Part shown: piece by piece, positions 1 to 64,000 of the stretch
Position numbering within the stretch: position 1 is the stretch's first letter
Layout of the letters: each line of letters begins with the position of its first letter
Source of the DNA: a virus
Taxonomy: Duplodnaviria; Heunggongvirae; Uroviricota; Caudoviricetes
Virus record (IMG/VR): IMGVR_UViG_3300027806_000037
Location: 1 to 64,000 of that record
DNA: 64,000 bases
Reading direction: 5' to 3' (one strand)
The notes under the pieces: model-generated
What the model was told of the DNA's origin: nothing
Seen by the model: only the letters and a program-made list of their open reading frames with translations
Database searches by the model: none
Position numbers and translations under genes: made by a program

Positions 1-13
1 TAAACATGAATTA

Positions 14-439
14 TTGTTTTTAGAACAATATCCACATGAAGCATATGAAAGTGAGAAGAAAAAAATTATTGAAGATTTAGAATTTTGTGAAAAAGAAATT
101 AGTAAAAGGTTAGAAAATAAAAAATTAGTTGATAAAATTTTTAAAGAAGCAAATGAGTGGGTAGTACCAACTGATGAACATATTGGTTTTAGAAATTTTG
201 TTATGGAACAGCTTTCATATGCTCAAAAAGATTGTGATATAAGTTATTATGACGAAAGAATTTCTGAATTAAAAAATCGACTTGAAACAATGTCCTTGGA
301 TGTTTTTTTAAAAGAAAAATATGATGAATTGAAAAAAGATTTTGAATATTCTTCCAAAAAATTAAAGGAACAAGAAGAAAACTGTGAAGAGTCGAATATT
401 TGGATTGAAGCTTTATTTAAAAGTTTGGGTGAACTATAA
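14..439 (+). CDS. hypothetical K/E-rich protein (TTG start in track; may begin upstream of window)
   Basis: 141-aa ORF, no recognisable motif. Confidence 0.35.
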   Translation: MFLEQYPHEAYESEKKKIIEDLEFCEKEISKRLENKKLVDKIFKEANEWVVPTDEHIGFRNFVMEQLSYAQKDCDISYYDERISELKNRLETMSLDVFLKEKYDELKKDFEYSSKKLKEQEENCEESNIWIEALFKSLGEL

Positions 440-470
440 AATAATTATAGATAAAAATATTTTAATTAAA

Positions 471-845
471 ATGGAATTTATTGAATATAATGGTAAGAGC
501 GAGGATTTTCCGGGATCTTGGGATCACGTTCTAGCTGATGATGTAAAAACGTATGTTCCGGTTGTGGAACGATTACATTGGGCATATGGATACCCAATCA
601 TAAGAAATATTTTTTATATGTTAGGCACAAATAAAAATCGTGATATATACTATGTTTATCCGGATTTTGGTAACAAATATTATATATACGCATCTGAGGA
701 TTTAAATAAGGCTAAGTTCTTTGTTGAAAATTTTATAGTAAAGGGGTTAAATAACGAATTACTAACATCAGAGACACGTATATTTGATTTACAAGAATAT
801 ACGCAAAAATTAAGTCAAATCATTAAAATTGTTGAAGAAAAATGA
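471..845 (+). CDS. hypothetical protein
   Basis: ATG at about 471 (MEFIEYNGK) inside track ORF 384..845; stop overlaps next start (ATGA). Confidence 0.45.
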   Translation: MEFIEYNGKSEDFPGSWDHVLADDVKTYVPVVERLHWAYGYPIIRNIFYMLGTNKNRDIYYVYPDFGNKYYIYASEDLNKAKFFVENFIVKGLNNELLTSETRIFDLQEYTQKLSQIIKIVEEK

Positions 846-1351
846 ATATAGTAAATAAAGCAAGGGAGTTTGCAATCAAAGCACACAATGCTGTGAATCA
901 AAAATATGATAATCAACCTTATGAGGTTCATCTTAAAATGGTCAGTGAATTTGCAAGTCAGTTCCAATATCTCCTTAAAGATGATGATTTGGAAATAGCG
1001 CAAGCATCCGCATGGTTACACGACACACTAGAGGATATTTACTTTATAAGTTACAACGACATCAAAAAGGAATTCGGTGAGCAAATTGCAGAAGCTGTCT
1101 ATGCATTAACGAATGAAAAAGGTAGGACGCGAAAAGACCGAGCGAATGCTAAATACTATCAGGGTATTCGCGATATTCCTGTTGCTAGATTCGTTAAGGT
1201 CTGCGATAGACTTGCAAATGCGAGTTATTCTATAAGTAATGATAGTTCAATGGTGAATGCGTATCGTAAAGAAAATGAGGAATTTAATCGTGAGTTATAT
1301 TGCGATGAATTAAAACCCATGTTTGATTATTTAAACCAAATATTAAAATAA
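842..1351 (+). CDS. HD-domain phosphohydrolase, RelA/SpoT-type (p)ppGpp hydrolase fold (small alarmone hydrolase-like)
   Basis: Motifs AIKAHNAVNQKYDNQPYEVHL ... AWLHDTLED ... FGEQIAEAVYALTNEK match the SpoT/Mesh1 HD hydrolase signature (A..AH..Q.R.SGEPYI.H; HD in LHDxxED; FG..VA.LV.GVT). Confidence 0.7.
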   Translation: MNIVNKAREFAIKAHNAVNQKYDNQPYEVHLKMVSEFASQFQYLLKDDDLEIAQASAWLHDTLEDIYFISYNDIKKEFGEQIAEAVYALTNEKGRTRKDRANAKYYQGIRDIPVARFVKVCDRLANASYSISNDSSMVNAYRKENEEFNRELYCDELKPMFDYLNQILK

Positions 1352-1359
1352 AATGTTTA

Positions 1360-1722
1360 ATGAAAGTAATAATAGCGGGTAGTAGAGACTTTAATGATTA
1401 TGAATTATTAAAGAAAACTTGCGATAAAATTTTAATAAATCAAAAGGATATCGAGATAGTGAGTGGAGGCGCTAAAGGTGCCGATGCTCTTGGTGAACGA
1501 TATGCAAATGAAAGGAGATATGGTCTTAAGATTTTTTTGGCGAATTGGGATGAATATAAAAAAAAAGCTGGTTATCTTCGAAATATTAAAATGTCTGAAT
1601 ATGCTGACGCTCTAATAGCATTTTGGGATGGCGAATCTAGAGGGACGAAACATATGATTGATATAGTAACTGAAAAGGGATTAAAAACTAGAATAATTAG
1701 ATATGGAATACAAAATAAATAA
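1360..1722 (+). CDS. SLOG-superfamily (DUF2493/YpsA-like) putative nucleotide-binding protein
   Basis: VIIAGSRDF ... VSGGAKGADALGERYA ... LIAFWDGESRGT pattern typical of the phage-associated DUF2493 Rossmann-like family. Confidence 0.55.
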   Translation: MKVIIAGSRDFNDYELLKKTCDKILINQKDIEIVSGGAKGADALGERYANERRYGLKIFLANWDEYKKKAGYLRNIKMSEYADALIAFWDGESRGTKHMIDIVTEKGLKTRIIRYGIQNK

Positions 1723-2242
1723 AAGTTTCTTCATAGATAGAGATAAAAATTCCCATTATTATTTAATTAATAATGAATTTCGTGAGCAATGGGAAGAATG
1801 GAATAATTTAAGTGAAGATGATGAAAGAAGTTGGAATATTCCAGATTTTGTAATTCCGGTTAATAAACATCCAAAACATTTAACATTTTCAGAACCAAAA
1901 CTTGGTGATGAATATTTTGATGATGGTCCAATCAGAGAATTTATTAATGATAATGGTGAGGGTTTCTCAGTTTATCCAGAATATAATCATAGTGGTGGAT
2001 TTTATTTTTCTTGGTTAGAAAACGGTGAAAGATGGTCAACAAAATATGGTTGGCAAGATATCATTGATATTATTAATGAACACGATGAAATGCTAAATAG
2101 AAAACCTGTTGCATGGTATGTACAAAGAACAGGAGGTCTTACAGAAAGGGAAAGAAATATTAAATACGGTCCATTTTTTAAGGAATCTGAAGCAGATGGG
2201 TGGGTTGACGAAAATCACACTAAAATTCCGTTATTTAGATAA
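1703..2242 (+). CDS. hypothetical protein
   Basis: 179-aa ORF, ATG start, W/Y-rich, no motif. Confidence 0.5.
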   Translation: MEYKINKSFFIDRDKNSHYYLINNEFREQWEEWNNLSEDDERSWNIPDFVIPVNKHPKHLTFSEPKLGDEYFDDGPIREFINDNGEGFSVYPEYNHSGGFYFSWLENGERWSTKYGWQDIIDIINEHDEMLNRKPVAWYVQRTGGLTERERNIKYGPFFKESEADGWVDENHTKIPLFR

Positions 2243-2612
2243 TACTATCTAAAAATATATTTGCAACCTCGTTATAAAATAAATTAGCGATTTCATCATC
2301 TTCCATATTCTTATCTTTGATTTCATCATAACCCAAAGCATACATTAAATGCTCAATATCATAATAAGAATACGGTAAACTAATCCAACTTGGTAAACCT
2401 TGCAAATACTCAATAAATGCTCGTTTCATACCACGTCTTTTGATTTCAAAATCATATTCATTCACGAATATTTCCAAACCGGTTTTTAATGGATTTTTTG
2501 TTGGTCTAATATCATACCCATCAAAATCTATATTATCCACAATAAAATCTTTTAAATTATTTTGTCTATCCGATTCCTTTAAAAGTTTTTTAATTTTTGT
2601 TCTTATATTCAT
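2235..2612 (-). CDS. hypothetical protein (one of few plausible minus-strand genes)
   Basis: 125-aa ORF, convergent with 1703..2242, fills a gap otherwise free of + ORFs. Confidence 0.4.
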   Translation of the reverse strand: MNIRTKIKKLLKESDRQNNLKDFIVDNIDFDGYDIRPTKNPLKTGLEIFVNEYDFEIKRRGMKRAFIEYLQGLPSWISLPYSYYDIEHLMYALGYDEIKDKNMEDDEIANLFYNEVANIFLDSII

Positions 2613-2668
2613 TTTATTTTTTATATATAAATACTTATGTTTATAAAAACATTCTTTCGCTTAAAAAT

Positions 2669-3739
2669 ATGCAAATAATAAATAACAAATTAAAATATAT
2701 ATTTATAATAATTTTTGGTTTTGTTTTCAACATTAAAACTTTCTCACAAACAGATTTGGTATTTTATGATTTTAATGTATGTAATAATAATCCTGATTAT
2801 ATTTTTCCATATTTTAATGCAACACCTGTGACAACAACTTTACCACTTGGTTCGGGATGTAGTAGCATTAATGATGGATGTGCAGCCGGATGCCCCGATT
2901 TGATTTGTACAAATAACAACACATCCTTTATAACAAAATCTTGGACTAGTCCAGCAATAAATCTCGCTCATTATTATGAGTTTACAATATCAACATATCC
3001 AAATGTTTCGTTTTATTTAAATCAATTAAGTTTTAGTTTCAGAAGATCATCCACTGGACCCACCAACCTTGCTGTATATATGAATGGTGTTTCTCAATCA
3101 ATATTTAATTCAACATCAACAAGTTGCGTTTCACTTGGTGCGGGAATTAATCAATTGGTGACTGGTTCAGCAAATTTTAAAATTTATTTTTGGGGTGGCT
3201 CGGTCGATGGGACAGTAAGAATTGATAATGTGAAACTCACACATTCGTTTACAACTTTACCAATTGAGTTAGTTTATTTTAATGTGAGGTCAATTGAAAA
3301 TAAAATTAATTTAGAGTGGTTGACATCATCAGAAGTGGATAATTCGCATTTTGAAATTGAAAAGTCATTTGATGCGTTTAATTTCTATAAAATAGCCAAT
3401 ATAATTTCAATTGGTTACTCACAACAAAATATATTGTATAATTATACAGATTTTAATGTAAATAATGATAAAATAATATATTATCGCTTAAAACAAGTTG
3501 ATTATGATGGTGATTATACATATTCACCAATAGTTTCAGTTAATAATAATTTTGATGCAATTTTAATACAAAATGGATTGGTTTCATTAACCAACCAACA
3601 TGAATACAAAATAGCTAATATTTGTGATATCTCTGGGAGATTTATTCATGATTTGAATAATGGATCAGTTCAGCTAAATGCTGGAATATATTTATTAAGA
3701 TTAAACGATAAAACCAAAAAAATTGTTTTAAACAATTAA
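2669..3739 (+). CDS. secreted protein with T9SS (Por) C-terminal sorting domain
   Basis: N-terminal signal peptide (IFIIIFGFVFNIKTFSQ); C-terminal about 70 aa (ILIQNGLVSL...ISGRFIHDL...LNAGIYLLRLNDKTKKIVLNN) matches the T9SS type A CTD pattern. Confidence 0.55.
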   Translation: MQIINNKLKYIFIIIFGFVFNIKTFSQTDLVFYDFNVCNNNPDYIFPYFNATPVTTTLPLGSGCSSINDGCAAGCPDLICTNNNTSFITKSWTSPAINLAHYYEFTISTYPNVSFYLNQLSFSFRRSSTGPTNLAVYMNGVSQSIFNSTSTSCVSLGAGINQLVTGSANFKIYFWGGSVDGTVRIDNVKLTHSFTTLPIELVYFNVRSIENKINLEWLTSSEVDNSHFEIEKSFDAFNFYKIANIISIGYSQQNILYNYTDFNVNNDKIIYYRLKQVDYDGDYTYSPIVSVNNNFDAILIQNGLVSLTNQHEYKIANICDISGRFIHDLNNGSVQLNAGIYLLRLNDKTKKIVLNN

Positions 3740-3787
3740 TTTGTTTTTCTAAACATTTTTATTTATATTTGCATATAAATACAAAAA

Positions 3788-4462
3788 ATGTTAATTACAA
3801 TAATATCTGATACCCACACAAAACATCATCACATTCCGAAAGAACATCTTCCGGGTGGAGACATGATTATTCATTGTGGTGATATTTCTTCGCGTGGTTA
3901 TAGAGAAGAGGTTAGATTGTTCCTTGAATGGTTTACCGATTTAGATTCCTATACACACAAAGTATTCATTGCTGGTAATCACGATTTCTTCTTTGAAGAT
4001 AACCCACTCCAATCAAAGGAATTGGTTCAAGAATATTCAAATATAATTTATCTTCAGGATAATATGGTTGAAATTGAGGGGGTCAAAATTTATGGCTCAC
4101 CTTGGCAACCAGAATTTTATAATTGGGCGTTTAATCTTCCAAGAAACGGTGAAAAACTTAAAGAAAAATGGAAAGCAATACCGGAGAATATTGATATATT
4201 AATTACACATGGTCCACCGTTTGGTTGTTTGGACAAAACAATTCAGGGACAATCCGTTGGATGCGAAATTTTGACCGAAGAAATTAAAAGAATTAATCCA
4301 ATAATTCATTGTTTTGGTCATATTCATTATTCTTATGGTTATATGCAAAGAGACAATATTAATTTTATTAATGCGTGTTCTCTTGGTGAAAATTATGTTT
4401 ATCAAAACAAACCTTTGAACATTGATTTGGATATGTCAAATAGAATGATTAGCTTTGTCTAA
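3788..4462 (+). CDS. calcineurin-like metallophosphoesterase
   Basis: DTH ... GDISSRG ... GNHD ... GHIH metal-binding motif order of the MPP superfamily. Confidence 0.75.
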   Translation: MLITIISDTHTKHHHIPKEHLPGGDMIIHCGDISSRGYREEVRLFLEWFTDLDSYTHKVFIAGNHDFFFEDNPLQSKELVQEYSNIIYLQDNMVEIEGVKIYGSPWQPEFYNWAFNLPRNGEKLKEKWKAIPENIDILITHGPPFGCLDKTIQGQSVGCEILTEEIKRINPIIHCFGHIHYSYGYMQRDNINFINACSLGENYVYQNKPLNIDLDMSNRMISFV

Positions 4463-4473
4463 ACAAAAAACAA

Positions 4474-4620
4474 ATGAAAAAATTAATTTTTGCACTTATT
4501 ATTGTTATTTTTGCATCTTCCTGTGCATCACAAAGATGTCATGGTGTTGGAAACACAACACATGCACTTAAAGCGAAAAAGCAGCAACAACAAAGAACGT
4601 TTTCACAATTTCCTTTCTAA
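4474..4620 (+). CDS. small putative lipoprotein (48 aa, not in track)
   Basis: MKKLIFALIIVIFASSC lipobox-like signal; Q-rich tail. Confidence 0.3.
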   Translation: MKKLIFALIIVIFASSCASQRCHGVGNTTHALKAKKQQQQRTFSQFPF

Positions 4621-5195
4621 TGTTTAAACATAGTTTTTCATATTATTTTAGAAATACTTGGGAATTTATCCGATGGGATATTCCAAGATTTTTTAAGAAC
4701 ATTTGGAGGTTCAGGAGAGAACTTAAATCCTTTGGTGGTTGGGACCGGTATTATACTATCTCAATGCTAAGAAGGTCTTTGATTACACAGAAAGAATCAA
4801 TGGAAAAGTTCAGCAATGAATATGAACCAACACTTAGATTGAAACTTTATTATATGAAGAGAGCAATTTATTTAACGGATTGCATTCTCGAAGATAAATT
4901 TCATGATATGGCGGAAGCTAGACTTGGTTATAAAACAGTTTTTAGAGATTTTAAATTTGAACCAATTGAAGGTTCTACCAGTAAAAGATTGGTTTTTGAT
5001 GAAGAAAGCGAAGAAGAAAGACAAGCGAACTGGAAAATTTTTGAGGAATCTTCAAAAATTGAGAAAGAAGTTTGGAATGAACTTTTTGATATTTTAAAAG
5101 GCGATATCTATAATGTTGATATGTATACCGAACATAAAGGTAAAGCATATGAAGATGTTCACAATGGTAAGGGTTTAATTAATTGGTGGTACTAA
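4620..5195 (+). CDS. hypothetical protein
   Basis: 191-aa ORF. Confidence 0.5.
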   Translation: MFKHSFSYYFRNTWEFIRWDIPRFFKNIWRFRRELKSFGGWDRYYTISMLRRSLITQKESMEKFSNEYEPTLRLKLYYMKRAIYLTDCILEDKFHDMAEARLGYKTVFRDFKFEPIEGSTSKRLVFDEESEEERQANWKIFEESSKIEKEVWNELFDILKGDIYNVDMYTEHKGKAYEDVHNGKGLINWWY

Positions 5196-5207
5196 AAAAA
5201 TAAAAAC

Positions 5208-5522
5208 ATGTCAGGAGGTTATTTTGATTATAAAAAATATCAACTTAATGATATCATTGATGATATTGAAAGAGTTTTAAATAGACAAGGAAAAGAAAGA
5301 CCAAAAGAAGAACGTTGGTGTAGTGATGAATATCTTGAAAAATATCCAGAAGAAAAATATTATCCAACCTATTCAAAAGAAATTCAAGAAAAATTGCAAG
5401 AAGCAATTAAATCATTAACAATTGCAAGAATTTATGTACAAAGAGTTGATTGGTTTTTATCGGGTGATGATGGCGATGAATCATTCTTGAGAGAATTGTC
5501 TGAAGAATTGGATAAGGTATAG
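5208..5522 (+). CDS. hypothetical acidic protein
   Basis: 104-aa ORF. Confidence 0.45.
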   Translation: MSGGYFDYKKYQLNDIIDDIERVLNRQGKERPKEERWCSDEYLEKYPEEKYYPTYSKEIQEKLQEAIKSLTIARIYVQRVDWFLSGDDGDESFLRELSEELDKV

Positions 5523-5545
5523 ATATTTATTGAAAAATAAAAATC

Positions 5546-5809
5546 ATGAGTACTGAAATGAGAAAACTCATAAATGAGTTTAATAACATTAACGAATCAA
5601 GTTTAAATAGAATATATAGTCATATTCAAAAATATGAATGCGCAATTATAACAGCGTTTAAAGGTAAGTTAACTAACTGTAGAACCGAAAATGATAATGA
5701 AAAAAGAATATATATTAGACAGAACAAGGATAGAAATAAACTTTTAAAATCAGCTTTATTATTTTTTGGATATCAAATTACAAAAGTAAAAGGTACTTAT
5801 GTTGAATAA
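5546..5809 (+). CDS. hypothetical protein
   Basis: 87-aa ORF. Confidence 0.4.
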   Translation: MSTEMRKLINEFNNINESSLNRIYSHIQKYECAIITAFKGKLTNCRTENDNEKRIYIRQNKDRNKLLKSALLFFGYQITKVKGTYVE

Positions 5810-5888
5810 ACCACAAACCCGCCACTTGCATATACACGCTGTTATAAGCAGGTGCGGTATTATAGCACAGAACTTGATTTGAAAGACG

Positions 5889-5937
5889 AAACCTTTTTCT
5901 TTTCTTTTTGTGTGGTGGGAAAATAAAATTTAAAATA
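5889..5937 (+). promoter_or_regulatory. conserved about 50-nt upstream element AACCTTTTTCTTTTCTTTTTGTGTGGTGGGAAAATAAAATTTAAAA (copy 1, upstream of IleRS-like gene)
   Basis: near-identical copy at about 10684..10748 upstream of another gene. Confidence 0.4.
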
Positions 5938-7911
5938 ATGAATAAAGTATTATTACCAAAAGAAGAAATTACACAGAAGTTAGATAGAGATAAACTTACT
6001 TTATTGAACGCTTCTATCAAAGATTATGTGAACAACTTGTATGAAAATTCAAATGATGAATACATTATACAAGATGGTGAACCATACGCCAATGGAGAAT
6101 TACATTTGGGACATTTTTTAAACAAAACCTTGAAAGATTTTGTTGTAAAATATTACTTAACAAAAGGTAAGAAAGTTAGGGTTTCATTTGGTTGGGACTG
6201 TCATGGTTTACCCATTGAAAATAAAGCAAAAGAAATGAGTGGTGATTTAATTCAAAATGCTAAATTAGTCGCAACCAAATATTGTGATATTCAAAATAAA
6301 ACTCTTGAACTTTTCGGGATTTATCCAACTGAAGGTAGGTTTAAAACTATGGATATTGATTTTATAGAAAGAGAATTATATATATACCACCAACTACTAA
6401 ATGCGGGTCTAATTCTTAAAAAGAATAAGCCTACTTGGTACTCACCAACATTAAAAACAGTATTGGCTAACTCAGAAATTGAATATAAAAAAATAGAAGA
6501 TGAATCTTTGTATTTTCTATTCAACTCTGATAGTTTTAAATTACTTGTTTGGACAACAACAGAATGGACTGTAAACGGAAATCAGGCAGTATGTTTAAGT
6601 AATAATATAAAATATGTTAAAACTGTTGACAATATTATTTGTAGTGAAAGTTTTGCTATTGAAAATAATTTAGATTATGATTTGTTTGATGTGAGTAATA
6701 TTAAGTCATATCATAACCACAATGGAGATTTATGTCCAATTATTTATGATGACTACGTTTCAGATGATAAAACAGGTATAGTACATCTTTGCGGTGGACA
6801 CGGTGATGAAGATTATCGAATTTTAATGGATAATAACATAACCCCCAAAAATGTGTGCGATAAAATCGGCTTATTAAAACACATAGAAGATTTTAAAATT
6901 GATGAAAAGTTTGTATATAAACGTGAAATTTACACACACGATTATCCAATTGATTGGCGTGAAGGGAATAAGGTGTATAAAGTATTAACGGAACAAACGT
7001 ATCTTGATTTTGATTTAAACAAAATAAAGACTTGTTTAAAAGAAATAAAGTTATCATCAAAAGACAGAAATCGTTTATCAACGACAATATTTTCACGCAA
7101 AGATTGGTGTATTTCAAGACAAAGAAAATGGGGTGTTAAAATACCTAATAGTAATGATATATTGGATGTTTGGTTTGATAGTGGTTCTACATTTATGATG
7201 TATGATAAACCTGCCGATATATACATTGAAGGTTCAGACCAACACAGAGGGTGGTTTCAAAGTTCGATTATATTAGCATCAATGATTGGTCGAGTACCAA
7301 CAAAAAGAATAATAACACACGGATTTATTGTTGATAACACATTAGAAAAACTATCAAAATCAAAAGGTAATGGCGGAAGTTTGGAAAAGCTGTATGAAAC
7401 ATATAACCCTGATGTATTAAGACTATGGGTTTTACTGTCAGATTTTAAAAACGATATTGTCTTTTCGGAAGATTCATTAAAAAACTCTGGTAAACAATAT
7501 TTTAAAATAAGAAACTTTCTCCGTTATTTATTTAATAATCTATATATATATGATTATGATGAAACAAAAGTTGATGAAAATATTTTTTTTAAAGTAAAAG
7601 AGTTGGAAAATAAATTTGATTTACTTGTCAATGAATTTGATTTGAATAAAGCAGTAAGGGGTTTTGTTGAATTTATAAACTATTATTCATCTTTGTTGAC
7701 GGAGGATATTAAAAATGAATTTTATGAATCTGACACAAATTCCAATATGAGAATTAAATATGAAACAGAGTTTTACTATGTTTTAAAACACTTAAATAAA
7801 CTACTTTTTTCGATTTTACCATTTCTTTCTATGGAAATAAAAAAAGCGTGGGAAGAAAAAAGAAAAGAAAAAGATTTACATGTAGGGACTATATTTGGAA
7901 ACGAGATGTAG
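5938..7911 (+). CDS. ileS: isoleucyl-tRNA synthetase-like class I aaRS, shortened (about 657 aa)
   Basis: PYANGELHLGHFLNKTLKDFVVKYY (HIGH region), GWDCHGLPIE, WTTTEWT, DWCISRQRKWGVKIP and KLSKSKGN (KMSKS) are IleRS signatures. Protein is about 250-400 aa shorter than canonical IleRS: reduced CP1, C-terminal Zn domain missing. Confidence 0.8.
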   Translation: MNKVLLPKEEITQKLDRDKLTLLNASIKDYVNNLYENSNDEYIIQDGEPYANGELHLGHFLNKTLKDFVVKYYLTKGKKVRVSFGWDCHGLPIENKAKEMSGDLIQNAKLVATKYCDIQNKTLELFGIYPTEGRFKTMDIDFIERELYIYHQLLNAGLILKKNKPTWYSPTLKTVLANSEIEYKKIEDESLYFLFNSDSFKLLVWTTTEWTVNGNQAVCLSNNIKYVKTVDNIICSESFAIENNLDYDLFDVSNIKSYHNHNGDLCPIIYDDYVSDDKTGIVHLCGGHGDEDYRILMDNNITPKNVCDKIGLLKHIEDFKIDEKFVYKREIYTHDYPIDWREGNKVYKVLTEQTYLDFDLNKIKTCLKEIKLSSKDRNRLSTTIFSRKDWCISRQRKWGVKIPNSNDILDVWFDSGSTFMMYDKPADIYIEGSDQHRGWFQSSIILASMIGRVPTKRIITHGFIVDNTLEKLSKSKGNGGSLEKLYETYNPDVLRLWVLLSDFKNDIVFSEDSLKNSGKQYFKIRNFLRYLFNNLYIYDYDETKVDENIFFKVKELENKFDLLVNEFDLNKAVRGFVEFINYYSSLLTEDIKNEFYESDTNSNMRIKYETEFYYVLKHLNKLLFSILPFLSMEIKKAWEEKRKEKDLHVGTIFGNEM

Positions 7912-7916
7912 CACTT

Positions 7917-8040
7917 GCTTATAACGGTTGCAAATATAAAACGTTTTAAACTAAACTTAAATTGAAAAACAGTATATAAATATAAACCAACAATAAATTT
8001 GGAACGCTGAAATAAATGTTTTATATTTGTTGTTATAAAC
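7917..8040. repeat. palindromic element (PE family: ATAACGGTTG-arm ... arm-TTGTTATAA)
   Basis: cttataacggttgcaaatataaaacgtttt ... aaatgttttatatttgttgttataa inverted arms. Confidence 0.5.
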
Positions 8041-8058
8041 ACGTTAAATTATTTTATT

Positions 8059-8337
8059 ATGAAAACATATAATGTAAAGTATGATGTTGGACAAGAAGTA
8101 TATATACTTTTATCCAAAAAAATATTTAAAAGTAAAATTGAAAAGATTAGAATTGTTCATGGGGTACCTTATATCAAAGGCGAAACAATGGAACAAATGG
8201 ATGGAATTGAAATTGATTACTTGGTTGTAGTTAATGAACAATTCTATCCTTCAGGTGGACATTTATCTAGTTATGATTGGTATAAACAGGATGATATTTT
8301 TTTGGATAAAGATGAACTGTTGCGGAAAATAATTTAA
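8059..8337 (+). CDS. hypothetical protein (PE-bracketed cassette ORF)
   Basis: 92-aa ORF between PE elements. Confidence 0.45.
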   Translation: MKTYNVKYDVGQEVYILLSKKIFKSKIEKIRIVHGVPYIKGETMEQMDGIEIDYLVVVNEQFYPSGGHLSSYDWYKQDDIFLDKDELLRKII

Positions 8338-8342
8338 TTGTT

Positions 8343-8397
8343 TATAACGTCTGATGATAAACAATCGTTTTAATGTGTTTTATTTGCTGTTATAAGT
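8343..8397. repeat. PE-family palindromic element (GATGATAAACAA...TTGTTTATC hairpin variant)
   Basis: ataacgtctgatgataaacaatcgttttaatgtgttttatttgctgttataag; same hairpin type recurs at about 12979..13040. Confidence 0.45.
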
Positions 8398-8419
8398 ATG
8401 TAATTTACAATTTATACCT

Positions 8420-8665
8420 ATGAAAAAAACGAAAAGAAAAATACATATTGGAAATGACCTATGGTTTTATTGGGTTGGTTCTGGTAGATGGGGTGAGGTA
8501 ACTCATGTAACGATATGTTCACCAGATGAACAATATTATAAAATAGATGCAAGTGATGTTGCAAGTAGTGAAATGTATGTTGGTGCGGAAGGGTCATTTC
8601 CAACACAAATATTACCGTCAAAAGTTAAAGAATATATTGAAAATAAAATAATAAATAAATTTTAA
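8420..8665 (+). CDS. hypothetical protein (cassette ORF)
   Basis: 81-aa ORF. Confidence 0.45.
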   Translation: MKKTKRKIHIGNDLWFYWVGSGRWGEVTHVTICSPDEQYYKIDASDVASSEMYVGAEGSFPTQILPSKVKEYIENKIINKF

Positions 8666-8673
8666 ATTATTAC

Positions 8674-8772
8674 TTATAACGGTTGGGTGTATGAGAAGGT
8701 TTGCTTAGATGAACTTTCAAATTAACCACTGAACTTTATAGCAAACTTTCTTATACACCTTGTTATGTGTAG
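8674..8772. repeat. PE-family palindromic element
   Basis: ttataacggttgggtgtatgagaaggtttgc ... gcaaactttcttatacaccttgttatgtgtagg; about 27-nt inverted arms, about 45-nt loop. Confidence 0.6.
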
Positions 8773-8836
8773 GTGTGGTTAATTAAGGTAGAATGTTAAA
8801 TAGTAGAAATGAACAAAAATTTTAAAAGAAAAATAT

Positions 8837-9247
8837 ATGAATTATAAACAAAAAATTACAACTATCAATTATTTTGAAAAGGTGGTTAAAATTTCTCTAA
8901 CAAGAGAAGAGTGGAATTCATCTGGAACTTGGGTAGAGTCAATGATGAAAAAAGGTTGTGAAAGACTGAGTAAGGATTGGTTTGAAGATTTACATCACTT
9001 AGTTATGCGACCAATAAGTGACGAAATAAACTTTTCTGGTAAAAACTATACTTATGATGTGGATATAACATTTGATATACCAAGAGAATTACTGAGAATG
9101 TTTGTATATTCAATCGGTCAAATTGCTTATGATTTTGATGTTAAAGGTATAACTTCGGTTACTGCTCAAAATATAGTGGGAAAAATAAACAAACAATTAA
9201 AAGAACAACTACCAAATGATGATAAATGGTTTCATTATGGATTTTGA
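8837..9247 (+). CDS. hypothetical protein (cassette ORF)
   Basis: 136-aa ORF. Flanks (gtggttaattaaggtagaatgtt...aaaaattttaaaagaaaaat upstream; tttcttttaaaattttcaaccgaaatgttgattagaacgatg...cttacacataacgt downstream) are repeated around ORF 13110..13334. Confidence 0.5.
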   Translation: MNYKQKITTINYFEKVVKISLTREEWNSSGTWVESMMKKGCERLSKDWFEDLHHLVMRPISDEINFSGKNYTYDVDITFDIPRELLRMFVYSIGQIAYDFDVKGITSVTAQNIVGKINKQLKEQLPNDDKWFHYGF

Positions 9248-9312
9248 TTTTTCTTTTAAAATTTTCAACCGAAATGTTGATTAGAACGATGAACGGAACG
9301 CTTACACATAAC
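9245..9312. repeat. about 70-bp direct repeat, copy 1 (TTTCTTTTAAAATTTT...GTTGATTAGAACGATG..GGAAC.CTTACACATAACGT)
   Basis: second copy at about 13325..13392. Confidence 0.55.
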
Positions 9313-9399
9313 GTATATCGGCTAAACGCAGTATTTAAAAACTTTTGCGAGGGAAATAATTAATCAATTAAATAATAATAATTAAAAACAAAAAGTAAA

Positions 9400-9723
9400 A
9401 TGGAAATCAAAACAAAATTTGACGTAAACAATTTGGTGAAAAGAAAATTCGACACCAATTCAAAGAACCAGATGAGTGCTTTGGAAGTAATGGAAGTGAT
9501 TGCACAAACTTGCTATGCAGGAACGCAGGTATTTTATTTGTGCAAACATGTAATTGCTCAAAAGGAATTTGTAGAAAAGTATTCTGAAAAAGGAGAATTT
9601 ACTTGGGTGATTGCTCACAGTATTTCACAAGAAGAAAATCAGGCAGGATGGAGAAAATACCGTGAAGATGAATTGATAGAAGCACCAAAAGAAGTGATTG
9701 ACATTATACTTGGTAATTCTTAA
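9400..9723 (+). CDS. hypothetical protein (cassette ORF)
   Basis: 107-aa ORF. Confidence 0.45.
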   Translation: MEIKTKFDVNNLVKRKFDTNSKNQMSALEVMEVIAQTCYAGTQVFYLCKHVIAQKEFVEKYSEKGEFTWVIAHSISQEENQAGWRKYREDELIEAPKEVIDIILGNS

Positions 9724-9767
9724 TTGTTCAATTGTGCGGTGGGAAAGTTTTTAAATATTGTCGTTTT

Positions 9768-9852
9768 AGCCGTTGTTATGCGAAGGTGTGGCAACTCCAA
9801 AATTTCAAATTATAGACAAAACTTTCTTGCCACACTTTTGCATAACGGTTGT
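9768..9852. repeat. PE-family palindromic element (inverted orientation)
   Basis: ccgttgttatgcgaaggtgtggcaa ... ttgccacacttttgcataacggttg. Confidence 0.55.
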
Positions 9853-9955
9853 AAATATGAGAAGTAAATTTTACCTATAAAAATTAGATAAATCAAAATT
9901 TATTTCTTATATTTGTTGTTATAAGTATGTAAAACAAACTAAATAATAATTAAAT

Positions 9956-10186
9956 ATGAAAATTGAAGGTCAAATTACGCTAGATGGTATATTATATACA
10001 CTGTTTATTTTATTCTGTTTATTTTTAACAATAGGTAGTTCTATTAGTGGGTGGTGGTATTTATCACACTTTGGATTCAGTGTAAAACAATTTTTGGTAA
10101 ATATTTTAGTTTCGTCTTCAACTTTATTTATGATCTGGATGATTTTCACTAAAATATTTATTATAAAAATAAACAGAATAAAGTAG
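9956..10186 (+). CDS. small membrane protein (cassette ORF)
   Basis: 76-aa ORF with two hydrophobic segments. Confidence 0.45.
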   Translation: MKIEGQITLDGILYTLFILFCLFLTIGSSISGWWYLSHFGFSVKQFLVNILVSSSTLFMIWMIFTKIFIIKINRIK

Positions 10187-10197
10187 TTTGTTTTATT

Positions 10198-10337
10198 ACT
10201 TATAACGGTTGAGTATAACCGAAGGTGGGGATTAGAAGTGCCGAACCCTGACTTACCTACAAAAGTAAATTAGAAGCACAATATCTGAATGTTGGAACTA
10301 CACCCCACTTTTGGTTATACTTTGTTAGGTGTATGTA
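10198..10337. repeat. PE-family palindromic element
   Basis: ttataacggttgagtataaccgaaggtgggg ... ccccacttttggttatactttgttaggtg. Confidence 0.55.
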
Positions 10338-10350
10338 AATTTTACGGATT

Positions 10351-10539
10351 ATGAAAGATATACAACTGTTAATTGATATGAAAGTTTCTTTAGGTAGGGA
10401 AACATTATTATTTCAGATACTTGGTAAGTATGGTGATAAAATACCAATGGAACTTCAAGAAGAACTACGAAAATTGGCAGAAGAAGAAAGAAACTTTGGT
10501 GAAATGAAGAAACGAACTTTGAAGGGTGTGTTGGAGTAA
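10351..10539 (+). CDS. hypothetical protein (cassette ORF)
   Basis: 62-aa ORF. Confidence 0.4.
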   Translation: MKDIQLLIDMKVSLGRETLLFQILGKYGDKIPMELQEELRKLAEEERNFGEMKKRTLKGVLE

Positions 10540-10548
10540 AATTTATTA

Positions 10549-10640
10549 CACCTAACGGTTGGGTGTATGAAACGTAGCCACGCACAATACTTAATATAAA
10601 CCACAGACCTTAATTGGCTATGTTTTATACACGATGTTAG
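10549..10640. repeat. PE-family palindromic element
   Basis: cctaacggttgggtgtatgaaacgtagcc ... ggctatgttttatacacgatgttagc. Confidence 0.55.
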
Positions 10641-10683
10641 CAGTAGTACGGATTTAAACTACAAATGCTCATTCGGAGAACTG

Positions 10684-10748
10684 AACCTTTTTCTTTTCTT
10701 TTTTGTGGGTTGGACAAAATAAATTTGAAAAATTTAAAAATAAATAAT
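10684..10748 (+). promoter_or_regulatory. second copy of conserved about 50-nt upstream element (AACCTTTTTCTTTTCTTTTTTGTGGGTTGGACAAAATAAATTTGAAAAATTTAAAA)
   Basis: matches 5889..5937. Confidence 0.4.
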
Positions 10749-10982
10749 ATGAAATTAGAAACAATTGTAAAAGTTACACCAGATGGTGGAGTTGAAATTC
10801 CTTCTGATATGAAAGTTGGAACTGGATTGATGAATATGGTAAAAGAATTACGTGATAATGAATGGAGAACATTTGAACATCACGATAATTGGATTAAAAA
10901 CGAACATTATCCAAATCCAACATTTGAACAACAATTTGATACAGGTAATGCTTATAAAGAAATGTTAAAAACTAAAATTTAA
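10749..10982 (+). CDS. hypothetical protein
   Basis: ATG (MKLETIVKV) inside track ORF 10665..10982. Confidence 0.45.
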   Translation: MKLETIVKVTPDGGVEIPSDMKVGTGLMNMVKELRDNEWRTFEHHDNWIKNEHYPNPTFEQQFDTGNAYKEMLKTKI

Positions 10983-10986
10983 AACT

Positions 10987-11586
10987 ATGATGAAAATTGA
11001 AGCAAAAAAAGACGGTAAAGGAAACATTGTAATATCGGAAGATTCCTTTGAAATGATACTGGCTTGTTTAGATAATCAAAAATTTGTTGGTGAACAGCCA
11101 CAAAATGGTGATTCGCTTTCGGTAGGCGAAGACAACTATTGGAAAGGACAAGAAGATATTCAAAACACTATTGACCATTATAATAGAGAATGTAGAAAAA
11201 TATTACATCAAAAATATGTTTTAAGAACAGAATCTGATGGTTATTTTCTTGCTAAAAAATATGAACATCAAACAGAAGATACTGAATGGACTGGTGAAGA
11301 TGTTGGATTAGTGTATGAACTATTCAAAGATACAAGAATAATTTATAATGAAACAAGAGATTTATTACCATTAGATGGTAGTGAAGAAATTAAGGAAGGA
11401 AGTACTCCAATTGGTAAAACAAAAGATGGGTGGATTGCAGTTGAACAAGAATCAAGACCTTGGTTAATTGAAAGAGCATTGGGATATGATGGTGATTATT
11501 TAACAATTTCTGAAGATGGCAGTAAGAATAGACCTTGGAAACAAGATGAAATTCGAAAAATTATAAACATATTTAATAATAAATAA
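10987..11586 (+). CDS. hypothetical protein
   Basis: 199-aa ORF. Confidence 0.5.
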   Translation: MMKIEAKKDGKGNIVISEDSFEMILACLDNQKFVGEQPQNGDSLSVGEDNYWKGQEDIQNTIDHYNRECRKILHQKYVLRTESDGYFLAKKYEHQTEDTEWTGEDVGLVYELFKDTRIIYNETRDLLPLDGSEEIKEGSTPIGKTKDGWIAVEQESRPWLIERALGYDGDYLTISEDGSKNRPWKQDEIRKIINIFNNK

Positions 11587-11587
11587 A

Positions 11588-11995
11588 ATGGGAATATTTG
11601 ATTGTTTAATAGATAAAGACAATGGAAAACCAAAATCTGATATGGAATATATTTACAGATTAGATATGGTTTGGATACCTAACAAACTTGAAAGTAAACC
11701 AATTAAAATTGGAACGATAATGAATAATGTTATTCAACGAGATAATGGCAGTTATGAATTTACTTGTAAAGAAACTGGTGAAAGATTACAAGCAACTTAT
11801 TCTTGGGCTTTGGCTGAAAACACACCAGAAAATGTTGAAAGAATAAAAATATATGATGATGAATATTTAAAATTCAAAGAATACGAAAGAAAAATAAATT
11901 CTTTGAGAAATAATATTATTACTCTTAAAGAGCGTGGAGAAAAAAGAAAAGAAAAAGATATTGCAGATGAAACTCAAATCGGAGAACAAATGTAG
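11588..11995 (+). CDS. hypothetical protein
   Basis: 135-aa ORF. Confidence 0.5.
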   Translation: MGIFDCLIDKDNGKPKSDMEYIYRLDMVWIPNKLESKPIKIGTIMNNVIQRDNGSYEFTCKETGERLQATYSWALAENTPENVERIKIYDDEYLKFKEYERKINSLRNNIITLKERGEKRKEKDIADETQIGEQM

Positions 11996-12000
11996 TATTA

Positions 12001-12062
12001 CACATAACGGTTCGGCGGGTTGCCGTTGTGCATTCAATAACGGCAACCCGACTGTTATGCGG
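12001..12062. repeat. PE-family palindromic element (compact)
   Basis: cataacggttcggcgggttgccgttgtgcattcaataacggcaacccgactgttatgcg. Confidence 0.55.
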
Positions 12063-12100
12063 GGTCATTCTTTTTCACTCGGTAAAAAGCAAAAGGTACA

Positions 12101-12403
12101 ATGGCAAAAAGGAAGTTAGGCCCATCGAGCGGCAAGTGCTCCAAGTGCGGAGGTCACATCAGCATCAATCCACCAAGACCGTGCCGCCGCTGCTCAGGCG
12201 AAAAGCCTCAGGCGAGCTCGGAAAAGAAAGAGCGCGTGTTCACCGAGAGCGAGGTGAAGGCGATGGTGCGAGAGATTCTCGCAGAACAGGAACGACTGCA
12301 TATAAGCGATGGATCCGGAGGACACGATATTGTGTGGGCGGTCGGGATCGGAGAGGTCGAGGCGGTGTTTAAAGCGCACGGCATTGTTCTCGATCCCGCA
12401 TAA
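12101..12403 (+). CDS. hypothetical protein encoded by a GC-rich (about 58% GC) cassette, likely foreign
   Basis: 100-aa ORF MAKRKLGPSSGKCSKCGGH...; its stop codon lies inside the ATAACGGTTG box of the next PE. Composition contrasts sharply with the about 30% GC surroundings. Confidence 0.5.
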   Translation: MAKRKLGPSSGKCSKCGGHISINPPRPCRRCSGEKPQASSEKKERVFTESEVKAMVREILAEQERLHISDGSGGHDIVWAVGIGEVEAVFKAHGIVLDPA

Positions 12404-12530
12404 CGGTTGACGGTATGAAAAGTTGGGGATTAAAAGATATAAACTTTCGCACCGATACAATGATAATTAATAGTACAAACCTTCGGGAACGCACACACGC
12501 CCCAATTTTTTATACCGTGTGTTATGCCCC
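12398..12530. repeat. PE-family palindromic element
   Basis: gcataacggttgacggtatgaaaagttgggg ... ccccaattttttataccgtgtgttatgcccc. Confidence 0.55.
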
Positions 12531-12549
12531 GTTTTTATCCAATTTTTTA

Positions 12550-12971
12550 TGTTACAAGACGAATTAGCATTACAATATAAATACAAAAAACTTCCATCAG
12601 AATTATCTGACAAGGTAAGAAACCAATATTTGTCTGAAATACCAAAATGTTTGAATATCAATGGTGATTCTGAATTTGAGTTAAAAACAGCAAACGGTAC
12701 AATAATTTCAAAAGGATATGAAAGAATTGTAATTGGAGATTATGGAGCGTTTATTGAATTTAACAGAAATCAAGTTATTGACGAAAATATTTGTATTCAA
12801 AAGGGGCAAGAATATAGAATTAACGATGAAAAATATAGTAAGAATGTGAAATATTTTTGGTTGACTGCAAAAGATTCATCGTGTATAAAGATATATTTAC
12901 AACAGAAAACGGTATCATACGCAGATTATAAACCAAATATGTATTACGTGTCTCCATTTGAGGTTTTTTAA
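12550..12971 (+). CDS. hypothetical protein (cassette ORF)
   Basis: ATG (MLQDELALQYKY) inside track ORF 12519..12971. Confidence 0.45.
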
Positions 12972-12978
12972 ATGGGGA

Positions 12979-13040
12979 ATAACGTCCGATGATAAACAAT
13001 CGTTTTAATGTTGTTTATCATTTGTTATGTGTAGGTGTGG
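12979..13040. repeat. PE-family element (ATGATAAACAA hairpin variant) plus shared right flank
   Basis: ataacgtccgatgataaacaatcgttttaatgttgtttatcatttgttatgtgtaggtgtgg. Confidence 0.5.
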
Positions 13041-13109
13041 ATTATTAAGGTGGAATGTTTAATCGGAGAACTGAACAAAAATTTTAAAAGAAAAATTAAT
13101 ATATAGATT

Positions 13110-13334
13110 ATGGGAAACATAGTTAAAAAATTTGAAAACTTTAAAGATGGGTTATACGTCACATGTAAAAACGCACCAGAAGATAATTACCAACTTCATA
13201 ATAAAAAGGATTATTTGGTTATTAAATATGATAACCAACCGTATGGTGTTGGACGAGTAACTATATTTAACCCTTCAAGTAGAAAGGAAGAAACATATCC
13301 TAAAACTATGTTTAGTGAACCATTTAACAAATAA
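13110..13334 (+). CDS. hypothetical protein (cassette ORF)
   Basis: 74-aa ORF flanked by the same modules as 8837..9247. Confidence 0.45.
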   Translation: MGNIVKKFENFKDGLYVTCKNAPEDNYQLHNKKDYLVIKYDNQPYGVGRVTIFNPSSRKEETYPKTMFSEPFNK

Positions 13335-13392
13335 TTTTTCTTTTAAAATTTTAAACATAGATGTTGATTAGAACGATGGGTGGAACACTTAC
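13325..13392. repeat. about 70-bp direct repeat, copy 2
   Basis: tttcttttaaaattttaaacatagatgttgattagaacgatgggtggaacacttacacataacgt. Confidence 0.55.
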
Positions 13393-13476
13393 ACATAACG
13401 TTTCGCAGCTTGGCGAGGTGCGGGATTTACAGCACTAAAGACGATTAGAATTACAAATTTTTAAATAAAAAACAAT

Positions 13477-13758
13477 ATGTCAAACGAAGTACAAAACCCC
13501 GCATCTTGCCAAACTGCTGTTATATGCCGCCTTTTTGATTTGGGAAGGAAAGGGTTAACATGGGATTGGTCAAAATTGGAACTGAAAAAACAATACTTTA
13601 TCAGTCGTGAAGATGTTTTGAATATGAATATGCTTTGGCAACTTGCACAAGGTGGTATAACTGAACAAGCACAATCTTTGAATGCAGAAGTATTGATTTG
13701 GGAAGATGTCATAAAAAACGGATGGTACTTGTTGCTGAGACCGCAAGGTGGCATATAA
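13477..13758 (+). CDS. hypothetical protein (cassette ORF, moderately GC-enriched)
   Basis: 93-aa ORF; stop inside an ATAACGGTTTGCG half-PE. Confidence 0.45.
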   Translation: MSNEVQNPASCQTAVICRLFDLGRKGLTWDWSKLELKKQYFISREDVLNMNMLWQLAQGGITEQAQSLNAEVLIWEDVIKNGWYLLLRPQGGI

Positions 13759-13790
13759 CGGTTTGCGTATTGCTGACGTTGCCAATTTGA
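13746..13790. repeat. PE half-element (left box only)
   Basis: catataacggtttgcgtattgctgacgttgcc. Confidence 0.35.
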
Positions 13791-13825
13791 AACACAAATG
13801 TTGAATTAAAAACAAAAAAATAAAT

Positions 13826-14044
13826 ATGAAAATCAGAGTTGAAGTTAAAGACGAAGCTGGCAATGTTCAGCAATACGTTGTTAGGCGCAGTTACTTGGTC
13901 AAATTTGTTGACCCGAAGAAAGAGTATCCTGTTACCTACACAATTAAACACGATGGCACAAGAGTAAATGAACCTGCAATGCTCAAAGGCGAAGATTTAA
14001 CCGAAAATCAAATTGCACAACTTTTCTCGAAGGGTTTGTTGTAA
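13826..14044 (+). CDS. hypothetical protein (cassette ORF)
   Basis: 72-aa ORF. Confidence 0.45.
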   Translation: MKIRVEVKDEAGNVQQYVVRRSYLVKFVDPKKEYPVTYTIKHDGTRVNEPAMLKGEDLTENQIAQLFSKGLL

Positions 14045-14046
14045 TT

Positions 14047-14150
14047 GCGCCTAACGATTGGGTGTATATGTAGTTTTTTATTTGGAAATGTCAAAACTTA
14101 TTCGTACCTTTGTAAAAAAAATTACATATACACCTTGTTATGTATAGTTT
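14047..14150. repeat. PE-family palindromic element
   Basis: cctaacgattgggtgtatatgtag ... ttacatatacaccttgttatgtatag. Confidence 0.55.
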
Positions 14151-14174
14151 ATTCACAAATTAAAATAAAAGTTT

Positions 14175-14381
14175 ATGAAACAACCAAAAATTAAAATAAC
14201 CGACATTCACGGTAAAGACTGGGGTATTAAAAAAGTAAAAACACTTCATTGGAATTTGGACGGAAAATTAAACACAATTCAAGTTGATTTTTCTGGAACT
14301 ATGGATATGTATGATTTAGATGATGAAGGCGTTTTTACTAATCCACATGGTAATATGAAAGGCGTTATCATTTGGGAATAA
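14175..14381 (+). CDS. hypothetical protein (last cassette ORF before recombinase)
   Basis: 68-aa ORF. Confidence 0.45.
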   Translation: MKQPKIKITDIHGKDWGIKKVKTLHWNLDGKLNTIQVDFSGTMDMYDLDDEGVFTNPHGNMKGVIIWE

Positions 14382-14392
14382 ATTATACATAA

Positions 14393-14486
14393 CTAGTATA
14401 TATAAGTAAGTATAATCTAACCACTTAAAAATAAAGGACTTGAATAATAAAATTATTAAGATTTGTGAAGAAAAGTTTATATATTT
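14393..14486 (+). repeat. 94-bp perfect direct repeat, copy A (covers promoter region and first 15 codons of the tyrosine recombinase)
   Basis: ctagtatatataagtaagtataatctaaccacttaaaaataaaggacttgaataataaaattattaagatttgtgaagaaaagtttatatattt, identical at 43982..44075. Confidence 0.8.
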
Positions 14487-15240
14487 AAACTATTCACCAA
14501 GAACAAAAGATAATTATCTTTCACATATAAAAAATTTCTTAAATCACATTGGTAGTAAACAAGTAATACATTGTAATGCTCAAGATTTTCAATCCTATTT
14601 AGATAATTATAAATTCACTTCAACAGCACAACAAAACCAAATCATTAACGCAATAAGATTTCTCTACAAATTTGGTCTTAATAAAAAATATGATAAAATA
14701 TCGTTTAAAAGACCTAAATCTGAGAAGAAACTACCAAAAGTAATTGATTCAAATTCAATCATTGATAAATTAAATAAGATTGATAATCTCAAACACAAAG
14801 CAATTCTCACCTTAACTTTTTCAGTTGGTCTACGAGTCTCAGAAATAATTAATCTTAAAATAGAGGATATTGATTCCAAGCGAATGTTAATCCACATTAA
14901 GAACGCAAAAGGAAGAAAAGATAGAGTTGTTCCATTATCTCAAAATGTATTAAGACTATTAAGAACTTATTATAAAAATTATATCCCAAAGGAATATCTC
15001 TTCAATGGACAAAACAGTACTAAATATTCAATAGGTAGTTGTCAGAAAATATACAAAAAATATATTGAATCTGATGGACATATACACACACTTAGACACA
15101 GTTTTGCAACATCCTTATTAGAAAATGGAACAGATTTAAGAATTATTCAAAAAATTCTTGGTCATTCAAATGTTAAAACCACAGAAATATACACACACGT
15201 TTCAAATCAAATTTTGAACAAAATTAATTTGCCAGTTTGA
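14440..15240 (+). CDS. tyrosine site-specific recombinase/integrase (XerC/D-like), apparent TTG start
   Basis: Catalytic set R (LRVSEI), K (HIKNAKGRKDR), HxxR (HTLRHSFAT), H...Y (LGHSNVKTTEIYTHV). No in-frame ATG near the N-terminus; the frame opens after a stop at about 14413. Confidence 0.8.
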   Translation: MNNKIIKICEEKFIYLNYSPRTKDNYLSHIKNFLNHIGSKQVIHCNAQDFQSYLDNYKFTSTAQQNQIINAIRFLYKFGLNKKYDKISFKRPKSEKKLPKVIDSNSIIDKLNKIDNLKHKAILTLTFSVGLRVSEIINLKIEDIDSKRMLIHIKNAKGRKDRVVPLSQNVLRLLRTYYKNYIPKEYLFNGQNSTKYSIGSCQKIYKKYIESDGHIHTLRHSFATSLLENGTDLRIIQKILGHSNVKTTEIYTHVSNQILNKINLPV

Positions 15241-15256
15241 AAAGTTTTAGTTATCT

Positions 15257-15556
15257 TTGTCAAAAATAACAAAAATGAAAAAAGAAGTTTTTGAAATTAT
15301 CATCTGGAATGATACATTTGGAAAAGTGGTTGATGAAAGATTTGTTGATGAAACACAATTTTCGATTTTTTTGAAAGCGATTAAGGGTTGCTTGGATACA
15401 ACACAAGATTTTAGTTATTTTAATGGAAAAAACTTTTTAATCCACATTCCTTTTGCAGTTTTGAAAAATAGCGTTATCTTTACCAAAGAAAATGAAATTG
15501 GTGTAAGTGAAATCATTAAATCAAAAGCTGAAGCTCTAACAACTAAAACAAAATAA
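15257..15556 (+). CDS. hypothetical protein
   Basis: 99-aa ORF. Confidence 0.45.
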   Translation: MSKITKMKKEVFEIIIWNDTFGKVVDERFVDETQFSIFLKAIKGCLDTTQDFSYFNGKNFLIHIPFAVLKNSVIFTKENEIGVSEIIKSKAEALTTKTK

Positions 15557-15560
15557 TAAA

Positions 15561-15710
15561 ATGGGAAAACTTTTCAAAATCATTCTTGGTGTTATTTTGG
15601 TATACATTGGCGGAAAAATGGTTTACAACAATGTAAAAGGTAAAAAAGATGAAGAATTTAATTTTAATGATTTTAAAGACTTGAAAGCAATTAAAGATAT
15701 TGAATTTTAA
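15561..15710 (+). CDS. small membrane protein (49 aa, not in track)
   Basis: MGKLFKIILGVILVYIGGK hydrophobic N-terminus. Confidence 0.3.
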   Translation: MGKLFKIILGVILVYIGGKMVYNNVKGKKDEEFNFNDFKDLKAIKDIEF

Positions 15711-15714
15711 AAAA

Positions 15715-15957
15715 ATGATAGAAAAAATTTTAGAGATATATGATGATGCTAGCTTTATGAAAGCTGACGGATTTGATAATGCAATAATCGGTATTGATGA
15801 GGTTGATATGCGATTAATATATTCGGTATCAAAATGTATTGACATTCTGAAAAAAGATGGTATGAATTATGAAGAAGCAAGAGAGTTTTTTGATTTTAAT
15901 GTGAGCGGTTCTTATGTTGGTGAAAAAACACCAATATGGTGTTATGATGATTTTTAA
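15715..15957 (+). CDS. hypothetical protein
   Basis: ATG (MIEKILEIY) inside track ORF 15700..15957. Confidence 0.45.
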   Translation: MIEKILEIYDDASFMKADGFDNAIIGIDEVDMRLIYSVSKCIDILKKDGMNYEEAREFFDFNVSGSYVGEKTPIWCYDDF

Positions 15958-16018
15958 TTTCTTGGTTTTTTAAACCAAGTGGTGGAGCGACCTGCAAGCG
16001 TTTGGTCCCAAATATAAA

Positions 16019-16050
16019 TGGTGATAGAAATATCACCATTTTATTTTTTT
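16019..16050 (+). terminator. rho-independent terminator
   Basis: GGTGATA-GAAA-TATCACC hairpin followed by TTTTATTTTTTT. Confidence 0.6.
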
Positions 16051-16080
16051 GTTATATTTATATATAAAACACTTCAAAAA

Positions 16081-16398
16081 ATGGCAAAATTCATTCTTAC
16101 CGAAAAACAAATGGCGGAAGTTCTTCAGCATATTGAGAAAACAAAAAAACAAGTTAATGAAGATAAGGACGGTTCTTATATGGCAAAACAACAATTATTT
16201 ACAATTGCAACATTAGCATATAAAATGTGGGAGCAATTGGGTGATGATGAACAACTTGATGATTGGATGGAATCAAAGATAGCACAAGCTGAACAATCCG
16301 TTGTTGCTGTTGTTAAAGCATATATGTATGATGAGGTTGAAGATAAAATGAAGGGAATGGATAAGTTGGACCATAATGATTTAATTATTGGGAATTGA
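16081..16398 (+). CDS. hypothetical protein
   Basis: ATG (MAKFILTEKQ) inside track ORF 16018..16398; the upstream part of the track ORF is the terminator. Confidence 0.5.
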   Translation: MAKFILTEKQMAEVLQHIEKTKKQVNEDKDGSYMAKQQLFTIATLAYKMWEQLGDDEQLDDWMESKIAQAEQSVVAVVKAYMYDEVEDKMKGMDKLDHNDLIIGN

Positions 16399-16438
16399 CC
16401 TTTTGACTTTTTCTTTTTATCTTTATGGTGTTAAACCA

Positions 16439-16654
16439 ATGGAAAAAAGAAAACTAAAAATAGAATTAAACGAATATTGTTATAATTGCGCTGATGGCTG
16501 TTGTACTCATTATGGTACAATAACCAAAGTTAATGGTCAAGAATTGGAATTGCATAATGATGATACAGCAACAATACTTAAACAAGTATTGAAACATTTG
16601 GGTTATGAAGTCGAAATAACAACTAATGTAGCAGATGATTATGGGAATGTTTGA
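16439..16654 (+). CDS. hypothetical Cys-containing protein
   Basis: ATG (MEKRKLKIEL); CYNCADGCCTH. Confidence 0.45.
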   Translation: MEKRKLKIELNEYCYNCADGCCTHYGTITKVNGQELELHNDDTATILKQVLKHLGYEVEITTNVADDYGNV

Positions 16655-16943
16655 TGATTTATATATTGATAAAAAACATCTACCTGACGAGTTAAAAGAT
16701 TATGAATTTGGTTGGAAAACCAAAAGTCATCATAGACTTCTTAATTTATTGAAAATCGATGAAAATGGTAATCTATTATTGGTTGATGTTGATGAATATG
16801 GTAATCATGGAGAAACTGAAAAACTAAATTATACTGGTGAGATTAGATTTTATCAAAATATTAACTCAATATGGTACGAATTTGTTGCTTTTTTTGTGAA
16901 AGGTGAAATGTTAAAAATAATTAAATTAGAAGAAAATGAGTAA
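16635..16943 (+). CDS. hypothetical protein
   Basis: 102-aa ORF. Confidence 0.45.
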   Translation: MIMGMFDDLYIDKKHLPDELKDYEFGWKTKSHHRLLNLLKIDENGNLLLVDVDEYGNHGETEKLNYTGEIRFYQNINSIWYEFVAFFVKGEMLKIIKLEENE

Positions 16944-17145
16944 AGAACTAAAACCAGTTGAATATAAAATTACAACAAAAGCTGATGTTGTGTTATATGA
17001 AGGATTTGATATTAAATTAGCGGTTAGAGCATATTCAGATCTTAGTGCGGATAAACGGTTTGAAAGACGTGGCGATGATGAATGGAAACTAAAATTCTAC
17101 AAACCCGAAAATAATGAGTTCTTTAAACCAAAAGTTTTTAGATAA
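16936..17145 (+). CDS. hypothetical protein
   Basis: 69-aa ORF. Confidence 0.4.
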   Translation: MSKELKPVEYKITTKADVVLYEGFDIKLAVRAYSDLSADKRFERRGDDEWKLKFYKPENNEFFKPKVFR

Positions 17146-17201
17146 TCTTTTTGGAATTTGAAATTTTTTTTCTTAGATTTGCATAATAAAATAAGCAAAA
17201 T

Positions 17202-18182
17202 ATGAAAGACGCAACGATTGAAATTATTTCTGAAGTCAAAGCTCATCCTGATGCAGATAGACTTGATCTTGTTAAGATTCTTGGGTTTCAATGCGTTACA
17301 CAAAAAGGACTTTATAAGGGTGGTGAGAAAATTGTTTATATTCGACCTGATGCGGTTCTTCCTATTGAACCTTGGACTGAAGAGTATCGAAAATATTCAC
17401 CAAAACGAATCAAAGCTGTAAAACTTCGTGGCGAATTTAGTGAAGGTATTATTGTTAGGTTTGAACAACTTCCAGTTGATTTATCAAATCTTCAAGTTGG
17501 CTCTGATGTGAGTGAACAAATTGGTGTTGTTCATTATGAAGCACCACAACCACAAGATCTTCAAGCAAAAGGTTATCTTCCGGTTGGAATTGGTCCCACT
17601 GATGAAATTCGATTTGAGAATATCATTGATGAACTTCCATTCGGTTCAATTGTTGATGTTACATCTAAAGTTGATGGACAAAGTTGTAGTTTCTATTATA
17701 ACATTGAAACTGATGAATTTGGTGTTCTTGGAAGAAACTTGGAAATGAAGTTGGATGCGGTAAATAACTATACCGCACATGTTGCTCGTTACAACATTAA
17801 AAATAAGCTTATTGACTATTGCAAAAAACATAATGTTTCTTTGTGCATTCGTGGTGAGTCGTTTGGTCAAGGGATTCAAAGTTCTGGAAACAATCCACAT
17901 TCTCAAAAACCAAAAGGGTGGGTAATGTTTTCTGTATATAACATTAAAGAACGTAAATATCATAGAAAGAACGATAGATTCTATTTTAGAAATGTTGCGC
18001 AAGAATTGGAATTACCATTCGTTGATATCATTGAATTGGATGTCGAATTAACTAATGAGTTGATTCAAAAATATTCGGTTGGTATTGATAAAATTGAAGG
18101 TAAACCTTTTGAGGGTGTTGTAATTAATCATGAAAATGGTTCTTTTAAAGTTATTAACAAATCTTATGATTCTAAAAAATGA
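17202..18182 (+). CDS. fusion of tRNA-binding OB domain (Myf/EMAP/CsaA type) and RNA ligase nucleotidyltransferase domain
   Basis: N-terminus EVKAHPDADRLDLVKI ... KGGEKIVYIRPDAVLP ... LRGEFSEGII matches the tRNA-binding domain of MetRS-C/PheT-N/CsaA. C-terminus has ligase motif I KVDGQS, motif III-like IRGESFG, motif IV EGVVI, motif V FKVINK. Confidence 0.6.
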   Translation: MKDATIEIISEVKAHPDADRLDLVKILGFQCVTQKGLYKGGEKIVYIRPDAVLPIEPWTEEYRKYSPKRIKAVKLRGEFSEGIIVRFEQLPVDLSNLQVGSDVSEQIGVVHYEAPQPQDLQAKGYLPVGIGPTDEIRFENIIDELPFGSIVDVTSKVDGQSCSFYYNIETDEFGVLGRNLEMKLDAVNNYTAHVARYNIKNKLIDYCKKHNVSLCIRGESFGQGIQSSGNNPHSQKPKGWVMFSVYNIKERKYHRKNDRFYFRNVAQELELPFVDIIELDVELTNELIQKYSVGIDKIEGKPFEGVVINHENGSFKVINKSYDSKK

Positions 18183-18373
18183 ACAATCGAAGAAATTCAT
18201 TGTTTGGTAAAAAAGTAGTTGTTGGTCCTTGGGGATGGGGTAAAATTGGCGAAGTAAGTGTTCAAAAAACAGATGTTACTGTTTTTTATTATGTGTTTGG
18301 TATCTTAGTACATTGTGTAACAGCACATAATGTTTCTTATGATACAGCAGTAGAAATGGGTTATAAAAAATAA
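18179..18373 (+). CDS. hypothetical protein
   Basis: 64-aa ORF. Confidence 0.35.
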   Translation: MNNRRNSLFGKKVVVGPWGWGKIGEVSVQKTDVTVFYYVFGILVHCVTAHNVSYDTAVEMGYKK

Positions 18374-18377
18374 AAAA

Positions 18378-18758
18378 ATGACTGATAATAAATATATACC
18401 AATAGTGACAGATGAGACCATTGAAAAATGGTCAGAAGGAGATAGTTTTGCTGCGGTTATTGCTGAAGAGGTTAGAGATGTTTATGAGATTCATATCTCA
18501 GAAGGTCGATTGAAGTGGGTCGAATATGTGGAAGTTCATCATCCATCAGTACCCGAAGAAGAATGGAAAAAATGGGTTGATGGTAATGATGTTGAATTTT
18601 CTATGTTGGTGACTAAATGTTGTAATAAAAATCCTTGGATTCCACCTTGGGCATATAAAAATGCAGAATTAGACCATATTAATAAAAGAATTGTTTATCC
18701 GAATAAGTGTTGGGTTTGTCCGGGATGTGGTAATCAAATTAAAAAACTAATAAAATGA
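18378..18758 (+). CDS. hypothetical Cys-rich (zinc-ribbon-like) protein
   Basis: CCNKNPW ... CWVCPGCGNQ. Confidence 0.45.
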   Translation: MTDNKYIPIVTDETIEKWSEGDSFAAVIAEEVRDVYEIHISEGRLKWVEYVEVHHPSVPEEEWKKWVDGNDVEFSMLVTKCCNKNPWIPPWAYKNAELDHINKRIVYPNKCWVCPGCGNQIKKLIK

Positions 18759-18970
18759 ATTTAAGAATCGTTGAAAGAACCTATCCAAGTGGAAATATCT
18801 TATATGTTATACAGAAGAAACATTGGTTATTTAAAGATAAGTGGGTGGATTGTGAAATAGCTTCTTTTGGTTTTTATGAGACCGCAAGATTTAAAACTTT
18901 AGAAGAAGCAAAAAAGAATCTTTATCTATTTAGTAAAACTAAAATTATTGATAAAGTTGTTTATCCATGA
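18755..18970 (+). CDS. hypothetical protein
   Basis: 71-aa ORF. Confidence 0.4.
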   Translation: MNLRIVERTYPSGNILYVIQKKHWLFKDKWVDCEIASFGFYETARFKTLEEAKKNLYLFSKTKIIDKVVYP

Positions 18971-19112
18971 TTTGTTTTGAATCACCAAAATGTTCGGAAT
19001 GTTTAGAATCCGCTGGATGGGCATTAGCTTGTGGATTCGATATTTTATTTTTTGTTGGTGGTTTATTCATCTTAATTCTAATGATAATTCGTCTTAAAAA
19101 TGAAAATAAAAA

Positions 19113-19472
19113 ATGAAAAAATTTGTTATTGAAAATATAGGTTGGCAAAGTATGAATATATTTGAATATTCGCATCCAAATAAAACAAAAATTGATTTTG
19201 AAAATGATGTTAAAATTGCGATTAAGAATGCTGCTGAATTTTTAACATCTAACTCAAATGATTATTTAATTTCGGTTGATGATTTGTTAAGGATAACTGA
19301 TAAAGAATTGTTAGCATTAGGATATAATCATCCACAAATACCTGATGTGATAATTTCGATTGATTCTGAAAGTTTAATTGATTCCAATTGTAAAGATATT
19401 GAGAATTTAGTTGGAAAAGAATTGTTCGATAAAATTAATTCACATAATAATGAACATAATCCATATTTATAG
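19113..19472 (+). CDS. hypothetical protein
   Basis: 119-aa ORF. Confidence 0.45.
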   Translation: MKKFVIENIGWQSMNIFEYSHPNKTKIDFENDVKIAIKNAAEFLTSNSNDYLISVDDLLRITDKELLALGYNHPQIPDVIISIDSESLIDSNCKDIENLVGKELFDKINSHNNEHNPYL

Positions 19473-19474
19473 TT

Positions 19475-19900
19475 ATGAACAAAAATTTTTTATATATAAT
19501 TTTAATTATTGTTAGTTTATTGGGTATTTCTTATGTAGTTTTGCCTGATAAATGGAAGATTGTATTGGGTAAATTAAAAGAAAACGAAACAATAATTAAT
19601 CTTAGAAAAGAAAATGAGGAACTTAAAAAACAAAATGAGGATATTGAAAAACAAAGAAAGGAATTGAGAGAACAAATTAAAGAAGATTCTTTATTTATTG
19701 TTAATTTACAAACGGAAAGAGTTAAAATTGATAAACAGTTAGACAAGAAAGATATTGACATTGAGAGAACAAAAGGTAAATTGAATGATGTATTGAAAGA
19801 ACAAAATATTACAAAAGAAAACATAAATAAGATTAAATCAACACCAAATGAAAAACGAGGTGAAGAGTTAATTTTTTCAATTAGCAAAAGATTAAAATGA
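19475..19900 (+). CDS. membrane-anchored coiled-coil protein (i-spanin-like topology, speculative)
   Basis: N-terminal TM (FLYIILIIVSLLGISYVVL) then K/E-rich coiled coil. Confidence 0.4.
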   Translation: MNKNFLYIILIIVSLLGISYVVLPDKWKIVLGKLKENETIINLRKENEELKKQNEDIEKQRKELREQIKEDSLFIVNLQTERVKIDKQLDKKDIDIERTKGKLNDVLKEQNITKENINKIKSTPNEKRGEELIFSISKRLK

Positions 19901-20403
19901 GAAATATTTTATCAATATTATTTTTACTTTTGGTTTCATTCGGTTATTGTCAAAATATCCGGTTGGATAGGGATGAATTACCAGCTTACGTGATTAAAAA
20001 TCAATCAGACACTCTTGGTATCATCTTCTCAGTTGAAAATGTTCAGAAGATTGATAAAGACCTTGAACTTCTTGAATATATTGAAAAATTAAATTCACAA
20101 GTCGATACCGTACAATATTATTATGTCAGTTTAATTAATGATTTAAATGAAAAAGTTGAATTGCAAAAATATAAAATTATTAACCTAACAAGTGAAATCT
20201 TTAAAAAAGATGAATTAATTAAAAAATTAAGAAAAGAAATTGCTTTATCTGACACAACAATTGTGAATAAAAACATTGAAATTAATAATTTAAATACAAT
20301 TATTGTTGAAAAAGATGAAGAAATTCAAAAGCAAAAGAATTTAAAAATTGGAGCAATTGTTGGTGGTAGTATTTTAGTTTTACTCGTATTAATTTTTGGT
20401 TGA
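19897..20403 (+). CDS. signal-peptide protein with coiled coil and C-terminal TM
   Basis: MRNILSILFLLLVSFGYCQ; C-terminal IGAIVGGSILVLLVLIFG. Confidence 0.4.
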   Translation: MRNILSILFLLLVSFGYCQNIRLDRDELPAYVIKNQSDTLGIIFSVENVQKIDKDLELLEYIEKLNSQVDTVQYYYVSLINDLNEKVELQKYKIINLTSEIFKKDELIKKLRKEIALSDTTIVNKNIEINNLNTIIVEKDEEIQKQKNLKIGAIVGGSILVLLVLIFG

Positions 20404-20456
20404 GAAATAAAATTTAATTAACTTAGGGTTCGTATATATTTATATAAAAAAATAAT

Positions 20457-21161
20457 ATGAGTCGATTAAGAAAAAATATTAAACGAATTTTAGAGCAAGA
20501 AGTTGGTTCTAATGAATGGATTGAAAAGAAATTAGCTAAACGAAAATCCATGTCATATGATGAGGTAAATAAATTGGGAAAAAACGTTTTAGAATTATAT
20601 AAAGACAAATTTACAGTTAATTATTTCATTGAAAGAGTTCCGTTTTTAAAAGACTATAATATTATACTTGAACCGGGAAGATCCCCACATGATGATAGAG
20701 AAGATGGAATGCAATATAGAATTGAATTTGGTTTAAAAAAAGTCTCACAAAATCAAAAAGTTAATATTGGAGGGACGTATGCTGATTTTGATAAAATATT
20801 CATGTTTTCTGATTTTACTTTTTTTCCAAATCAAAATGGCGATGCTGTTTTTTATTATTTTGTAATTAAAAATCGACTAGTTTTAGAACCAGCAAAAACA
20901 GAAGATCAAGAAACAAATCTTAAAATTAAGATATTTACACAAGCTGCGATGTTAGTGTCCCAAAAATTATCATATAATGGTCAAATAATGGTACACGGAG
21001 ATAAAGATTATTTTTTCAATCGAATAAAAAATGAATATGAATTCAATGACCCGACAGATTTTCCGGAAGACAAATTAGATAATATTATAAATGAGATTAA
21101 TAAATCTCTATTTAATTTTGAGGAATTTATTTCAAATTTTGATTTAAAAATTGAAAAATAA
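20457..21161 (+). CDS. hypothetical protein
   Basis: 234-aa ORF. Confidence 0.5.
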   Translation: MSRLRKNIKRILEQEVGSNEWIEKKLAKRKSMSYDEVNKLGKNVLELYKDKFTVNYFIERVPFLKDYNIILEPGRSPHDDREDGMQYRIEFGLKKVSQNQKVNIGGTYADFDKIFMFSDFTFFPNQNGDAVFYYFVIKNRLVLEPAKTEDQETNLKIKIFTQAAMLVSQKLSYNGQIMVHGDKDYFFNRIKNEYEFNDPTDFPEDKLDNIINEINKSLFNFEEFISNFDLKIEK

Positions 21162-21484
21162 TGGAATTTAGAGAAGATGTAATAATTAATATAAAAAATA
21201 TTTTACCAAGACTTTTTTGGTTAAGAAAAGAAAAAATTGATGGTGACACCATAAATGTTATTTGGGATAACAGAGAAGCTAATCAGATTGGTAAAGTTAT
21301 GTTTAAAAAAGCAAAAAACAAGTGGAATACTAAACCACTAATGACCTCTTCTTATATTATAACTGACGCAGATTTATTTGGTGTCATTGATTTATTACAC
21401 AAACATGTTAACTTTGATGAGAGAGAATATTCCGAGATTAAAAAAATTTTGGAAACCATGTCCAAAAATATCTTAAAAAGATAA
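21161..21484 (+). CDS. hypothetical protein
   Basis: 107-aa ORF. Confidence 0.45.
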   Translation: MEFREDVIINIKNILPRLFWLRKEKIDGDTINVIWDNREANQIGKVMFKKAKNKWNTKPLMTSSYIITDADLFGVIDLLHKHVNFDEREYSEIKKILETMSKNILKR

Positions 21485-21561
21485 AAAAGTTCGTTTTAAG
21501 GCTTGTCAAGTGCAAAAAGTTTACTATATTTGAGTTATAAACAAATTAAAACTTTTATAAA

Positions 21562-21777
21562 ATGAAAAATCTTAATCGTACAGCAAAGTTAGCATTTTTT
21601 AATGCACGTAGACGCGAAGGTGATGTCTCCAGAATTATCTCTGAAACCGGAATGAGTCCCAACCACACTCGCAGAATGTTAGCGGCAGAACGCAGAATTA
21701 ATGAAGAAACTGCTGATACCGCATATGAAATTAGCTACATGCGCAGAAAAAATAGCGAAATTGGTTATAGTCTTTAA
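21562..21777 (+). CDS. hypothetical R-rich protein
   Basis: 71-aa ORF. Confidence 0.4.
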   Translation: MKNLNRTAKLAFFNARRREGDVSRIISETGMSPNHTRRMLAAERRINEETADTAYEISYMRRKNSEIGYSL

Positions 21778-21796
21778 TAACCACAAAAATTAAATA

Positions 21797-21836
21797 AAAT
21801 CCCCACCCAAAAAGTGGGGATTTTAACTTTTCTTGA
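21797..21836 (+). terminator. rho-independent terminator
   Basis: AATCCCCACCC-AAAAA-GTGGGGATT hairpin followed by a T-run. Confidence 0.65.
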
Positions 21837-21879
21837 TATTTATAAAATGGGGATTATATTATTAATAATTAAGAATTAA

Positions 21880-22401
21880 ATGCTAGAAAAACTAATTGAT
21901 TTTATTCTTGAGATTATTGAGCAGATAATTCCTTTTAAAGTCCTAAAGGATTATCAGCAAGGAGTTTTATTTAGATTCGGTAAATTTAGAAAGGTTGTAA
22001 AACCCGGTATTCAGTTTAAAATTCCATTTTTTGATGATATTGAAATACATCCCGTTGTATATACAACAATTACATTACCACCACAAAGCATAGTTACCAG
22101 CGATGGAATTAATGTTGTTATTAGAGGACATATAAAATATAAAATAGAAGATATTAAGATATTTGGTGTTGAAGTTTATGATGCAATTGATGCATTATCG
22201 GATATGACCGGTGGTGTTATTTATGAGATAATAAGAACAAAAACTTGGGAAGAATCTTATACATCAAATTTAAGTTCACTCATAACAAAACAAGCAAGAG
22301 TTGAAGCTAAAAAGTGGGGAATTTATGTTGAGAAGGTAACAATTACCGATTATTCAAAAACACCTTCGTTAAGACTTTTTAATGGTGAGATATTGAAATA
22401 A
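21880..22401 (+). CDS. SPFH/band-7 (stomatin/HflK-like) domain protein
   Basis: KDYQQGVLFRFGKFRKVVKPGIQFKIPFFDDI resembles the start of the SPFH domain (V.ERLG.....PGL.F.IPFI). Confidence 0.55.
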   Translation: MLEKLIDFILEIIEQIIPFKVLKDYQQGVLFRFGKFRKVVKPGIQFKIPFFDDIEIHPVVYTTITLPPQSIVTSDGINVVIRGHIKYKIEDIKIFGVEVYDAIDALSDMTGGVIYEIIRTKTWEESYTSNLSSLITKQARVEAKKWGIYVEKVTITDYSKTPSLRLFNGEILK

Positions 22402-22435
22402 CGAAAAAGTTTTTCTATCTTTTGGTCATAAATAA

Positions 22436-22696
22436 TTGATTATGAAAGATAAGAGGGGAAACTATAAAAAACCAACTTTGAAACAAAAAGTTGAGATGTA
22501 TGAAAATGTTTTTAACCAAATGTATCTCTGTAGAAATTATTCATTAAATGACGATAGATATCGTCAAATTTTAGATAATATTAATATTTGGAGTAGAATG
22601 CAAGGAATGGAAGGACCATATCAGGGTGAAGAAAGAAATTATTATAATAATGTTTATGGTTCTTTCTGGAATCTTTTAAATGATAATCAAAAATGA
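22436..22696 (+). CDS. hypothetical protein
   Basis: 86-aa ORF. Confidence 0.4.
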   Translation: MIMKDKRGNYKKPTLKQKVEMYENVFNQMYLCRNYSLNDDRYRQILDNINIWSRMQGMEGPYQGEERNYYNNVYGSFWNLLNDNQK

Positions 22697-23007
22697 GAAA
22701 TTTACTTTTTTTAATATTTTTAGCTATTGGAATTAATGTTTATTCACAGGATTACCAACCAGTTTTAATAAAATGGGTTGATATTACAGCAACAGATGGT
22801 GGATGGAGAACATATGACGAAATGCTGGAATGGTCAGGAGCACAACAAGATACGGTAACACAACTTGGATTTATCGTTTATCAGGACGCAAATAAGCTAG
22901 TCTTAACTGATAGTTATTTTAGAAATGAGAACATGATTGGTTATTGTGTTTCAATACCAAAATCAACTATTGTATATATTAAAAAAATCTCTATTAGAGA
23001 AGAATAA
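22693..23007 (+). CDS. secreted hypothetical protein
   Basis: signal peptide MRNLLFLIFLAIGINVYSQ. Confidence 0.45.
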   Translation: MRNLLFLIFLAIGINVYSQDYQPVLIKWVDITATDGGWRTYDEMLEWSGAQQDTVTQLGFIVYQDANKLVLTDSYFRNENMIGYCVSIPKSTIVYIKKISIREE

Positions 23008-23064
23008 TTTTGGAAATCGAAAAGGATTCCATATCTTTGTGAAACAAATTAAAAATATTAAAAA

Positions 23065-23343
23065 ATGTATGACGCACACCTTTTTTTGGATGATGAAAAA
23101 TTTGAAAAAAATGAAACTAATCTAATTGATAATGAAAGAATGACAAGATTTCTTTATGAGTCATTTTATAATGATTTAATTGATATGGGTGATGAAAGGT
23201 TTATTAAAACAAAAGCAAGAGCTTTAACCAAAGACGTGAAAATTAAATCTTTAACCAGAGCAATTCAATATTTTTCGCAACCACACATCGAAGAATATGA
23301 AAAATGCACATACATGAAAAATATTTTGGATAAATTGATTTGA
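23065..23343 (+). CDS. hypothetical protein
   Basis: 92-aa ORF. Confidence 0.4.
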   Translation: MYDAHLFLDDEKFEKNETNLIDNERMTRFLYESFYNDLIDMGDERFIKTKARALTKDVKIKSLTRAIQYFSQPHIEEYEKCTYMKNILDKLI

Positions 23344-23396
23344 TTCTAACACCAAATTCAACTATAATTTAATATAAAATTTTAAATCAAATAAAA

Positions 23397-23978
23397 ATGC
23401 AAAAAATTAAACTTAGAGATACTGAAAAAGTATTCAATGGAATTACAGAAATGAGCAAATTGGTTCAGGAAAATTTAATTGGTTTTAATGAAAGTATTAC
23501 AATTCAAAATGATTTTCATCCTGAAATGGATTTTGAGGTAAAACTCAATCTTAATAATGAAATTGAAGAGATTACTCTTATTTTTAAATCTTCAAATGGT
23601 GATGATTTTAGTGTTATTATTGATGACCCATATGAAGTTCCGGAAGCGGTTGATTTCTTTCTTTTAAAAGAACAAGAACCTTTAGCTAGTATTATGAATA
23701 CGTTAGACACTTTAATTGCTTTTGAAGGAGAACATGACTTAGAAGTTTCAGTTGATTTGAATAACTCAGATGAGGTAACTTTGTATTTTACTGATGAAAG
23801 TTACGGATATAACTATAGAATACAAATTGATTCCGATTCAACTAACGTTACCAGAGATGAAACTGAAATTAATGATAATGAGGAGGAAGAAAAAAGAGAA
23901 AGATTGGAACAGGCTAGACTTGAACTTGATGAGTTGCAAAAAGAAATTGATTATTTGGAGGAAGAATTGAATGATTAG
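23397..23978 (+). CDS. hypothetical acidic protein with C-terminal coiled coil
   Basis: 193-aa ORF. Confidence 0.5.
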   Translation: MQKIKLRDTEKVFNGITEMSKLVQENLIGFNESITIQNDFHPEMDFEVKLNLNNEIEEITLIFKSSNGDDFSVIIDDPYEVPEAVDFFLLKEQEPLASIMNTLDTLIAFEGEHDLEVSVDLNNSDEVTLYFTDESYGYNYRIQIDSDSTNVTRDETEINDNEEEEKRERLEQARLELDELQKEIDYLEEELND

Positions 23979-24143
23979 TAGGCAACCAAATCACCAACTT
24001 ATTGTCTAACATTAAACATATATTACAATGCAATCACACGAAATTTTTATTATAGCATTTATTTCTCTCATTGGTTTATTATTTAGCGTACAAATTTTTC
24101 TTAAAAAAACGGATAAAAAATGATTTTTAAACAATAAATTAGT

Positions 24144-24428
24144 ATGAAGACGTTATTAAAGACGGTAATAATTGATAATGTAACATATGAAATTTATGGA
24201 TCATCTAATGATAGGGTTAATAAATTCGATGAGATTAAAAATTTAATTAGCGAATTAGAAAGACTTTGGGAGTTTTTGGATTCAGTTGAAAAAACACTAA
24301 ATAATAAATCTTTTATTGAAAAAGCAAATAAAGTTATTGTGGAAAAAGAAATCAAAAAATTTAATGATACGATTGATAAAATGCTCTCAATCGAGAATAT
24401 ATTATATAACTATTTAATTCTAAACTAA
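24144..24428 (+). CDS. hypothetical protein
   Basis: 94-aa ORF. Confidence 0.45.
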   Translation: MKTLLKTVIIDNVTYEIYGSSNDRVNKFDEIKNLISELERLWEFLDSVEKTLNNKSFIEKANKVIVEKEIKKFNDTIDKMLSIENILYNYLILN

Positions 24429-24631
24429 TGAGTGACTTAATGTGGTGGGGATATCTACATTCAAACGGTAATATCCAAGTTAAACGATGGTTTGGAGACC
24501 ATAAAGACTATACTGATGATTGTGAAGGAAATCCATTTGTGAGTGTGGTTATAACCCCATTTTATGCGAACAATCGTGATGAGGCTATAGCACACATAAC
24601 AAAAAAATTAAACGAGTTTGGAGAACTGTAG
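24428..24631 (+). CDS. hypothetical protein
   Basis: 67-aa ORF. Confidence 0.4.
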   Translation: MSDLMWWGYLHSNGNIQVKRWFGDHKDYTDDCEGNPFVSVVITPFYANNRDEAIAHITKKLNEFGEL

Positions 24632-24634
24632 AAA

Positions 24635-25015
24635 ATGCTAAGGGGTGAACAACTAACACTGGAAAAGTGGGAATATACTGGATTATTGGTTAATTTATCA
24701 GATGATGAGAAAATTAAACTTGTAAAATATTTTAATGATGCGGTTGTAAAATACAATCTTTTATCTGAAAATATTTTTGATGAAACCGGTGTCTCATATT
24801 TAATTTTACCAATCATAAGAAGACTTTTTGATATTTTACGTAATTATAAAATTAATAAAGATATTGATTTATTAATAATTGATAAAATATATAAAGATTT
24901 ATATAATTCAGATTGGTATAAAAAATTATATAATGAAGCTTATTATAAACTAGATAGTGAGTCGGAATTGGTTGTTAGGATAACAAAAACATATATAGAA
25001 CAACTAGAAAAATGA
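24635..25015 (+). CDS. hypothetical protein
   Basis: 126-aa ORF. Confidence 0.45.
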   Translation: MLRGEQLTLEKWEYTGLLVNLSDDEKIKLVKYFNDAVVKYNLLSENIFDETGVSYLILPIIRRLFDILRNYKINKDIDLLIIDKIYKDLYNSDWYKKLYNEAYYKLDSESELVVRITKTYIEQLEK

Positions 25016-25302
25016 TTTATACGCTTTGGATTGATTATTTTGCGACAGGTGAAGGAAGAACAGTTTTCTTAAATATTGTTGATGCAAATACAAAAGAACA
25101 AGCTTTATCGAGCATGTCAAGACATATTGGACAACAATATGCGGATTATTATATGGTTGGTGTTAAATATGAGGAAGGATTTAATCCCAAAAATCAATAT
25201 GTCGTTGAATGTCTTTCAAAAACTTTAATTGACAAATTGGAAAAAAATAAAGATAGAGCGATGATTGATATCTATTGTGAACAATATTTTAATTTTTCTT
25301 AA
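25012..25302 (+). CDS. hypothetical protein
   Basis: 96-aa ORF. Confidence 0.45.
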   Translation: MIYTLWIDYFATGEGRTVFLNIVDANTKEQALSSMSRHIGQQYADYYMVGVKYEEGFNPKNQYVVECLSKTLIDKLEKNKDRAMIDIYCEQYFNFS

Positions 25303-25303
25303 A

Positions 25304-25567
25304 ATGAAAAATATTTATTATATTGATAAAAACACAAGAATTCGTTTTATACCATCAAATGATGGTCTGGAATATCACATTCTTGAACGTAAAACATTTG
25401 TAAAGGTTTTTAATTATATACTTTTTACCTATTGGAGAGAATGTACCACTGTAACAAATTTAATGTTTAATTTAAGTTCCGATATTAATGAATTTATAAA
25501 ACATGTGTTAGAGAAAGAAAAGATGGAAAATAAAAAACCAACAAAATTTAAAGGTTATCCAGAATAA
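25304..25567 (+). CDS. hypothetical protein
   Basis: ATG (MKNIYYIDKN) inside track ORF 25265..25567. Confidence 0.4.
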   Translation: MKNIYYIDKNTRIRFIPSNDGLEYHILERKTFVKVFNYILFTYWRECTTVTNLMFNLSSDINEFIKHVLEKEKMENKKPTKFKGYPE

Positions 25568-25585
25568 ATAATCTCCGTTCCTTCT

Positions 25586-25601
25586 CCCCCCCCCCCCCCC
25601 C
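25586..25601. repeat. poly-C homopolymer tract (about 16 C) in a CT-rich block
   Basis: ctccgttccttctcccccccccccccccttaac. Confidence 0.8.
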
Positions 25602-25621
25602 TTAACAAAAAAAATAATAAA

Positions 25622-25801
25622 ATGAGTTACACAATATACAGAACTGTTAATTTACCTAATGAAAAACCATATGTACAATACATTACACATGGTTTTGAAA
25701 CTGAGGAAGAAGCAAATGTTTTTATAAAGAAACATTATGGACCGGATGATATTTTTAAAGAAGAGGTTGAAGCGTTCAAATATTTTGTTGTGCAAGAATA
25801 A
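25622..25801 (+). CDS. small hypothetical protein (59 aa, not in track) bracketed by poly-C tracts
   Basis: MSYTIYRTVNLPNEKPYVQYITHGFETEEEANVFIKKHYGPDD... Confidence 0.4.
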   Translation: MSYTIYRTVNLPNEKPYVQYITHGFETEEEANVFIKKHYGPDDIFKEEVEAFKYFVVQE

Positions 25802-25820
25802 TTCCCGTCTTCCTTTCCTT

Positions 25821-25839
25821 CCCCCCCCCCTCCCCCCCC
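25821..25839. repeat. poly-C tract (C10-T-C8) in a CT-rich block
   Basis: ttcccgtcttcctttccttccccccccccctcccccccctc. Confidence 0.8.
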
Positions 25840-25878
25840 TCTTATTTAATAAGATTAAAAAAAAATAGAAAATTTATA

Positions 25879-26073
25879 ATGAAAACAAAAGAACTATTAG
25901 AATTTTTGAAAACATTACCAGAAGAATTTCTAGATTATTCGATTGTTAATGGTGAGGAAGGTATTTTTGAAGATGAAATTAGATATAGAGTTGATAAACC
26001 AATAGTCAGTGTGATAGTTGACGAGGAAACCAAAGAAGTTGTGTTATGTCATCAATATTCTGAAAAAAAATAA
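25879..26073 (+). CDS. hypothetical protein
   Basis: 64-aa ORF. Confidence 0.4.
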   Translation: MKTKELLEFLKTLPEEFLDYSIVNGEEGIFEDEIRYRVDKPIVSVIVDEETKEVVLCHQYSEKK

Positions 26074-26337
26074 TAATAAAAATTAAAAATTCGTTTTTTA
26101 GTCTAATTTTTCTATTAGATACAATAACACATAATACAATACGTTTTATGGTTAATAATAGGTTTGAGTTAAGTTGAAAAATCTCACAAGTTACGAATAT
26201 TTTTTTTAATTTGGAATAGATGAACAATGAATAACATTAAATATTAAATTTCCAAATTAACTTATTAACTTATTAACTTTAACTATTTTTTTTGTGTTGA
26301 ATTTATTTTTTTATTACAATTTCATCTTGACTTCAGT

Positions 26338-26468
26338 AATCCTATTAGCGTCCATAACGCCTAATACAATAGACGCTATACAGCTTAATACAATAGCGTC
26401 CATAACGCCTAATACAATAGACGCTATACAGCTTAATACAATAGCGTCCATAACGTCTAATAGGACCG
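26338..26468. repeat. 48-bp tandem repeat (about 2.5 copies) with internal ATAGCGTC/GACGCTAT inverted repeats, the whole block enclosed by CCTATTAG...CTAATAGG
   Basis: unit gcgtccataacgcctaatacaatagacgctatacagcttaatacaata; lies inside a 650-bp ORF-free region that also has TTAACTTA direct repeats at about 26250..26280. Confidence 0.7.
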
Positions 26469-26737
26469 AATTAATCTCAAAAACCCAGCAAGATACGGAG
26501 AACTTTTTGATTCTGCAATAGCTAAAGAACATATAACAATAAATATAACAAAAGCAAGGATTTTAACATTTTTTTTCTGTTAATAACTTTTTCTTTCAAA
26601 CTATTTGGAAATACGAAGTCTTTTGCGTATACTTCGCGCACACGCACGTTCCTTATTAGTGTGGGGTATGGTCAAAAATTATTTTTCGTTGGCGCTTGTA
26701 TTTTTGAATTTTTGTTGTAGCTTTGCATAAATTAAAA

Positions 26738-26908
26738 ATGACGACCATGAATAAGCAACGAGTGATTGATGCTGACAATATGAGGACATTGGAAGTCTTT
26801 GATAGCAAAGACACCGATACTGTCCTCAGTCGTTATCGAGCGATGGGTAAGTGGGATGACGTTGATGTTGATGGGGATGGTGATATAATTTTGTTTAAGG
26901 ATGAGTAG
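26738..26908 (+). CDS. hypothetical acidic protein
   Basis: ATG after the TTTG promoter box (tgtagctttgcataaattaaaaATG). Confidence 0.45.
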   Translation: MTTMNKQRVIDADNMRTLEVFDSKDTDTVLSRYRAMGKWDDVDVDGDGDIILFKDE

Positions 26909-27007
26909 ATATAAATTAAACAACCATTGGGGCAAAGATACACAAACTTTTTAACAAAAAATTGGTCCATTGTTGAAAAGTTTTACTTGCATCGAACCGG
27001 AATTTTT

Positions 27008-27035
27008 TGTACCTTTGCATAAATGAAAGATAACA
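27008..27035 (+). promoter_or_regulatory. example of the conserved promoter/leader class (TnTnnTTTGyAT ... A-rich leader ... ATG)
   Basis: tgtacctttgcataaatgaaagataacaATG. More than 40 instances between 26.7 and 57 kb, e.g. ttatctttgtgttgtcaaacaaaccaaaaaccaacaaccaATG at about 36055. Confidence 0.55.
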
Positions 27036-27380
27036 ATGAAAATTTGCATTTATTTTAAGGATATTGATTCGGATGTATTTTTCTCAAATGAGGATTTGAA
27101 AGAGGGTGATGAAGTTTTTCCTATTGTTGAGTCAAGACTTGTAAATGGTGAGTGGTATTTAACGGGTCTGAGACTAAAAGATGGAATGTGTTCAGATGAA
27201 AAGCAATATTGCACTGGTTTTCCTAATGATTCTCATAAAATTATTAACTTATCGTATAGTGATTATCGTCCATATGAAGTTAGGACAAATCACGGATATG
27301 GACCGATTGAGTCTTATTTTAAGGTAATTAATATTGTTAAGAGAGAAAGAGTAGAACCAATAAAACCAAAACAACCATGA
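27036..27380 (+). CDS. hypothetical protein
   Basis: 114-aa ORF with conserved promoter. Confidence 0.5.
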   Translation: MKICIYFKDIDSDVFFSNEDLKEGDEVFPIVESRLVNGEWYLTGLRLKDGMCSDEKQYCTGFPNDSHKIINLSYSDYRPYEVRTNHGYGPIESYFKVINIVKRERVEPIKPKQP

Positions 27381-27706
27381 AGGTCACGATTTCAAAAATA
27401 ATCTCTAACGAACTCCAACACAAACTCATGGTGATACATGATACCGATGACTTGTTGGACGATTATTGTGTAACCAAAGATGAAGTTTACCAACTCGTTT
27501 CTTCACTTCCCGTTGATGGTGGTGAATGGGAAATTCCACAACATCACATGATGATGGTTATGGTAGAATGTCATGATTCTGCTGACATTAATGGTTATAT
27601 GATGTTGGAAGCAATGAAGGATGGTGATTATGAGAACGCTAAAGTGTTTGGTCAGATTGTGAGAGAGTTGGATAAACTTTTCAAAATTAATTTGGTGGTT
27701 CAATAA
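27377..27706 (+). CDS. hypothetical protein
   Basis: 109-aa ORF. Confidence 0.5.
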   Translation: MKVTISKIISNELQHKLMVIHDTDDLLDDYCVTKDEVYQLVSSLPVDGGEWEIPQHHMMMVMVECHDSADINGYMMLEAMKDGDYENAKVFGQIVRELDKLFKINLVVQ

Positions 27707-27742
27707 TTATTTGTACCTTTGTATCACTAAACCAAAGATAAT

Positions 27743-28120
27743 ATGGCAATTAAACCAAATGAACTTATTACGGATTCTGAAAAAATTAAAGAACAGGTTA
27801 ATATTGCAGTAGCAAGATTTGATAATATTCTTAAAAAGAAATCTCCGGATTTTAATTATTATACCGCATCAATAGATGGTGTATTATCTTTTGAAATCTG
27901 CAAAGAGATTGTTAAGGAATACATTAATGTTGGTTGGGCTTTTGCGAGATGTGTTCCATCTGAATCTGAACAATTTACAGAACTATGTCTTTGGATGATT
28001 AAAGATGTTCATACTGAACATTGTAGTATTTATTCTTGTAAGTATGGTGAAGAGGATTTTTGTACTGTCTATCAAAGACGTGTTCCACCAACAAGCAATA
28101 ATTGGGATGATGAATATTAG
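27743..28120 (+). CDS. hypothetical protein
   Basis: 125-aa ORF with conserved promoter. Confidence 0.5.
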   Translation: MAIKPNELITDSEKIKEQVNIAVARFDNILKKKSPDFNYYTASIDGVLSFEICKEIVKEYINVGWAFARCVPSESEQFTELCLWMIKDVHTEHCSIYSCKYGEEDFCTVYQRRVPPTSNNWDDEY

Positions 28121-28187
28121 GGGGTAATAAAATTTGCAGAATTAGAATTTTCATTATACCTTTGCATTAATCAAAACCAAAGTAACA

Positions 28188-28466
28188 ATGAATCAATACA
28201 CGCACCCTTTGTATGTCTCTCCCGCTAAGGATAAAAATCGTAAGAAATATGGTGAAGGTGATGGGAATTATTGCATTTGTTGTTATCTTCCGATGAAACC
28301 CGGTGAAACCAAAATGGTTCACATGAATGAAGATTGGTTGATTGTATCAAATGATGTTACAGATGAAAATTGTGAAGTATTGACTGGTGCTAAAAGTCAA
28401 GGTTGTTTTAATATTGGTAACTCTTGCGCGAAGAAACACCCCCAAAAATTCATAATTAGTTATTAA
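28188..28466 (+). CDS. hypothetical Cys-rich protein
   Basis: 92-aa ORF, CICCYLP ... C..C. Confidence 0.45.
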   Translation: MNQYTHPLYVSPAKDKNRKKYGEGDGNYCICCYLPMKPGETKMVHMNEDWLIVSNDVTDENCEVLTGAKSQGCFNIGNSCAKKHPQKFIISY

Positions 28467-28523
28467 CAATCGTAAAAGGTAACGGAATTATACATATATT
28501 TGCATCGTCAAACCAAAACAACA

Positions 28524-29315
28524 ATGGAAAAGAGCAAAACATACGAACACATGACCGATTCCGATAAGATGGTTTACGACCTTCTTTTTGAGAAACTTCA
28601 GAGTGTATATGCTGAGAATGAAGTAGGTATCAAGAACCTCAATAGTAATCTTGAATATTACTTCAAAGGTCTTGTTGATGTACCTGATACCATTGGACTT
28701 AATGTGAATTTTGGCGGTTACTCTACTACGTTGCGAATCACAGAAAAGGATAGCAAAAACTGGGGTCGTGATTTGAACATTTATGTTAAAGAGAATCGCG
28801 ATTATGTTAATAATAAGGTGGAAATTGAAGGTATTGAAATGTCGATGTCAAGTATGCGTTTTTCATCCACAAAATTTGATGTTGAAGATTTTGTTCACTT
28901 GATGCTTTGTGCGGAAATTGCAAAGCGTATGGATGAAGTTCAGAGTCAGATTGTTCGCGCATATCATGTCTACCATGAAATGAACAATAAAGTGTATAGT
29001 ATTTCCGCTCCGATGGATAAATTGGTACGAGAAACTCAACAAAGGGTTCGTGAAGAGCAACGAAATAAGGTTATGTCAGCTATTGCAGATGGTGTTACCA
29101 TTGAGTTCAAATACAAAGGTGGAACGGTAACGGAACATATCTTTATTCATAAAGTTAACAAGAAAACCGTTCATGCGACATTCTATAAGAATGGTTGGCG
29201 ACAAGATGAAGCAATGCGATTTAATCTTGATGATTTGATTGAGAAAATTGCGCGACAAGATTTCAAAATTGTTGATAACTCGGAGATTAAAAAGTTGCGC
29301 GAATCACAAAATTGA
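28524..29315 (+). CDS. hypothetical protein
   Basis: ATG (MEKSKTYEHM) following the promoter; track ORF 28500 starts at TTG within the promoter. Confidence 0.5.
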   Translation: MEKSKTYEHMTDSDKMVYDLLFEKLQSVYAENEVGIKNLNSNLEYYFKGLVDVPDTIGLNVNFGGYSTTLRITEKDSKNWGRDLNIYVKENRDYVNNKVEIEGIEMSMSSMRFSSTKFDVEDFVHLMLCAEIAKRMDEVQSQIVRAYHVYHEMNNKVYSISAPMDKLVRETQQRVREEQRNKVMSAIADGVTIEFKYKGGTVTEHIFIHKVNKKTVHATFYKNGWRQDEAMRFNLDDLIEKIARQDFKIVDNSEIKKLRESQN

Positions 29316-29355
29316 TGTATATTTGCATCGTCAAACTCTAAAACACAGAACAAAC

Positions 29356-30210
29356 ATGAACAATCGAATTGAACAAGTTTTGAACGAAACCGGACTTAAC
29401 TGGACCGTTCGTGAAGAAAGCATGGTAACAGCAAGCGGAATCGTGATTCCGGATCGCAAAGCACTCATCCGTGAGGATAATAATGAGGTATTGTCTGTGC
29501 ATGGTGAAGGTTATCAAGCATATCAGAATTACCAACTCGTTGAACTCTTGGATAGGGTTTCCGCACAAGTTGGTCTACCAATTCATTCAGGTGGTCTATT
29601 TGGTGAGGGTAAAAAAGTATTCATCCAACTTAAATCGAATGACCTTTCGCTCGGTTCTGACAAAGTTGTTGGATACATCACCGGAATTAATTCATTCGAT
29701 GGATCCACAAGTCTTGCGTTCGGACCAAGCAATTTGACCATTTCATGTCAGAATACATTTTTCTCGGTCTTCAGAACATTGGAGAATAAGATTAAGCATA
29801 CCAAGAATATGGAATTGCGAATTGATGATGTATGCAAAGGTATGGAGGTTGCAATGAAGGAAGAAGCAAAAATGTTTGAAACCATCAAACGAATGTTTGA
29901 AACAGAGTTTGGTGCGAAGGAACGAGATTTTGTCACCAAGACATTGTTTAACGTTAAGGATAATGTTAATCTTATGGATATTGATGCGGTATCGACAACC
30001 ACAAGAAATCGCATCACAACTTTTGAACATGACTTGCTCCGCGAATTGAAAGAAAAGGGTAATACCTTGTGGGGTTTGTTCTCAGGTGTGACACGATACA
30101 CAACGCACTCTTTGGGTAAAGGTGATAGTACGGAGAATAAGATGTTCGGAACCTATGGAAATCGTGAGCGACAAATTTTTAGGGAATTGAGCGAACTTGT
30201 GGAGGGATAA
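29356..30210 (+). CDS. DUF932-family protein (phage/ICE-associated)
   Basis: ATG (MNNRIEQVLNETGLNWTV...); GLNWTV ... SVHGEGYQAYQN ... VGYITGINSFDGSTSLAFGPS is the DUF932 pattern. Confidence 0.55.
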   Translation: MNNRIEQVLNETGLNWTVREESMVTASGIVIPDRKALIREDNNEVLSVHGEGYQAYQNYQLVELLDRVSAQVGLPIHSGGLFGEGKKVFIQLKSNDLSLGSDKVVGYITGINSFDGSTSLAFGPSNLTISCQNTFFSVFRTLENKIKHTKNMELRIDDVCKGMEVAMKEEAKMFETIKRMFETEFGAKERDFVTKTLFNVKDNVNLMDIDAVSTTTRNRITTFEHDLLRELKEKGNTLWGLFSGVTRYTTHSLGKGDSTENKMFGTYGNRERQIFRELSELVEG

Positions 30211-30285
30211 AAAAAGTTGCTCAGGTATTTGGAGGTAACGAAAATAGTTATACCTTTGTGGGGTCAAACCAAAACAACAACAACC

Positions 30286-30498
30286 ATGTTCCAACTCGTA
30301 GCAAGAATCAACGACTTTGCAACCTTCACCTTTAGTGCATCTGAGCATAAATGGTTGAATCATAAATTTCACGAAATCAATCCTTATGAAGTAGCTGTTG
30401 CTCGTCATGAAGATGTTGTGGAGGGAATGGAAATGCTCAAAGAAATCTTTGGACCTGTTCAAGCAAATATTGATGTAAAACTTTTGTGTCTTAACTAA
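30286..30498 (+). CDS. hypothetical protein
   Basis: ATG (MFQLVARINDF) after the promoter. Confidence 0.45.
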   Translation: MFQLVARINDFATFTFSASEHKWLNHKFHEINPYEVAVARHEDVVEGMEMLKEIFGPVQANIDVKLLCLN

Positions 30499-30585
30499 AA
30501 ATTAACAAAAAAGATTTGCATAAATCAAATGAAGGTTGTAATTTTGTCTCGGTAAATTAAATGTCTAACTAAAATCTAAGTACAC

Positions 30586-30723
30586 ATGGAAAATGTAGTG
30601 GTAAGTGAGAAGCGTAAAGTCGGTCGTCCCAAAGGTTCGGTGAACCCTAACTCTAAGCGTCAACAAAAGTTGCGCGAACGAGCAGAGCGAGATGCACATA
30701 AGACTGTTGAAGTGGAAGCATAA
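30586..30723 (+). CDS. AT-hook mini-protein, paralog 1 (45 aa, not in track)
   Basis: MENVVVSEKRKVGRPKGSVNPNSKRQQKLRERAERDAHKTVEVEA; GRP AT-hook core. Confidence 0.5.
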   Translation: MENVVVSEKRKVGRPKGSVNPNSKRQQKLRERAERDAHKTVEVEA

Positions 30724-30775
30724 GTAGGTGGGGTATTTGGGTCGGGTGAAATTGGTCATCCGATCCCCCACCGAA
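30724..30775 (+). terminator. hairpin downstream of AT-hook gene 1 (GGTGGGG...CCCCACC, A-run after)
   Basis: gtaggtggggtatttgggtcgggtgaaattggtcatccgatcccccaccgaaaaaaaag. Confidence 0.35.
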
Positions 30776-30863
30776 AAAAAAGAGAAAAAAGACTTGCAAA
30801 ATTGAATAAGAATAGTTAACTTTGTATCGGTAACAGAAACACAAACCTTAAACACGAAAAACG

Positions 30864-31022
30864 ATGGAAGCAACTCTTGAAGCACCGGTAACGTCTGTGG
30901 AAACTGCAAAGCGCAAGCGCGGTCGTCCCAAAGGTTCTGTTAAACCTGACTCTAAGCGTCAACAAAAGTTGCGCGAACGAGCAGAGCGAGAAGCAAGGAA
31001 AGCTGAGGAAGCACAAGGATAA
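30864..31022 (+). CDS. AT-hook mini-protein, paralog 2 (52 aa, not in track)
   Basis: MEATLEAPVTSVETAKRKRGRPKGSVKPDSKRQQKLREREREARKAEEAQG; about 90 nt nearly identical to paralog 1. Confidence 0.5.
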   Translation: MEATLEAPVTSVETAKRKRGRPKGSVKPDSKRQQKLRERAEREARKAEEAQG

Positions 31023-31039
31023 TTGGTTGGTTGGTTTGG

Positions 31040-31085
31040 TTAAGTAGGTGGAGAGGGTCGGTGAAAACGTCACCGACCCCCACCG
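31040..31085 (+). terminator. strong hairpin downstream of AT-hook gene 2
   Basis: GGTGGAGAGGGTCGGTGA-AAAC-GTCACCGACCCCCACC. Confidence 0.4.
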
Positions 31086-31100
31086 AAAAGTAAAAGAGTT

Positions 31101-31275
31101 CTTTGAATATCATATCTGTGGGTCAAGACCGCTCCTTGGTCGGGAGAAGAGAAACTTCGGTTGTGTAAACGACCTATGTTCATGTGTGATTGTAAAGCGA
31201 CAACTGCATGGTCTGCGACCAGCGATGTGGGTAAACCGTAATCCCACCACATGAACTTGCACACCCACAGATATG
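31101..31275 (+). ncRNA. candidate structured ncRNA (long-range stem CATATCTGTGGGT ... ACCCACAGATATG enclosing internal hairpins)
   Basis: 13-bp closing stem about 150 nt apart; internal ATGTGGG...CCCACCACAT hairpin; no credible ORF. Confidence 0.3.
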
Positions 31276-31339
31276 AAAATTTTCAGGTAAGTGTTGGAGA
31301 TATGAAAATAATGCTTATCTTTGTGATGTTCTTTGATTA

Positions 31340-31480
31340 GATTGTTTCGGTGACGCTTGGGTATCGTTAGGTCTTACAAATCCCAAGATTTATGTTCTGA
31401 CGCAAAGGAACACAGCGTTATGCTGTTATTTGGCGCAAATATTCCTAACCATTAATATTTTTAGTCACCGGAACAATTTA
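31340..31480 (+). ncRNA. candidate promoter-driven noncoding transcript (closed by CGGTGAC ... GTCACCG; internal CTTGGG...CCCAAG hairpin)
   Basis: preceded by a promoter copy gaaaataatgcttatctttgtgatgttctttga that is duplicated before tRNA-Leu. Confidence 0.3.
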
Positions 31481-31532
31481 ATTTGGAAATGTGAAATGGA
31501 TGTTGTATCTTTGTGATGTTCTTTGACTTAAT

Positions 31533-31849
31533 GCTCCCGTGGTGAAATTGGTAAACACAACAGACTTTAGACTTAACTACCTCATTTTCAGGTAGTTAGA
31601 ATTTGAGTGCATCACTTGAAAAGGTGAATGTAGAATACCGTAAATTCAGGGAACGCTTAACTGCCAATCCTGAGCCAAGCGTGATGAAAATCATGAAGGT
31701 GCAGAGACTAGACACGGTACGCCTAAAACGAAAGTTATGGCGATGGTATAGTCCAGACCACAAACCCAATATTGGGGCGGCGAAAGTCGAAGTGGTAAGA
31801 AAATCTGTCGCCCCCAACGGGCTTGTCAGTTCGATTCTGACCGGGAGCA
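31533..31849 (+). tRNA. tRNA-Leu(UAA) interrupted by a group I intron in the anticodon loop (exons about 31533..31567 and 31800..31849; 85-nt mature tRNA with long variable arm)
   Basis: Acceptor GCTCCCG/CGGGAGC, D-arm GTGA..ACAC, anticodon stem ACAGA/TCTGT, loop CUU^AAAA (U34^A35 insertion), variable arm CGCCCCCAACGGGCTT, T-arm GTCAG-TTCGATT-CTGAC, discriminator A. Confidence 0.75.
31568..31799 (+). ncRNA. group I self-splicing intron (about 232 nt)
   Basis: P AATTCAGGGAA (about 31643), Q AATCCTGAGC (about 31666), R GTGCAGAGACTAGACA (about 31699), S GATGGTATAGTCC (about 31742). P/Q and R/S are complementary (P4, P7). 3-prime terminal G then exon AAAATCTGT. Track ORF 31603..31893 runs past the exon and is taken as spurious. 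Confidence 0.75.
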
Positions 31850-31869
31850 CATTTTTAGGTTCGACTTTT

Positions 31870-31941
31870 GCCCCCATAGTTAAATGGATATAATAGAAAA
31901 CTTCTAATTTTCGGTTCCTAGTTCGATTCTAGGTGGGGGTA
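31870..31941 (+). tRNA. tRNA-Arg(UCU)
   Basis: Acceptor GCCCCCA/TGGGGGT, anticodon stem GAAAA/TTTTC, loop CTTCTAA (anticodon TCT), T-arm CCTAG-TTCGATT-CTAGG. Confidence 0.7.
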
Positions 31942-32008
31942 CTGAAACTTTTTCATCCTAAATCGAACTTTTGAATTATTCCTTATATTTATAGGGAAAG
32001 ATTCGATA

Positions 32009-32662
32009 ATGAGATTAAATAATGAAAAAACCAAAGGTGATATTGGTGTCACACAAGTAATAGCAGACTTAACTAAAAAGGGGTATCAAGTTGCAATCCC
32101 AATCGCGGAACATCTACAATATGATTTAATTTGTCACGATACGACAAATAATAAATTGTTTAGATTACAAGTTAAATACGATAAGGTTAATGCGATTCTT
32201 TGTACGAAAAATTTTCGCACAACTAACGGGGAGGTAGTAAAGAAATATGAGATTCACGATTTTGAATATTATGCAATTTATCTACCTGATATAGACGAGT
32301 GCGCATACATACCCAATGTTGGGTTAACACATATGACAGTAAGAACTACTTTACCTCTTTACAAAGATAGGGATATAATTTGGTGGGAAGACTATAAATA
32401 CCCAACCGGAACTACAATCACCTATCGTAAACCGAGTGATATTAACCCAAATTTTAGAATGATTTACCCTAAAAATACATATGGTAAACGTAAAGTCAAA
32501 AATCGCCCAACCAAAGAAGAATTACAAACGCTAATCGAAACAACACCATACACGAAAATAGGTGAATTATATGGTGTATCAGATAATGCAATACGGAAAT
32601 GGGCGAAATCTTATGGAATATTGAAAAATAAGTATAAGAAAAATTTGCAAGTCTCGGATTAA
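32009..32662 (+). CDS. hypothetical protein with possible PD-(D/E)xK-like N-terminus and C-terminal helix-turn-helix; candidate free-standing nuclease
   Basis: YDLICHD...FRLQVKYD (D ... QxK) and C-terminal TPYTKIGELYGVSDNAIRKWAKSYGI HTH-like; placement beside the intron-containing tRNA. Confidence 0.35.
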   Translation: MRLNNEKTKGDIGVTQVIADLTKKGYQVAIPIAEHLQYDLICHDTTNNKLFRLQVKYDKVNAILCTKNFRTTNGEVVKKYEIHDFEYYAIYLPDIDECAYIPNVGLTHMTVRTTLPLYKDRDIIWWEDYKYPTGTTITYRKPSDINPNFRMIYPKNTYGKRKVKNRPTKEELQTLIETTPYTKIGELYGVSDNAIRKWAKSYGILKNKYKKNLQVSD

Positions 32663-32885
32663 TGATGTAACTTTACAATCTCAATCACGGTTAACTGTTC
32701 ATCAGTATACTGCGTCAACAGCGAAAGTGAACAAGTGACTTAAATGCAGCGGTGCTTCGGTTGTTGACGCAACCGTAACTGGTTCGACTCCAGCGTGATT
32801 TGACCCGGATCTCACAACGGAACTACCATCCATCCGCTGTTGTGGGATAAAAAGAGATGGGTGGGTCGTCAACCGGGTAAACGGT
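32663..32885 (+). other. structured non-coding region with tRNA-like features
   Basis: AATCACG (about 32683) pairs with CGTGATT after a T-arm-like CTGG-TTCGACT-CCAG (about 32775..32800). A 10-bp hairpin TGCGTCAACA...TGTTGACGCA has a 40-nt loop. Further hairpin CACAACGG...CCGCTGTTGTG. Confidence 0.3.
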
Positions 32886-32887
32886 AC

Positions 32888-32920
32888 AGAGGTGGTAGCC
32901 AGTCACCTCATTTTTTTTTC
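32888..32920 (+). terminator. rho-independent terminator
   Basis: GAGGTG-gtagccagt-CACCTC followed by ATTTTTTTTT. Confidence 0.65.
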
Positions 32921-32979
32921 AAATGTGGTTGCACATACCAAAAAAATAATCTATCTTTGCATCACTAAACCAAACGAAT

Positions 32980-33330
32980 ATGAAATATATTGGAACACAT
33001 TCTTATAGTGATACTTCATATTACCAAGATGGTGATAAGTTCTATCGTGAGCAAAAAGAAAGCGTGGATACCTCCACAACTCTTAAAGAACATCTTAAAC
33101 ACGTTCAGCGAGTACTCGCTAACTATCCTGATGCTCTTTTCACAACAGAACGTTTGAAGTACGAGGATGGTTATGAGGTGGTATTCACATATAATGTAGA
33201 AGTACCAGCGTTCGATAAAAACCTCAATGAAGTTTTGCAAATGAATGCAAAACGAGAAGTACAACAAAAAGTAAATGATGCGAAACTTCTTGAAGAATTG
33301 AAAAAACGTTCACCCGAACTCTTCAAATAA
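32980..33330 (+). CDS. hypothetical protein
   Basis: 116-aa ORF with conserved promoter tctatctttgcatcactaaaccaaacgaatATG. Confidence 0.5.
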   Translation: MKYIGTHSYSDTSYYQDGDKFYREQKESVDTSTTLKEHLKHVQRVLANYPDALFTTERLKYEDGYEVVFTYNVEVPAFDKNLNEVLQMNAKREVQQKVNDAKLLEELKKRSPELFK

Positions 33331-33385
33331 ATTTGCATCTTCCGAATTATTGTTGTAACTTTACCAAACCAAAAACAGAAAACCA

Positions 33386-33706
33386 ATGTATCCACAATCA
33401 GTAAATGAATTTGTTGCTCAGGTTGTCCAATCTCTTGATGAGAGTGGATTTCTGACTGAAAATGATGTTGATAAGGAATCAGCAATCAAAGCATTCGGTG
33501 AGGTTGTATTTGAGCGATGGAAACGTGGTGATGATTTGGTAATGAGTGAGGAAGATGCTATTAAGGGTATGCAACTATCAATTGTTGAATCTACAATGAA
33601 GCAATTGATGAATAAAAATATGATTGATAGCATCGAAGATGAAAACGGTGAGCAGGTATTTTTCTTGACTGAAAAAGGTAAGGATTACGCAAACAAAAAT
33701 CTTTAA
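33386..33706 (+). CDS. hypothetical protein
   Basis: 106-aa ORF. Confidence 0.5.
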   Translation: MYPQSVNEFVAQVVQSLDESGFLTENDVDKESAIKAFGEVVFERWKRGDDLVMSEEDAIKGMQLSIVESTMKQLMNKNMIDSIEDENGEQVFFLTEKGKDYANKNL

Positions 33707-33707
33707 T

Positions 33708-33899
33708 ATGAAATACATTATTGGGTTAATTATTGCTGTCGTTGGTATAATTATCACTATTGGGGTTTTGATTTCGCCCCTTTATTATGTGATTACTAAG
33801 GACGAACCGTTGTATTTGCTTCTATTTCTCGTATCACCCATTGGCGCTACAATTGTTGCACACGTCTTTTTAGCTATTGCGAAACTATTTTATGATTAG
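33708..33899 (+). CDS. small membrane protein
   Basis: two TM segments. Confidence 0.45.
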   Translation: MKYIIGLIIAVVGIIITIGVLISPLYYVITKDEPLYLLLFLVSPIGATIVAHVFLAIAKLFYD

Positions 33900-33972
33900 G
33901 TCTAAAAATAGTTATTAACATTCGTTGGAGATAAAAGATTTATGTGTATATTTGTATTAAACAAAACAACAA

Positions 33973-34422
33973 ATGAAAGCAACGCTTGAAAACGGAATTG
34001 TCATCGAACTCACGCAAGAACAACTTGCTCAGATTGATAAACAACGAAATAAAGATGTTAAAACCAAAGAACAACGATTCTTGGAATTGATTTCAGGAAT
34101 TGATGTTCATCAACCGAAGGTTGATTTCCAAAAATATCCAAATCTCTTGTTTTGGTTTGATAAAGATGGAAATTATGTCTGCGAATACGATTGGAAAAAT
34201 AACCATTTTTGGTTCTCATATTCAAATGTTTGGTCAGTTTTTGAATCGGAATTCGCCCTTAATTATCAGGAAATCAGGATGTTCTTGAATGGTATGGTGG
34301 AAGAACATTTCAAATTGGAGGGTGTTACAACAAAGGCAACTCACGCCGCCCCTGCTGTTGCGGTGGAAGAACATTTCAAATTGGAGGGTGTTACAACCAA
34401 AAGTGACCCGTTGTATAATTAA
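33973..34422 (+). CDS. hypothetical protein, paralog A (contains internal 45-bp tandem duplication EEHFKLEGVTTK)
   Basis: about 95% identical to 38456..38839 over 125 aa. Confidence 0.55.
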   Translation: MKATLENGIVIELTQEQLAQIDKQRNKDVKTKEQRFLELISGIDVHQPKVDFQKYPNLLFWFDKDGNYVCEYDWKNNHFWFSYSNVWSVFESEFALNYQEIRMFLNGMVEEHFKLEGVTTKATHAAPAVAVEEHFKLEGVTTKSDPLYN

Positions 34423-34494
34423 TGTTAATAACTAAATTTGGTGGTTTGATTTTTTCTTTTTAACTTAGCATTAGAAACCAAAAACAACAAAACA

Positions 34495-43701: not shown

Positions 43702-43760
43702 CATAACGGACAAGTGTATACCGCGTGGCTTTGCATGCGGTATACACGTAGATGTGCAAC
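43702..43760. repeat. PE-family palindromic element
   Basis: gcataacggacaagtgtataccgcgtggctttgcatgcggtatacacgtagatgtgc. Confidence 0.5.
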
Positions 43761-43970
43761 GTTCTCTTCACTCTTAAAGCATTAGGCATGATAAAGACTA
43801 AGTACAGGGCAACGGTTCAAAAAGGCCAAGGCGATAAGTTCTTTGAATGGGAAGTTGTGGTCGAGGCATGGAACATTGGTGAGGCGGCAACGATGGTCCA
43901 CAACCAAGTAAAGGACTTCGACGGATGGACCGTTGCCATCGAACAAGATGATGATGCCGTTCTTTCTTGA
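43752..43970 (+). CDS. hypothetical protein (PE-bracketed, GC-enriched about 48%)
   Basis: 72-aa ORF immediately upstream of direct-repeat copy B. Confidence 0.45.
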   Translation: MCNVLFTLKALGMIKTKYRATVQKGQGDKFFEWEVVVEAWNIGEAATMVHNQVKDFDGWTVAIEQDDDAVLS

Positions 43971-43981
43971 ATGTTGCACAT

Positions 43982-44075
43982 CTAGTATATATAAGTAAGT
44001 ATAATCTAACCACTTAAAAATAAAGGACTTGAATAATAAAATTATTAAGATTTGTGAAGAAAAGTTTATATATTT
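43982..44075 (+). repeat. 94-bp perfect direct repeat, copy B
   Basis: identical to 14393..14486. Confidence 0.8.
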
Positions 44076-44109
44076 CATCGGAACTTATTCACACACAAGA
44101 AATTATTGA
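44029..44109 (+). pseudogene. truncated tyrosine-recombinase 5-prime fragment (first 15 codons, then divergence and stop after about 26 codons)
   Basis: ttgaataataaaattattaagatttgtgaagaaaagtttatatattt as at the recombinase start. Confidence 0.5.
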
Positions 44110-44176
44110 AAAAGTGGCGAATAATTTAATTAATTGAAAAGTTATTCATAACTTTGTCATATCAAAATCAAGAACA

Positions 44177-44494
44177 ATGAAAACCGTCTTCTGTGTATAT
44201 AAAGAATCAGACATGACTGAAGGACGTGGACCTTCTGTATTAGACTCAATTTGGGATAATCGTATTGAGGCTGAACGATTTATGGATGAACAACCCGGTG
44301 TTATGGGTCGTCCCGGTCCTTGGAGCGATAAAAAGGTTGGTAGGGATTGGTATATTGAAGAAGTTACTGTCTTTAGTAATGCTAAAGATAAAGTCGATGA
44401 AGAACAAAAAAAACTTATCAGGAAAGCACTTCGTAAATTAACTGAGGAAGAAATTGATGCACTTAATATCACACATTTGTTATATGAAAATTAA
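44177..44494 (+). CDS. hypothetical protein
   Basis: 105-aa ORF with promoter. Confidence 0.5.
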   Translation: MKTVFCVYKESDMTEGRGPSVLDSIWDNRIEAERFMDEQPGVMGRPGPWSDKKVGRDWYIEEVTVFSNAKDKVDEEQKKLIRKALRKLTEEEIDALNITHLLYEN

Positions 44495-44810
44495 ACCACT
44501 TCCCCAACACGTTGTCAATAAAATCGGAACTCTGTTCTTTCCCAATATTAGCAATGAATGGGAGATTTTTGATCCATCAAAATTGGAAGAAGATAGTAGA
44601 TGGAATGGATTAGATATTGTACCTAAAGGTTGGAATTCTCTTATTAATGATATTATTCAACCACTTCATTGTATTCAAATCTCTTTGGATGAAAATCATG
44701 GGTTTTTTGAATCAATTAAAGCCTACGATGATTCACTTGGGGAGATTAATTTGATTGAAACTAAGGAAATGGATAAATTGTTTGAGATTCTTGCAGAAGT
44801 TCAAGAATAA
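44484..44810 (+). CDS. hypothetical protein
   Basis: ATG (MKIKPLPQH) inside track ORF 44454..44810. Confidence 0.45.
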   Translation: MKIKPLPQHVVNKIGTLFFPNISNEWEIFDPSKLEEDSRWNGLDIVPKGWNSLINDIIQPLHCIQISLDENHGFFESIKAYDDSLGEINLIETKEMDKLFEILAEVQE

Positions 44811-44843
44811 TTCTATCTTTGTCAAACCAAAACACACAAACTC

Positions 44844-45068
44844 ATGGATATTTTTAATATGTCGGAAGACGAAATGCGTTTTGCTGAGGAAATTCAGTAT
44901 TCATGTCATAAAGCTGTTGAGCATATTATGAAGAATGGTAAAGCATCACATCAAGACGCTACTAATGTATTTCTTTTCAGTATGATTGCTAAACTTCAAA
45001 ACGAATGTCGTATTCTTGAAGACCGAATTAGGGATTTGGAATTTCAGGTAGACGGTCTTAATCATTAA
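44844..45068 (+). CDS. hypothetical protein
   Basis: 74-aa ORF with promoter. Confidence 0.45.
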   Translation: MDIFNMSEDEMRFAEEIQYSCHKAVEHIMKNGKASHQDATNVFLFSMIAKLQNECRILEDRIRDLEFQVDGLNH

Positions 45069-45073
45069 ATAAT

Positions 45074-45436
45074 ATGGCGGTTATTAGCATACAATATAAA
45101 GAACCTGACGTAAACTCTTATCAAGGTGTTAGCGTGTATAATACCTTTAAGCAAGAGCGTTTTAATTTTGATAGTGGTGATTTTGTAAAGGATTGGTATC
45201 TTGCATTAAAATTTGTAATTACTGGTGGTTTGGGAGAAATTTCTCATTTGGCACACTCATCCTCCGTAAATCACTTCATCATGGATGGTGGTTCAGAATT
45301 ATATGATTCCGCATATTTGGTCATGAAAAATGAAGTTGGTAATTTAGTTTATGACTATACACCTGAAGGAATTGAATTTTTTGTAAAGAGTGGAAGCAGA
45401 CCAACGTGGGAAGAGTTTAAGAAAATTAATGAATGA
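45074..45436 (+). CDS. hypothetical protein
   Basis: 120-aa ORF. Confidence 0.5.
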   Translation: MAVISIQYKEPDVNSYQGVSVYNTFKQERFNFDSGDFVKDWYLALKFVITGGLGEISHLAHSSSVNHFIMDGGSELYDSAYLVMKNEVGNLVYDYTPEGIEFFVKSGSRPTWEEFKKINE

Positions 45437-45494
45437 TAGTTGTGATTCTAACATATTATTCTTAATTTTAACCACTAAACAAATTGAGCGAAAA

Positions 45495-45665
45495 TGGAAG
45501 ATTATGAGTTGTTTGATAAAATTGAAAAGTTAAAAAAGCATAGCAATTCACTTCGATATCGTATTGTCTATGAATGGGTAAAAACTGACTATATTAGTTT
45601 TAAGGAATTTAAGGTAATAATGGAGCGTTGTTTTGTTACCACAACAGTAGATGAATCTGAATAAT
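45495..45665 (+). CDS. small hypothetical protein (56 aa, not in track)
   Basis: MEDYELFDKIEKLKKHSNSLRYRIVYEW... Confidence 0.3.
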
Positions 45666-45682
45666 TAATAATTATTTTTGAT

Positions 45683-45758
45683 TGTTAATAACTTTCACTT
45701 GCATTGAATCAGAAATTGTTGTAGCTTTGCATCATTAAACCAACAAAAACAATCAACC
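45683..45758 (+). repeat. about 75-bp identical repeat, copy 1 (stop-proximal GTTAATAAC motif plus promoter/leader)
   Basis: gattgttaataactttcacttgcattgaatcagaaattgttgtagctttgcatcattaaaccaacaaaaacaat, repeated at about 46728..46800. Confidence 0.7.
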
Positions 45759-45923
45759 ATGAAAACTCTCGCACATATTGGTCTTTATACTATTCTCACA
45801 ACTCTTTCATTTTTGATTACACTTATTCCTGAAGAAAAAGGTGGAATGACGGTGCGCTATATGTGTTTTATTCTTCTCGGTATGTTGTATAATGAAGCAA
45901 GTGATTATGTTAATAAACAATAA
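45759..45923 (+). CDS. small membrane protein (54 aa, not in track)
   Basis: MKTLAHIGLYTILTTLSFLITLIP... Confidence 0.3.
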   Translation: MKTLAHIGLYTILTTLSFLITLIPEEKGGMTVRYMCFILLGMLYNEASDYVNKQ

Positions 45924-46200
45924 AGAATATATTATTTGTTCAGCAATTTGGTTTGATGATGGTGTAAAACATCCCCATCAACCTAAGAACATTGATATTG
46001 GGTATGTTGTTTGCGGAAGGCGACATCATAACTGCTTTCAAATTCAGTTCATGATTGATATTAATCATATTGAGCGTGAACAAGGTTTTTTAACAAATAC
46101 CGATAGATTTGTTGATAGGGAAGAAGCTGGACAAATCGCTTATGATGCTGGTCAAATAACGGAAAAAAATAATTTTCTGTTTAGTGAGGATTTGTGGTAA
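45892..46200 (+). CDS. hypothetical protein
   Basis: 102-aa ORF. Confidence 0.45.
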   Translation: MKQVIMLINNKEYIICSAIWFDDGVKHPHQPKNIDIGYVVCGRRHHNCFQIQFMIDINHIEREQGFLTNTDRFVDREEAGQIAYDAGQITEKNNFLFSEDLW

Positions 46201-46237
46201 TAATTTATTATCTTTGCATCACCAAAACAAACTAACC

Positions 46238-46492
46238 ATGAAACTTCTTCTGTGCAAAGAATGCTCTGATGTGTTTTCTATTACATTTGATGATAAGAAG
46301 TGTGGTTGTGGAAAAACAACAGGTAAATATTTGGATAACATTAACGCAACATATAGTGGTCCCGCTGTTCCACTTGGATTTAATAACAGAACACTTATTA
46401 GTTCCGTTATTGAATTTGAGAAGACAGGTGAAGGAAGAGATTTCACAGCTTTTGTAATTGGTTCAGACTGTAAAACTTTTGTGAAAAAATGA
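46238..46492 (+). CDS. hypothetical Cys-containing protein
   Basis: ATG (MKLLLCKECSD) after the promoter. Confidence 0.45.
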   Translation: MKLLLCKECSDVFSITFDDKKCGCGKTTGKYLDNINATYSGPAVPLGFNNRTLISSVIEFEKTGEGRDFTAFVIGSDCKTFVKK

Positions 46493-46728
46493 ATACACTT
46501 AAATCGTTTAATGCCGCGCAAGCATGGAAAACAACACAAGCAGCTTGGTTAGATGAAATTGAAAAAATTCTTAATTTGATCCAAGAAAAAGCAAAAGCAA
46601 AAGAAACAACATTAGTTTTAGAATATAAGATGAATCAAATTTTGAAAAGAATTTTAATAGAAGAATATGGATTTAATGTTTCATATCATTATTTGACTGA
46701 CAAAATACTAACAGAAATTCGTTGGTGA
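46489..46728 (+). CDS. hypothetical protein
   Basis: 79-aa ORF. Confidence 0.45.
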   Translation: MNTLKSFNAAQAWKTTQAAWLDEIEKILNLIQEKAKAKETTLVLEYKMNQILKRILIEEYGFNVSYHYLTDKILTEIRW

Positions 46729-46800
46729 TTGTTAATAACTTTCACTTGCATTGAATCAGAAATTGTTGTAGCTTTGCATCATTAAACCAACAAAAACAAT
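46728..46800 (+). repeat. about 75-bp identical repeat, copy 2
   Basis: see 45683..45758. Confidence 0.7.
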
Positions 46801-47320
46801 GAGCGTAGACACTAAAGCAGTTATTCGAGGCAACGTCACATTGGATCAAATTTGTAATGCACTACAACAGCGGTATAATGCGTATGTTGAAGTATATAAT
46901 ACTGGCAATGAGCATTATTTTAGGATTACTCTTAATCTGAATAATAGTATTCGCATTATTTCTGTGTTTTATGGTGATTTCGCAAAAAATGATCATAATA
47001 TTCCGGGTATTCTACTTTCACTTGGATGTAATGATGAAGCGGTTGAGATTCTAACGTATCTTTGTGAGGTTTTTGGTGGTTATCTTGATGAGAATGATTG
47101 TGATAATCTTGGGTTTATACCGATTAATGAAACTGAATTTCAAAAGAGTGGGGAGTTGACGAAAGAAGAGAAATTCAAATTGAAAATTGCTCATAGCTTG
47201 GGTTATGAAAATATTGGTACATTTATGAGTTTGCTTGACGATTATTTGAAAGATAATGGTTTGCAGCTATGCCCAGTTGGGCAATTTGAAACACAAAATT
47301 ATCAACTTAAAACAAAGTAA
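46799..47320 (+). CDS. hypothetical protein
   Basis: 173-aa ORF. Confidence 0.5.
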   Translation: MSVDTKAVIRGNVTLDQICNALQQRYNAYVEVYNTGNEHYFRITLNLNNSIRIISVFYGDFAKNDHNIPGILLSLGCNDEAVEILTYLCEVFGGYLDENDCDNLGFIPINETEFQKSGELTKEEKFKLKIAHSLGYENIGTFMSLLDDYLKDNGLQLCPVGQFETQNYQLKTK

Positions 47321-47322
47321 AT

Positions 47323-47526
47323 ATGGAACACGAAAATTTGAACAACCAAGAAACTGCCCAATTGGGTGTAGGTGCTGTTATGCCACGTTTATTCGCCATC
47401 ACAACACAAGAAGGGTGGAATGAAATGTTTTGGGATAAAGACAAAGCACAACACAAAATTGATACCGAATATAAAAAGGACTTCCCTAATGAAGAGTTTT
47501 GGGTTGAGGAAGTTCGCGTCTCTTAA
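47323..47526 (+). CDS. hypothetical protein
   Basis: 67-aa ORF. Confidence 0.4.
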   Translation: MEHENLNNQETAQLGVGAVMPRLFAITTQEGWNEMFWDKDKAQHKIDTEYKKDFPNEEFWVEEVRVS

Positions 47527-47572
47527 ATGGGGCATAATTCGTAAATTTACATCATTAAAACAGAAAAAAAAA

Positions 47573-47788
47573 ATGACAAATCAAAAACGATATCGAGCGT
47601 TTAAGTTTGAAGAAACAAATGTAAATGGTGAAGTTTTCGCACAGTTTACAATGTATCGAGAAGGTTTGATTCGTAATACTGAATATTCTGACGTTTTCGA
47701 TACTGAAGAAGAAGCGATAGCGTTTTGCTATAAGACAAATCAATACGCTAACTGGGTTATTATTCCTGAAATTAGATTTATTGATTAA
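47573..47788 (+). CDS. hypothetical protein
   Basis: ATG (MTNQKRYRAF) inside track ORF 47372..47788. Confidence 0.4.
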   Translation: MTNQKRYRAFKFEETNVNGEVFAQFTMYREGLIRNTEYSDVFDTEEEAIAFCYKTNQYANWVIIPEIRFID

Positions 47789-47792
47789 AATA

Positions 47793-47981
47793 ATGAATAA
47801 AGTATCATATAAAGACCCCATTAACAATCATCCAAAAGAGTGGGAGCATTTTGTAGAAAACGCTCGTTATTATCCGGGTGGGTGGTATTGTTGTATTACA
47901 ATAGATGGAAGTGAAGTCCTTCAGTCAGAAGATACTGCTGAATTATTCCAACAATTACTCGATAATAATTCAAAAAAATGA
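47793..47981 (+). CDS. hypothetical protein
   Basis: ATG (MNKVSYKD) inside track ORF 47781..47981. Confidence 0.4.
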   Translation: MNKVSYKDPINNHPKEWEHFVENARYYPGGWYCCITIDGSEVLQSEDTAELFQQLLDNNSKK

Positions 47982-48196
47982 AATATAGTCTATTATTGGT
48001 CGCACTTCTATTTTCTTGTGATGTACCGCAAAGGGAAAGAACTCAATTCTCGGATGCGAAAAGAATTGGAACAGATACTGAAATTATTGAATATAGAGTT
48101 GTTGTGATTGATAGTTGTGAATATCTTTATACTGGTAGAGGTAAATTGACACATAAAGGAAATTGTAGATTCTGTGAAGAAAGAAAATGTAAATAA
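47978..48196 (+). CDS. lipoprotein/secreted Cys-containing protein
   Basis: MKYSLLLVALLFSC lipobox. Confidence 0.45.
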   Translation: MKYSLLLVALLFSCDVPQRERTQFSDAKRIGTDTEIIEYRVVVIDSCEYLYTGRGKLTHKGNCRFCEERKCK

Positions 48197-48335
48197 ATTT
48201 GCATATATCAAAAATAGTCCGTAGTTTTAGACCATTAATTATGAAAAGACACAACTTACCACCATTAATGTGGGCAATTCCAATCCTCGCTTTTGTAATT
48301 TATATTATTGTTGTACTAATTTCACTTTATTTACT

Positions 48336-48938
48336 ATGAAATTCAAAACATTAAAAGAACTTGACCGTTTTATTGGTGAGAAATTACTTAAACACTATGA
48401 AACGGAATTGACTGAACCTCTTACCTTAGATGAGATTGAAATCTTAAGAAAGGGTCCACCTGAACACATTACTTGGGGTAAAGTAAATGAAATTCGGAGT
48501 AAGTCCGAAGAAAGAATTACTTCTGTTCTCCAACTTCTTTATGAAATTGAGAATTATTACTTTAGTGGTTGGGATTATGGCTCTGATGAATCTGAAAGGT
48601 CCGAACTTAAATTCTATTCAGAAAATAGATTCTATGTTTATCTTTATTCGACTTCAGATTTAATAATGAGTGAAGTGTTTGAGGATAATGAAATTCCTGT
48701 TGGATATCTTTTTCTTGATAAAGAGCAGGTAATTAAGTCGTTTCTTTCGGATATTCGCACACATTATTCAAATCTTATTCAAGAACGTGAGAAACAATCA
48801 AAGAAAAGAACTGAAGCAAAGGTAAAGAAAACAGAAATGTTAAAATCCATTAGGAGTAAAGTGAGTGTGGATGAGTTCAAATTTATTGTTCGTAACTGTA
48901 ATTTAACAAAAAAAGAGGCGAAAGAATTGCTTGGATAA
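48336..48938 (+). CDS. hypothetical protein
   Basis: ATG (MKFKTLKELDRF) inside track ORF 48270..48938, which starts at GTG. Confidence 0.5.
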   Translation: MKFKTLKELDRFIGEKLLKHYETELTEPLTLDEIEILRKGPPEHITWGKVNEIRSKSEERITSVLQLLYEIENYYFSGWDYGSDESERSELKFYSENRFYVYLYSTSDLIMSEVFEDNEIPVGYLFLDKEQVIKSFLSDIRTHYSNLIQEREKQSKKRTEAKVKKTEMLKSIRSKVSVDEFKFIVRNCNLTKKEAKELLG

Positions 48939-48979
48939 GTAAAAAATTACTATCTTTGTAACCTTAAATTGAATCCACA

Positions 48980-49202
48980 ATGAAAACTATACCTGAAATT
49001 ATTGAGGAATATTCCAAACGAAAAATTTTTATTGAGGTTCTTGCTGACGCATATAAAACTTGATGGTACTGGTATTTGTTGGAGAGCGTATGTTCATTAT
49101 TTAGAAGATGGGATTTGGATTGCTGAAGATTTAGGTTGTACTATTGAGTGGGAAAAGGCGTTTAATATTTGTGTTAGATTCATCGAAAGTTACTTCAAAT
49201 AA
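48980..49202 (+). pseudogene. possible frameshifted gene (ATG frame of 27 aa stops; a +1-frame continuation of 66 aa follows)
   Basis: promoter ttactatctttgtaaccttaaattgaatccacaATG serves the short frame; the long frame (track ORF 49002..49202) has only a TTG start. Confidence 0.25.
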
Positions 49203-49213
49203 AACAACGATTA

Positions 49214-49630
49214 ATGAAAACTCTAACAGATAAACTTTTATCGGTCTTTAATAAACATAAAGACACAATCCAATATAAGGAGTGGAATGGGTCAATGATT
49301 GCGGAAGCAACATTTTTTAGGTCATTTCAGTTTGATAAAAAATTATACCATTTTGAAATTAGGGTAAGTAGGACGATTGACAATAATCCAAGTGTAACAG
49401 TATTCTTTCCCGGTAAACAAGAATTTACCATAATTGATTGGGGAACTCGAAATCGTATGTCAGGTTTCACGGTCTATAAATTAATTGACTGTGTTAATAA
49501 CTATTTTCTTGATGAAGAGAAACTTGTTCAGATTAAAAATGCAATGTTAGAAAATCTTCCATCTTGGGAGGAACTTATTGACAAGCGAAGGAAAACACTT
49601 GAAGAGATTTTTTCACAAAATAATTGGTAG
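49214..49630 (+). CDS. hypothetical protein
   Basis: 138-aa ORF. Confidence 0.5.
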   Translation: MKTLTDKLLSVFNKHKDTIQYKEWNGSMIAEATFFRSFQFDKKLYHFEIRVSRTIDNNPSVTVFFPGKQEFTIIDWGTRNRMSGFTVYKLIDCVNNYFLDEEKLVQIKNAMLENLPSWEELIDKRRKTLEEIFSQNNW

Positions 49631-49683
49631 AGTCAAAAATAAGACATATCTTTACATCGTTAATCACTAAAACCCCAAATCAA

Positions 49684-49995
49684 ATGAGTTTTGTAAAGAT
49701 TCCAGTAGATGAAATTTTCGGTGGTCACAGAATGAATTTGAATGGTAAAGACATTCGACGTGAAGGTATGGGAGATAATGTTAGGGTAATGCTTTACGCA
49801 CCAAGTAAACGAATTGCTCATTCATATTTCAGGAGCGTTGCTGAACTATCACCATACTGCTCAAATTGTGGTATGACTGAGAACTTCAAAGGTAAGAATC
49901 GACGTGAGGTTGCTCATAAACTATACAAAGCTGGATGGAGAAAAGATGATGAATATAAGAATCTGACGGTTCATCATTGTAAAGATTGTTGTTAA
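49684..49995 (+). CDS. hypothetical Cys-containing (zinc-binding?) protein
   Basis: ATG (MSFVKIPVDE) after promoter; CSNCG ... HHCKDCC. Confidence 0.45.
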   Translation: MSFVKIPVDEIFGGHRMNLNGKDIRREGMGDNVRVMLYAPSKRIAHSYFRSVAELSPYCSNCGMTENFKGKNRREVAHKLYKAGWRKDDEYKNLTVHHCKDCC

Positions 49996-50018
49996 TATAA
50001 TTCATAACTCATCATAAA

Positions 50019-50513
50019 ATGCTTTTAATCATCATTGGTTTTGTTATCGGTATTTTTATTGCAACCTACGATTTTAGGTATAGTATTTTTGATTATGATT
50101 TTTTTCGTATGTTACTTGTATCGAGTACAGGTGGATTTGTAGGATTAGTTATCGCATTTTCTATACCAGCGAAGAGTACGATGGTGCTTGAACATGAATA
50201 TGATGTTGTTTCCATGAATTTCACAAATAATCAAATTGGTGGTGATTTTTTTCTTGGTTCAGGTACAATTAACAATATACCCAAATATATGTTCTATTGC
50301 AAAGATTCTAACGGATTTATCCGACTTGAACAAATTGATTGTGAACGTTCAAAAATTAAGTATGGTCCAAAACCTTATGTGAAAAAATATGAATCTGAGT
50401 CAACTAACGATTTTATTAATTGGTTTGCGATTGATGAAATAGTAACTGAATATGTGATTCAAGTACCTGAAGGTAGTATTACACCACTAATTGATATTAA
50501 CTTACATAAGTAA
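50019..50513 (+). CDS. membrane-anchored hypothetical protein
   Basis: two N-terminal TM segments. Confidence 0.5.
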   Translation: MLLIIIGFVIGIFIATYDFRYSIFDYDFFRMLLVSSTGGFVGLVIAFSIPAKSTMVLEHEYDVVSMNFTNNQIGGDFFLGSGTINNIPKYMFYCKDSNGFIRLEQIDCERSKIKYGPKPYVKKYESESTNDFINWFAIDEIVTEYVIQVPEGSITPLIDINLHK

Positions 50514-50581
50514 ATATTTTTGTCAGGTATTGTTGTATATAACAAAAATTTCCTTATCTTTGTATCAACAAACACATCAAA

Positions 50582-51010
50582 ATGAAAACAGACATCTTAC
50601 TTAATCAAATGATGGAGTTTTTTGATTCCGAAGAGGGTAAAGAGAAAGTTCGTCAATATTTTGATGGAATTAAACAAAGGGAAAATATTGCTAATAATCA
50701 AATAGAAAGACTTAAAGGTAAATCACCCGAATATTTTATACAATTCACCAAGCAAGTAATCGAAAAATATAATTCCATCGAATATAACGATAGGTGGTAT
50801 AAGAGGGGAATTGAACCACCACAAGACCTTTTTTGGTTTCTTTATGAGTATGCGAAGAAATATGGTAGGGAATGTACTGAACAGGAGTGGGAGAAACTTT
50901 CATCCATGTTCACATCCGACCTTCGATTTTGTGAGGGATATTATTTTGAAAGAATGGATGGTCAGGGAAGTGTAATAGATATAAGACACCATACGAATTT
51001 GGAAGAATAA
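50582..51010 (+). CDS. hypothetical protein
   Basis: 142-aa ORF with promoter. Confidence 0.5.
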   Translation: MKTDILLNQMMEFFDSEEGKEKVRQYFDGIKQRENIANNQIERLKGKSPEYFIQFTKQVIEKYNSIEYNDRWYKRGIEPPQDLFWFLYEYAKKYGRECTEQEWEKLSSMFTSDLRFCEGYYFERMDGQGSVIDIRHHTNLEE

Positions 51011-51267
51011 TGAAAAACGTAGGGTTTGAAGTTGGTGATAAATTTGTATACCATTCAAAATATGGTGGCGTTACATTTGGTGTTATTGAAACCATTCTCC
51101 CAGTTAATGAATTAATTGGTAATGTGTGGACTGTAAAATACTATATTAATGGTAAGTATACCACAAATGAGATTCTTCATTATACGAGAATTGCAGATGA
51201 AGAAGAGATGGAAATGATTAACAAAGTCGGAAAATACGCTCAATATCGAAAAAATAATTACAAATGA
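51010..51267 (+). CDS. hypothetical protein
   Basis: 85-aa ORF. Confidence 0.45.
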   Translation: MKNVGFEVGDKFVYHSKYGGVTFGVIETILPVNELIGNVWTVKYYINGKYTTNEILHYTRIADEEEMEMINKVGKYAQYRKNNYK

Positions 51268-51530
51268 ACCAATTACCAAAAAAATATCAACAATATTGTT
51301 TAGCAATAACTTATGGGTTATTTGCTGATATGTTGAATCCGAAAAACCAAGGACCGAATTTCACATGGGATAAATTTCCGGTTATAGCTTCTGACTGGGC
51401 TGAAGGTAATATTGGTCTTTATTATGGAAATGTAAGTGAAAGACATAAAAAGATGATTGCTGAGGAATGTAAACTTTTAGCTGAAAGAATATTGAAAAGA
51501 AGTGAAATTAATTTGTGGTTTCAAAAATAA
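51264..51530 (+). CDS. hypothetical protein
   Basis: 88-aa ORF. Confidence 0.45.
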   Translation: MNQLPKKYQQYCLAITYGLFADMLNPKNQGPNFTWDKFPVIASDWAEGNIGLYYGNVSERHKKMIAEECKLLAERILKRSEINLWFQK

Positions 51531-51538
51531 GTAATACT

Positions 51539-51823
51539 ATGAACAAGACCAAAAAACACTATACAGAAGCAGATATTAATAAGTTTCTCCCTAAAGGATG
51601 GAAAGCAAAAGCATTAAATTCTGTTACTTTCAGAATTACAAAGAAAGAACAATTTGCTGGTGATGAAACGCACTCATTTATTTATTCACCATCCACACCT
51701 TGCACCGAAGTCGAGTTAATTCAGGGTTTGGTTTATTGCGCTCATTATGGTGGAACAGAGCATGGAAAAAACAAAGCTGTTGAGAATCTTAAAAATAAAA
51801 TTGCAAAAATGATTTTTGATTAA
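51539..51823 (+). CDS. hypothetical protein
   Basis: ATG (MNKTKKHYTE) inside track ORF 51515..51823. Confidence 0.45.
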   Translation: MNKTKKHYTEADINKFLPKGWKAKALNSVTFRITKKEQFAGDETHSFIYSPSTPCTEVELIQGLVYCAHYGGTEHGKNKAVENLKNKIAKMIFD

Positions 51824-51870
51824 GTTATTTTTCTTACCTTTGCATCATCAAACCAAAACTCCCAATAACC

Positions 51871-52044
51871 ATGATGACAAAAAGGGAAAAGGCGATGAAG
51901 TGGTGGAACGGACTTTCATCTGCACAAAAGACAAAACTCTGTGACACCAATACGGAACTTGTTGGTAAACATCGAAGGTGGGAAACTCTAACTGGTAGGG
52001 AAATCGAAATGCTTATGAATATTGACGATATTGTAAATGATTAA
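51871..52044 (+). CDS. small hypothetical protein (57 aa, not in track)
   Basis: MMTKREKAMKWWNGLSSAQKTKLCD... after conserved promoter. Confidence 0.35.
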   Translation: MMTKREKAMKWWNGLSSAQKTKLCDTNTELVGKHRRWETLTGREIEMLMNIDDIVND

Positions 52045-52208
52045 ATAATGTTCACTTCACTCTCCCCCTCCTTTTCTCATGTTCTCCCCCTTTTCGGGGT
52101 CAAACATTCGGGAGTGGTTCGTTCAGTTAACATTATTTAATCCCCCTTTTCTAATGGGTCATATTAGATGATGACTATATGCTACATTAGCATCAATAAA
52201 GAAAAACA

Positions 52209-52424
52209 ATGATGACAATTAGCAACAATGATATCCCACAAGATAGGGTTAATAGTTGTTGGTCTATCGACCTTTTAACTAACCCATATTACTGGGATAT
52301 AGAATATCATGAAGTCGTGACCCACAATAGAAGGGGAAGAAAGAAGGAACAAATTAGTGGGGTAAAGAATGGGTCATATAAGGGGTCAAAGAATGGGTCA
52401 CTAAGAAACCCTCTCATCCGTTGA
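52209..52424 (+). CDS. hypothetical protein (in G/C-run island)
   Basis: 71-aa ORF. Confidence 0.35.
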   Translation: MMTISNNDIPQDRVNSCWSIDLLTNPYYWDIEYHEVVTHNRRGRKKEQISGVKNGSYKGSKNGSLRNPLIR

Positions 52425-52599
52425 GATGTTCTGTTATAGGGGAAATAAAGGGGGTAGAACAACCTCTAAAGATGTCCCCCGCTAACCAATTAATGAATTA
52501 ATTATTTGCTGGAAATGCTTAATACCCTAAATATGAGGTAGTTAGGATAAATGGGGAATAAAAAACCCTGTTTTCACCATCAAAAAGGGGGTTTTTAAG

Positions 52600-52665
52600 C
52601 AATGTGGGATATAGTGGGGAATTGTGGAAGATAGTGGAATGTGGGGAAAGGGGATTATCCCCTCC
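52600..52665. repeat. iteron-like direct repeats ATAGTGGGGAATTGTGG / ATAGTGGAATGTGGGG
   Basis: gggatatagtggggaattgtggaagatagtggaatgtggggaaagggga in an ORF-free 370-bp stretch. Confidence 0.5.
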
Positions 52666-52797
52666 GTCAATTAATCCCCTCTGTTACAAAAAATTAAAAA
52701 ATCTTTACCACAAATATACGGATAAAATAGTTAAAAATCAAGTTTTTTCTTTCAAATCTTTTGTTTATCTTTGCAACCATTCAAAACATAACCAACA

Positions 52798-53083
52798 AAT
52801 GACTGAAATAGAAATCATCCGAACAGCACCTCCGAAGAAACCCGTTATTCATAAGGTGGGGAATTTCTATCGCAATAGCAATGACCACGGATTGTATCAA
52901 CTAACTGGGGGGATGAATACTAATGAAATATTCCTTATTGAAATCGAGAGTGGAATATTGTGGGAATCTCTTCAAGTGAAAGATATTAAGAATATTACAG
53001 ATGAAGAGTTTGATTTGCTTATTGGTCATGACCCAACGCTATTTGATTATGTGGAAAGGGTTCAAATTAATTATGTGCTTTAA
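52798..53083 (+). CDS. hypothetical protein
   Basis: ATG (MTEIEIIRTAPP) after the promoter; upstream part of track ORF 52604..53083 is the noncoding repeat region. Confidence 0.45.
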
Positions 53084-53139
53084 CTTGCATAATTGATTTC
53101 CCCTCCTTATCTTTGTTACCCACTAATACAAATCAATAA

Positions 53140-53556
53140 ATGATTACACATACAGCACAAGCAACAAACGCAATCAAATGGATTGATGCTCTTAAAGGGG
53201 GGAAGAGAGGATATAAAAAGGGAATATTCTCCCTTGGACAAAAAGTTAACCATAATACTAATGAACCACAATCTTATTGTTGTCTCGGTGTTGGTTGCAA
53301 GGTATTGAATGTGAAGGTTGATGATTGGGGTGTCTCATATGATGAGACCTTTACTAAGTTGGTTGGACTATATAATAACGAGGGTTATCTAAATAATAAA
53401 GTGATTGACTTTAATGACTGTCTTACCGGAATAAACGATTTTGTTTATAGCGGTGATAAAACCTTCACCAATATCAGAAAGTTCATTCTAAAGCATCTTG
53501 ATGATATCTTTATCCCCCCTGTCGCAAGTAAACTTAAACAACATTATGGGAAATGA
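53140..53556 (+). CDS. hypothetical protein
   Basis: 138-aa ORF. Confidence 0.5.
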   Translation: MITHTAQATNAIKWIDALKGGKRGYKKGIFSLGQKVNHNTNEPQSYCCLGVGCKVLNVKVDDWGVSYDETFTKLVGLYNNEGYLNNKVIDFNDCLTGINDFVYSGDKTFTNIRKFILKHLDDIFIPPVASKLKQHYGK

Positions 53557-53915
53557 ATAATCCTTGGTTTGAAAAATCAGATGATGGAACTTCTTGGGTC
53601 TTTACCGTAAGTGGTAAGGATGATGACCCAAACAATTTTCATGCTGAAGAACTTGATATGCTCTTTAAGTTTGGACCTAAATACTTTAGGGAGAACATCA
53701 CAAAAATTGTTCTTGAATATGATGGAGAATGTGAGTTTCATTTTAAGGATGATACACCATCGGTTTCCACAGCGTTCAGGGGGAAAAGTTATATCTTCTT
53801 GGAAGCGGTTGGTCTAATGTGTCTTGGTATGGTTATTAGATTCTCCGAAGCACAAAATAATCACCCACCTGAAGTTGTTAAATGGTTTAATAAGTTTCTT
53901 GATTATAGAAAATAA
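53553..53915 (+). CDS. hypothetical protein
   Basis: 120-aa ORF. Confidence 0.5.
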   Translation: MNNPWFEKSDDGTSWVFTVSGKDDDPNNFHAEELDMLFKFGPKYFRENITKIVLEYDGECEFHFKDDTPSVSTAFRGKSYIFLEAVGLMCLGMVIRFSEAQNNHPPEVVKWFNKFLDYRK

Positions 53916-53962
53916 ATTTGGATATATGAAATGAAATGCTTATCTTTGTAATGTCATGACGA

Positions 53963-54032
53963 GGGGGAGAATGATTCGGGTGAGGTTAAAAGGGTTTCTT
54001 TCTAATTAAACAAGTTGTTACCCCCCGAATCA
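53963..54032. repeat. long hairpin AATGATTCGGG...CCCCGAATCATT (11-12 bp stem, about 40-nt loop)
   Basis: seen directly. Confidence 0.5.
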
Positions 54033-54058
54033 TTTGAACCCATAATAAATAAAATAAC

Positions 54059-54175
54059 ATGGTACTACTTATTCTTCTCGCTGCTCTTACTGTTGGATTC
54101 GCTTCCCTTATGGAAGAGCATGGTATGCTTAAACGAAATGATGATAATGAACCACCACCGATGACAATTTGGTAA
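54059..54175 (+). CDS. small membrane peptide (38 aa, not in track)
   Basis: MVLLILLAALTVGFASLMEEHG... Confidence 0.25.
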   Translation: MVLLILLAALTVGFASLMEEHGMLKRNDDNEPPPMTIW

Positions 54176-54496
54176 AGCAAATATCATCCCCCATCTAATG
54201 TGGGGTCTCTATATGGGGATAATGGGGGTATAACACCCCCCTCCCCCTCCGTATCCCCTCCATATAGGGGGTTTTTTGACGGTTTTGGGGGGGATAATCC
54301 CAAACATAAAATCCTCAGAAAAATTTTTGGGAAATTTTTTGTAAAAATGACCTCCCCCTTTCTTAATCTATTTCTTTATTCTAAAACATGACCCCTTCTT
54401 ATAAGGAAGGGTAAAATCTATTTTAGAATTTTTGGAAAATTTTTTGGAAAAATGAATTTTATCATATATCTTTACAATCCTTAAATCAAAAAAGAA

Positions 54497-55144
54497 ATGA
54501 AAAAAAGAGAATTTACCAAAAGAGAACAAAATCGAATAGCGAAAAGGGAGTGGGAAAAATCCCAAAGAAACGCTATATTAAAAAATATTAATAACCTCTT
54601 AGGTAAGAAAAGAGAATTCTCTCATCCATATGTGGGTACTATAACAATATACAATAATTGTTTAGCATACGAAAATTGTAACTTCTCCAACGGATATAAA
54701 GGAAAATTAATTTTTAAGAAAGAATTTGTTGAATTGCTTGAAACGAAATATGGTAAGGATGCACATCTCCAAATAACAGACATTGGGGGTTCCGTCTCAT
54801 TTTTTGGAATAGGTAATTTGGAATATGACCAATTTGATTTTATTACTAAAAACTTTAATAACAATATTAAATTAATAGAGAATATATGTTTCATCAAAGA
54901 AAATGCTTATACAAATAATTATGGGGAAACAATTAATATGAATAAAACCCAAGATGGGGATGTTTATTTTAAGCATGGGGATTCTCATAATAAAATTATT
55001 AAGTTTGATGATTTGTTAAAGACTAATCCTCTAAAATTAGCAGCTATTCTAAATTTGTGGGAAAAGAAATCTGTATGTGGTTTATTATTCGGAACAAAAT
55101 ATGGTTATCTTATTCGATATATTATGAATCAATCTCCATATTGA
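54497..55144 (+). CDS. hypothetical protein, tandem paralog 1
   Basis: C-terminal half (YGETINMNKTQDGDVYFKHGDSHNKIIKFDDL ... KKSVCGLLFGTKYGYLIRYIMNQSPY) homologous to the next gene. Confidence 0.5.
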   Translation: MKKREFTKREQNRIAKREWEKSQRNAILKNINNLLGKKREFSHPYVGTITIYNNCLAYENCNFSNGYKGKLIFKKEFVELLETKYGKDAHLQITDIGGSVSFFGIGNLEYDQFDFITKNFNNNIKLIENICFIKENAYTNNYGETINMNKTQDGDVYFKHGDSHNKIIKFDDLLKTNPLKLAAILNLWEKKSVCGLLFGTKYGYLIRYIMNQSPY

Positions 55145-55260
55145 CCCTCCCCCATTTAAATAAATGAGGAGGTCATATGTTTAAAAGAATTTTTGGGAAA
55201 AATTTTGAATATTGGATTCTTCTCCCTACCTTTGTACCCAACAAAATAAACCTTATAAAA

Positions 55261-55575
55261 ATGAACTACAACTCGGAAATTAATTTTGCTAATAAAACCA
55301 ATTTTAATATTGTCAGGAAAGATGCTTATGCAAATAAGTATGGGGAAACGATTGACATGATTGAAACCCAAGATGGGGATGTTTATTTTAAGCATGAGGA
55401 TTTTCATAATCAATTTATTAAATTTGATGATTTGGTTAAGGGGGGTGAATTTAGGGATAACATTAAATTGATTATTATTATGAATCTTGAGGAAAAGAAA
55501 TTTGTATGTAATTTCTTAATGGGTACAAAATATGAATATCTTATTCCCCACATTATGAATCAATCTCCATATTGA
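55261..55575 (+). CDS. hypothetical protein, tandem paralog 2
   Basis: YGETIDMIETQDGDVYFKHEDFHNQFIKFDDL ... KKFVCNFLMGTKYEYLIPHIMNQSPY. Confidence 0.5.
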   Translation: MNYNSEINFANKTNFNIVRKDAYANKYGETIDMIETQDGDVYFKHEDFHNQFIKFDDLVKGGEFRDNIKLIIIMNLEEKKFVCNFLMGTKYEYLIPHIMNQSPY

Positions 55576-55678
55576 CCCCCTTAAGATAAATAAGGGTCAA
55601 AATGTGAAAAAGAATTTTTGGGAAATTCAAAACTTTTCCTTACCTTTGTATCAACAAACAATTTAAACAAAATAAACT

Positions 55679-56224
55679 ATGATGAATCTTTTTGAAAAAC
55701 TAACAAACAAACCCGTCACCGAATATGTTATCAGTTATTTGGATAATGTTGCGGATAAGAAAAAAAGGTTTAGAACCCCATCCGCTTTGAGGGAATTTTT
55801 GAAATCCAAAAAGTTTATTCGCGCCAAAACAATGGTTGAAGATAATAATCTATATGTTATCTATACCACATTAAATAAAGAAGGTTTCACGATTAAGTCC
55901 TCCGAATATTTTGATATTTCAAAGTATGAAAAGGAAATTAAGAATCAATTGGAGTTGTTTAATAATAAGTTGAAGTTCCAAATTGCTGAAAGCACCGATG
56001 AATATATTATCTTTAAGCTTCCCCTCAGAGTGGTTAGCACACCAACCATTCAGAATTCCGCTCCCGCTGTTGTTAATGGTAGCAGAACAAATAAGTTAAC
56101 CGAAGAAGATATCTTTAATATGAAATATGAATATCATGTTAAAGGGGTTCCAGCAACAAAGCTTGCAAACATCTTTAAGGTTTCATATTCCAAAGCATTA
56201 AAGGTTGTTGGTAGCGAATATTAA
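55679..56224 (+). CDS. hypothetical protein
   Basis: 181-aa ORF. Confidence 0.5.
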   Translation: MMNLFEKLTNKPVTEYVISYLDNVADKKKRFRTPSALREFLKSKKFIRAKTMVEDNNLYVIYTTLNKEGFTIKSSEYFDISKYEKEIKNQLELFNNKLKFQIAESTDEYIIFKLPLRVVSTPTIQNSAPAVVNGSRTNKLTEEDIFNMKYEYHVKGVPATKLANIFKVSYSKALKVVGSEY

Positions 56225-56233
56225 AATTTTAAC

Positions 56234-56401
56234 ATGGAAAATAAATTGCGCTGGTATTATACCGAATATCCGATGTGGAAATTTGTTGCAGACAATGATG
56301 AAGAAGCATTGAATCGAACAAATGCTAAAGTTGTCTATAGGGAAGATGATACTTCTCCCGATGGGATTCCTTTTGTTATTTTGCGAAATATACAAGATTA
56401 A
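56234..56401 (+). CDS. small hypothetical protein (55 aa, not in track)
   Basis: MENKLRWYYTEYPMWKFVADNDEEAL... Confidence 0.3.
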   Translation: MENKLRWYYTEYPMWKFVADNDEEALNRTNAKVVYREDDTSPDGIPFVILRNIQD

Positions 56402-56706
56402 TCATCAAAATCCGATGTAATGTTATTATCGGGTTCATAGAATAATTTGGTTGATTGAATCTTAGAATATTTTCTTACAACTTTTTCCGTGGGTTTTGGT
56501 TCTTTGTGAAATAATTCTTTTGGAATTTTCCCCAATTTTTGTTTGAAGAATAAATCATCATCCCAATCTTTCATGGAATATTTTTGCTCCAACGCTTCAC
56601 AAGCTTGTTTGCATTCATCTTCTGATGAAAATGTTCCAACAATTATGGTTTGTTCAATAACCCAATTATTATCTTTTTTAACCGGGGTAAATGTGATTCT
56701 TTTCAT
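56398..56706 (-). CDS. hypothetical protein (minus strand)
   Basis: internal ATG (MKRITFTPVKK) of track ORF 56398..56739; convergent with the + gene. Confidence 0.4.
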   Translation of the reverse strand: MKRITFTPVKKDNNWVIEQTIIVGTFSSEDECKQACEALEQKYSMKDWDDDLFFKQKLGKIPKELFHKEPKPTEKVVRKYSKIQSTKLFYEPDNNITSDFDD

Positions 56707-56777
56707 TATTTTTAATAAAAACTTAAAAAAGTTTTGCATAAAATCAATTCATTTCATATCTTTACAAAAAAAAAGAA

Positions 56778-57035
56778 ATGAACTTTACAGCTTATGATTT
56801 ACCAGATTGGATTAAAGTGGAACTACTTAATATTCATCGTGAATATGAAGTTAGACGATTGAAAACAAATCCAATTAAAATTGAAGCGTATGCTATTGAT
56901 GATGTAACGATTGAATATATTGTTAAGTATAATAGTTGGGCGGATGAGACTTATCGTATTGAGTTAGGTCTTAATTATAAATTATATCCTGAGCAATTTA
57001 AATTGCTTTATGATAATGGATTTCAAATTATTTAA
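56778..57035 (+). CDS. hypothetical protein
   Basis: 85-aa ORF. Confidence 0.45.
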   Translation: MNFTAYDLPDWIKVELLNIHREYEVRRLKTNPIKIEAYAIDDVTIEYIVKYNSWADETYRIELGLNYKLYPEQFKLLYDNGFQII

Positions 57036-57053
57036 CCTATAACATTTTTAAAA

Positions 57054-57272
57054 ATGAAATTATTTTCGGTTCAGAAAATTAAAAATTTCCATCCGATTAA
57101 AGGATATTGTGTTATTGAAACTTGTTTAGATGAAAACAAGTCACGTATTGTATTTTCAGGTTCAATTACGGATTGTTCTTCGTTTATTTCATTAAGTCAT
57201 TTAATGACGGATAAATTCTCAGAAGAGGAATTATTAAAAATGTATAAATTTGGTGAATCCATAAACCGATAA
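57054..57272 (+). CDS. hypothetical protein
   Basis: 72-aa ORF. Confidence 0.4.
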   Translation: MKLFSVQKIKNFHPIKGYCVIETCLDENKSRIVFSGSITDCSSFISLSHLMTDKFSEEELLKMYKFGESINR

Positions 57273-57301
57273 TTTTTTCATATTGAATCATATTTATTAT
57301 T

Positions 57302-57976
57302 ATGATTCAATTGGTTAATACATTAAAAACTGTCATTTCAGATAATATTTTGCTTAAAGAGCAAAATGACAATTCATCCAAGGTTGATGAATATATGACC
57401 AATTTTTTATCCAATCTAACAAAGATTAAAGATTCTGATGGTTTTATTTATGCAACCAAAGATAATAAAAATCTTGTTATTATTGAGGATGCTGATTATT
57501 TATATATTAATAAAAAATTCTATGATGATTTTCCAGATTTTGTTAAAGATGGTTTTGGGGGTTGGGTATATAAACTTTGGAAAAAGTATGGTATTCACGA
57601 ATTCCCCGGATCAAAAAATGTTTTATATTATTTAAAGATAAGAAAACCGGTAAATACATATTTAACATTGACATTCCAAGATTTGGAGGTTTATAAAGAG
57701 GATGATGAAATTCATTTTATTAATATAAAAGAAAATAGAACGGTTGTTATATTATTGAATAATGAGGCATGGATTGATGGAAATATTTATGACAATTTAG
57801 CATCGGTTCTTAGTCTTAATGAAGATTATCAAAAAAGAATTGCTTTTATAAATTGGTTTTATGATGTTTATAACTTTAATGTTGATTCAGTCAAAAAAAT
57901 GATATCTGGACCCGCAGATGAGATTATATATCAAGGAGAAAAAATTGGTCTGGTTAAAGATAAAATTAATAATTAA
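57302..57976 (+). CDS. hypothetical protein
   Basis: 224-aa ORF. Confidence 0.5.
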   Translation: MIQLVNTLKTVISDNILLKEQNDNSSKVDEYMTNFLSNLTKIKDSDGFIYATKDNKNLVIIEDADYLYINKKFYDDFPDFVKDGFGGWVYKLWKKYGIHEFPGSKNVLYYLKIRKPVNTYLTLTFQDLEVYKEDDEIHFINIKENRTVVILLNNEAWIDGNIYDNLASVLSLNEDYQKRIAFINWFYDVYNFNVDSVKKMISGPADEIIYQGEKIGLVKDKINN

Positions 57977-57982
57977 TATTAA

Positions 57983-58228
57983 ATGAGATTAAGTGAATCA
58001 GATATTCGCAGAATTGTAAATAAGGTTCTTAATGAGCAATATGACCCAGAAAGAATTTATGATAGAGCATATATCATAAATCGTCTAAAGAACGGTCCAA
58101 GAGAACTTAAAAAATACATAAAAGAGCTTCCTATTATTGGTTGTTGGGACTCTATGGGTAATCCACAAACATGCACAAAAATTCCTGAGGTAATATATGT
58201 TTATCTAACTGGTAGATATTTATCATAA
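57983..58228 (+). CDS. hypothetical protein, N-terminus paralogous to the next gene
   Basis: RLSESDIRRIVNKVLNEQYD vs RLTESDLIKLVKRIINEQYD. Confidence 0.45.
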   Translation: MRLSESDIRRIVNKVLNEQYDPERIYDRAYIINRLKNGPRELKKYIKELPIIGCWDSMGNPQTCTKIPEVIYVYLTGRYLS

Positions 58229-58240
58229 AATAAGGGTACG

Positions 58241-58615
58241 ATGAAAAAAGTAATAAGATTAACAGAATCAGATTTAATTAAATTAGTTAAAAGAATTATT
58301 AATGAACAATATGATGATGAATCGATTGCATCACAAATTGTAAATAAATTACTTGAAGCTGGAATGCCCGACCAATATGCGGATAATGCTTTGGTTGATT
58401 TAATTGAAATTGAGCAGACTAACGACAATAAGGAAAGAAGACAGTTGGTTAGTGATTTTAGGTCGGAAATCAATAGAATTTTAGATAAGTTTGGTGTTGG
58501 TAGAAATATAACCAATCCTGAAGAGATGAGAGCATTTGAGAGAAAAATTAGGACTGTCGATATTTTATTGAGTAATTTATATAGGAAAATAGATTCTGAA
58601 ATTAGTTTAAATTAA
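58241..58615 (+). CDS. hypothetical protein
   Basis: 124-aa ORF. Confidence 0.45.
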   Translation: MKKVIRLTESDLIKLVKRIINEQYDDESIASQIVNKLLEAGMPDQYADNALVDLIEIEQTNDNKERRQLVSDFRSEINRILDKFGVGRNITNPEEMRAFERKIRTVDILLSNLYRKIDSEISLN

Positions 58616-58673
58616 ATTTGGTAATTTCGTTTTTCCTATCTATCTTTGCGCTGAACAATTAATTTATATAAAA

Positions 58674-58892
58674 ATGAAAAAAGTAATTCTTTCGGTACTC
58701 ACAGTTGTTGCAATGGTTTCTTGCGGTAAGAAACATGACGAGGTTTCACCAAGTGAAGCTAAAAAAGAAGATAGTCTTACGGTTATTGTCGATGGAAAAA
58801 TCGGTAGAATCCAACGAGACACCCTTTATGGTGTTAATGAAGAAGTTGGTGATTTTTATATGGTTATTGAAGAAAGAATTGTTTTCGAATAA
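58674..58892 (+). CDS. lipoprotein
   Basis: MKKVILSVLTVVAMVSC lipobox. Confidence 0.5.
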   Translation: MKKVILSVLTVVAMVSCGKKHDEVSPSEAKKEDSLTVIVDGKIGRIQRDTLYGVNEEVGDFYMVIEERIVFE

Positions 58893-59441
58893 TTACTTTC
58901 TTTGGTATGTTGGTTTCATCCCACCAATTTTTTCAATAGGTTTAACAATTGTTGGTTGTTGACTCGTTTTTGTTCTACGATTTATTAATTTTATTTGATA
59001 ATCTAAATACGCATCAACTGTATTCGTACCTAAGTTACCATCAACAAAATCTCTTTCTTGACCAGAACTATCTTTAAATTTTAAAGGTAAACCAGCAAGT
59101 TTCACTAAATCAGTTTGTAATGCTTTAATAGCTTCAACTGAAATATTTGATTTTTTTGCTAATTCTGTTAATTGATTCATTGTATATTTTTTTAAATCCG
59201 CTTTAGCTCTTTGTAATTCTTCGATATGCTCATCAGATGTTTTATCAGACTTATTCGCTGTTGGTGAATATTTAAAAAGTTTAAACGTTTCAGCAATAAA
59301 TTTTGTCGCTGGAACACTTTCTTGACTCATCGTTAAACCTGTGGATGATTGTTCATTTAAATAAAATCTTTTTGTTGCATTTTGGTGCATTTCAAGAATA
59401 TTTTGTCTTTCTTCTTCTGATAAAATAAATAAATTTTTCAT
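58893..59441 (-). CDS. hypothetical protein (minus strand)
   Basis: 182-aa ORF, no competing + ORF. Confidence 0.5.
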   Translation of the reverse strand: MKNLFILSEEERQNILEMHQNATKRFYLNEQSSTGLTMSQESVPATKFIAETFKLFKYSPTANKSDKTSDEHIEELQRAKADLKKYTMNQLTELAKKSNISVEAIKALQTDLVKLAGLPLKFKDSSGQERDFVDGNLGTNTVDAYLDYQIKLINRRTKTSQQPTIVKPIEKIGGMKPTYQRK

Positions 59442-59507
59442 TTTTTCTTTTTTATATAAATATATGAAGAACAGTATTTTGACTATATTTATATAAAAAT
59501 CATACTG

Positions 59508-61466
59508 ATGAAACTATCGACAATTCTTATTAATGAGGATTTTAAAACTCAATTTAAAAAATTCACTGAAAAAGACGGTGTGGATAAAGATACCGTTAAT
59601 TATTATTTCAAATATTTTAAAAAAATAAAAAGCAAATATCCCAAAGCGTTTGAGATGGGGGGTATTAATATTTCAATACCACCAGAAAAACGAAAAGATA
59701 TTGATAACTACCAAACATTTAAGGAATTAGAACAAGTTGTTGATTATTTGCGAGGCCAAGTCGATATTGAGGATGATGCTGCTGTTAGTGTATCTGGAGA
59801 TACAACAATATATGAAGATGATAATTTAAAAATATCTAAAGGTACATCACCACAATCTTGTGTGTCAATAAGACAAGCTGGAAGCGAAGGAAAAAATATT
59901 AGTTGGTGTGTTGCTAGAACAACAGATAGTTTATATTATAGGTATAGACTAGGAAGTAATGAAGGTACGTTTTATTTTGTGAAAAACAAAAATAAAAACA
60001 AATCAGATAAATATTTCTTTTTTGTTATACAGGTAACAAATACCGGTGGTTACATTGTTACATCAGCGGAGAATGATGGTGATAAACCAATGTCTTGGGA
60101 AGAAATTATTAAAATTGAGCCACTATTAGCAAATTTAAAAGAAATTTTCAAACACGATAAAGTTAAACCAGAAGAAAGAGAAGCACAAGGATTGGATAAG
60201 GTGAATAACTCAACCTATCCTTCTCTTACATATAATCAAAAGAAAAAATACATTGAGGGTTTGAGAAAACTTTCAGATTCTATGTTCAAAGTAACACCAA
60301 TTGAATTATTGGAATATTATGTTAATTTAAATGCTCATTTATTAAGTACAAATCAAATTATTTTCTTAGAGGAAAGGAATCCAAAACTTTTAAAAAGATA
60401 TTATGTTTTATTAAATAGAAAAATAGAAAATAATGAATTTTTAAAAGATTTAAAAAAATTAGATGATGATAATAGCTATGAAATTGATTTGGATAAATAT
60501 AAGGGGGGCGATTTAATTACTTCTGTTAGTTTAGGTCGATATTCAAATACGATTGAGCTTGATGTTAAAGATATGGATGATGTTTACAGTGCTGCGGATA
60601 TAGAACCAGACCAACTCAATTACATTAAAACTGTGGCGGCTGGATACAATGATGTTGATTGGGATAGATATCAATTAAGTAGTATGTGGTCATTTTTTGA
60701 CACTGAAACAGAAGATTTAATGATTAAACTCTTAACTTTTGTTGGTGTTCCAGAAAAAGATATCGATACTATTGATAGAGAAGGAAAATTAGAGGAAATA
60801 TTAAAAAAATTTGATTTTGATGATAAAATTTTTGAAGCGTTCATGTCTGAACATGCTAGTGCGGAAGAAAGAGCGCGAGAAGAAGCGGCAAAAGAAATGT
60901 TAAAAGCATATAATGAATTGCCATTAGAGTTTAATGGTGGTAGATATGCGACGATAGATATCACAGATATTAATGATTTTATTTCTGCAATAATATCAAT
61001 AGACCCGACAATATCAAATTTTGAAGATGCGGTAATTAAGCTTTTAGAATCGGCGGATTTAGGTGGAGATTTATATGACTTACAAGAGTATAATTATTAT
61101 GATTCTACTGAACTAAATACTGAAATGAGGCGTGTAATCGAGAATATAATTGAGGATGTTGAATCTGAAGGTTACGGCGAATATTTTGGAAAAATTGCTG
61201 ACGTTTTGGATAAATTAGGTTTTAAAAATGATAAAATCAGTAATGAAATAGTAGAAATAACAATTGAAGATAAATTTCCAGATTATGATAAGGGATTTTC
61301 AGAAGAACTATTTAAAGACCCAATAATTAAAATTAGATTAGTTAATAAAAAAACAAATAAAACTGAAGTTGGTAATATTAAATTATCATCATTACCTAAT
61401 TATGTTCAAAATTATCAACTATTTGAGCAAACGAACAGAATTAAAAAAATGATGACTATAATCTAA
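59508..61466 (+). CDS. large hypothetical protein (652 aa), acidic C-terminal half
   Basis: long uninterrupted ORF. Confidence 0.55.
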   Translation: MKLSTILINEDFKTQFKKFTEKDGVDKDTVNYYFKYFKKIKSKYPKAFEMGGINISIPPEKRKDIDNYQTFKELEQVVDYLRGQVDIEDDAAVSVSGDTTIYEDDNLKISKGTSPQSCVSIRQAGSEGKNISWCVARTTDSLYYRYRLGSNEGTFYFVKNKNKNKSDKYFFFVIQVTNTGGYIVTSAENDGDKPMSWEEIIKIEPLLANLKEIFKHDKVKPEEREAQGLDKVNNSTYPSLTYNQKKKYIEGLRKLSDSMFKVTPIELLEYYVNLNAHLLSTNQIIFLEERNPKLLKRYYVLLNRKIENNEFLKDLKKLDDDNSYEIDLDKYKGGDLITSVSLGRYSNTIELDVKDMDDVYSAADIEPDQLNYIKTVAAGYNDVDWDRYQLSSMWSFFDTETEDLMIKLLTFVGVPEKDIDTIDREGKLEEILKKFDFDDKIFEAFMSEHASAEERAREEAAKEMLKAYNELPLEFNGGRYATIDITDINDFISAIISIDPTISNFEDAVIKLLESADLGGDLYDLQEYNYYDSTELNTEMRRVIENIIEDVESEGYGEYFGKIADVLDKLGFKNDKISNEIVEITIEDKFPDYDKGFSEELFKDPIIKIRLVNKKTNKTEVGNIKLSSLPNYVQNYQLFEQTNRIKKMMTII

Positions 61467-61656
61467 TAAATTTAAACCAAAATCTTTCGTGTAAGAAGTA
61501 AATTAAAGGTTTAATTATTAATTCAATAAAACTCATTGTTGCGCCGATTTTAAAATCACCGGTGGCTAAATATCCAATAGTAAAGGTAAAAATGGAACCA
61601 ATTAATCTATAGGAAATTGTTTTAAGGATATGTCTGAGTAATGATTTATCTTTCAT
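61456..61656 (-). CDS. small membrane protein
   Basis: 66 aa, two hydrophobic helices. Confidence 0.4.
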   Translation of the reverse strand: MKDKSLLRHILKTISYRLIGSIFTFTIGYLATGDFKIGATMSFIELIIKPLIYFLHERFWFKFIRL

Positions 61657-62048
61657 AATTTACCTTCATTTTTCATTTCTTCTCTAATTTTTGTTGCTGA
61701 AATATCATGTATTTCTTGAGGTGGAATATGCTCAATTATATCATATCCAACACCTCTACCATAATTTATTGATTCAATATCTGGTATCACTATAATTTCT
61801 AATCTACCGTCCGAAATTAAATCCGATAGTTCAGATTTTAAATTATTAACAACCCATTCAGTACTAAAAGGATTTTTTTCATCAACAGCAACATCACGAA
61901 CACATAATAAAACATTTTTACCATCATTTAATTGTTGGTCGATTAACCATCGATGTCCTTTGTGCCAAGGTTGCCATCTTCCAACAAACATGGAATATTT
62001 TTTATCATTTGATGATGATGTATTACCTTTTGCGATATAGTTTTTCAT
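61653..62048 (-). CDS. nucleotidyltransferase of the NadM/NadR NMN adenylyltransferase type
   Basis: FVGRWQPWHKGHRWLI matches the G-R-F-Q-P-x-H-x-G-H signature. Confidence 0.55.
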   Translation of the reverse strand: MKNYIAKGNTSSSNDKKYSMFVGRWQPWHKGHRWLIDQQLNDGKNVLLCVRDVAVDEKNPFSTEWVVNNLKSELSDLISDGRLEIIVIPDIESINYGRGVGYDIIEHIPPQEIHDISATKIREEMKNEGKL

Positions 62049-62476
62049 CTATTTAATTTATTTAAAAGTTCATGAAAAGTTTCTTCTATTGACTTATTTG
62101 TTGTATCGATATCTATGTAATTTTCGGTCGGTGATTCATAATCAATTACATGATATTGTTCTCTACCTCTTACCTCATTACAATGAACGTAAATCTCAAT
62201 AACATTGTTTTTAATTTCATTCCTAATTTCTTTATATGGTGCAACTAATGATAAAATAACATCATGGTTTAGATTATCTAAATATATTGCTATATTTTGT
62301 GCTGTTCTTATATTTTGAATTCTGCCGGTTTTTTCGTAATTTTGATTATTAAATAATTTTCTAATATCATCACCATCAATATGGAAAACAGAATTAAATT
62401 TGGATAAATAATCTTTTAATTTAATTGCTAATGTGGTTTTACCATGTCCGGGTTGTCCTGTAAAATAGTATATCAT
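62045..62476 (-). CDS. P-loop kinase (APS-kinase/ribosylnicotinamide-kinase-like fold)
   Basis: MIYYFTGQPGHGKTTLA Walker A; internal ATG start of track ORF 62045..62515. Confidence 0.5.
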   Translation of the reverse strand: MIYYFTGQPGHGKTTLAIKLKDYLSKFNSVFHIDGDDIRKLFNNQNYEKTGRIQNIRTAQNIAIYLDNLNHDVILSLVAPYKEIRNEIKNNVIEIYVHCNEVRGREQYHVIDYESPTENYIDIDTTNKSIEETFHELLNKLNR

Positions 62477-62496
62477 TTTTATAAAAAAAATACAAC

Positions 62497-62778
62497 ATGA
62501 AAAACATAAAGTCAATCTTTAAAAATAACACACATTTAATGGATGAGCCTGAAGTTCAAGAACTTATTGATTATTGTGATGAATTAGAATCACAATTGAT
62601 AGATGTTAAGCAGAGTGAGCAATTCTCAAAGGAAGATATCTTTAAAGAAATGATTCGTGAAATTTTGGTTGGTTGTGATGAAATTTTAGAAGGGCAAGAT
62701 ATCGATTATAAAAAAATGATTGAAAACCTTAAATTCTATATAAAAACAAATTGTGAGGAGTATAATATAAGATTATGA
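62497..62778 (+). CDS. hypothetical acidic protein
   Basis: 93-aa ORF. Confidence 0.45.
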   Translation: MKNIKSIFKNNTHLMDEPEVQELIDYCDELESQLIDVKQSEQFSKEDIFKEMIREILVGCDEILEGQDIDYKKMIENLKFYIKTNCEEYNIRL

Positions 62779-62801
62779 TATATTTATTATAAAAAACTTC
62801 G

Positions 62802-63179
62802 ATGAGTAACATTATCATAACAGAGAAACAACTTGAGCTTTTAATCAATGAAGCGTCAATTGGTAGTGATATTACCAACTTAAGACTTGGTAATATTGCA
62901 AAGGGTTTGAAGGGTGTTTGGAGAGGAGAAGGTTATGATTATTTTAGTTACCTCAATACATTAAAAAATGTTCTTAAAAAGTTAGATAAGGTTGATAAAC
63001 CAAATGAATCTATATTAAATGAATTGGATAAAATTAAATCATCATTATCTGGTTCAAAAATGCCACAAAGTAAAAAGAATAATATAATAAATGCGATTGA
63101 TGCTGCAAAATCAAATTTTTTACAATATCGTGCAATAATCGACCAATTAACTAAAAAGTTGGAAAATAAGTTGGATTAA
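62802..63179 (+). CDS. hypothetical protein
   Basis: 125-aa ORF. Confidence 0.45.
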   Translation: MSNIIITEKQLELLINEASIGSDITNLRLGNIAKGLKGVWRGEGYDYFSYLNTLKNVLKKLDKVDKPNESILNELDKIKSSLSGSKMPQSKKNNIINAIDAAKSNFLQYRAIIDQLTKKLENKLD

Positions 63180-64000
63180 TGATGACTAATCGTAAAAAAA
63201 TTATAATTACTGAATCTCAATATAAACGGTTACTTTTTGAACAAAAAAATACTGTTAAAATTACAGATAATGTTTTATCAAAAGTATTTCAAGATGATGA
63301 TGAAAAATTATTTAATAAGTTTCTTAACAAAAGAAATTATAATGAAATAATATTTCCATTCGATGATTATGAAATTGTTACTCCAAATATAAGTAAATTA
63401 CCTGATAATATGATTTTTGAGGATAATTTAGTTTTAAATTTACCTAATCTAGAGAAATTACCAGAAAATTTAACGATTAACGGTAACTTACACGTTTCTG
63501 CACCGAAAGTGACTGAATTACCTGAAAGTCTAACTGTTGATGGTTATCTAATAATAATTGATACTGGAATCGTATTAGATGCTGAACAAACAAATTTCGT
63601 AAAAGAAAATATTGGTTCGGAGGGTATTTTCTCAAAAAATAATCTAAAGGTAACTATTGAAATTGATTTGATTGATTCGGCGGGTTATTTAAATGTTGGT
63701 AGAGATTATTCTGATGAAATTTTTAATAGAATTTTTGGTGATGATTATTTTGAATGGTTTAGTTATTATGATGGTTTTGATTTAAAATCAACTATGGATT
63801 ATTATGTTGATAGAAATAATGAATCAAAAATTGAAGAAATTGTTCAGAAATATATTGAAACAAATAATATGTTTGAGGAAACTGAAGACATGGATTTAAC
63901 TGAAAAAATAGATTATCTTGATCTTGATGAAATTAAAGATGCTTTAGCGTCCGCTGAAATGGATGCAACAAATTCTGAATATCAAAATTCACTTATACGA
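63180..64000 (+). CDS. hypothetical protein, 3-prime partial (runs off window)
   Basis: ATG at 63180 (MMTNRKKIIITESQYK...); open to the window end, with LPxNL-type short repeats. Confidence 0.45.

Follow-up and report, generated by a model that had tools for sequence, protein, structure and literature searches.

Split tRNA-Leu(UAA) gene

The locus raises the question of what occupies 317 nt of apparently non-coding DNA (31533-31849) in the 64,000-nt stretch of viral DNA analysed here, hereafter the window. Default ARAGORN and Rfam at gathering thresholds gave only tRNA-Arg and tRNA-Met in the window, and detection of a tRNA-Leu gene and its intron needed the E-value mode of Rfam and the intron option of ARAGORN. 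With that option, a tRNA-Leu gene was also detected by ARAGORN in the unspliced DNA, while the joined exons gave an 85/86-nt tRNA-Leu(UAA) with a long variable arm and the discriminator A73. Both searches confirmed the 85-nt class II tRNA-Leu(UAA), split between U34 and A35, that the earlier note on this DNA had proposed. A tRNA gene missed by standard annotation is recovered in this way, and the 317-nt non-coding stretch is explained.

The 5' exon (31533-31567, + strand, 35 nt) contains the 5' strand of the acceptor stem, the D arm and the 5' strand of the anticodon stem, and ends in CUU (C32, U33 and U34). The 3' exon (31800-31849, + strand, 50 nt) begins with AAAA (A35 to A38), followed by the 3' strand of the anticodon stem, the long variable arm, the T arm, the 3' strand of the acceptor stem and A73; CCA is not encoded at its end. 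In the class II cloverleaf given by ARAGORN, the acceptor, D, anticodon, variable-arm and T stems have 7, 3, 5, 4 and 5 bp, respectively. The 5-bp anticodon stem is formed between the exons by ACAGA (31560-31564) and UCUGU (31804-31808), and splicing of the Anabaena intron reportedly requires this exon stem to be paired (Zaug et al. 1993, as cited in PMC3984707).

The predicted spliced junction, ACAGACUU joined to AAAAUCUGU, was compared with uninterrupted tRNA genes. The 18 nt upstream of the splice site are common to 73 phage loci, 68 of which run uninterrupted into AAAATCTG or AAAATTTG (66 and 2 loci, respectively), and four carry an intron at the identical point. Furthermore, 11 intron-less phage tRNA-Leu genes contain an unbroken 43-nt stretch with 100% identity to the sequence across the predicted junction. 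An intron-less allele of the window's own tRNA-Leu found no exact match among the metagenome contigs. The split gene is no assembly artefact, since four independent metagenome assemblies contain the region 30500-32700 with 100% identity to one another. All recovered copies of the window intron are identical, and therefore provide no within-lineage evidence of selection.

Identity and secondary structure of the insert

Judged from its sequence, the insert (31568-31799, + strand, 232 nt) is a group I intron in tRNA-Leu(UAA) between U34 and A35. It is ORF-less and IC3-like, the latter label being taken over from relatives classed as IC3 in Table S5 of PMC13011429, and its identity is supported by nhmmer and by covariation on 41 sequences. 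The Rfam model RF00028 (Intron_gpI) matched 31588-31776 over model positions 1-253 with 42 bits (E 2e-9, 551 nt searched), which is statistically strong; the curated gathering score being 50, however, this match is unreported by a gathering-mode scan. An nhmmer profile of 40 other phage pre-tRNA-Leu genes, from which the window sequence was left out, matched 31534-31850 with an E-value of 1.7e-58, and elsewhere in the window gave just a non-significant match to the T arm of tRNA-Arg (E 9.6). The conserved elements described in the earlier note, with their complementarities and the final G of the 232-nt insert, are all in place: P lies at 31643-31653, Q at 31666-31675, R at 31699-31714 and S at 31742-31754, P/Q corresponding to P4 and R/S to P7. 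The intron was also correctly said to carry no homing endonuclease ORF, as the two ORFs that overlap it extend into the exons and match no Pfam family, and the neighbouring gene 160 nt downstream is separate.

The P1-P9 structure was applied to 41 distinct phage sequences, comprising the window and 40 relatives. In this structure 94.9% of the cells are paired, as compared to 29-41% with partners displaced by 1-3 columns, and changes on both sides occur in 40 of the 57 pairs; the observed values were reached in none of 500 shuffles. When the intron alone is folded by minimum free energy, P2, P4-P6, P8 and P9 are obtained (z = −3.65). Covariation supports the core from P3 to P8, including the P3/P7 pseudoknot.

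All elements of the fold are on the + strand. P1 is formed by GAGU (31605-31608) of the internal guide sequence AAUUUGAGU (31600-31608) with the exon ACUU, and three of its four pairs are invariant in the 41 sequences, among them the U31567-G31605 pair at the 5' splice site. G31799, the last base of the intron (omega-G), is likewise invariant in the alignment; support for it and for the U-G pair is conservation and not covariation, because these positions do not vary. A candidate P10, read from the sequence, pairs UUU (31602-31604) with AAA of the 3' exon (31800-31802), and is beyond covariation testing because its positions are invariant. The loop of P1 contains a window-specific hairpin of 10 bp (31573-31599; UUAACUACCU-CAUUUUC-AGGUAGUUAG), which is missing in 38 of the 40 aligned relatives, the other two (L066 and L075) having different inserts at that place. 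L1 is also the site of the HNH ORFs in long phage tRNA-Leu introns. Considered as a repeated mobile element, the hairpin was found to occur just once within the window. The hexamer AGACUU occurs twice, at 31562-31567 and 31569-31574.

The P2 hairpin (31610-31630) has a GAAA loop at 31618-31621 and changes on both sides in 7 of 8 pairs. It is followed by P3-P6 and the 5' strand of P7 (31636-31719, J3/4 AAA included). P3 (31636-31641 with 31714-31719) is 100% paired, with compensatory changes in all six pairs, while P4 (31645-31650 with 31669-31674) is 99% paired, two of its six pairs covarying and four being invariant. Every pair covaries in P5 (31655-31656 with 31663-31664) and in P6 (31680-31685 with 31690-31695), which is closed by a GAAA loop. 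The 5' strand of P7 (31706-31710) is 100% paired with the 3' strand UAGUC (31749-31753), one A-U pair being swapped to U-A in 10 sequences. Where the window departs at conserved paired positions, the change is compensated, as in P3 (31640/31715) and in P4 (31648/31671), the latter being an A-U pair unique to the window and G-C in the other 40 sequences.

P8 (31720-31742) shows covariation in 6 of 7 pairs and contains the internal loop CCUAAA...UAUGG, which we take to resemble the 11-nt GAAA-tetraloop receptor (CCUAAG...UAUGG). It is followed by J8/7 (AUGGUA) and the 3' strand of P7 (31743-31753). The last element, P9 with the 3' end AAG (31757-31799), is 98% paired (31757-31761 with 31792-31796), and encloses P9a (31765-31768 with 31773-31776) and P9b (31778-31781 with 31786-31789), which has a GAAA loop and covaries in all four pairs.

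Proposed splicing pathway and its alternatives

The locus is very probably a working tRNA-Leu(UAA) gene with a self-splicing IC3-like group I intron, of a type widespread in bacterial tRNA genes. The precursor would be transcribed from the Bacteroidota-type promoter, probably jointly with tRNA-Arg(UCU) and the downstream endonuclease gene. The intron would then fold into P1-P9, and pairing of the guide GAGU with the exon ACUU would place U34 (31567) in the U-G pair marking the 5' splice site. An external guanosine, bound in P7, would attack after U34; AAA of the 3' exon would be positioned by pairing with the guide sequence (P10), the anticodon stem of the exons being paired too, and the freed 3'-OH of U34 would attack after G31799, so that the joined exons form the anticodon loop CUUAAAA. 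The 85-nt tRNA would be completed by RNase P, by trimming of its 3' end and by CCA addition in the host, and may decode UUA and UUG, the commonest Leu codons of this AT-rich genome (36 and 24%, respectively, of the Leu codons in 69 window ORFs). The intron itself would be a selfish passenger without its own endonuclease, either inherited vertically or spread by co-conversion triggered by the neighbouring homing-endonuclease-like gene. All these steps are deduced from the anatomy of the locus, and splicing activity from conservation.

Two other explanations bear on whether and how the RNA splices. It is very unlikely that the intron is a decayed relic whose splicing has been lost or become poor, leaving tRNA-Leu a pseudogene. 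Decay is suggested by U31744 in J8/7, where all 40 relatives keep an invariant A, but the resulting AUG form, though rare, is present in other tRNA introns (4 of 120 in bacteria). P1 formation could be disturbed by the additional hairpin in L1 and the second AGACUU, which could compete for the guide sequence; however, related introns tolerate L1 inserts of up to ~500 nt in the form of HNH ORFs. Against the shortfall of the Rfam score from the gathering score stand the helices P1-P9, which are all intact with the window's in-helix departures compensated, and exons that still form a flawless cloverleaf in ARAGORN. The promoter-like site and the rank of UUA as top Leu codon also argue for a gene in use.

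Many natural group I introns depend on protein help in vivo, and an RNA ligase is encoded in the window (17202-18182), which would favour splicing assisted by a host or phage chaperone or maturase, or cut halves being rejoined by the ligase, over true self-splicing. This is extremely unlikely in view of the complete covarying group I core with its guide sequence, terminal G and GAAA loops, and no tRNA-splicing endonuclease was found among the scanned window ORFs. Moreover, such phage RNA ligases are generally tied to the repair of cleaved tRNAs (PMC7824862), and the homologous Nostoc intron self-splices without protein (PMC13011429). Self-splicing of an intact intron is the preferred explanation.

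Comparison with known tRNA introns

The intron of Nostoc PCC 7120, an established in vitro self-splicer used as positive control in PMC13011429, lies in the same gene at the same insertion point (U34/A35), and aligns collinearly with the window intron in the same P1-P9 order. The P4/Q strings TCAGGGAA and CAATCCTGAGCCAAGC and the R string GGTGCAGAGACT are identical in both, and the Nostoc intron also has the GAAA loop of P9 and the terminal G. It differs in a long P6 extension, in the S/P9 region (GAGAGAGTCCAATTCTC against GGTATAGTCCAGACCAC in the window) and in having no L1 hairpin. Identity of the window intron to that of Nostoc is 57% over ~200 aligned positions, as compared to 67-70% to phage and Acidobacteriota introns.

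IC3 introns of Acidobacteriota, Pseudomonadota, Bacteroidota and other non-cyanobacterial groups (PMC13011429 Table S5) share the tRNA-Leu(UAA) 34/35 site, and an Acidobacteriota example classed there as IC3 has 67% identity to the window intron. Their J8/7-P7-P9 region is of the same sequence type as in the window, GG(T/G)ATAGTCCAGACCAC...GTGGTAAG, whereas P4 and R of the window are of the cyanobacterial sequence type, its host genome is phage-like and AT-rich, and the L1 hairpin is specific to it. Other phage split tRNA-Leu(UAA) genes have the same site and fold, with 67-70% identity to the window intron, but some carry an HNH endonuclease ORF in L1, as do related phage introns of ~700 nt, while the window intron has none. 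No close relative of this intron lineage was found, identity reaching at most ~81% over parts of the core, and in scans for the C-type R element and for the P4/Q pattern nothing exceeded ~85% over short stretches.

The intron is not confined to cyanobacteria. At least 49 bacterial tRNA-Leu(UAA) genes with an intron at 34/35 were found among the 120 loci listed, the carriers among these loci including Pseudomonadota, Acidobacteriota, Bacteroidota, Chloroflexota and others. Likewise, a survey published in 2026 lists 34/35 in tRNA-Leu among the common insertion sites in bacterial genomes, and reports tRNA-Leu(UAA) introns in Bacteroidota (PMC13011429). The insertion site is that of the cyanobacterial and plastid intron, but the description of the intron as cyanobacterial-style is too narrow, as many non-cyanobacterial bacteria and phages carry such an intron.

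The same arrangement is present in at least 54 of 120 IMG/VR viral loci, in the 735-kb huge phages LR756501/LR756503 and in LR756511, of 595 kb. The cultured Agrobacterium jumbo phage Atu_ph07 has it as well, without annotation. The earlier view that its occurrence in a phage-like genome is unusual is contradicted by these counts; since the same split tRNA-Leu is common among phage-like sequences, the horizontal transfer suggested earlier need not be a special one from a cyanobacterium to a phage. This classic tRNA-Leu(UAA) intron thus occurs outside cyanobacteria and outside cells, and is common in phage tRNA clusters.

Nature of the host genome

The host genome most likely belongs to a very large phage of freshwater Bacteroidota. 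In a search of phage records, the only match of a 652-aa window ORFan is the 595-kb huge phage, and the best matches of the window RNA ligase are the 735-kb huge phages; in all of these the tRNA-Leu gene is split in the same way. Genes for an IleRS-like protein and a TilS-like protein are present in the window as well. Capsid, terminase and tail genes were not found in the 64 kb or in ~10 kb beyond the window end, and the term phage is an inference because the window is without a phage structural gene. When 24 kb of the window were compared by megablast with 50,697 phage records, nothing matched. Stop-codon recoding was rejected as the reason for the short ORFs, as recoding of TAG or TGA adds little ORF length and that of TAA inflates both strands equally.

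The lack of structural genes would also fit a bacterial island or integrative element of Bacteroidota, the intron then being one more bacterial tRNA-Leu intron of the kind that occurs in Bacteroidota genomes (PMC13011429). An integrase (14440-15240) and a DUF932 protein point in the same direction. Such an origin is nevertheless unlikely, as nearly all genes are small ORFans on one strand, contigs reach 146 kb, and the 652-aa ORFan and the RNA ligase lead to huge phages with the same split gene. The aminoacyl-tRNA synthetase, TilS, tRNAs and many HNH genes are also typical of huge phages (PMC7162821), and a very large phage remains the preferred assignment.

Neighbourhood of the gene

A promoter-like site of the Bacteroidota type (31482-31513, + strand; TTTG, a 20-nt spacer and TAtcTTTG) ends 19 nt before the 5' end of the tRNA. 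Across the window, TTTG-N17-23-TAnnTTTG was counted 30 times, as compared to 7.1 ± 2.9 in shuffles, with 26 of the 30 on the + strand, and the site at 31482-31513 is a candidate promoter. Two copies of a 21-nt box, TATCTTTGTGATGTTCTTTGA, lie at 31316-31336 and 31506-31526. An intron-less tRNA-Arg(UCU) gene (31870-31942, + strand), detected by ARAGORN and by Rfam with 59.7 bits, begins 20 nt after tRNA-Leu. The only + strand terminator-like site after the promoter-like site is a hairpin with a run of nine T (32889-32919), which resembles an intrinsic terminator; the stretch from the promoter-like site through 32919 is probably one transcription unit.

Beyond tRNA-Arg(UCU), 160 nt downstream of tRNA-Leu, lies a free-standing homing-endonuclease-like gene of 217 aa (32009-32662, + strand), so that the absence of a homing endonuclease stated earlier holds for the intron itself and not for its surroundings. 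The N-terminal part of the protein is a PD-(D/E)XK domain (PF11645, 73.7 bits against a cut-off of 26.1), and the C-terminal domain is common to HNH and Vsr-type nucleases and occurs fused to other nuclease domains. Among solved structures the closest to it is 2OST (E 4e-4), which we take to be I-Ssp6803I, a homing endonuclease of the PD-(D/E)XK type whose gene lies in the tRNA-fMet intron of a cyanobacterium. YDL...LQVKY of the window protein aligns with YDL...VQVKS of 2OST, and the D...QxK residues of this motif are presumably catalytic. The two share the PF11645 family and an association with tRNA genes, but the window ORF lies outside the intron and has the extra C-terminal domain.

Relatives of this protein were absent from the IMG/VR related-locus search and were found by a large protein search. 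Two homologues (P0012 and P0017) are each encoded 55-80 nt downstream of a tRNA-Arg gene, related ORFs sit inside bacterial tRNA-Met(CAU) introns, and PD-(D/E)XK genes have been reported in tRNA-fMet and tRNA-Arg(UCU) introns (PMC13011429). Kinship with the endonucleases of tRNA-Leu introns was rejected, as those are HNH enzymes without similarity to its nuclease domain, and the C-terminal domain is the sole part in common.

SegB is a free-standing endonuclease of the tRNA gene cluster of T4. The window ORF likewise stands free inside a phage tRNA cluster, but has a PD-(D/E)XK domain in place of the GIY-YIG fold of SegB. SegB is referred to as a phage homing endonuclease in PMC13096335. A further candidate given by the intron mode of ARAGORN, a tRNA-Ala(AGC) with a 686-nt intron at 32028-32802, was rejected on account of poor acceptor pairing, a 5' half inside the ORF and no Rfam group I core in 31940-33050.

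Group I introns in phage tRNA genes

A 2014 review of bacterial group I introns placed all then-known phage introns in protein-coding genes, despite the many tRNA genes of phages (PMC3984707). A literature search, not exhaustive, turned up no account of a phage tRNA gene split by a group I intron, and reports may exist. The window intron is of a well-known kind, and it is its frequency in phage tRNA genes that seems to have gone unnoticed. At least ~90 intron-split tRNA genes (Leu, Arg, Lys, Met, Thr and others) were found in viral contigs, and such genes have also escaped annotation in huge phages and in two phages in culture, Atu_ph07 and Daredevil. Split tRNA genes being common in phage tRNA clusters, phage tRNA counts are therefore underestimates. 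The textbook division, in which bacterial introns reside in tRNA genes and phage introns in protein genes, needs revision, and phages become plausible vehicles for the spread of tRNA introns across bacterial phyla.

ORF-less introns together with free-standing endonuclease genes in tRNA clusters provide a testable model of intron movement. It is put forward tentatively that the group I introns of phage tRNA genes form a large overlooked class, which might also shield their own tRNA genes from the endonucleases encoded beside them. If so, these endonucleases, which target tRNA genes, would cleave the corresponding alleles of rival phages that lack the intron, in the manner of collaborative homing.

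Identification of the split tRNA-Leu gene

When the exon halves at 31533-31567 (GCTCCCG...ACAGACTT) and 31800-31849 (AAAATCTGT...CGGGAGCA) were joined, ARAGORN identified the resulting 85-nt tRNA as tRNA-Leu(UAA), in which the acceptor stem is 7 bp, the variable arm long and the discriminator A73. Run with the intron option, the program also detects the gene in the unspliced DNA. The split tRNA-Leu escapes both ARAGORN with default settings and Rfam at gathering thresholds, which detect only tRNA-Arg(UCU) (31870-31942) and tRNA(CAU) (35720-35794), and it is therefore invisible to routine annotation. The insert (31568-31799) is 232 nt long and ends in G, as claimed in the earlier note, whose P, Q, R and S strings were located at 31643-31653, 31666-31675, 31699-31714 and 31742-31754, respectively.

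Among 73 viral loci carrying the same 18 nt (GGTAAACACAACAGACTT), 68 run directly into AAAATCTG or AAAATTTG and so are intron-less, while 4 have an intron at exactly the same point. An uninterrupted 43-nt stretch in 11 intron-less phage tRNA-Leu genes displays 100% identity to the predicted spliced junction of the window; excision of 31568-31799 therefore restores a sequence existing in nature.

Group I identity and covariation

The insert is classed as a group I intron on four independent lines, viz. Rfam, relatives, an independent profile and covariation. In E-value mode, Rfam RF00028 matches 31588-31776 over the whole model (42 bits, E 2e-9); the curated gathering score is 50, hence the lack of an intron match in the gathering-threshold scan. 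Scanning of IMG/VR for the R element (AGGTGYAGAGACTWGAC) yielded at least 120 loci; among the matches listed, about 90 of 120 have an intron-split tRNA gene, and at least 54 carry tRNA-Leu(UAA) split as CUU^...G^AAAA. An nhmmer profile built from 40 of the IMG/VR sequences, with the window excluded, matches 31534-31850 (E 1.7e-58) and has no other significant match in the window.

When the P1-P9 structure, including the P3/P7 pseudoknot, was mapped onto an alignment of 41 phage pre-tRNA-Leu sequences (the 40 relatives and the window), standard pairs were recorded in 94.9% of the cells, as compared to 29-41% with the 3' partners slid by 1-3 columns. Both sides have changed in 40 of the 57 pairs, and not one of the observed measures was reached in any of 500 shuffles. 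Pairing is 100% both in P3, where 6/6 pairs have compensatory changes, and in P7, which shows a single A-U to U-A swap. Unguided minimum-free-energy folding of the isolated intron reproduces P2, P4-P6, P8 and P9 (z = -3.65). Chance resemblance is excluded by the E-values, and misassembly by four independent assemblies in which the locus is 100% identical; contigs reach 146 kb.

Intron anatomy and predicted splicing

P1 is formed by exon ACUU (31564-31567) with GAGU (31605-31608), placing U31567-G31605 at the 5' splice site, and on a reading of the sequence UUU (31602-31604) could pair with exon AAA (31800-31802) as P10. These are followed by P2 (31610-31630, GAAA loop), P3 (31636-31641 with 31714-31719), an AAA J3/4, P4 (31645-31650 with 31669-31674), P5 (31655-31656 with 31663-31664), P6 (31680-31685 with 31690-31695, GAAA loop), P7 (31706-31710 with 31749-31753) and P8 (31720-31742). 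The CCUAAA...UAUGG internal loop of P8 presumably resembles a GAAA-tetraloop receptor, again as read from the sequence. Within P9 (31757-31761 with 31792-31796) lie two hairpins, of which the second has a GAAA loop, and the terminal G (omega-G) is at 31799.

The structural prerequisites are all present for an ordinary guanosine-initiated two-step transesterification, the most likely mechanism, which would yield a functional tRNA-Leu(UAA), and the insert is very probably a self-splicing intron within a working tRNA-Leu gene. Decay to an inactive intron could be argued from two features of the window: the joining segment J8/7 has U31744 where 40/40 aligned relatives have A, and a window-specific 10-bp hairpin (31573-31599), plus a second AGACUU copy, is inserted in the P1 loop (L1). 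However, the AUG form of J8/7 also occurs in 4 of 120 bacterial introns among the matches listed, L1 tolerates large inserts, and the helices are intact, departures from positions at least 90% conserved in relatives being compensated inside them, e.g. P3 G31640-C31715 and P4 A31648-U31671; decay is thus improbable. Dependence of splicing on protein, for which the RNA ligase encoded in the window (17202-18182) might speak, is set against a complete covarying core and is more improbable still.

That the surrounding DNA is a bacterial island rather than a phage is also unlikely, though somewhat less so than decay, and would change the context and not the identity of the intron. The search for virion genes was negative for the window and for about 10 kb past its end. 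Among the phage records searched, the sole match of a 652-aa ORFan of the window is the 595-kb phage LR756511, and the best matches of its RNA ligase are the 735-kb phages LR756501 and LR756503; all three also have a tRNA-Leu(UAA) gene interrupted at this position. The window has a G+C content of 26-41%, the standard genetic code and mostly small ORFans, with nearly all genes on the + strand; it further encodes an integrase (14440-15240), a DUF932 protein and a short IleRS-like protein (5908-7911, 667 aa), which scores 385 bits with the ileS model, far under the cut-off of 621. There are 30 sites (26 on the + strand) for the Bacteroidota promoter motif TTTG-N17-23-TAnnTTTG, against 7.1 ± 2.9 expected; one site (31482-31513) lies just 5' of tRNA-Leu, and the only + strand terminator-like site after it is at 32889-32919. 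UUA (36% of Leu codons) and AGA (49% of Arg codons) are the most frequent codons for their amino acids, and 23% of Ile codons are AUA, a usage that fits the tRNAs encoded in the window. From these features we infer a huge-phage-like genome of Bacteroidota, to which the tRNA-Leu would be useful; the sample identifiers give the impression of a freshwater setting.

A TilS-like gene (35091-35693; TilS N-domain TIGR02432, 126 bits) lies directly 5' of tRNA(CAU), suggesting a phage-borne tRNA-Ile2/lysidine synthetase pair (35091-35794). Upstream of tRNA-Leu, a structured element of about 140 nt (31340-31478; 15-bp closing stem GATTGTTTCGGTGAC / GTCACCGGAACAATT, z = -2.55), without a match in Rfam, may be a novel small RNA; it lies directly 3' of a second copy (31316-31336) of a 21-nt promoter-like box, the tRNA-Leu copy being at 31506-31526. 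Another structured stretch (31112-31274) is closed by a 12-bp stem (ATATCTGTGGGT / ACCCACAGATAT) and contains a sub-threshold match (31179-31255) to skipping-rope RNA (RF02924; 26.2 bits, the gathering score being 36.7; E 5e-4 for 441 nt searched). Two paralogous small genes (30586-30723 and 30864-31022), which encode 45 and 52 aa and share a GRPKGS...KRQQKLRERAER motif, lie within a 143-nt direct repeat spaced at 299 nt, each followed by a GGTGGGG...CCCCCACC hairpin and an A run.

Relationship to known introns

The earlier reading of a tRNA-Leu(UAA) split by a group I intron is right. Its "cyanobacterial" framing does not hold: the Nostoc PCC 7120 intron (pre-tRNA-Leu sequence from PMC13011429, Table S4), a self-splicing positive control in that survey of bacterial group I introns, aligns collinearly, yet with 57% identity only, as compared to 67% for an Acidobacteriota IC3 member and 67-70% for phage members. 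The P4/Q and R strings are of the cyanobacterial/plastid sequence type, whereas S and the P9 region are of the bacterial/phage type. The R-element scan of bacteria (one genome per species; at least 120 loci) gave, among the matches listed, at least 49 tRNA-Leu(UAA) genes with an intron at the same site, in Alpha-, Beta- and Gammaproteobacteria, Acidobacteriota, Bacteroidota, Chloroflexota and Binatia, as well as split tRNA-Met/Ile2, Arg, Ser, Phe and others. In the survey, tRNA-Leu 34/35 is one common insertion site and subgroup IC accounts for 81% of introns (PMC13011429). The window intron is assigned as a further member of the well-known tRNA-Leu(UAA) IC3 family; no close relative of its lineage was found, identity peaking at about 81% across portions of the core.

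The description as "unusual" in a phage-like genome is likewise contradicted, by the IMG/VR loci, the huge phages and the Agrobacterium jumbo phage Atu_ph07 with the same split tRNA-Leu. When 50,697 phage records were searched with a consensus query, two unannotated cases emerged in cultured phages: the tRNA-Leu(UAA) of Atu_ph07 (L324 1157-1518 = MF403008.1 about 112,890-113,251), in which a CDS labelled 'hypothetical protein' covers part of the 278-nt intron, and a tRNA-Lys(UUU) with a 238-nt intron in Gordonia phage Daredevil (NC_048021.1; L325 840-1151). The literature searched yielded no description of group I introns in phage tRNA genes; its coverage is incomplete, so that this absence is no proof. 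Huge-phage tRNAs were identified with the tRNAscan-SE bacterial model and introns are never mentioned (PMC7162821); the only introns treated in publications on crAss-like phages, jumbo phages and Bastillevirinae are those of protein genes. The interest of the locus rests on this apparently undescribed abundance of phage tRNA-gene introns and on the free-standing endonuclease genes linked to them.

Closely related IC3 introns also follow U34 in phage tRNA-Arg(UCU) and tRNA-Lys(UUU) (L049, L085, L047, L025 and other IMG/VR loci), and the CUU 5' splice-site context common to all these introns suggests transfer between tRNA species with similar anticodon loops. In IMG/VR loci L014, L039, L061, L099, L115 and L118, the 3' exons of intron-split UAA-anticodon tRNAs are only 39-40 nt and so without a long variable arm; these look like class I tRNAs bearing a leucine anticodon.

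Mobility and the neighbouring endonuclease gene

The window intron contains no ORF. In the roughly 700-nt introns of seven viral relatives, L1 contains an HNH endonuclease ORF, placed after the 5' splice site and before the guide sequence, where the hairpin of the window lies. All endonuclease ORFs of phage tRNA-Leu introns are HNH (IMG/VR loci L048, L057, L059, L065, L068, L081 and L093, and L002, the huge phage LR756511); in the seven IMG/VR loci the 3' end of the ORF often crosses the internal guide sequence and P2.

A free-standing PD-(D/E)XK homing-endonuclease-like gene (32009-32662) lies 160 nt 3' of tRNA-Leu and 66 nt 3' of tRNA-Arg(UCU). The N-terminal half of its product is a PD-(D/E)XK domain (PF11645, 73.7 bits), and its best solved relative is PDB 2OST, which we take to be I-Ssp6803I of the Synechocystis tRNA-fMet intron. 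Its C-terminal domain is also found fused to HNH and Vsr-type nucleases, and in L119 a free-standing HNH gene with that domain lies directly 3' of an ORF-less split tRNA-Leu. Two homologues with 37-42% identity (P0012 in L322, P0017 in L323) are both free-standing, 55-80 nt 3' of tRNA-Arg, with anticodon CCU at one locus and UCU at the other; related ORFs occur inside bacterial tRNA-Met(CAU) introns, and PF11645-type PD-(D/E)XK genes in Bacteroidota tRNA-Arg(UCU) introns (PMC13011429). As its homologues lie beside tRNA-Arg or within tRNA introns, the gene is best read as encoding a putative homing endonuclease linked to tRNA-Arg. It could co-convert the tightly linked tRNA-Leu intron; any role in protecting or mobilising the intron is speculative.

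In metagenomic contig L322, an IS605-type element (3564-5053) with a Y1 transposase and an OrfB/TnpB-like gene lies beside a tRNA cluster with two PD-(D/E)XK genes. A tRNA-like 3' end follows the endonuclease gene of the window (32683-32800), comprising a T-arm-like CTGG-TTCGACT-CCAG (32779-32793) and CGTGATT (32794-32800), which pairs perfectly with AATCACG (32683-32689). At about 89 nt, the stretch between the paired ends is too long for a normal tRNA, and no convincing call was obtained from ARAGORN. Further 3' are a 12-bp hairpin and the terminator (32889-32919).

Follow-up and report, generated by a model that had tools for sequence, protein, structure and literature searches.

The stretch of phage DNA analysed here, referred to as the window, is 64,000 nt long and contains an island at positions 52039-55678 (3,640 nt, 5.7% of the window) that had been singled out in an earlier note for its G/C runs, repeats and paralogous genes, a description that was confirmed overall. 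With the gene at its right edge, g181, the island makes up a module at 52039-56224 that holds seven small orphan genes and one conserved HTH-like gene, g181 itself. An assembly artefact was excluded, because independent assemblies of the island are 99.96-100% identical. The features of the module are as follows.

52039-52142, + strand: H1, a long imperfect hairpin of about 104 nt, beginning at the stop codon of the preceding gene
52209-52424, + strand: g70, small basic orphan protein of 70 aa, containing a KNGS coding repeat (AAGAATGGGTCA)
52425-52798, + strand: conserved non-coding leader of g94, 374 nt
52609-52649: two-copy "iteron-like" repeat within the g94 leader
52650-52662: palindrome GGGGATTATCCCC within the g94 leader
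52766-52773, + strand: −7 box TATCTTTG of the putative g94 promoter
52799-53083, + strand: g94, orphan gene with a TAnnTTTG box 33 nt upstream
53108-53556, + strand: g138 with its −7 box (53108-53115), phage-only protein family
53553-53915, + strand: g120, orphan gene found in the window lineage only
53941-54035, + strand: putative promoter with its −7 box at 53941-53948 and, after it, a 5′ hairpin
53969-53980 and 54024-54035, + strand: arms of the 12-bp hairpin
54059-54175, + strand: g38, single-pass membrane peptide of 38 aa, called as a gene in L005
54186-54293, + strand: G/C multi-hairpin element, made up of a C5/G4 hairpin (54188-54205), a G5/C6 hairpin (54224-54241), a terminator-like hairpin with T6 (54253-54277) and then a variable G7 tract (54287-54293)
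54322-54349, + strand: orphan double box without a usable −7 box
54390-54411, + strand: small hairpin between the orphan double box and the g215 double box
54427-54455 and 54468-54475, + strand: double box and −7-like TATCTTTA of the putative g215 promoter
54497-55144, + strand: g215, orphan gene, paralogous to g104 in its C-terminal half
55142-55175, + strand: stop-codon hairpin of g215, TGACCCTCC...GGAGGTCA
55188-55200, 55204-55207 and 55227-55234, + strand: box, −33 TTTG and −7 TACCTTTG of the putative g104 promoter
55261-55575, + strand: g104, paralog of the g215 C-terminus (53-56% amino-acid identity)
55573-55599, + strand: stop-codon hairpin of g104, TGACCCCCTTA...TAAGGGTCA
55613-55625 and 55641-55648, + strand: box (its own TTTG being the −33) and −7 TACCTTTG of the putative g181 promoter
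55679-56224, + strand: g181, conserved protein at the right edge of the module

All of the island proteins are orphans or members of phage-only families without known function, and comparison with Pfam, PHROG and PADLOC returned zero families of known function, Rep and Par included. The sequence was compared with related metagenomic phage contigs, numbered here as L lineages. For g70, a family search gave no match; 8 of the 13 substitutions that separate it from L007 fall at third codon positions, and its amino-acid identity is 64-69% in L018 and L019. Stretches that the earlier note had regarded as non-coding turned out to be partly coding, as they include g70 and the membrane peptide g38. 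The latter peptide is kept as MxxLILxxxLxVxFxSxMEEHGM in L007, L018 and L022, while g94 is 89-93% identical at the amino-acid level in L007 and L022, with a weak paralog adjoining it in L007. The family of g138 (28 homologs, 35-61% identity) has an invariant YCCLGVxC motif and an AlphaFold model (pLDDT 90), for which no fold match was found in the PDB and solely unnamed or uncharacterised viral proteins in BFVD. Absent from L007, L013 and L018-L022, g120 is weakly similar to the C-terminus of a 200-aa L013 protein. A search of 5.8 billion proteins with g215 recovered only itself and its paralog g104, which is 97% identical in L007. The duplicated segments of this pair are 88% (54900-55021/55319-55440) and 82% identical (55045-55147/55476-55578), and both genes do end, as had been noticed, in ...IMNQSPY-TGA, with the stop inside a TGACCC...GGGTCA-type hairpin.

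Putative promoter boxes and intergenic hairpins

The motif TAnnTTTG, the −7 consensus of flavobacterial sigma-A (PMC9723704), precedes 40 of 132 genes at a distance of 11-70 nt, as against 11.7 ± 3.2 in random windows; by eye, a Shine-Dalgarno sequence could not be made out. The island adds a motif of its own, A[AT]TTTTTGG[GA]AAA, with five copies at 54322, 54427, 54439, 55188 and 55613, all on the + strand, and none elsewhere in the window. The earlier note had counted four AATTTTTGG-type copies about 30 nt upstream of promoters; the repeats are real, but they number five and do not lie ahead of the promoters: each either coincides with the −33 region, where TTTG precedes the −7 box by 19-21 nt, or is an additional copy another 11-12 nt upstream. 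The AATTTTTGG(G/A)AAA boxes would represent −33 regions in extended form, belonging to a single duplicated promoter family and often paired 11-12 bp apart.

In minimum-free-energy folds of the island's intergenic DNA, 110 of 132 run bases are paired. The 12-bp hairpin reported near 53963 is among the structures that were verified; the segment of about 91 nt that bears it is missing from L007 and L022, and unrelated G-run...C-run hairpins occupy its position in L013 and L019/L020. Whole intergenic regions fold no better than dinucleotide-preserving shuffles (z −1.9 to +0.55), so that folding energy does not prove selection for short hairpins, and the stop-codon hairpins are not canonical intrinsic terminators because they have no T-tails. 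The arrangement nevertheless reads as a string of small transcription units, each of which would consist of a −33/−7 promoter, one small orphan gene and a short G-run/C-run hairpin, with the hairpins probably serving as terminators or attenuators, and also as 5′ or 3′ RNA-stabilising structures; such roles would explain why the G/C runs are densest between genes. It is from these motifs that we infer promoter and terminator activity, as well as early expression.

The compositional signature of the island

Runs of at least 4 G or C are concentrated in the island, which holds 47 of the 129 in the window (binomial P = 1e-25) and 23 of the 41 that reach at least 5, whereas mononucleotide shuffles of the island predict 4.8 ± 2.2 of the former. 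The earlier statement that such runs are otherwise absent went too far, as 82 lie outside the island, near the expected 66 ± 8, yet the strong concentration itself holds. Run density per kb is 23.4 in island intergenic DNA, 7.2 in island coding sequence, to which the excess therefore extends, and 1.36 in the remainder; AGGGGGA/TCCCCCT occurs seven times in the island and AAAGGGGG/CCCCCTTT six times, neither being found elsewhere in the window. The GC content rises only slightly, to 0.35-0.36 from 0.31-0.33 nearby, and it is the clustering of G and C, not base composition, that makes the island distinct. Dinucleotide rho values differ between the island and the rest for GG/CC (1.87 vs 1.21), CG (0.53 vs 0.90) and GC (0.56 vs 0.81), and so does codon usage, with GGG making up 34% of Gly codons in the island vs 8% (p = 7e-7) and AAG 41% of Lys codons vs 20% (p = 4e-5). 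The gene pool of the module thus prefers GGG, AGG and AAG codons, a preference that the remainder of the phage does not have; hairpins do not explain this coding bias, which could have a non-foreign cause such as selection on expression.

Mosaic relatives of the module

A search for homologous islands showed that the module recurs in metagenomic phage contigs, its order kept and its genes swapped, inserted or deleted. The same elements are found in the same order, at 66-96% nucleotide identity and with different gene content, in L007/L012, L018, L019, L020/L021 and L022/L023; the islands of L007/L012 and L018-L023 carry 11.5-14.3 runs/kb, with a rho GG/CC of 1.66-1.92, and alternative genes within the relatives' islands have 4.5-8.4 runs/kb. 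Run-free insertions occur at or near the left end (a 133-aa gene in L007, a 56-aa gene in L018). The blocks of homology break off at the cassettes: with L007 they end just after a −7 box at 53116, after a −7 box at 53951, inside a box at 54331 and just before a box at 55175, where homology resumes, and the two ends seen with L022, 54455 and 55599, likewise coincide with boxes. In place of g215, L007 and L022 have an unrelated minus-strand gene of 146 aa with a direct repeat of about 40 nt on either side, TTATCCTTAATATGTGAAAAAnAATTTTTGGGAAAAATTT. L022 also has a hybrid promoter, in which the upstream half of the g104 promoter runs into the leader of g181 at CCTTACCTTTGTA; g104 itself is missing there, deleted by crossing over between its promoter and that of g181. 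Since the 30-45-nt cassettes recur between genes, they would be sites of homologous recombination, which may have given rise, in one lineage or another, to the g215/g104 duplication, to gene losses and to replacements by unrelated genes.

The module is also shared in part with a distant group, L013/L016/L017, whose GC content is 37-41% and whose rho GG/CC is 1.4-1.5, with 5-11 runs/kb along the 10.7 kb of the L013 contig. This group has in common with the island g138, the promoter GAATGAATTGCTTATCTTTG, the G/C element and a double TTTTTGG box. This sharing suggests horizontal exchange, with L013/L016/L017 as a possible donor pool. As the signature is foreign to the rest of the phage and resembles that of the L013 contig, the module was most likely imported, a direction of transfer that we infer, and is most likely still exchanged horizontally. 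No empty-site relative was found, just two lineages with intact flanks having been recovered, both with the island at the same site, and the case for acquisition consequently rests on composition and the shared g138 module. The suspicion that this was a separately acquired or regulated module is upheld by its own dinucleotide signature, codon usage and promoter family and by its recurrence as a mosaic elsewhere. The stretch 52039-56224 is probably a hyperplastic, mosaic accessory-gene module of a large phage using Bacteroidota-type sigma-A promoters, and the island, a variable accessory cluster in which this uncultured phage carries small orphan genes, is real but fairly ordinary.

Alternative readings and known systems

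Two non-coding elements, H1 and the G/C element, are unusually conserved and may be RNAs; they are conserved beyond the needs of a plain terminator, which counts against the accessory-module explanation. H1, present in one copy per genome and forming the left edge of the conserved module, has a predicted RNA fold of −32.7 kcal/mol (z = −6.1; none of 200 shuffles equally stable), is 100% identical in L007 where the flanking DNA is about 6% different, and retains the same architecture in L018 (z = −6.1) despite three double-sided pair changes and a paired A-U insertion. In an eight-lineage alignment of the G/C element the stems formed by the runs do not vary, whereas the loops do, and its core is 81-84% identical in L013/L016/L017, where proteins are just 26-56% identical. 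It is therefore conceivable, although unlikely, that H1 and the unit at 53941-54277, with the G/C element as its 3′ part, are functional structured RNAs (a regulatory sRNA, processing site or protein sponge) and the real cargo, which the G/C runs would be there to build, a reading compatible with the accessory module. The G/C element lies between a conserved promoter and a terminator-like hairpin, the L017 unit is only about 140 nt long with no ORF of more than 5 codons, and C-run indels of 1 and 2 bases break every reading frame across lineages. However, an Rfam search was empty even at E ≤ 5, RNAalifold covariation in the G/C element is essentially nil (covariation term −0.12) and its fold is no more stable than those of shuffled sequences (z = −0.77). 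In four lineages a conserved membrane peptide of 34-38 aa is also encoded on the transcript, which is therefore at least partly an mRNA, and the conservation is equally explicable by recent horizontal transfer or a DNA-binding site. That the boxes are operators of a phage regulator, most plausibly g181, is a more doubtful proposal, which if true would make the module a separately timed expression unit beyond a set of duplicated promoters. The promoter of g181 carries a box, boxes occur in the window in the module alone, and double boxes 11-12 bp apart are kept in relatives and the distant L013 group; moreover, the N-domain of g181 is alpha/beta, and its C-terminal three-helix HTH-like domain, modelled with confidence (AlphaFold pLDDT 83), locally matches a KorA-operator complex (5clv_M; prob 0.99, rmsd 1.4 Å over 37 columns), ArdK and a resolvase. 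These matches have Foldseek E-values of only 0.4-0.65, though, the g181 homologs of L025-L027 lie at another genome position with no box nearby and no run excess, and L013 has boxes, yet no g181 homolog is seen in its 10.7 kb. The TTTG of the box falls exactly at the expected −33 position, so an extra factor is not needed to explain it.

The notion that the runs form G-quadruplexes or i-motifs, or that the G7/G8 tract acts as a slipped-strand switch of downstream genes, is highly improbable. G7 vs G8 is the sole difference among the otherwise near-identical assemblies, and the site reads G6 or GACCCCC in other lineages; but homopolymer lengths in assemblies are error-prone, and the tract lies about 150 nt upstream of the g215 promoter, outside any ORF. 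Island non-coding DNA has no canonical G4 motif, the single long-loop candidate falls within the g70 coding repeat, and G-runs mostly adjoin complementary C-runs, which favours hairpins over G4 or i-motif structures. There is equally little to recommend a replication origin or partition site with iterons at 52425-52798, although this conserved non-coding stretch resembles such loci in combining a short direct repeat with a palindrome. In a six-lineage alignment of the leader, the palindrome and a −90 to −7 promoter block are kept in 6/6, and 36 of its 43 run bases are paired in the minimum-free-energy structure (whole-region z = +0.55). The "iterons" announced near 52610 are a real repeat but only two imperfect copies, the second missing from L019 and L020, and Tandem Repeats Finder did not report them even at score 30. 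Contrary to the proposed replication or partition function, the island shows zero features of such a locus: no Rep-, ParA- or ParB-like initiator or partition protein was found among its products, cumulative GC skew climbs monotonically through the region without inflection, and a clearer array (24-nt unit × 4.9) lies elsewhere, in a gene-free AT-rich stretch at 26346-26462.

The accessory-module reading invites comparison with the morons of lambdoid and other tailed phages described by Hendrix and colleagues, which are promoter-gene-terminator units of atypical composition. Like them, the island units are autonomous, sit between genes, differ in composition from their neighbours and vary in presence or absence among relatives. 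Classical morons, however, are single units expressed from prophages, often to the benefit of the host, whereas in the island seven or eight units follow one another in tandem, and prophage expression is not indicated for it, the window's only integrase lying about 37 kb away.

The closest analogue, judging by layout, is the set of promoter-early stem-loop (PeSL) cassettes of T4-type phages, which precede ORFans in hyperplastic regions and bring about indels, and whose promoter and terminator activity has been demonstrated by experiment, as have mini-circles (Arbiol et al. 2010, PMC2839356; Comeau et al. 2014, PMC4122927). The island differs in that its cassettes are predicted from sequence, its promoters are of the Bacteroidota −33 TTTG/−7 TAnnTTTG type rather than sigma-70 −35/−10, its stem-loops, which in PeSLs are placed between or over the promoter hexamers, mostly occupy the stop codon or a site still further upstream, its G/C-run bias reaches into coding sequences, and T4 core markers were not found in the window. 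Both systems have cassettes that recur between genes and unite a host-type vegetative promoter, putative in the island and AT-rich in its upstream part, with a stem-loop, often a polyG tract followed by polyC; they precede ORFans in the most variable regions of the genome, and the junctions of indels, replacements and duplications between related phages fall within them. A promoter box and a G/C-run hairpin for each gene is thus a layout already known from T4-type phages.

Composition and layout of the island

The stretch at 52039-55678 had been singled out in the earlier note as a compositionally distinct island rich in G/C homopolymer runs, and this proved to be real. Runs of at least four consecutive G or C number 129 in the window, and 47 of them fall within these coordinates, which make up 5.7% of its length (P = 1e-25), as do 23 of the 41 runs of at least five bases. 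Shuffling the island's own bases, used as the null, gave 4.8 +/- 2.2 runs, and the run count in the rest of the window is about that expected. Run density reaches 23.4/kb between the island genes and 7.2/kb inside them, versus 1.36/kb elsewhere. The island has a rho(GG/CC) of 1.87, a rho(CG) of 0.53 and a rho(GC) of 0.56, compared to 1.21, 0.90 and 0.81 for the rest of the window, while its GC content is hardly above that of the surroundings. The run bias is a true sequence signature, and the island is real as a compositional and regulatory unit with sharp boundaries. The bias extends to codon choice, with the glycine codon GGG at 34% in island genes against 8% (p = 7e-7), AAG at 41% against 20% (p = 4e-5), and AGG and TCC likewise favoured; this codon bias is unexplained and is part of what remains new.

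The order of elements, with genes named by the length of their proteins and the module taken to the end of g181 at 56224, is as follows.

Layout of the island, left to right
52039-52142, the 104-nt hairpin H1, with its start at the preceding gene's stop codon
g70
374-nt conserved non-coding leader, carrying the palindrome GGGGATTATCCCC
g94, g138 and g120
promoter (53941), then a 5' hairpin
54059-54175, g38, a 38-aa membrane peptide
series of C-run/G-run hairpins
54253-54277, terminator-like hairpin with T6
54287-54293, G7 tract
orphan double box, + strand
double box with promoter, + strand, then g215 and a stop-codon hairpin
box and promoter, + strand, then g104 and a stop-codon hairpin
box and promoter, + strand, then g181

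The 12-bp hairpin and the tandem paralogs (g215 and g104), with their identical C-termini and stop-codon hairpins, are present as originally described. The repeats reported to lie upstream of promoters also exist and are confined to the island, with the correction that there are five AATTTTTGG(G/A)AAA boxes rather than four, all on the + strand and of the form A[AT]TTTTTGG[GA]AAA. In the live promoters the TTTG of the box either serves as the -33 element, at 19-21 nt from the -7 box (TAnnTTTG), or belongs to a second copy lying another 11-12 nt upstream. The box at 54322 has no usable -7 box and looks like a relic. Directly after this orphan box lies a mini-ORF at 54346-54390 (MTSPFLNLFLYSKT), whose counterpart in the related contig L007 (6868-6927; MTPFLFLYIILPPSYFFIL) has a similar N-terminus; the box is too near to serve as its promoter, and it too is probably a relic.

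Outside the island the window has further repeated promoter cassettes, whose upstream motifs differ. A AGTTATTAACA(A/T)T(C/T)GT motif precedes several -7 boxes by about 45 nt (28495, 33947, 34814, 40174 and 42239), and two near-identical cassettes of 60-70 nt, at 45681-45743 and 46723-46790, occur in L007 as well, which suggests that a cassette-based architecture spans the whole early region.

Every island gene is an orphan or of unknown function. Pfam, PHROGs and PADLOC assigned none of the island proteins to a family of known function, the alternative cassette genes of the relatives had no Pfam match, and g215 had no relative but its paralog among 5.8 billion proteins. The g138 family is found only in phages and has an invariant YCCLGVxC motif; a fold search with g138 returned no relative of solved structure, its matches being limited to unnamed or uncharacterised viral proteins, and a profile search of GTDB genomes gave matches of 27-33% identity in unrelated MAGs that are uninformative on the host. 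The C-terminal three-helix domain of g181 was confidently modelled and resembles helix-turn-helix DNA-binding domains, although only locally. Homologs of g181 in the more distant relatives L025, L026 and L027 have no TTTTGG box and normal run density; the homolog (53% identity), at 8001-8534 in L025 and L026, lies about 7 kb downstream of the FKBP/PG-binding gene block. Because these homologs sit elsewhere, without the box and with normal run density, g181 is probably a native gene abutted by the module and outside the imported pool. The orphan genes of the island are likely to be early or host-interaction genes.

Hairpins and non-coding elements

Hairpins made of a G-run and a C-run adjoin every cassette, and minimum-energy folds of the island's intergenic DNA place 83% of the run bases in pairs. 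The stems formed by the runs are unchanged across eight lineages, with variable loops. The 5' hairpin that follows the 53941 promoter is missing in two lineages and is replaced in two others by unrelated G...C hairpins. For the short hairpins, a structural role would rest on this conservation pattern and on analogy with the promoter-early stem-loop (PeSL) cassettes of T4-type phages, not on energy, because the regions fold no better than their dinucleotide-preserving shuffles and RNAalifold shows no covariation in the G/C element, the multi-hairpin stretch at 54186-54293. The exception is H1, with a folding z of -6.1 in two lineages; its sequence is identical in L007, and in L018 it is preserved via two double substitutions of Watson-Crick type, one change from A-U to U-G and one paired insertion. 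H1 is a selected structure; its role could be that of a terminator or insulator, of a processing site of the RNase III type or of a site at the DNA level.

Among the near-identical assemblies of this region (L001-L006), the tract at 54287-54293 is G7 in the window and L002, and G8 in L001 and L003-L006, the only difference except for a single SNP in L005. The equivalent site reads G6 in L019/L020 and GACCCCC in L007, L018, L013 and L017. Elsewhere in the window, poly-C tracts at 25583-25602 and 25823-25842 (about C16, and C10-T-C8) lie in pyrimidine-rich stretches right after two stop codons and, in contrast to the island runs, have 0 bases paired in minimum-energy folds; they could be Rho-loading or slippage tracts. 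Four intergenic regions (8666-8836, 9724-9955, 10540-10664 and 11996-12100) fold far more stably than their dinucleotide shuffles (z -4.4 to -5.2) and could be structured RNAs or strong terminators.

Several other readings of these elements were weighed. The earlier note had suggested a module with its own replication or partition function, on the strength of iteron-like repeats, and this did not survive. An iteron array was taken to mean at least three direct repeats of about 17-22 bp at regular spacing; the repeat at issue consists of two imperfect copies (52609-52649), went unreported by Tandem Repeats Finder and is a single copy in L019 and L020. Pfam, PHROG and PADLOC found no initiator (Rep) or ParA/ParB-type gene among the island proteins, and the cumulative GC skew climbs monotonically over 50-58 kb with no inflection. 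The array at 26346-26462 (24-nt unit x 4.9, or 48-nt unit x 2.4 at 98% identity), within some 670 nt of gene-free, AT-rich DNA at 26074-26740, is a far stronger candidate for iterons or an origin than any island sequence. G-quadruplexes were rejected as well since the canonical motif is absent: a scan for G-quadruplexes and i-motifs in the island found no four runs of at least three bases with 1-7 nt loops, and the one candidate obtained with loops of 1-12 nt lies within the coding repeat of g70.

The G/C element could be taken for protein-coding, given an ORF at 54200-54391 that stays open in the window and in both L007 and L022, and this was rejected because one-base indels in the C-runs break the frame in L018, L019 and L020. 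MITE-like mobile hairpins were likewise discarded, since neither H1 nor the 5' hairpin nor the G/C element occurs more than once in a genome. A more ambitious proposal is that H1 and the promoter-to-terminator multi-hairpin G/C unit are previously undescribed structured RNAs of phages, travelling between unrelated phages with the cassettes as the selected cargo that holds the module together; examples would be a processing or insulator element, or an sRNA or dual-function RNA also encoding the 38-aa membrane peptide. Rfam covariance models recovered only two tRNAs across the window at gathering score, and nothing meaningful in 51500-56500 even at E <= 5. We consider this proposal unlikely. The two over-conserved non-coding elements are, together with the codon bias, the new aspects left once the island is read as a cassette-built accessory region.

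Phage, relatives and origin of the signature

The window, with about 30% GC, is tightly packed with small + strand genes, and its larger proteins match solely records of uncultured huge phages, all distant. Its genes for translation and RNA repair form a set that is typical of very large phages.

Translation, RNA-repair and integration features of the window
5908-7911, class I aminoacyl-tRNA synthetase
14440-15240, tyrosine integrase
17202-18182, RNA ligase
31870-31942, tRNA-Arg(tct)
35720-35794, tRNA-Met

No T4 core genes were found in the window, and the structural and replication modules fall outside it; the sole T4-related signal is a match to PF26092 (T4_Y16D) on one small gene adjoining the island, the other large proteins being unassigned. 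Of 132 genes, 40 have a TAnnTTTG -7 box 11-70 nt upstream, compared to 11.7 +/- 3.2 for random windows; this box is the sigma-A consensus in flavobacteria (PMC9723704). The gene leaders, judged by eye, are A-rich and without Shine-Dalgarno sequences, features reported for Bacteroidetes (PMC6847099). From these promoters and leaders we infer a Bacteroidota host.

The region is 99.96-100% identical in six contigs from different samples (JGI, ENA and Logan), and with six independent assemblies in such agreement it is not an assembly artefact. Relatives were retrieved via homologs of g224, g138 and g181 in metagenomic contigs. There was no match to 51-57 kb by Megablast against 50,697 phage records, none in IMG/VR scans with g215, g138 or the DNA pattern of the G/C element, and none for that pattern in GTDB genomes. 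In the related contigs (L007/L012, L018, L019, L020/L021 and L022/L023) the island elements are collinear at 66-96% nucleotide identity and the gene content differs, such that no two recovered lineages share the same set. L007 has two other small genes in place of g138 and g120; an unrelated minus-strand gene of 146 aa replaces g215 in both L007 and L022; L022 lacks g120, g215 and g104; and L018 has additional genes inserted after H1 and before g138. All these island-bearing relatives have a run density of 11.5-14.3/kb and a rho(GG/CC) of 1.66-1.92, and alternative genes inside the module carry the run bias too. It is absent from the 133-aa gene of L007 and the 56-aa gene of L018, both inserted at or near the left end of the module.

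An island syntenic and identical in composition in all relatives was what the earlier note would have counted against an acquired module. Half of this was seen, as the island occupies the same site in both lineages with intact flanks, yet the module is a mosaic. No relative with an empty site was recovered, the contigs L025 and L026 ending just before the equivalent position. The blocks of homology end at promoter elements or beside them.

Ends of homology blocks
53116 and 53951, immediately past -7 boxes
54331 and 54455, within boxes
55175 and 55599, immediately ahead of boxes

Direct repeats of about 40 nt (TTATCCTTAATATGTGAAAAAnAATTTTTGGGAAAAATTT) lie on either side of the 146-aa gene in L007 and L022, and L022, from which g104 is deleted, has a hybrid promoter with the g104 promoter as its upstream half and the g181 leader as its downstream half, joined within CCTTACCTTTGTA. 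The promoter and polyG/polyC stem-loop cassettes appear to be recombination handles that shuffle orphan genes.

The same signature was met in a distant phage group (L013/L014/L015 and L016/L017) with a GC content of 37-41% and shared proteins only 26-56% identical. L013 has 5-11 runs/kb along its whole 10.7-kb contig, the shorter L014-L017 are also run-rich, and rho(GG/CC) in the group is 1.4-1.7. Here, a g138 homolog is followed by the same promoter (GAATGAATTGCTTATCTTTG), by a different G-run/C-run 5' hairpin, by the G/C element of the island, with 81-84% identity over 64 nt, and by a double TTTTTGG box. A non-coding element better conserved than the adjacent protein, together with the island signature over 10.7 kb, would be expected of a module that travels, whole or in part, from one phage lineage to another. 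The oligonucleotide signature of the island is, on this comparison, apparently foreign, and suggests that the window phage may be the recipient, a direction of transfer that we infer.

The island and known accessory cassettes

A compositional island in a phage genome need not mark a module for replication or partition. G/C runs that cluster locally and occur with TTTTTGG boxes provide a simple sequence marker of hypervariable accessory regions in large phages of this type, and the present island yields a set of orphan genes and flags two unusually conserved non-coding elements as candidate RNAs.

The closest known counterparts are the PeSL cassettes of T4-type phages, which cluster in hyperplastic regions, on the upstream side of ORFans, and through which indels and replacements arise (PMC2839356; PMC4122927). 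Excision of mini-circles with cassettes at their ends is a further PeSL trait. Both systems have a repeated intergenic motif made of a promoter for the host-type vegetative sigma factor, here of Bacteroidota type, with an AT-rich upstream part, and in both it is placed upstream of ORFans in a highly variable region. Indel and replacement junctions coincide with the cassettes here, as seen from the six junctions, the repeats of about 40 nt and the L022 hybrid promoter. PeSL stem-loops are often polyG followed by polyC and are able to terminate or attenuate transcription; the island has G-run/C-run hairpins, but their terminator role is only predicted. There is also a likeness to morons in the predicted promoters and hairpins around the genes, the distinct composition, and the presence or absence of cassettes among relatives. 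By these sequence likenesses, the island is best regarded as a region of an already known type, a hyperplastic accessory region in which promoter and G/C stem-loop cassettes would drive modular gene shuffling, and it would extend the PeSL principle past the T4-type coliphages and vibriophages to a large uncultured phage with a very different, Bacteroidota promoter grammar.
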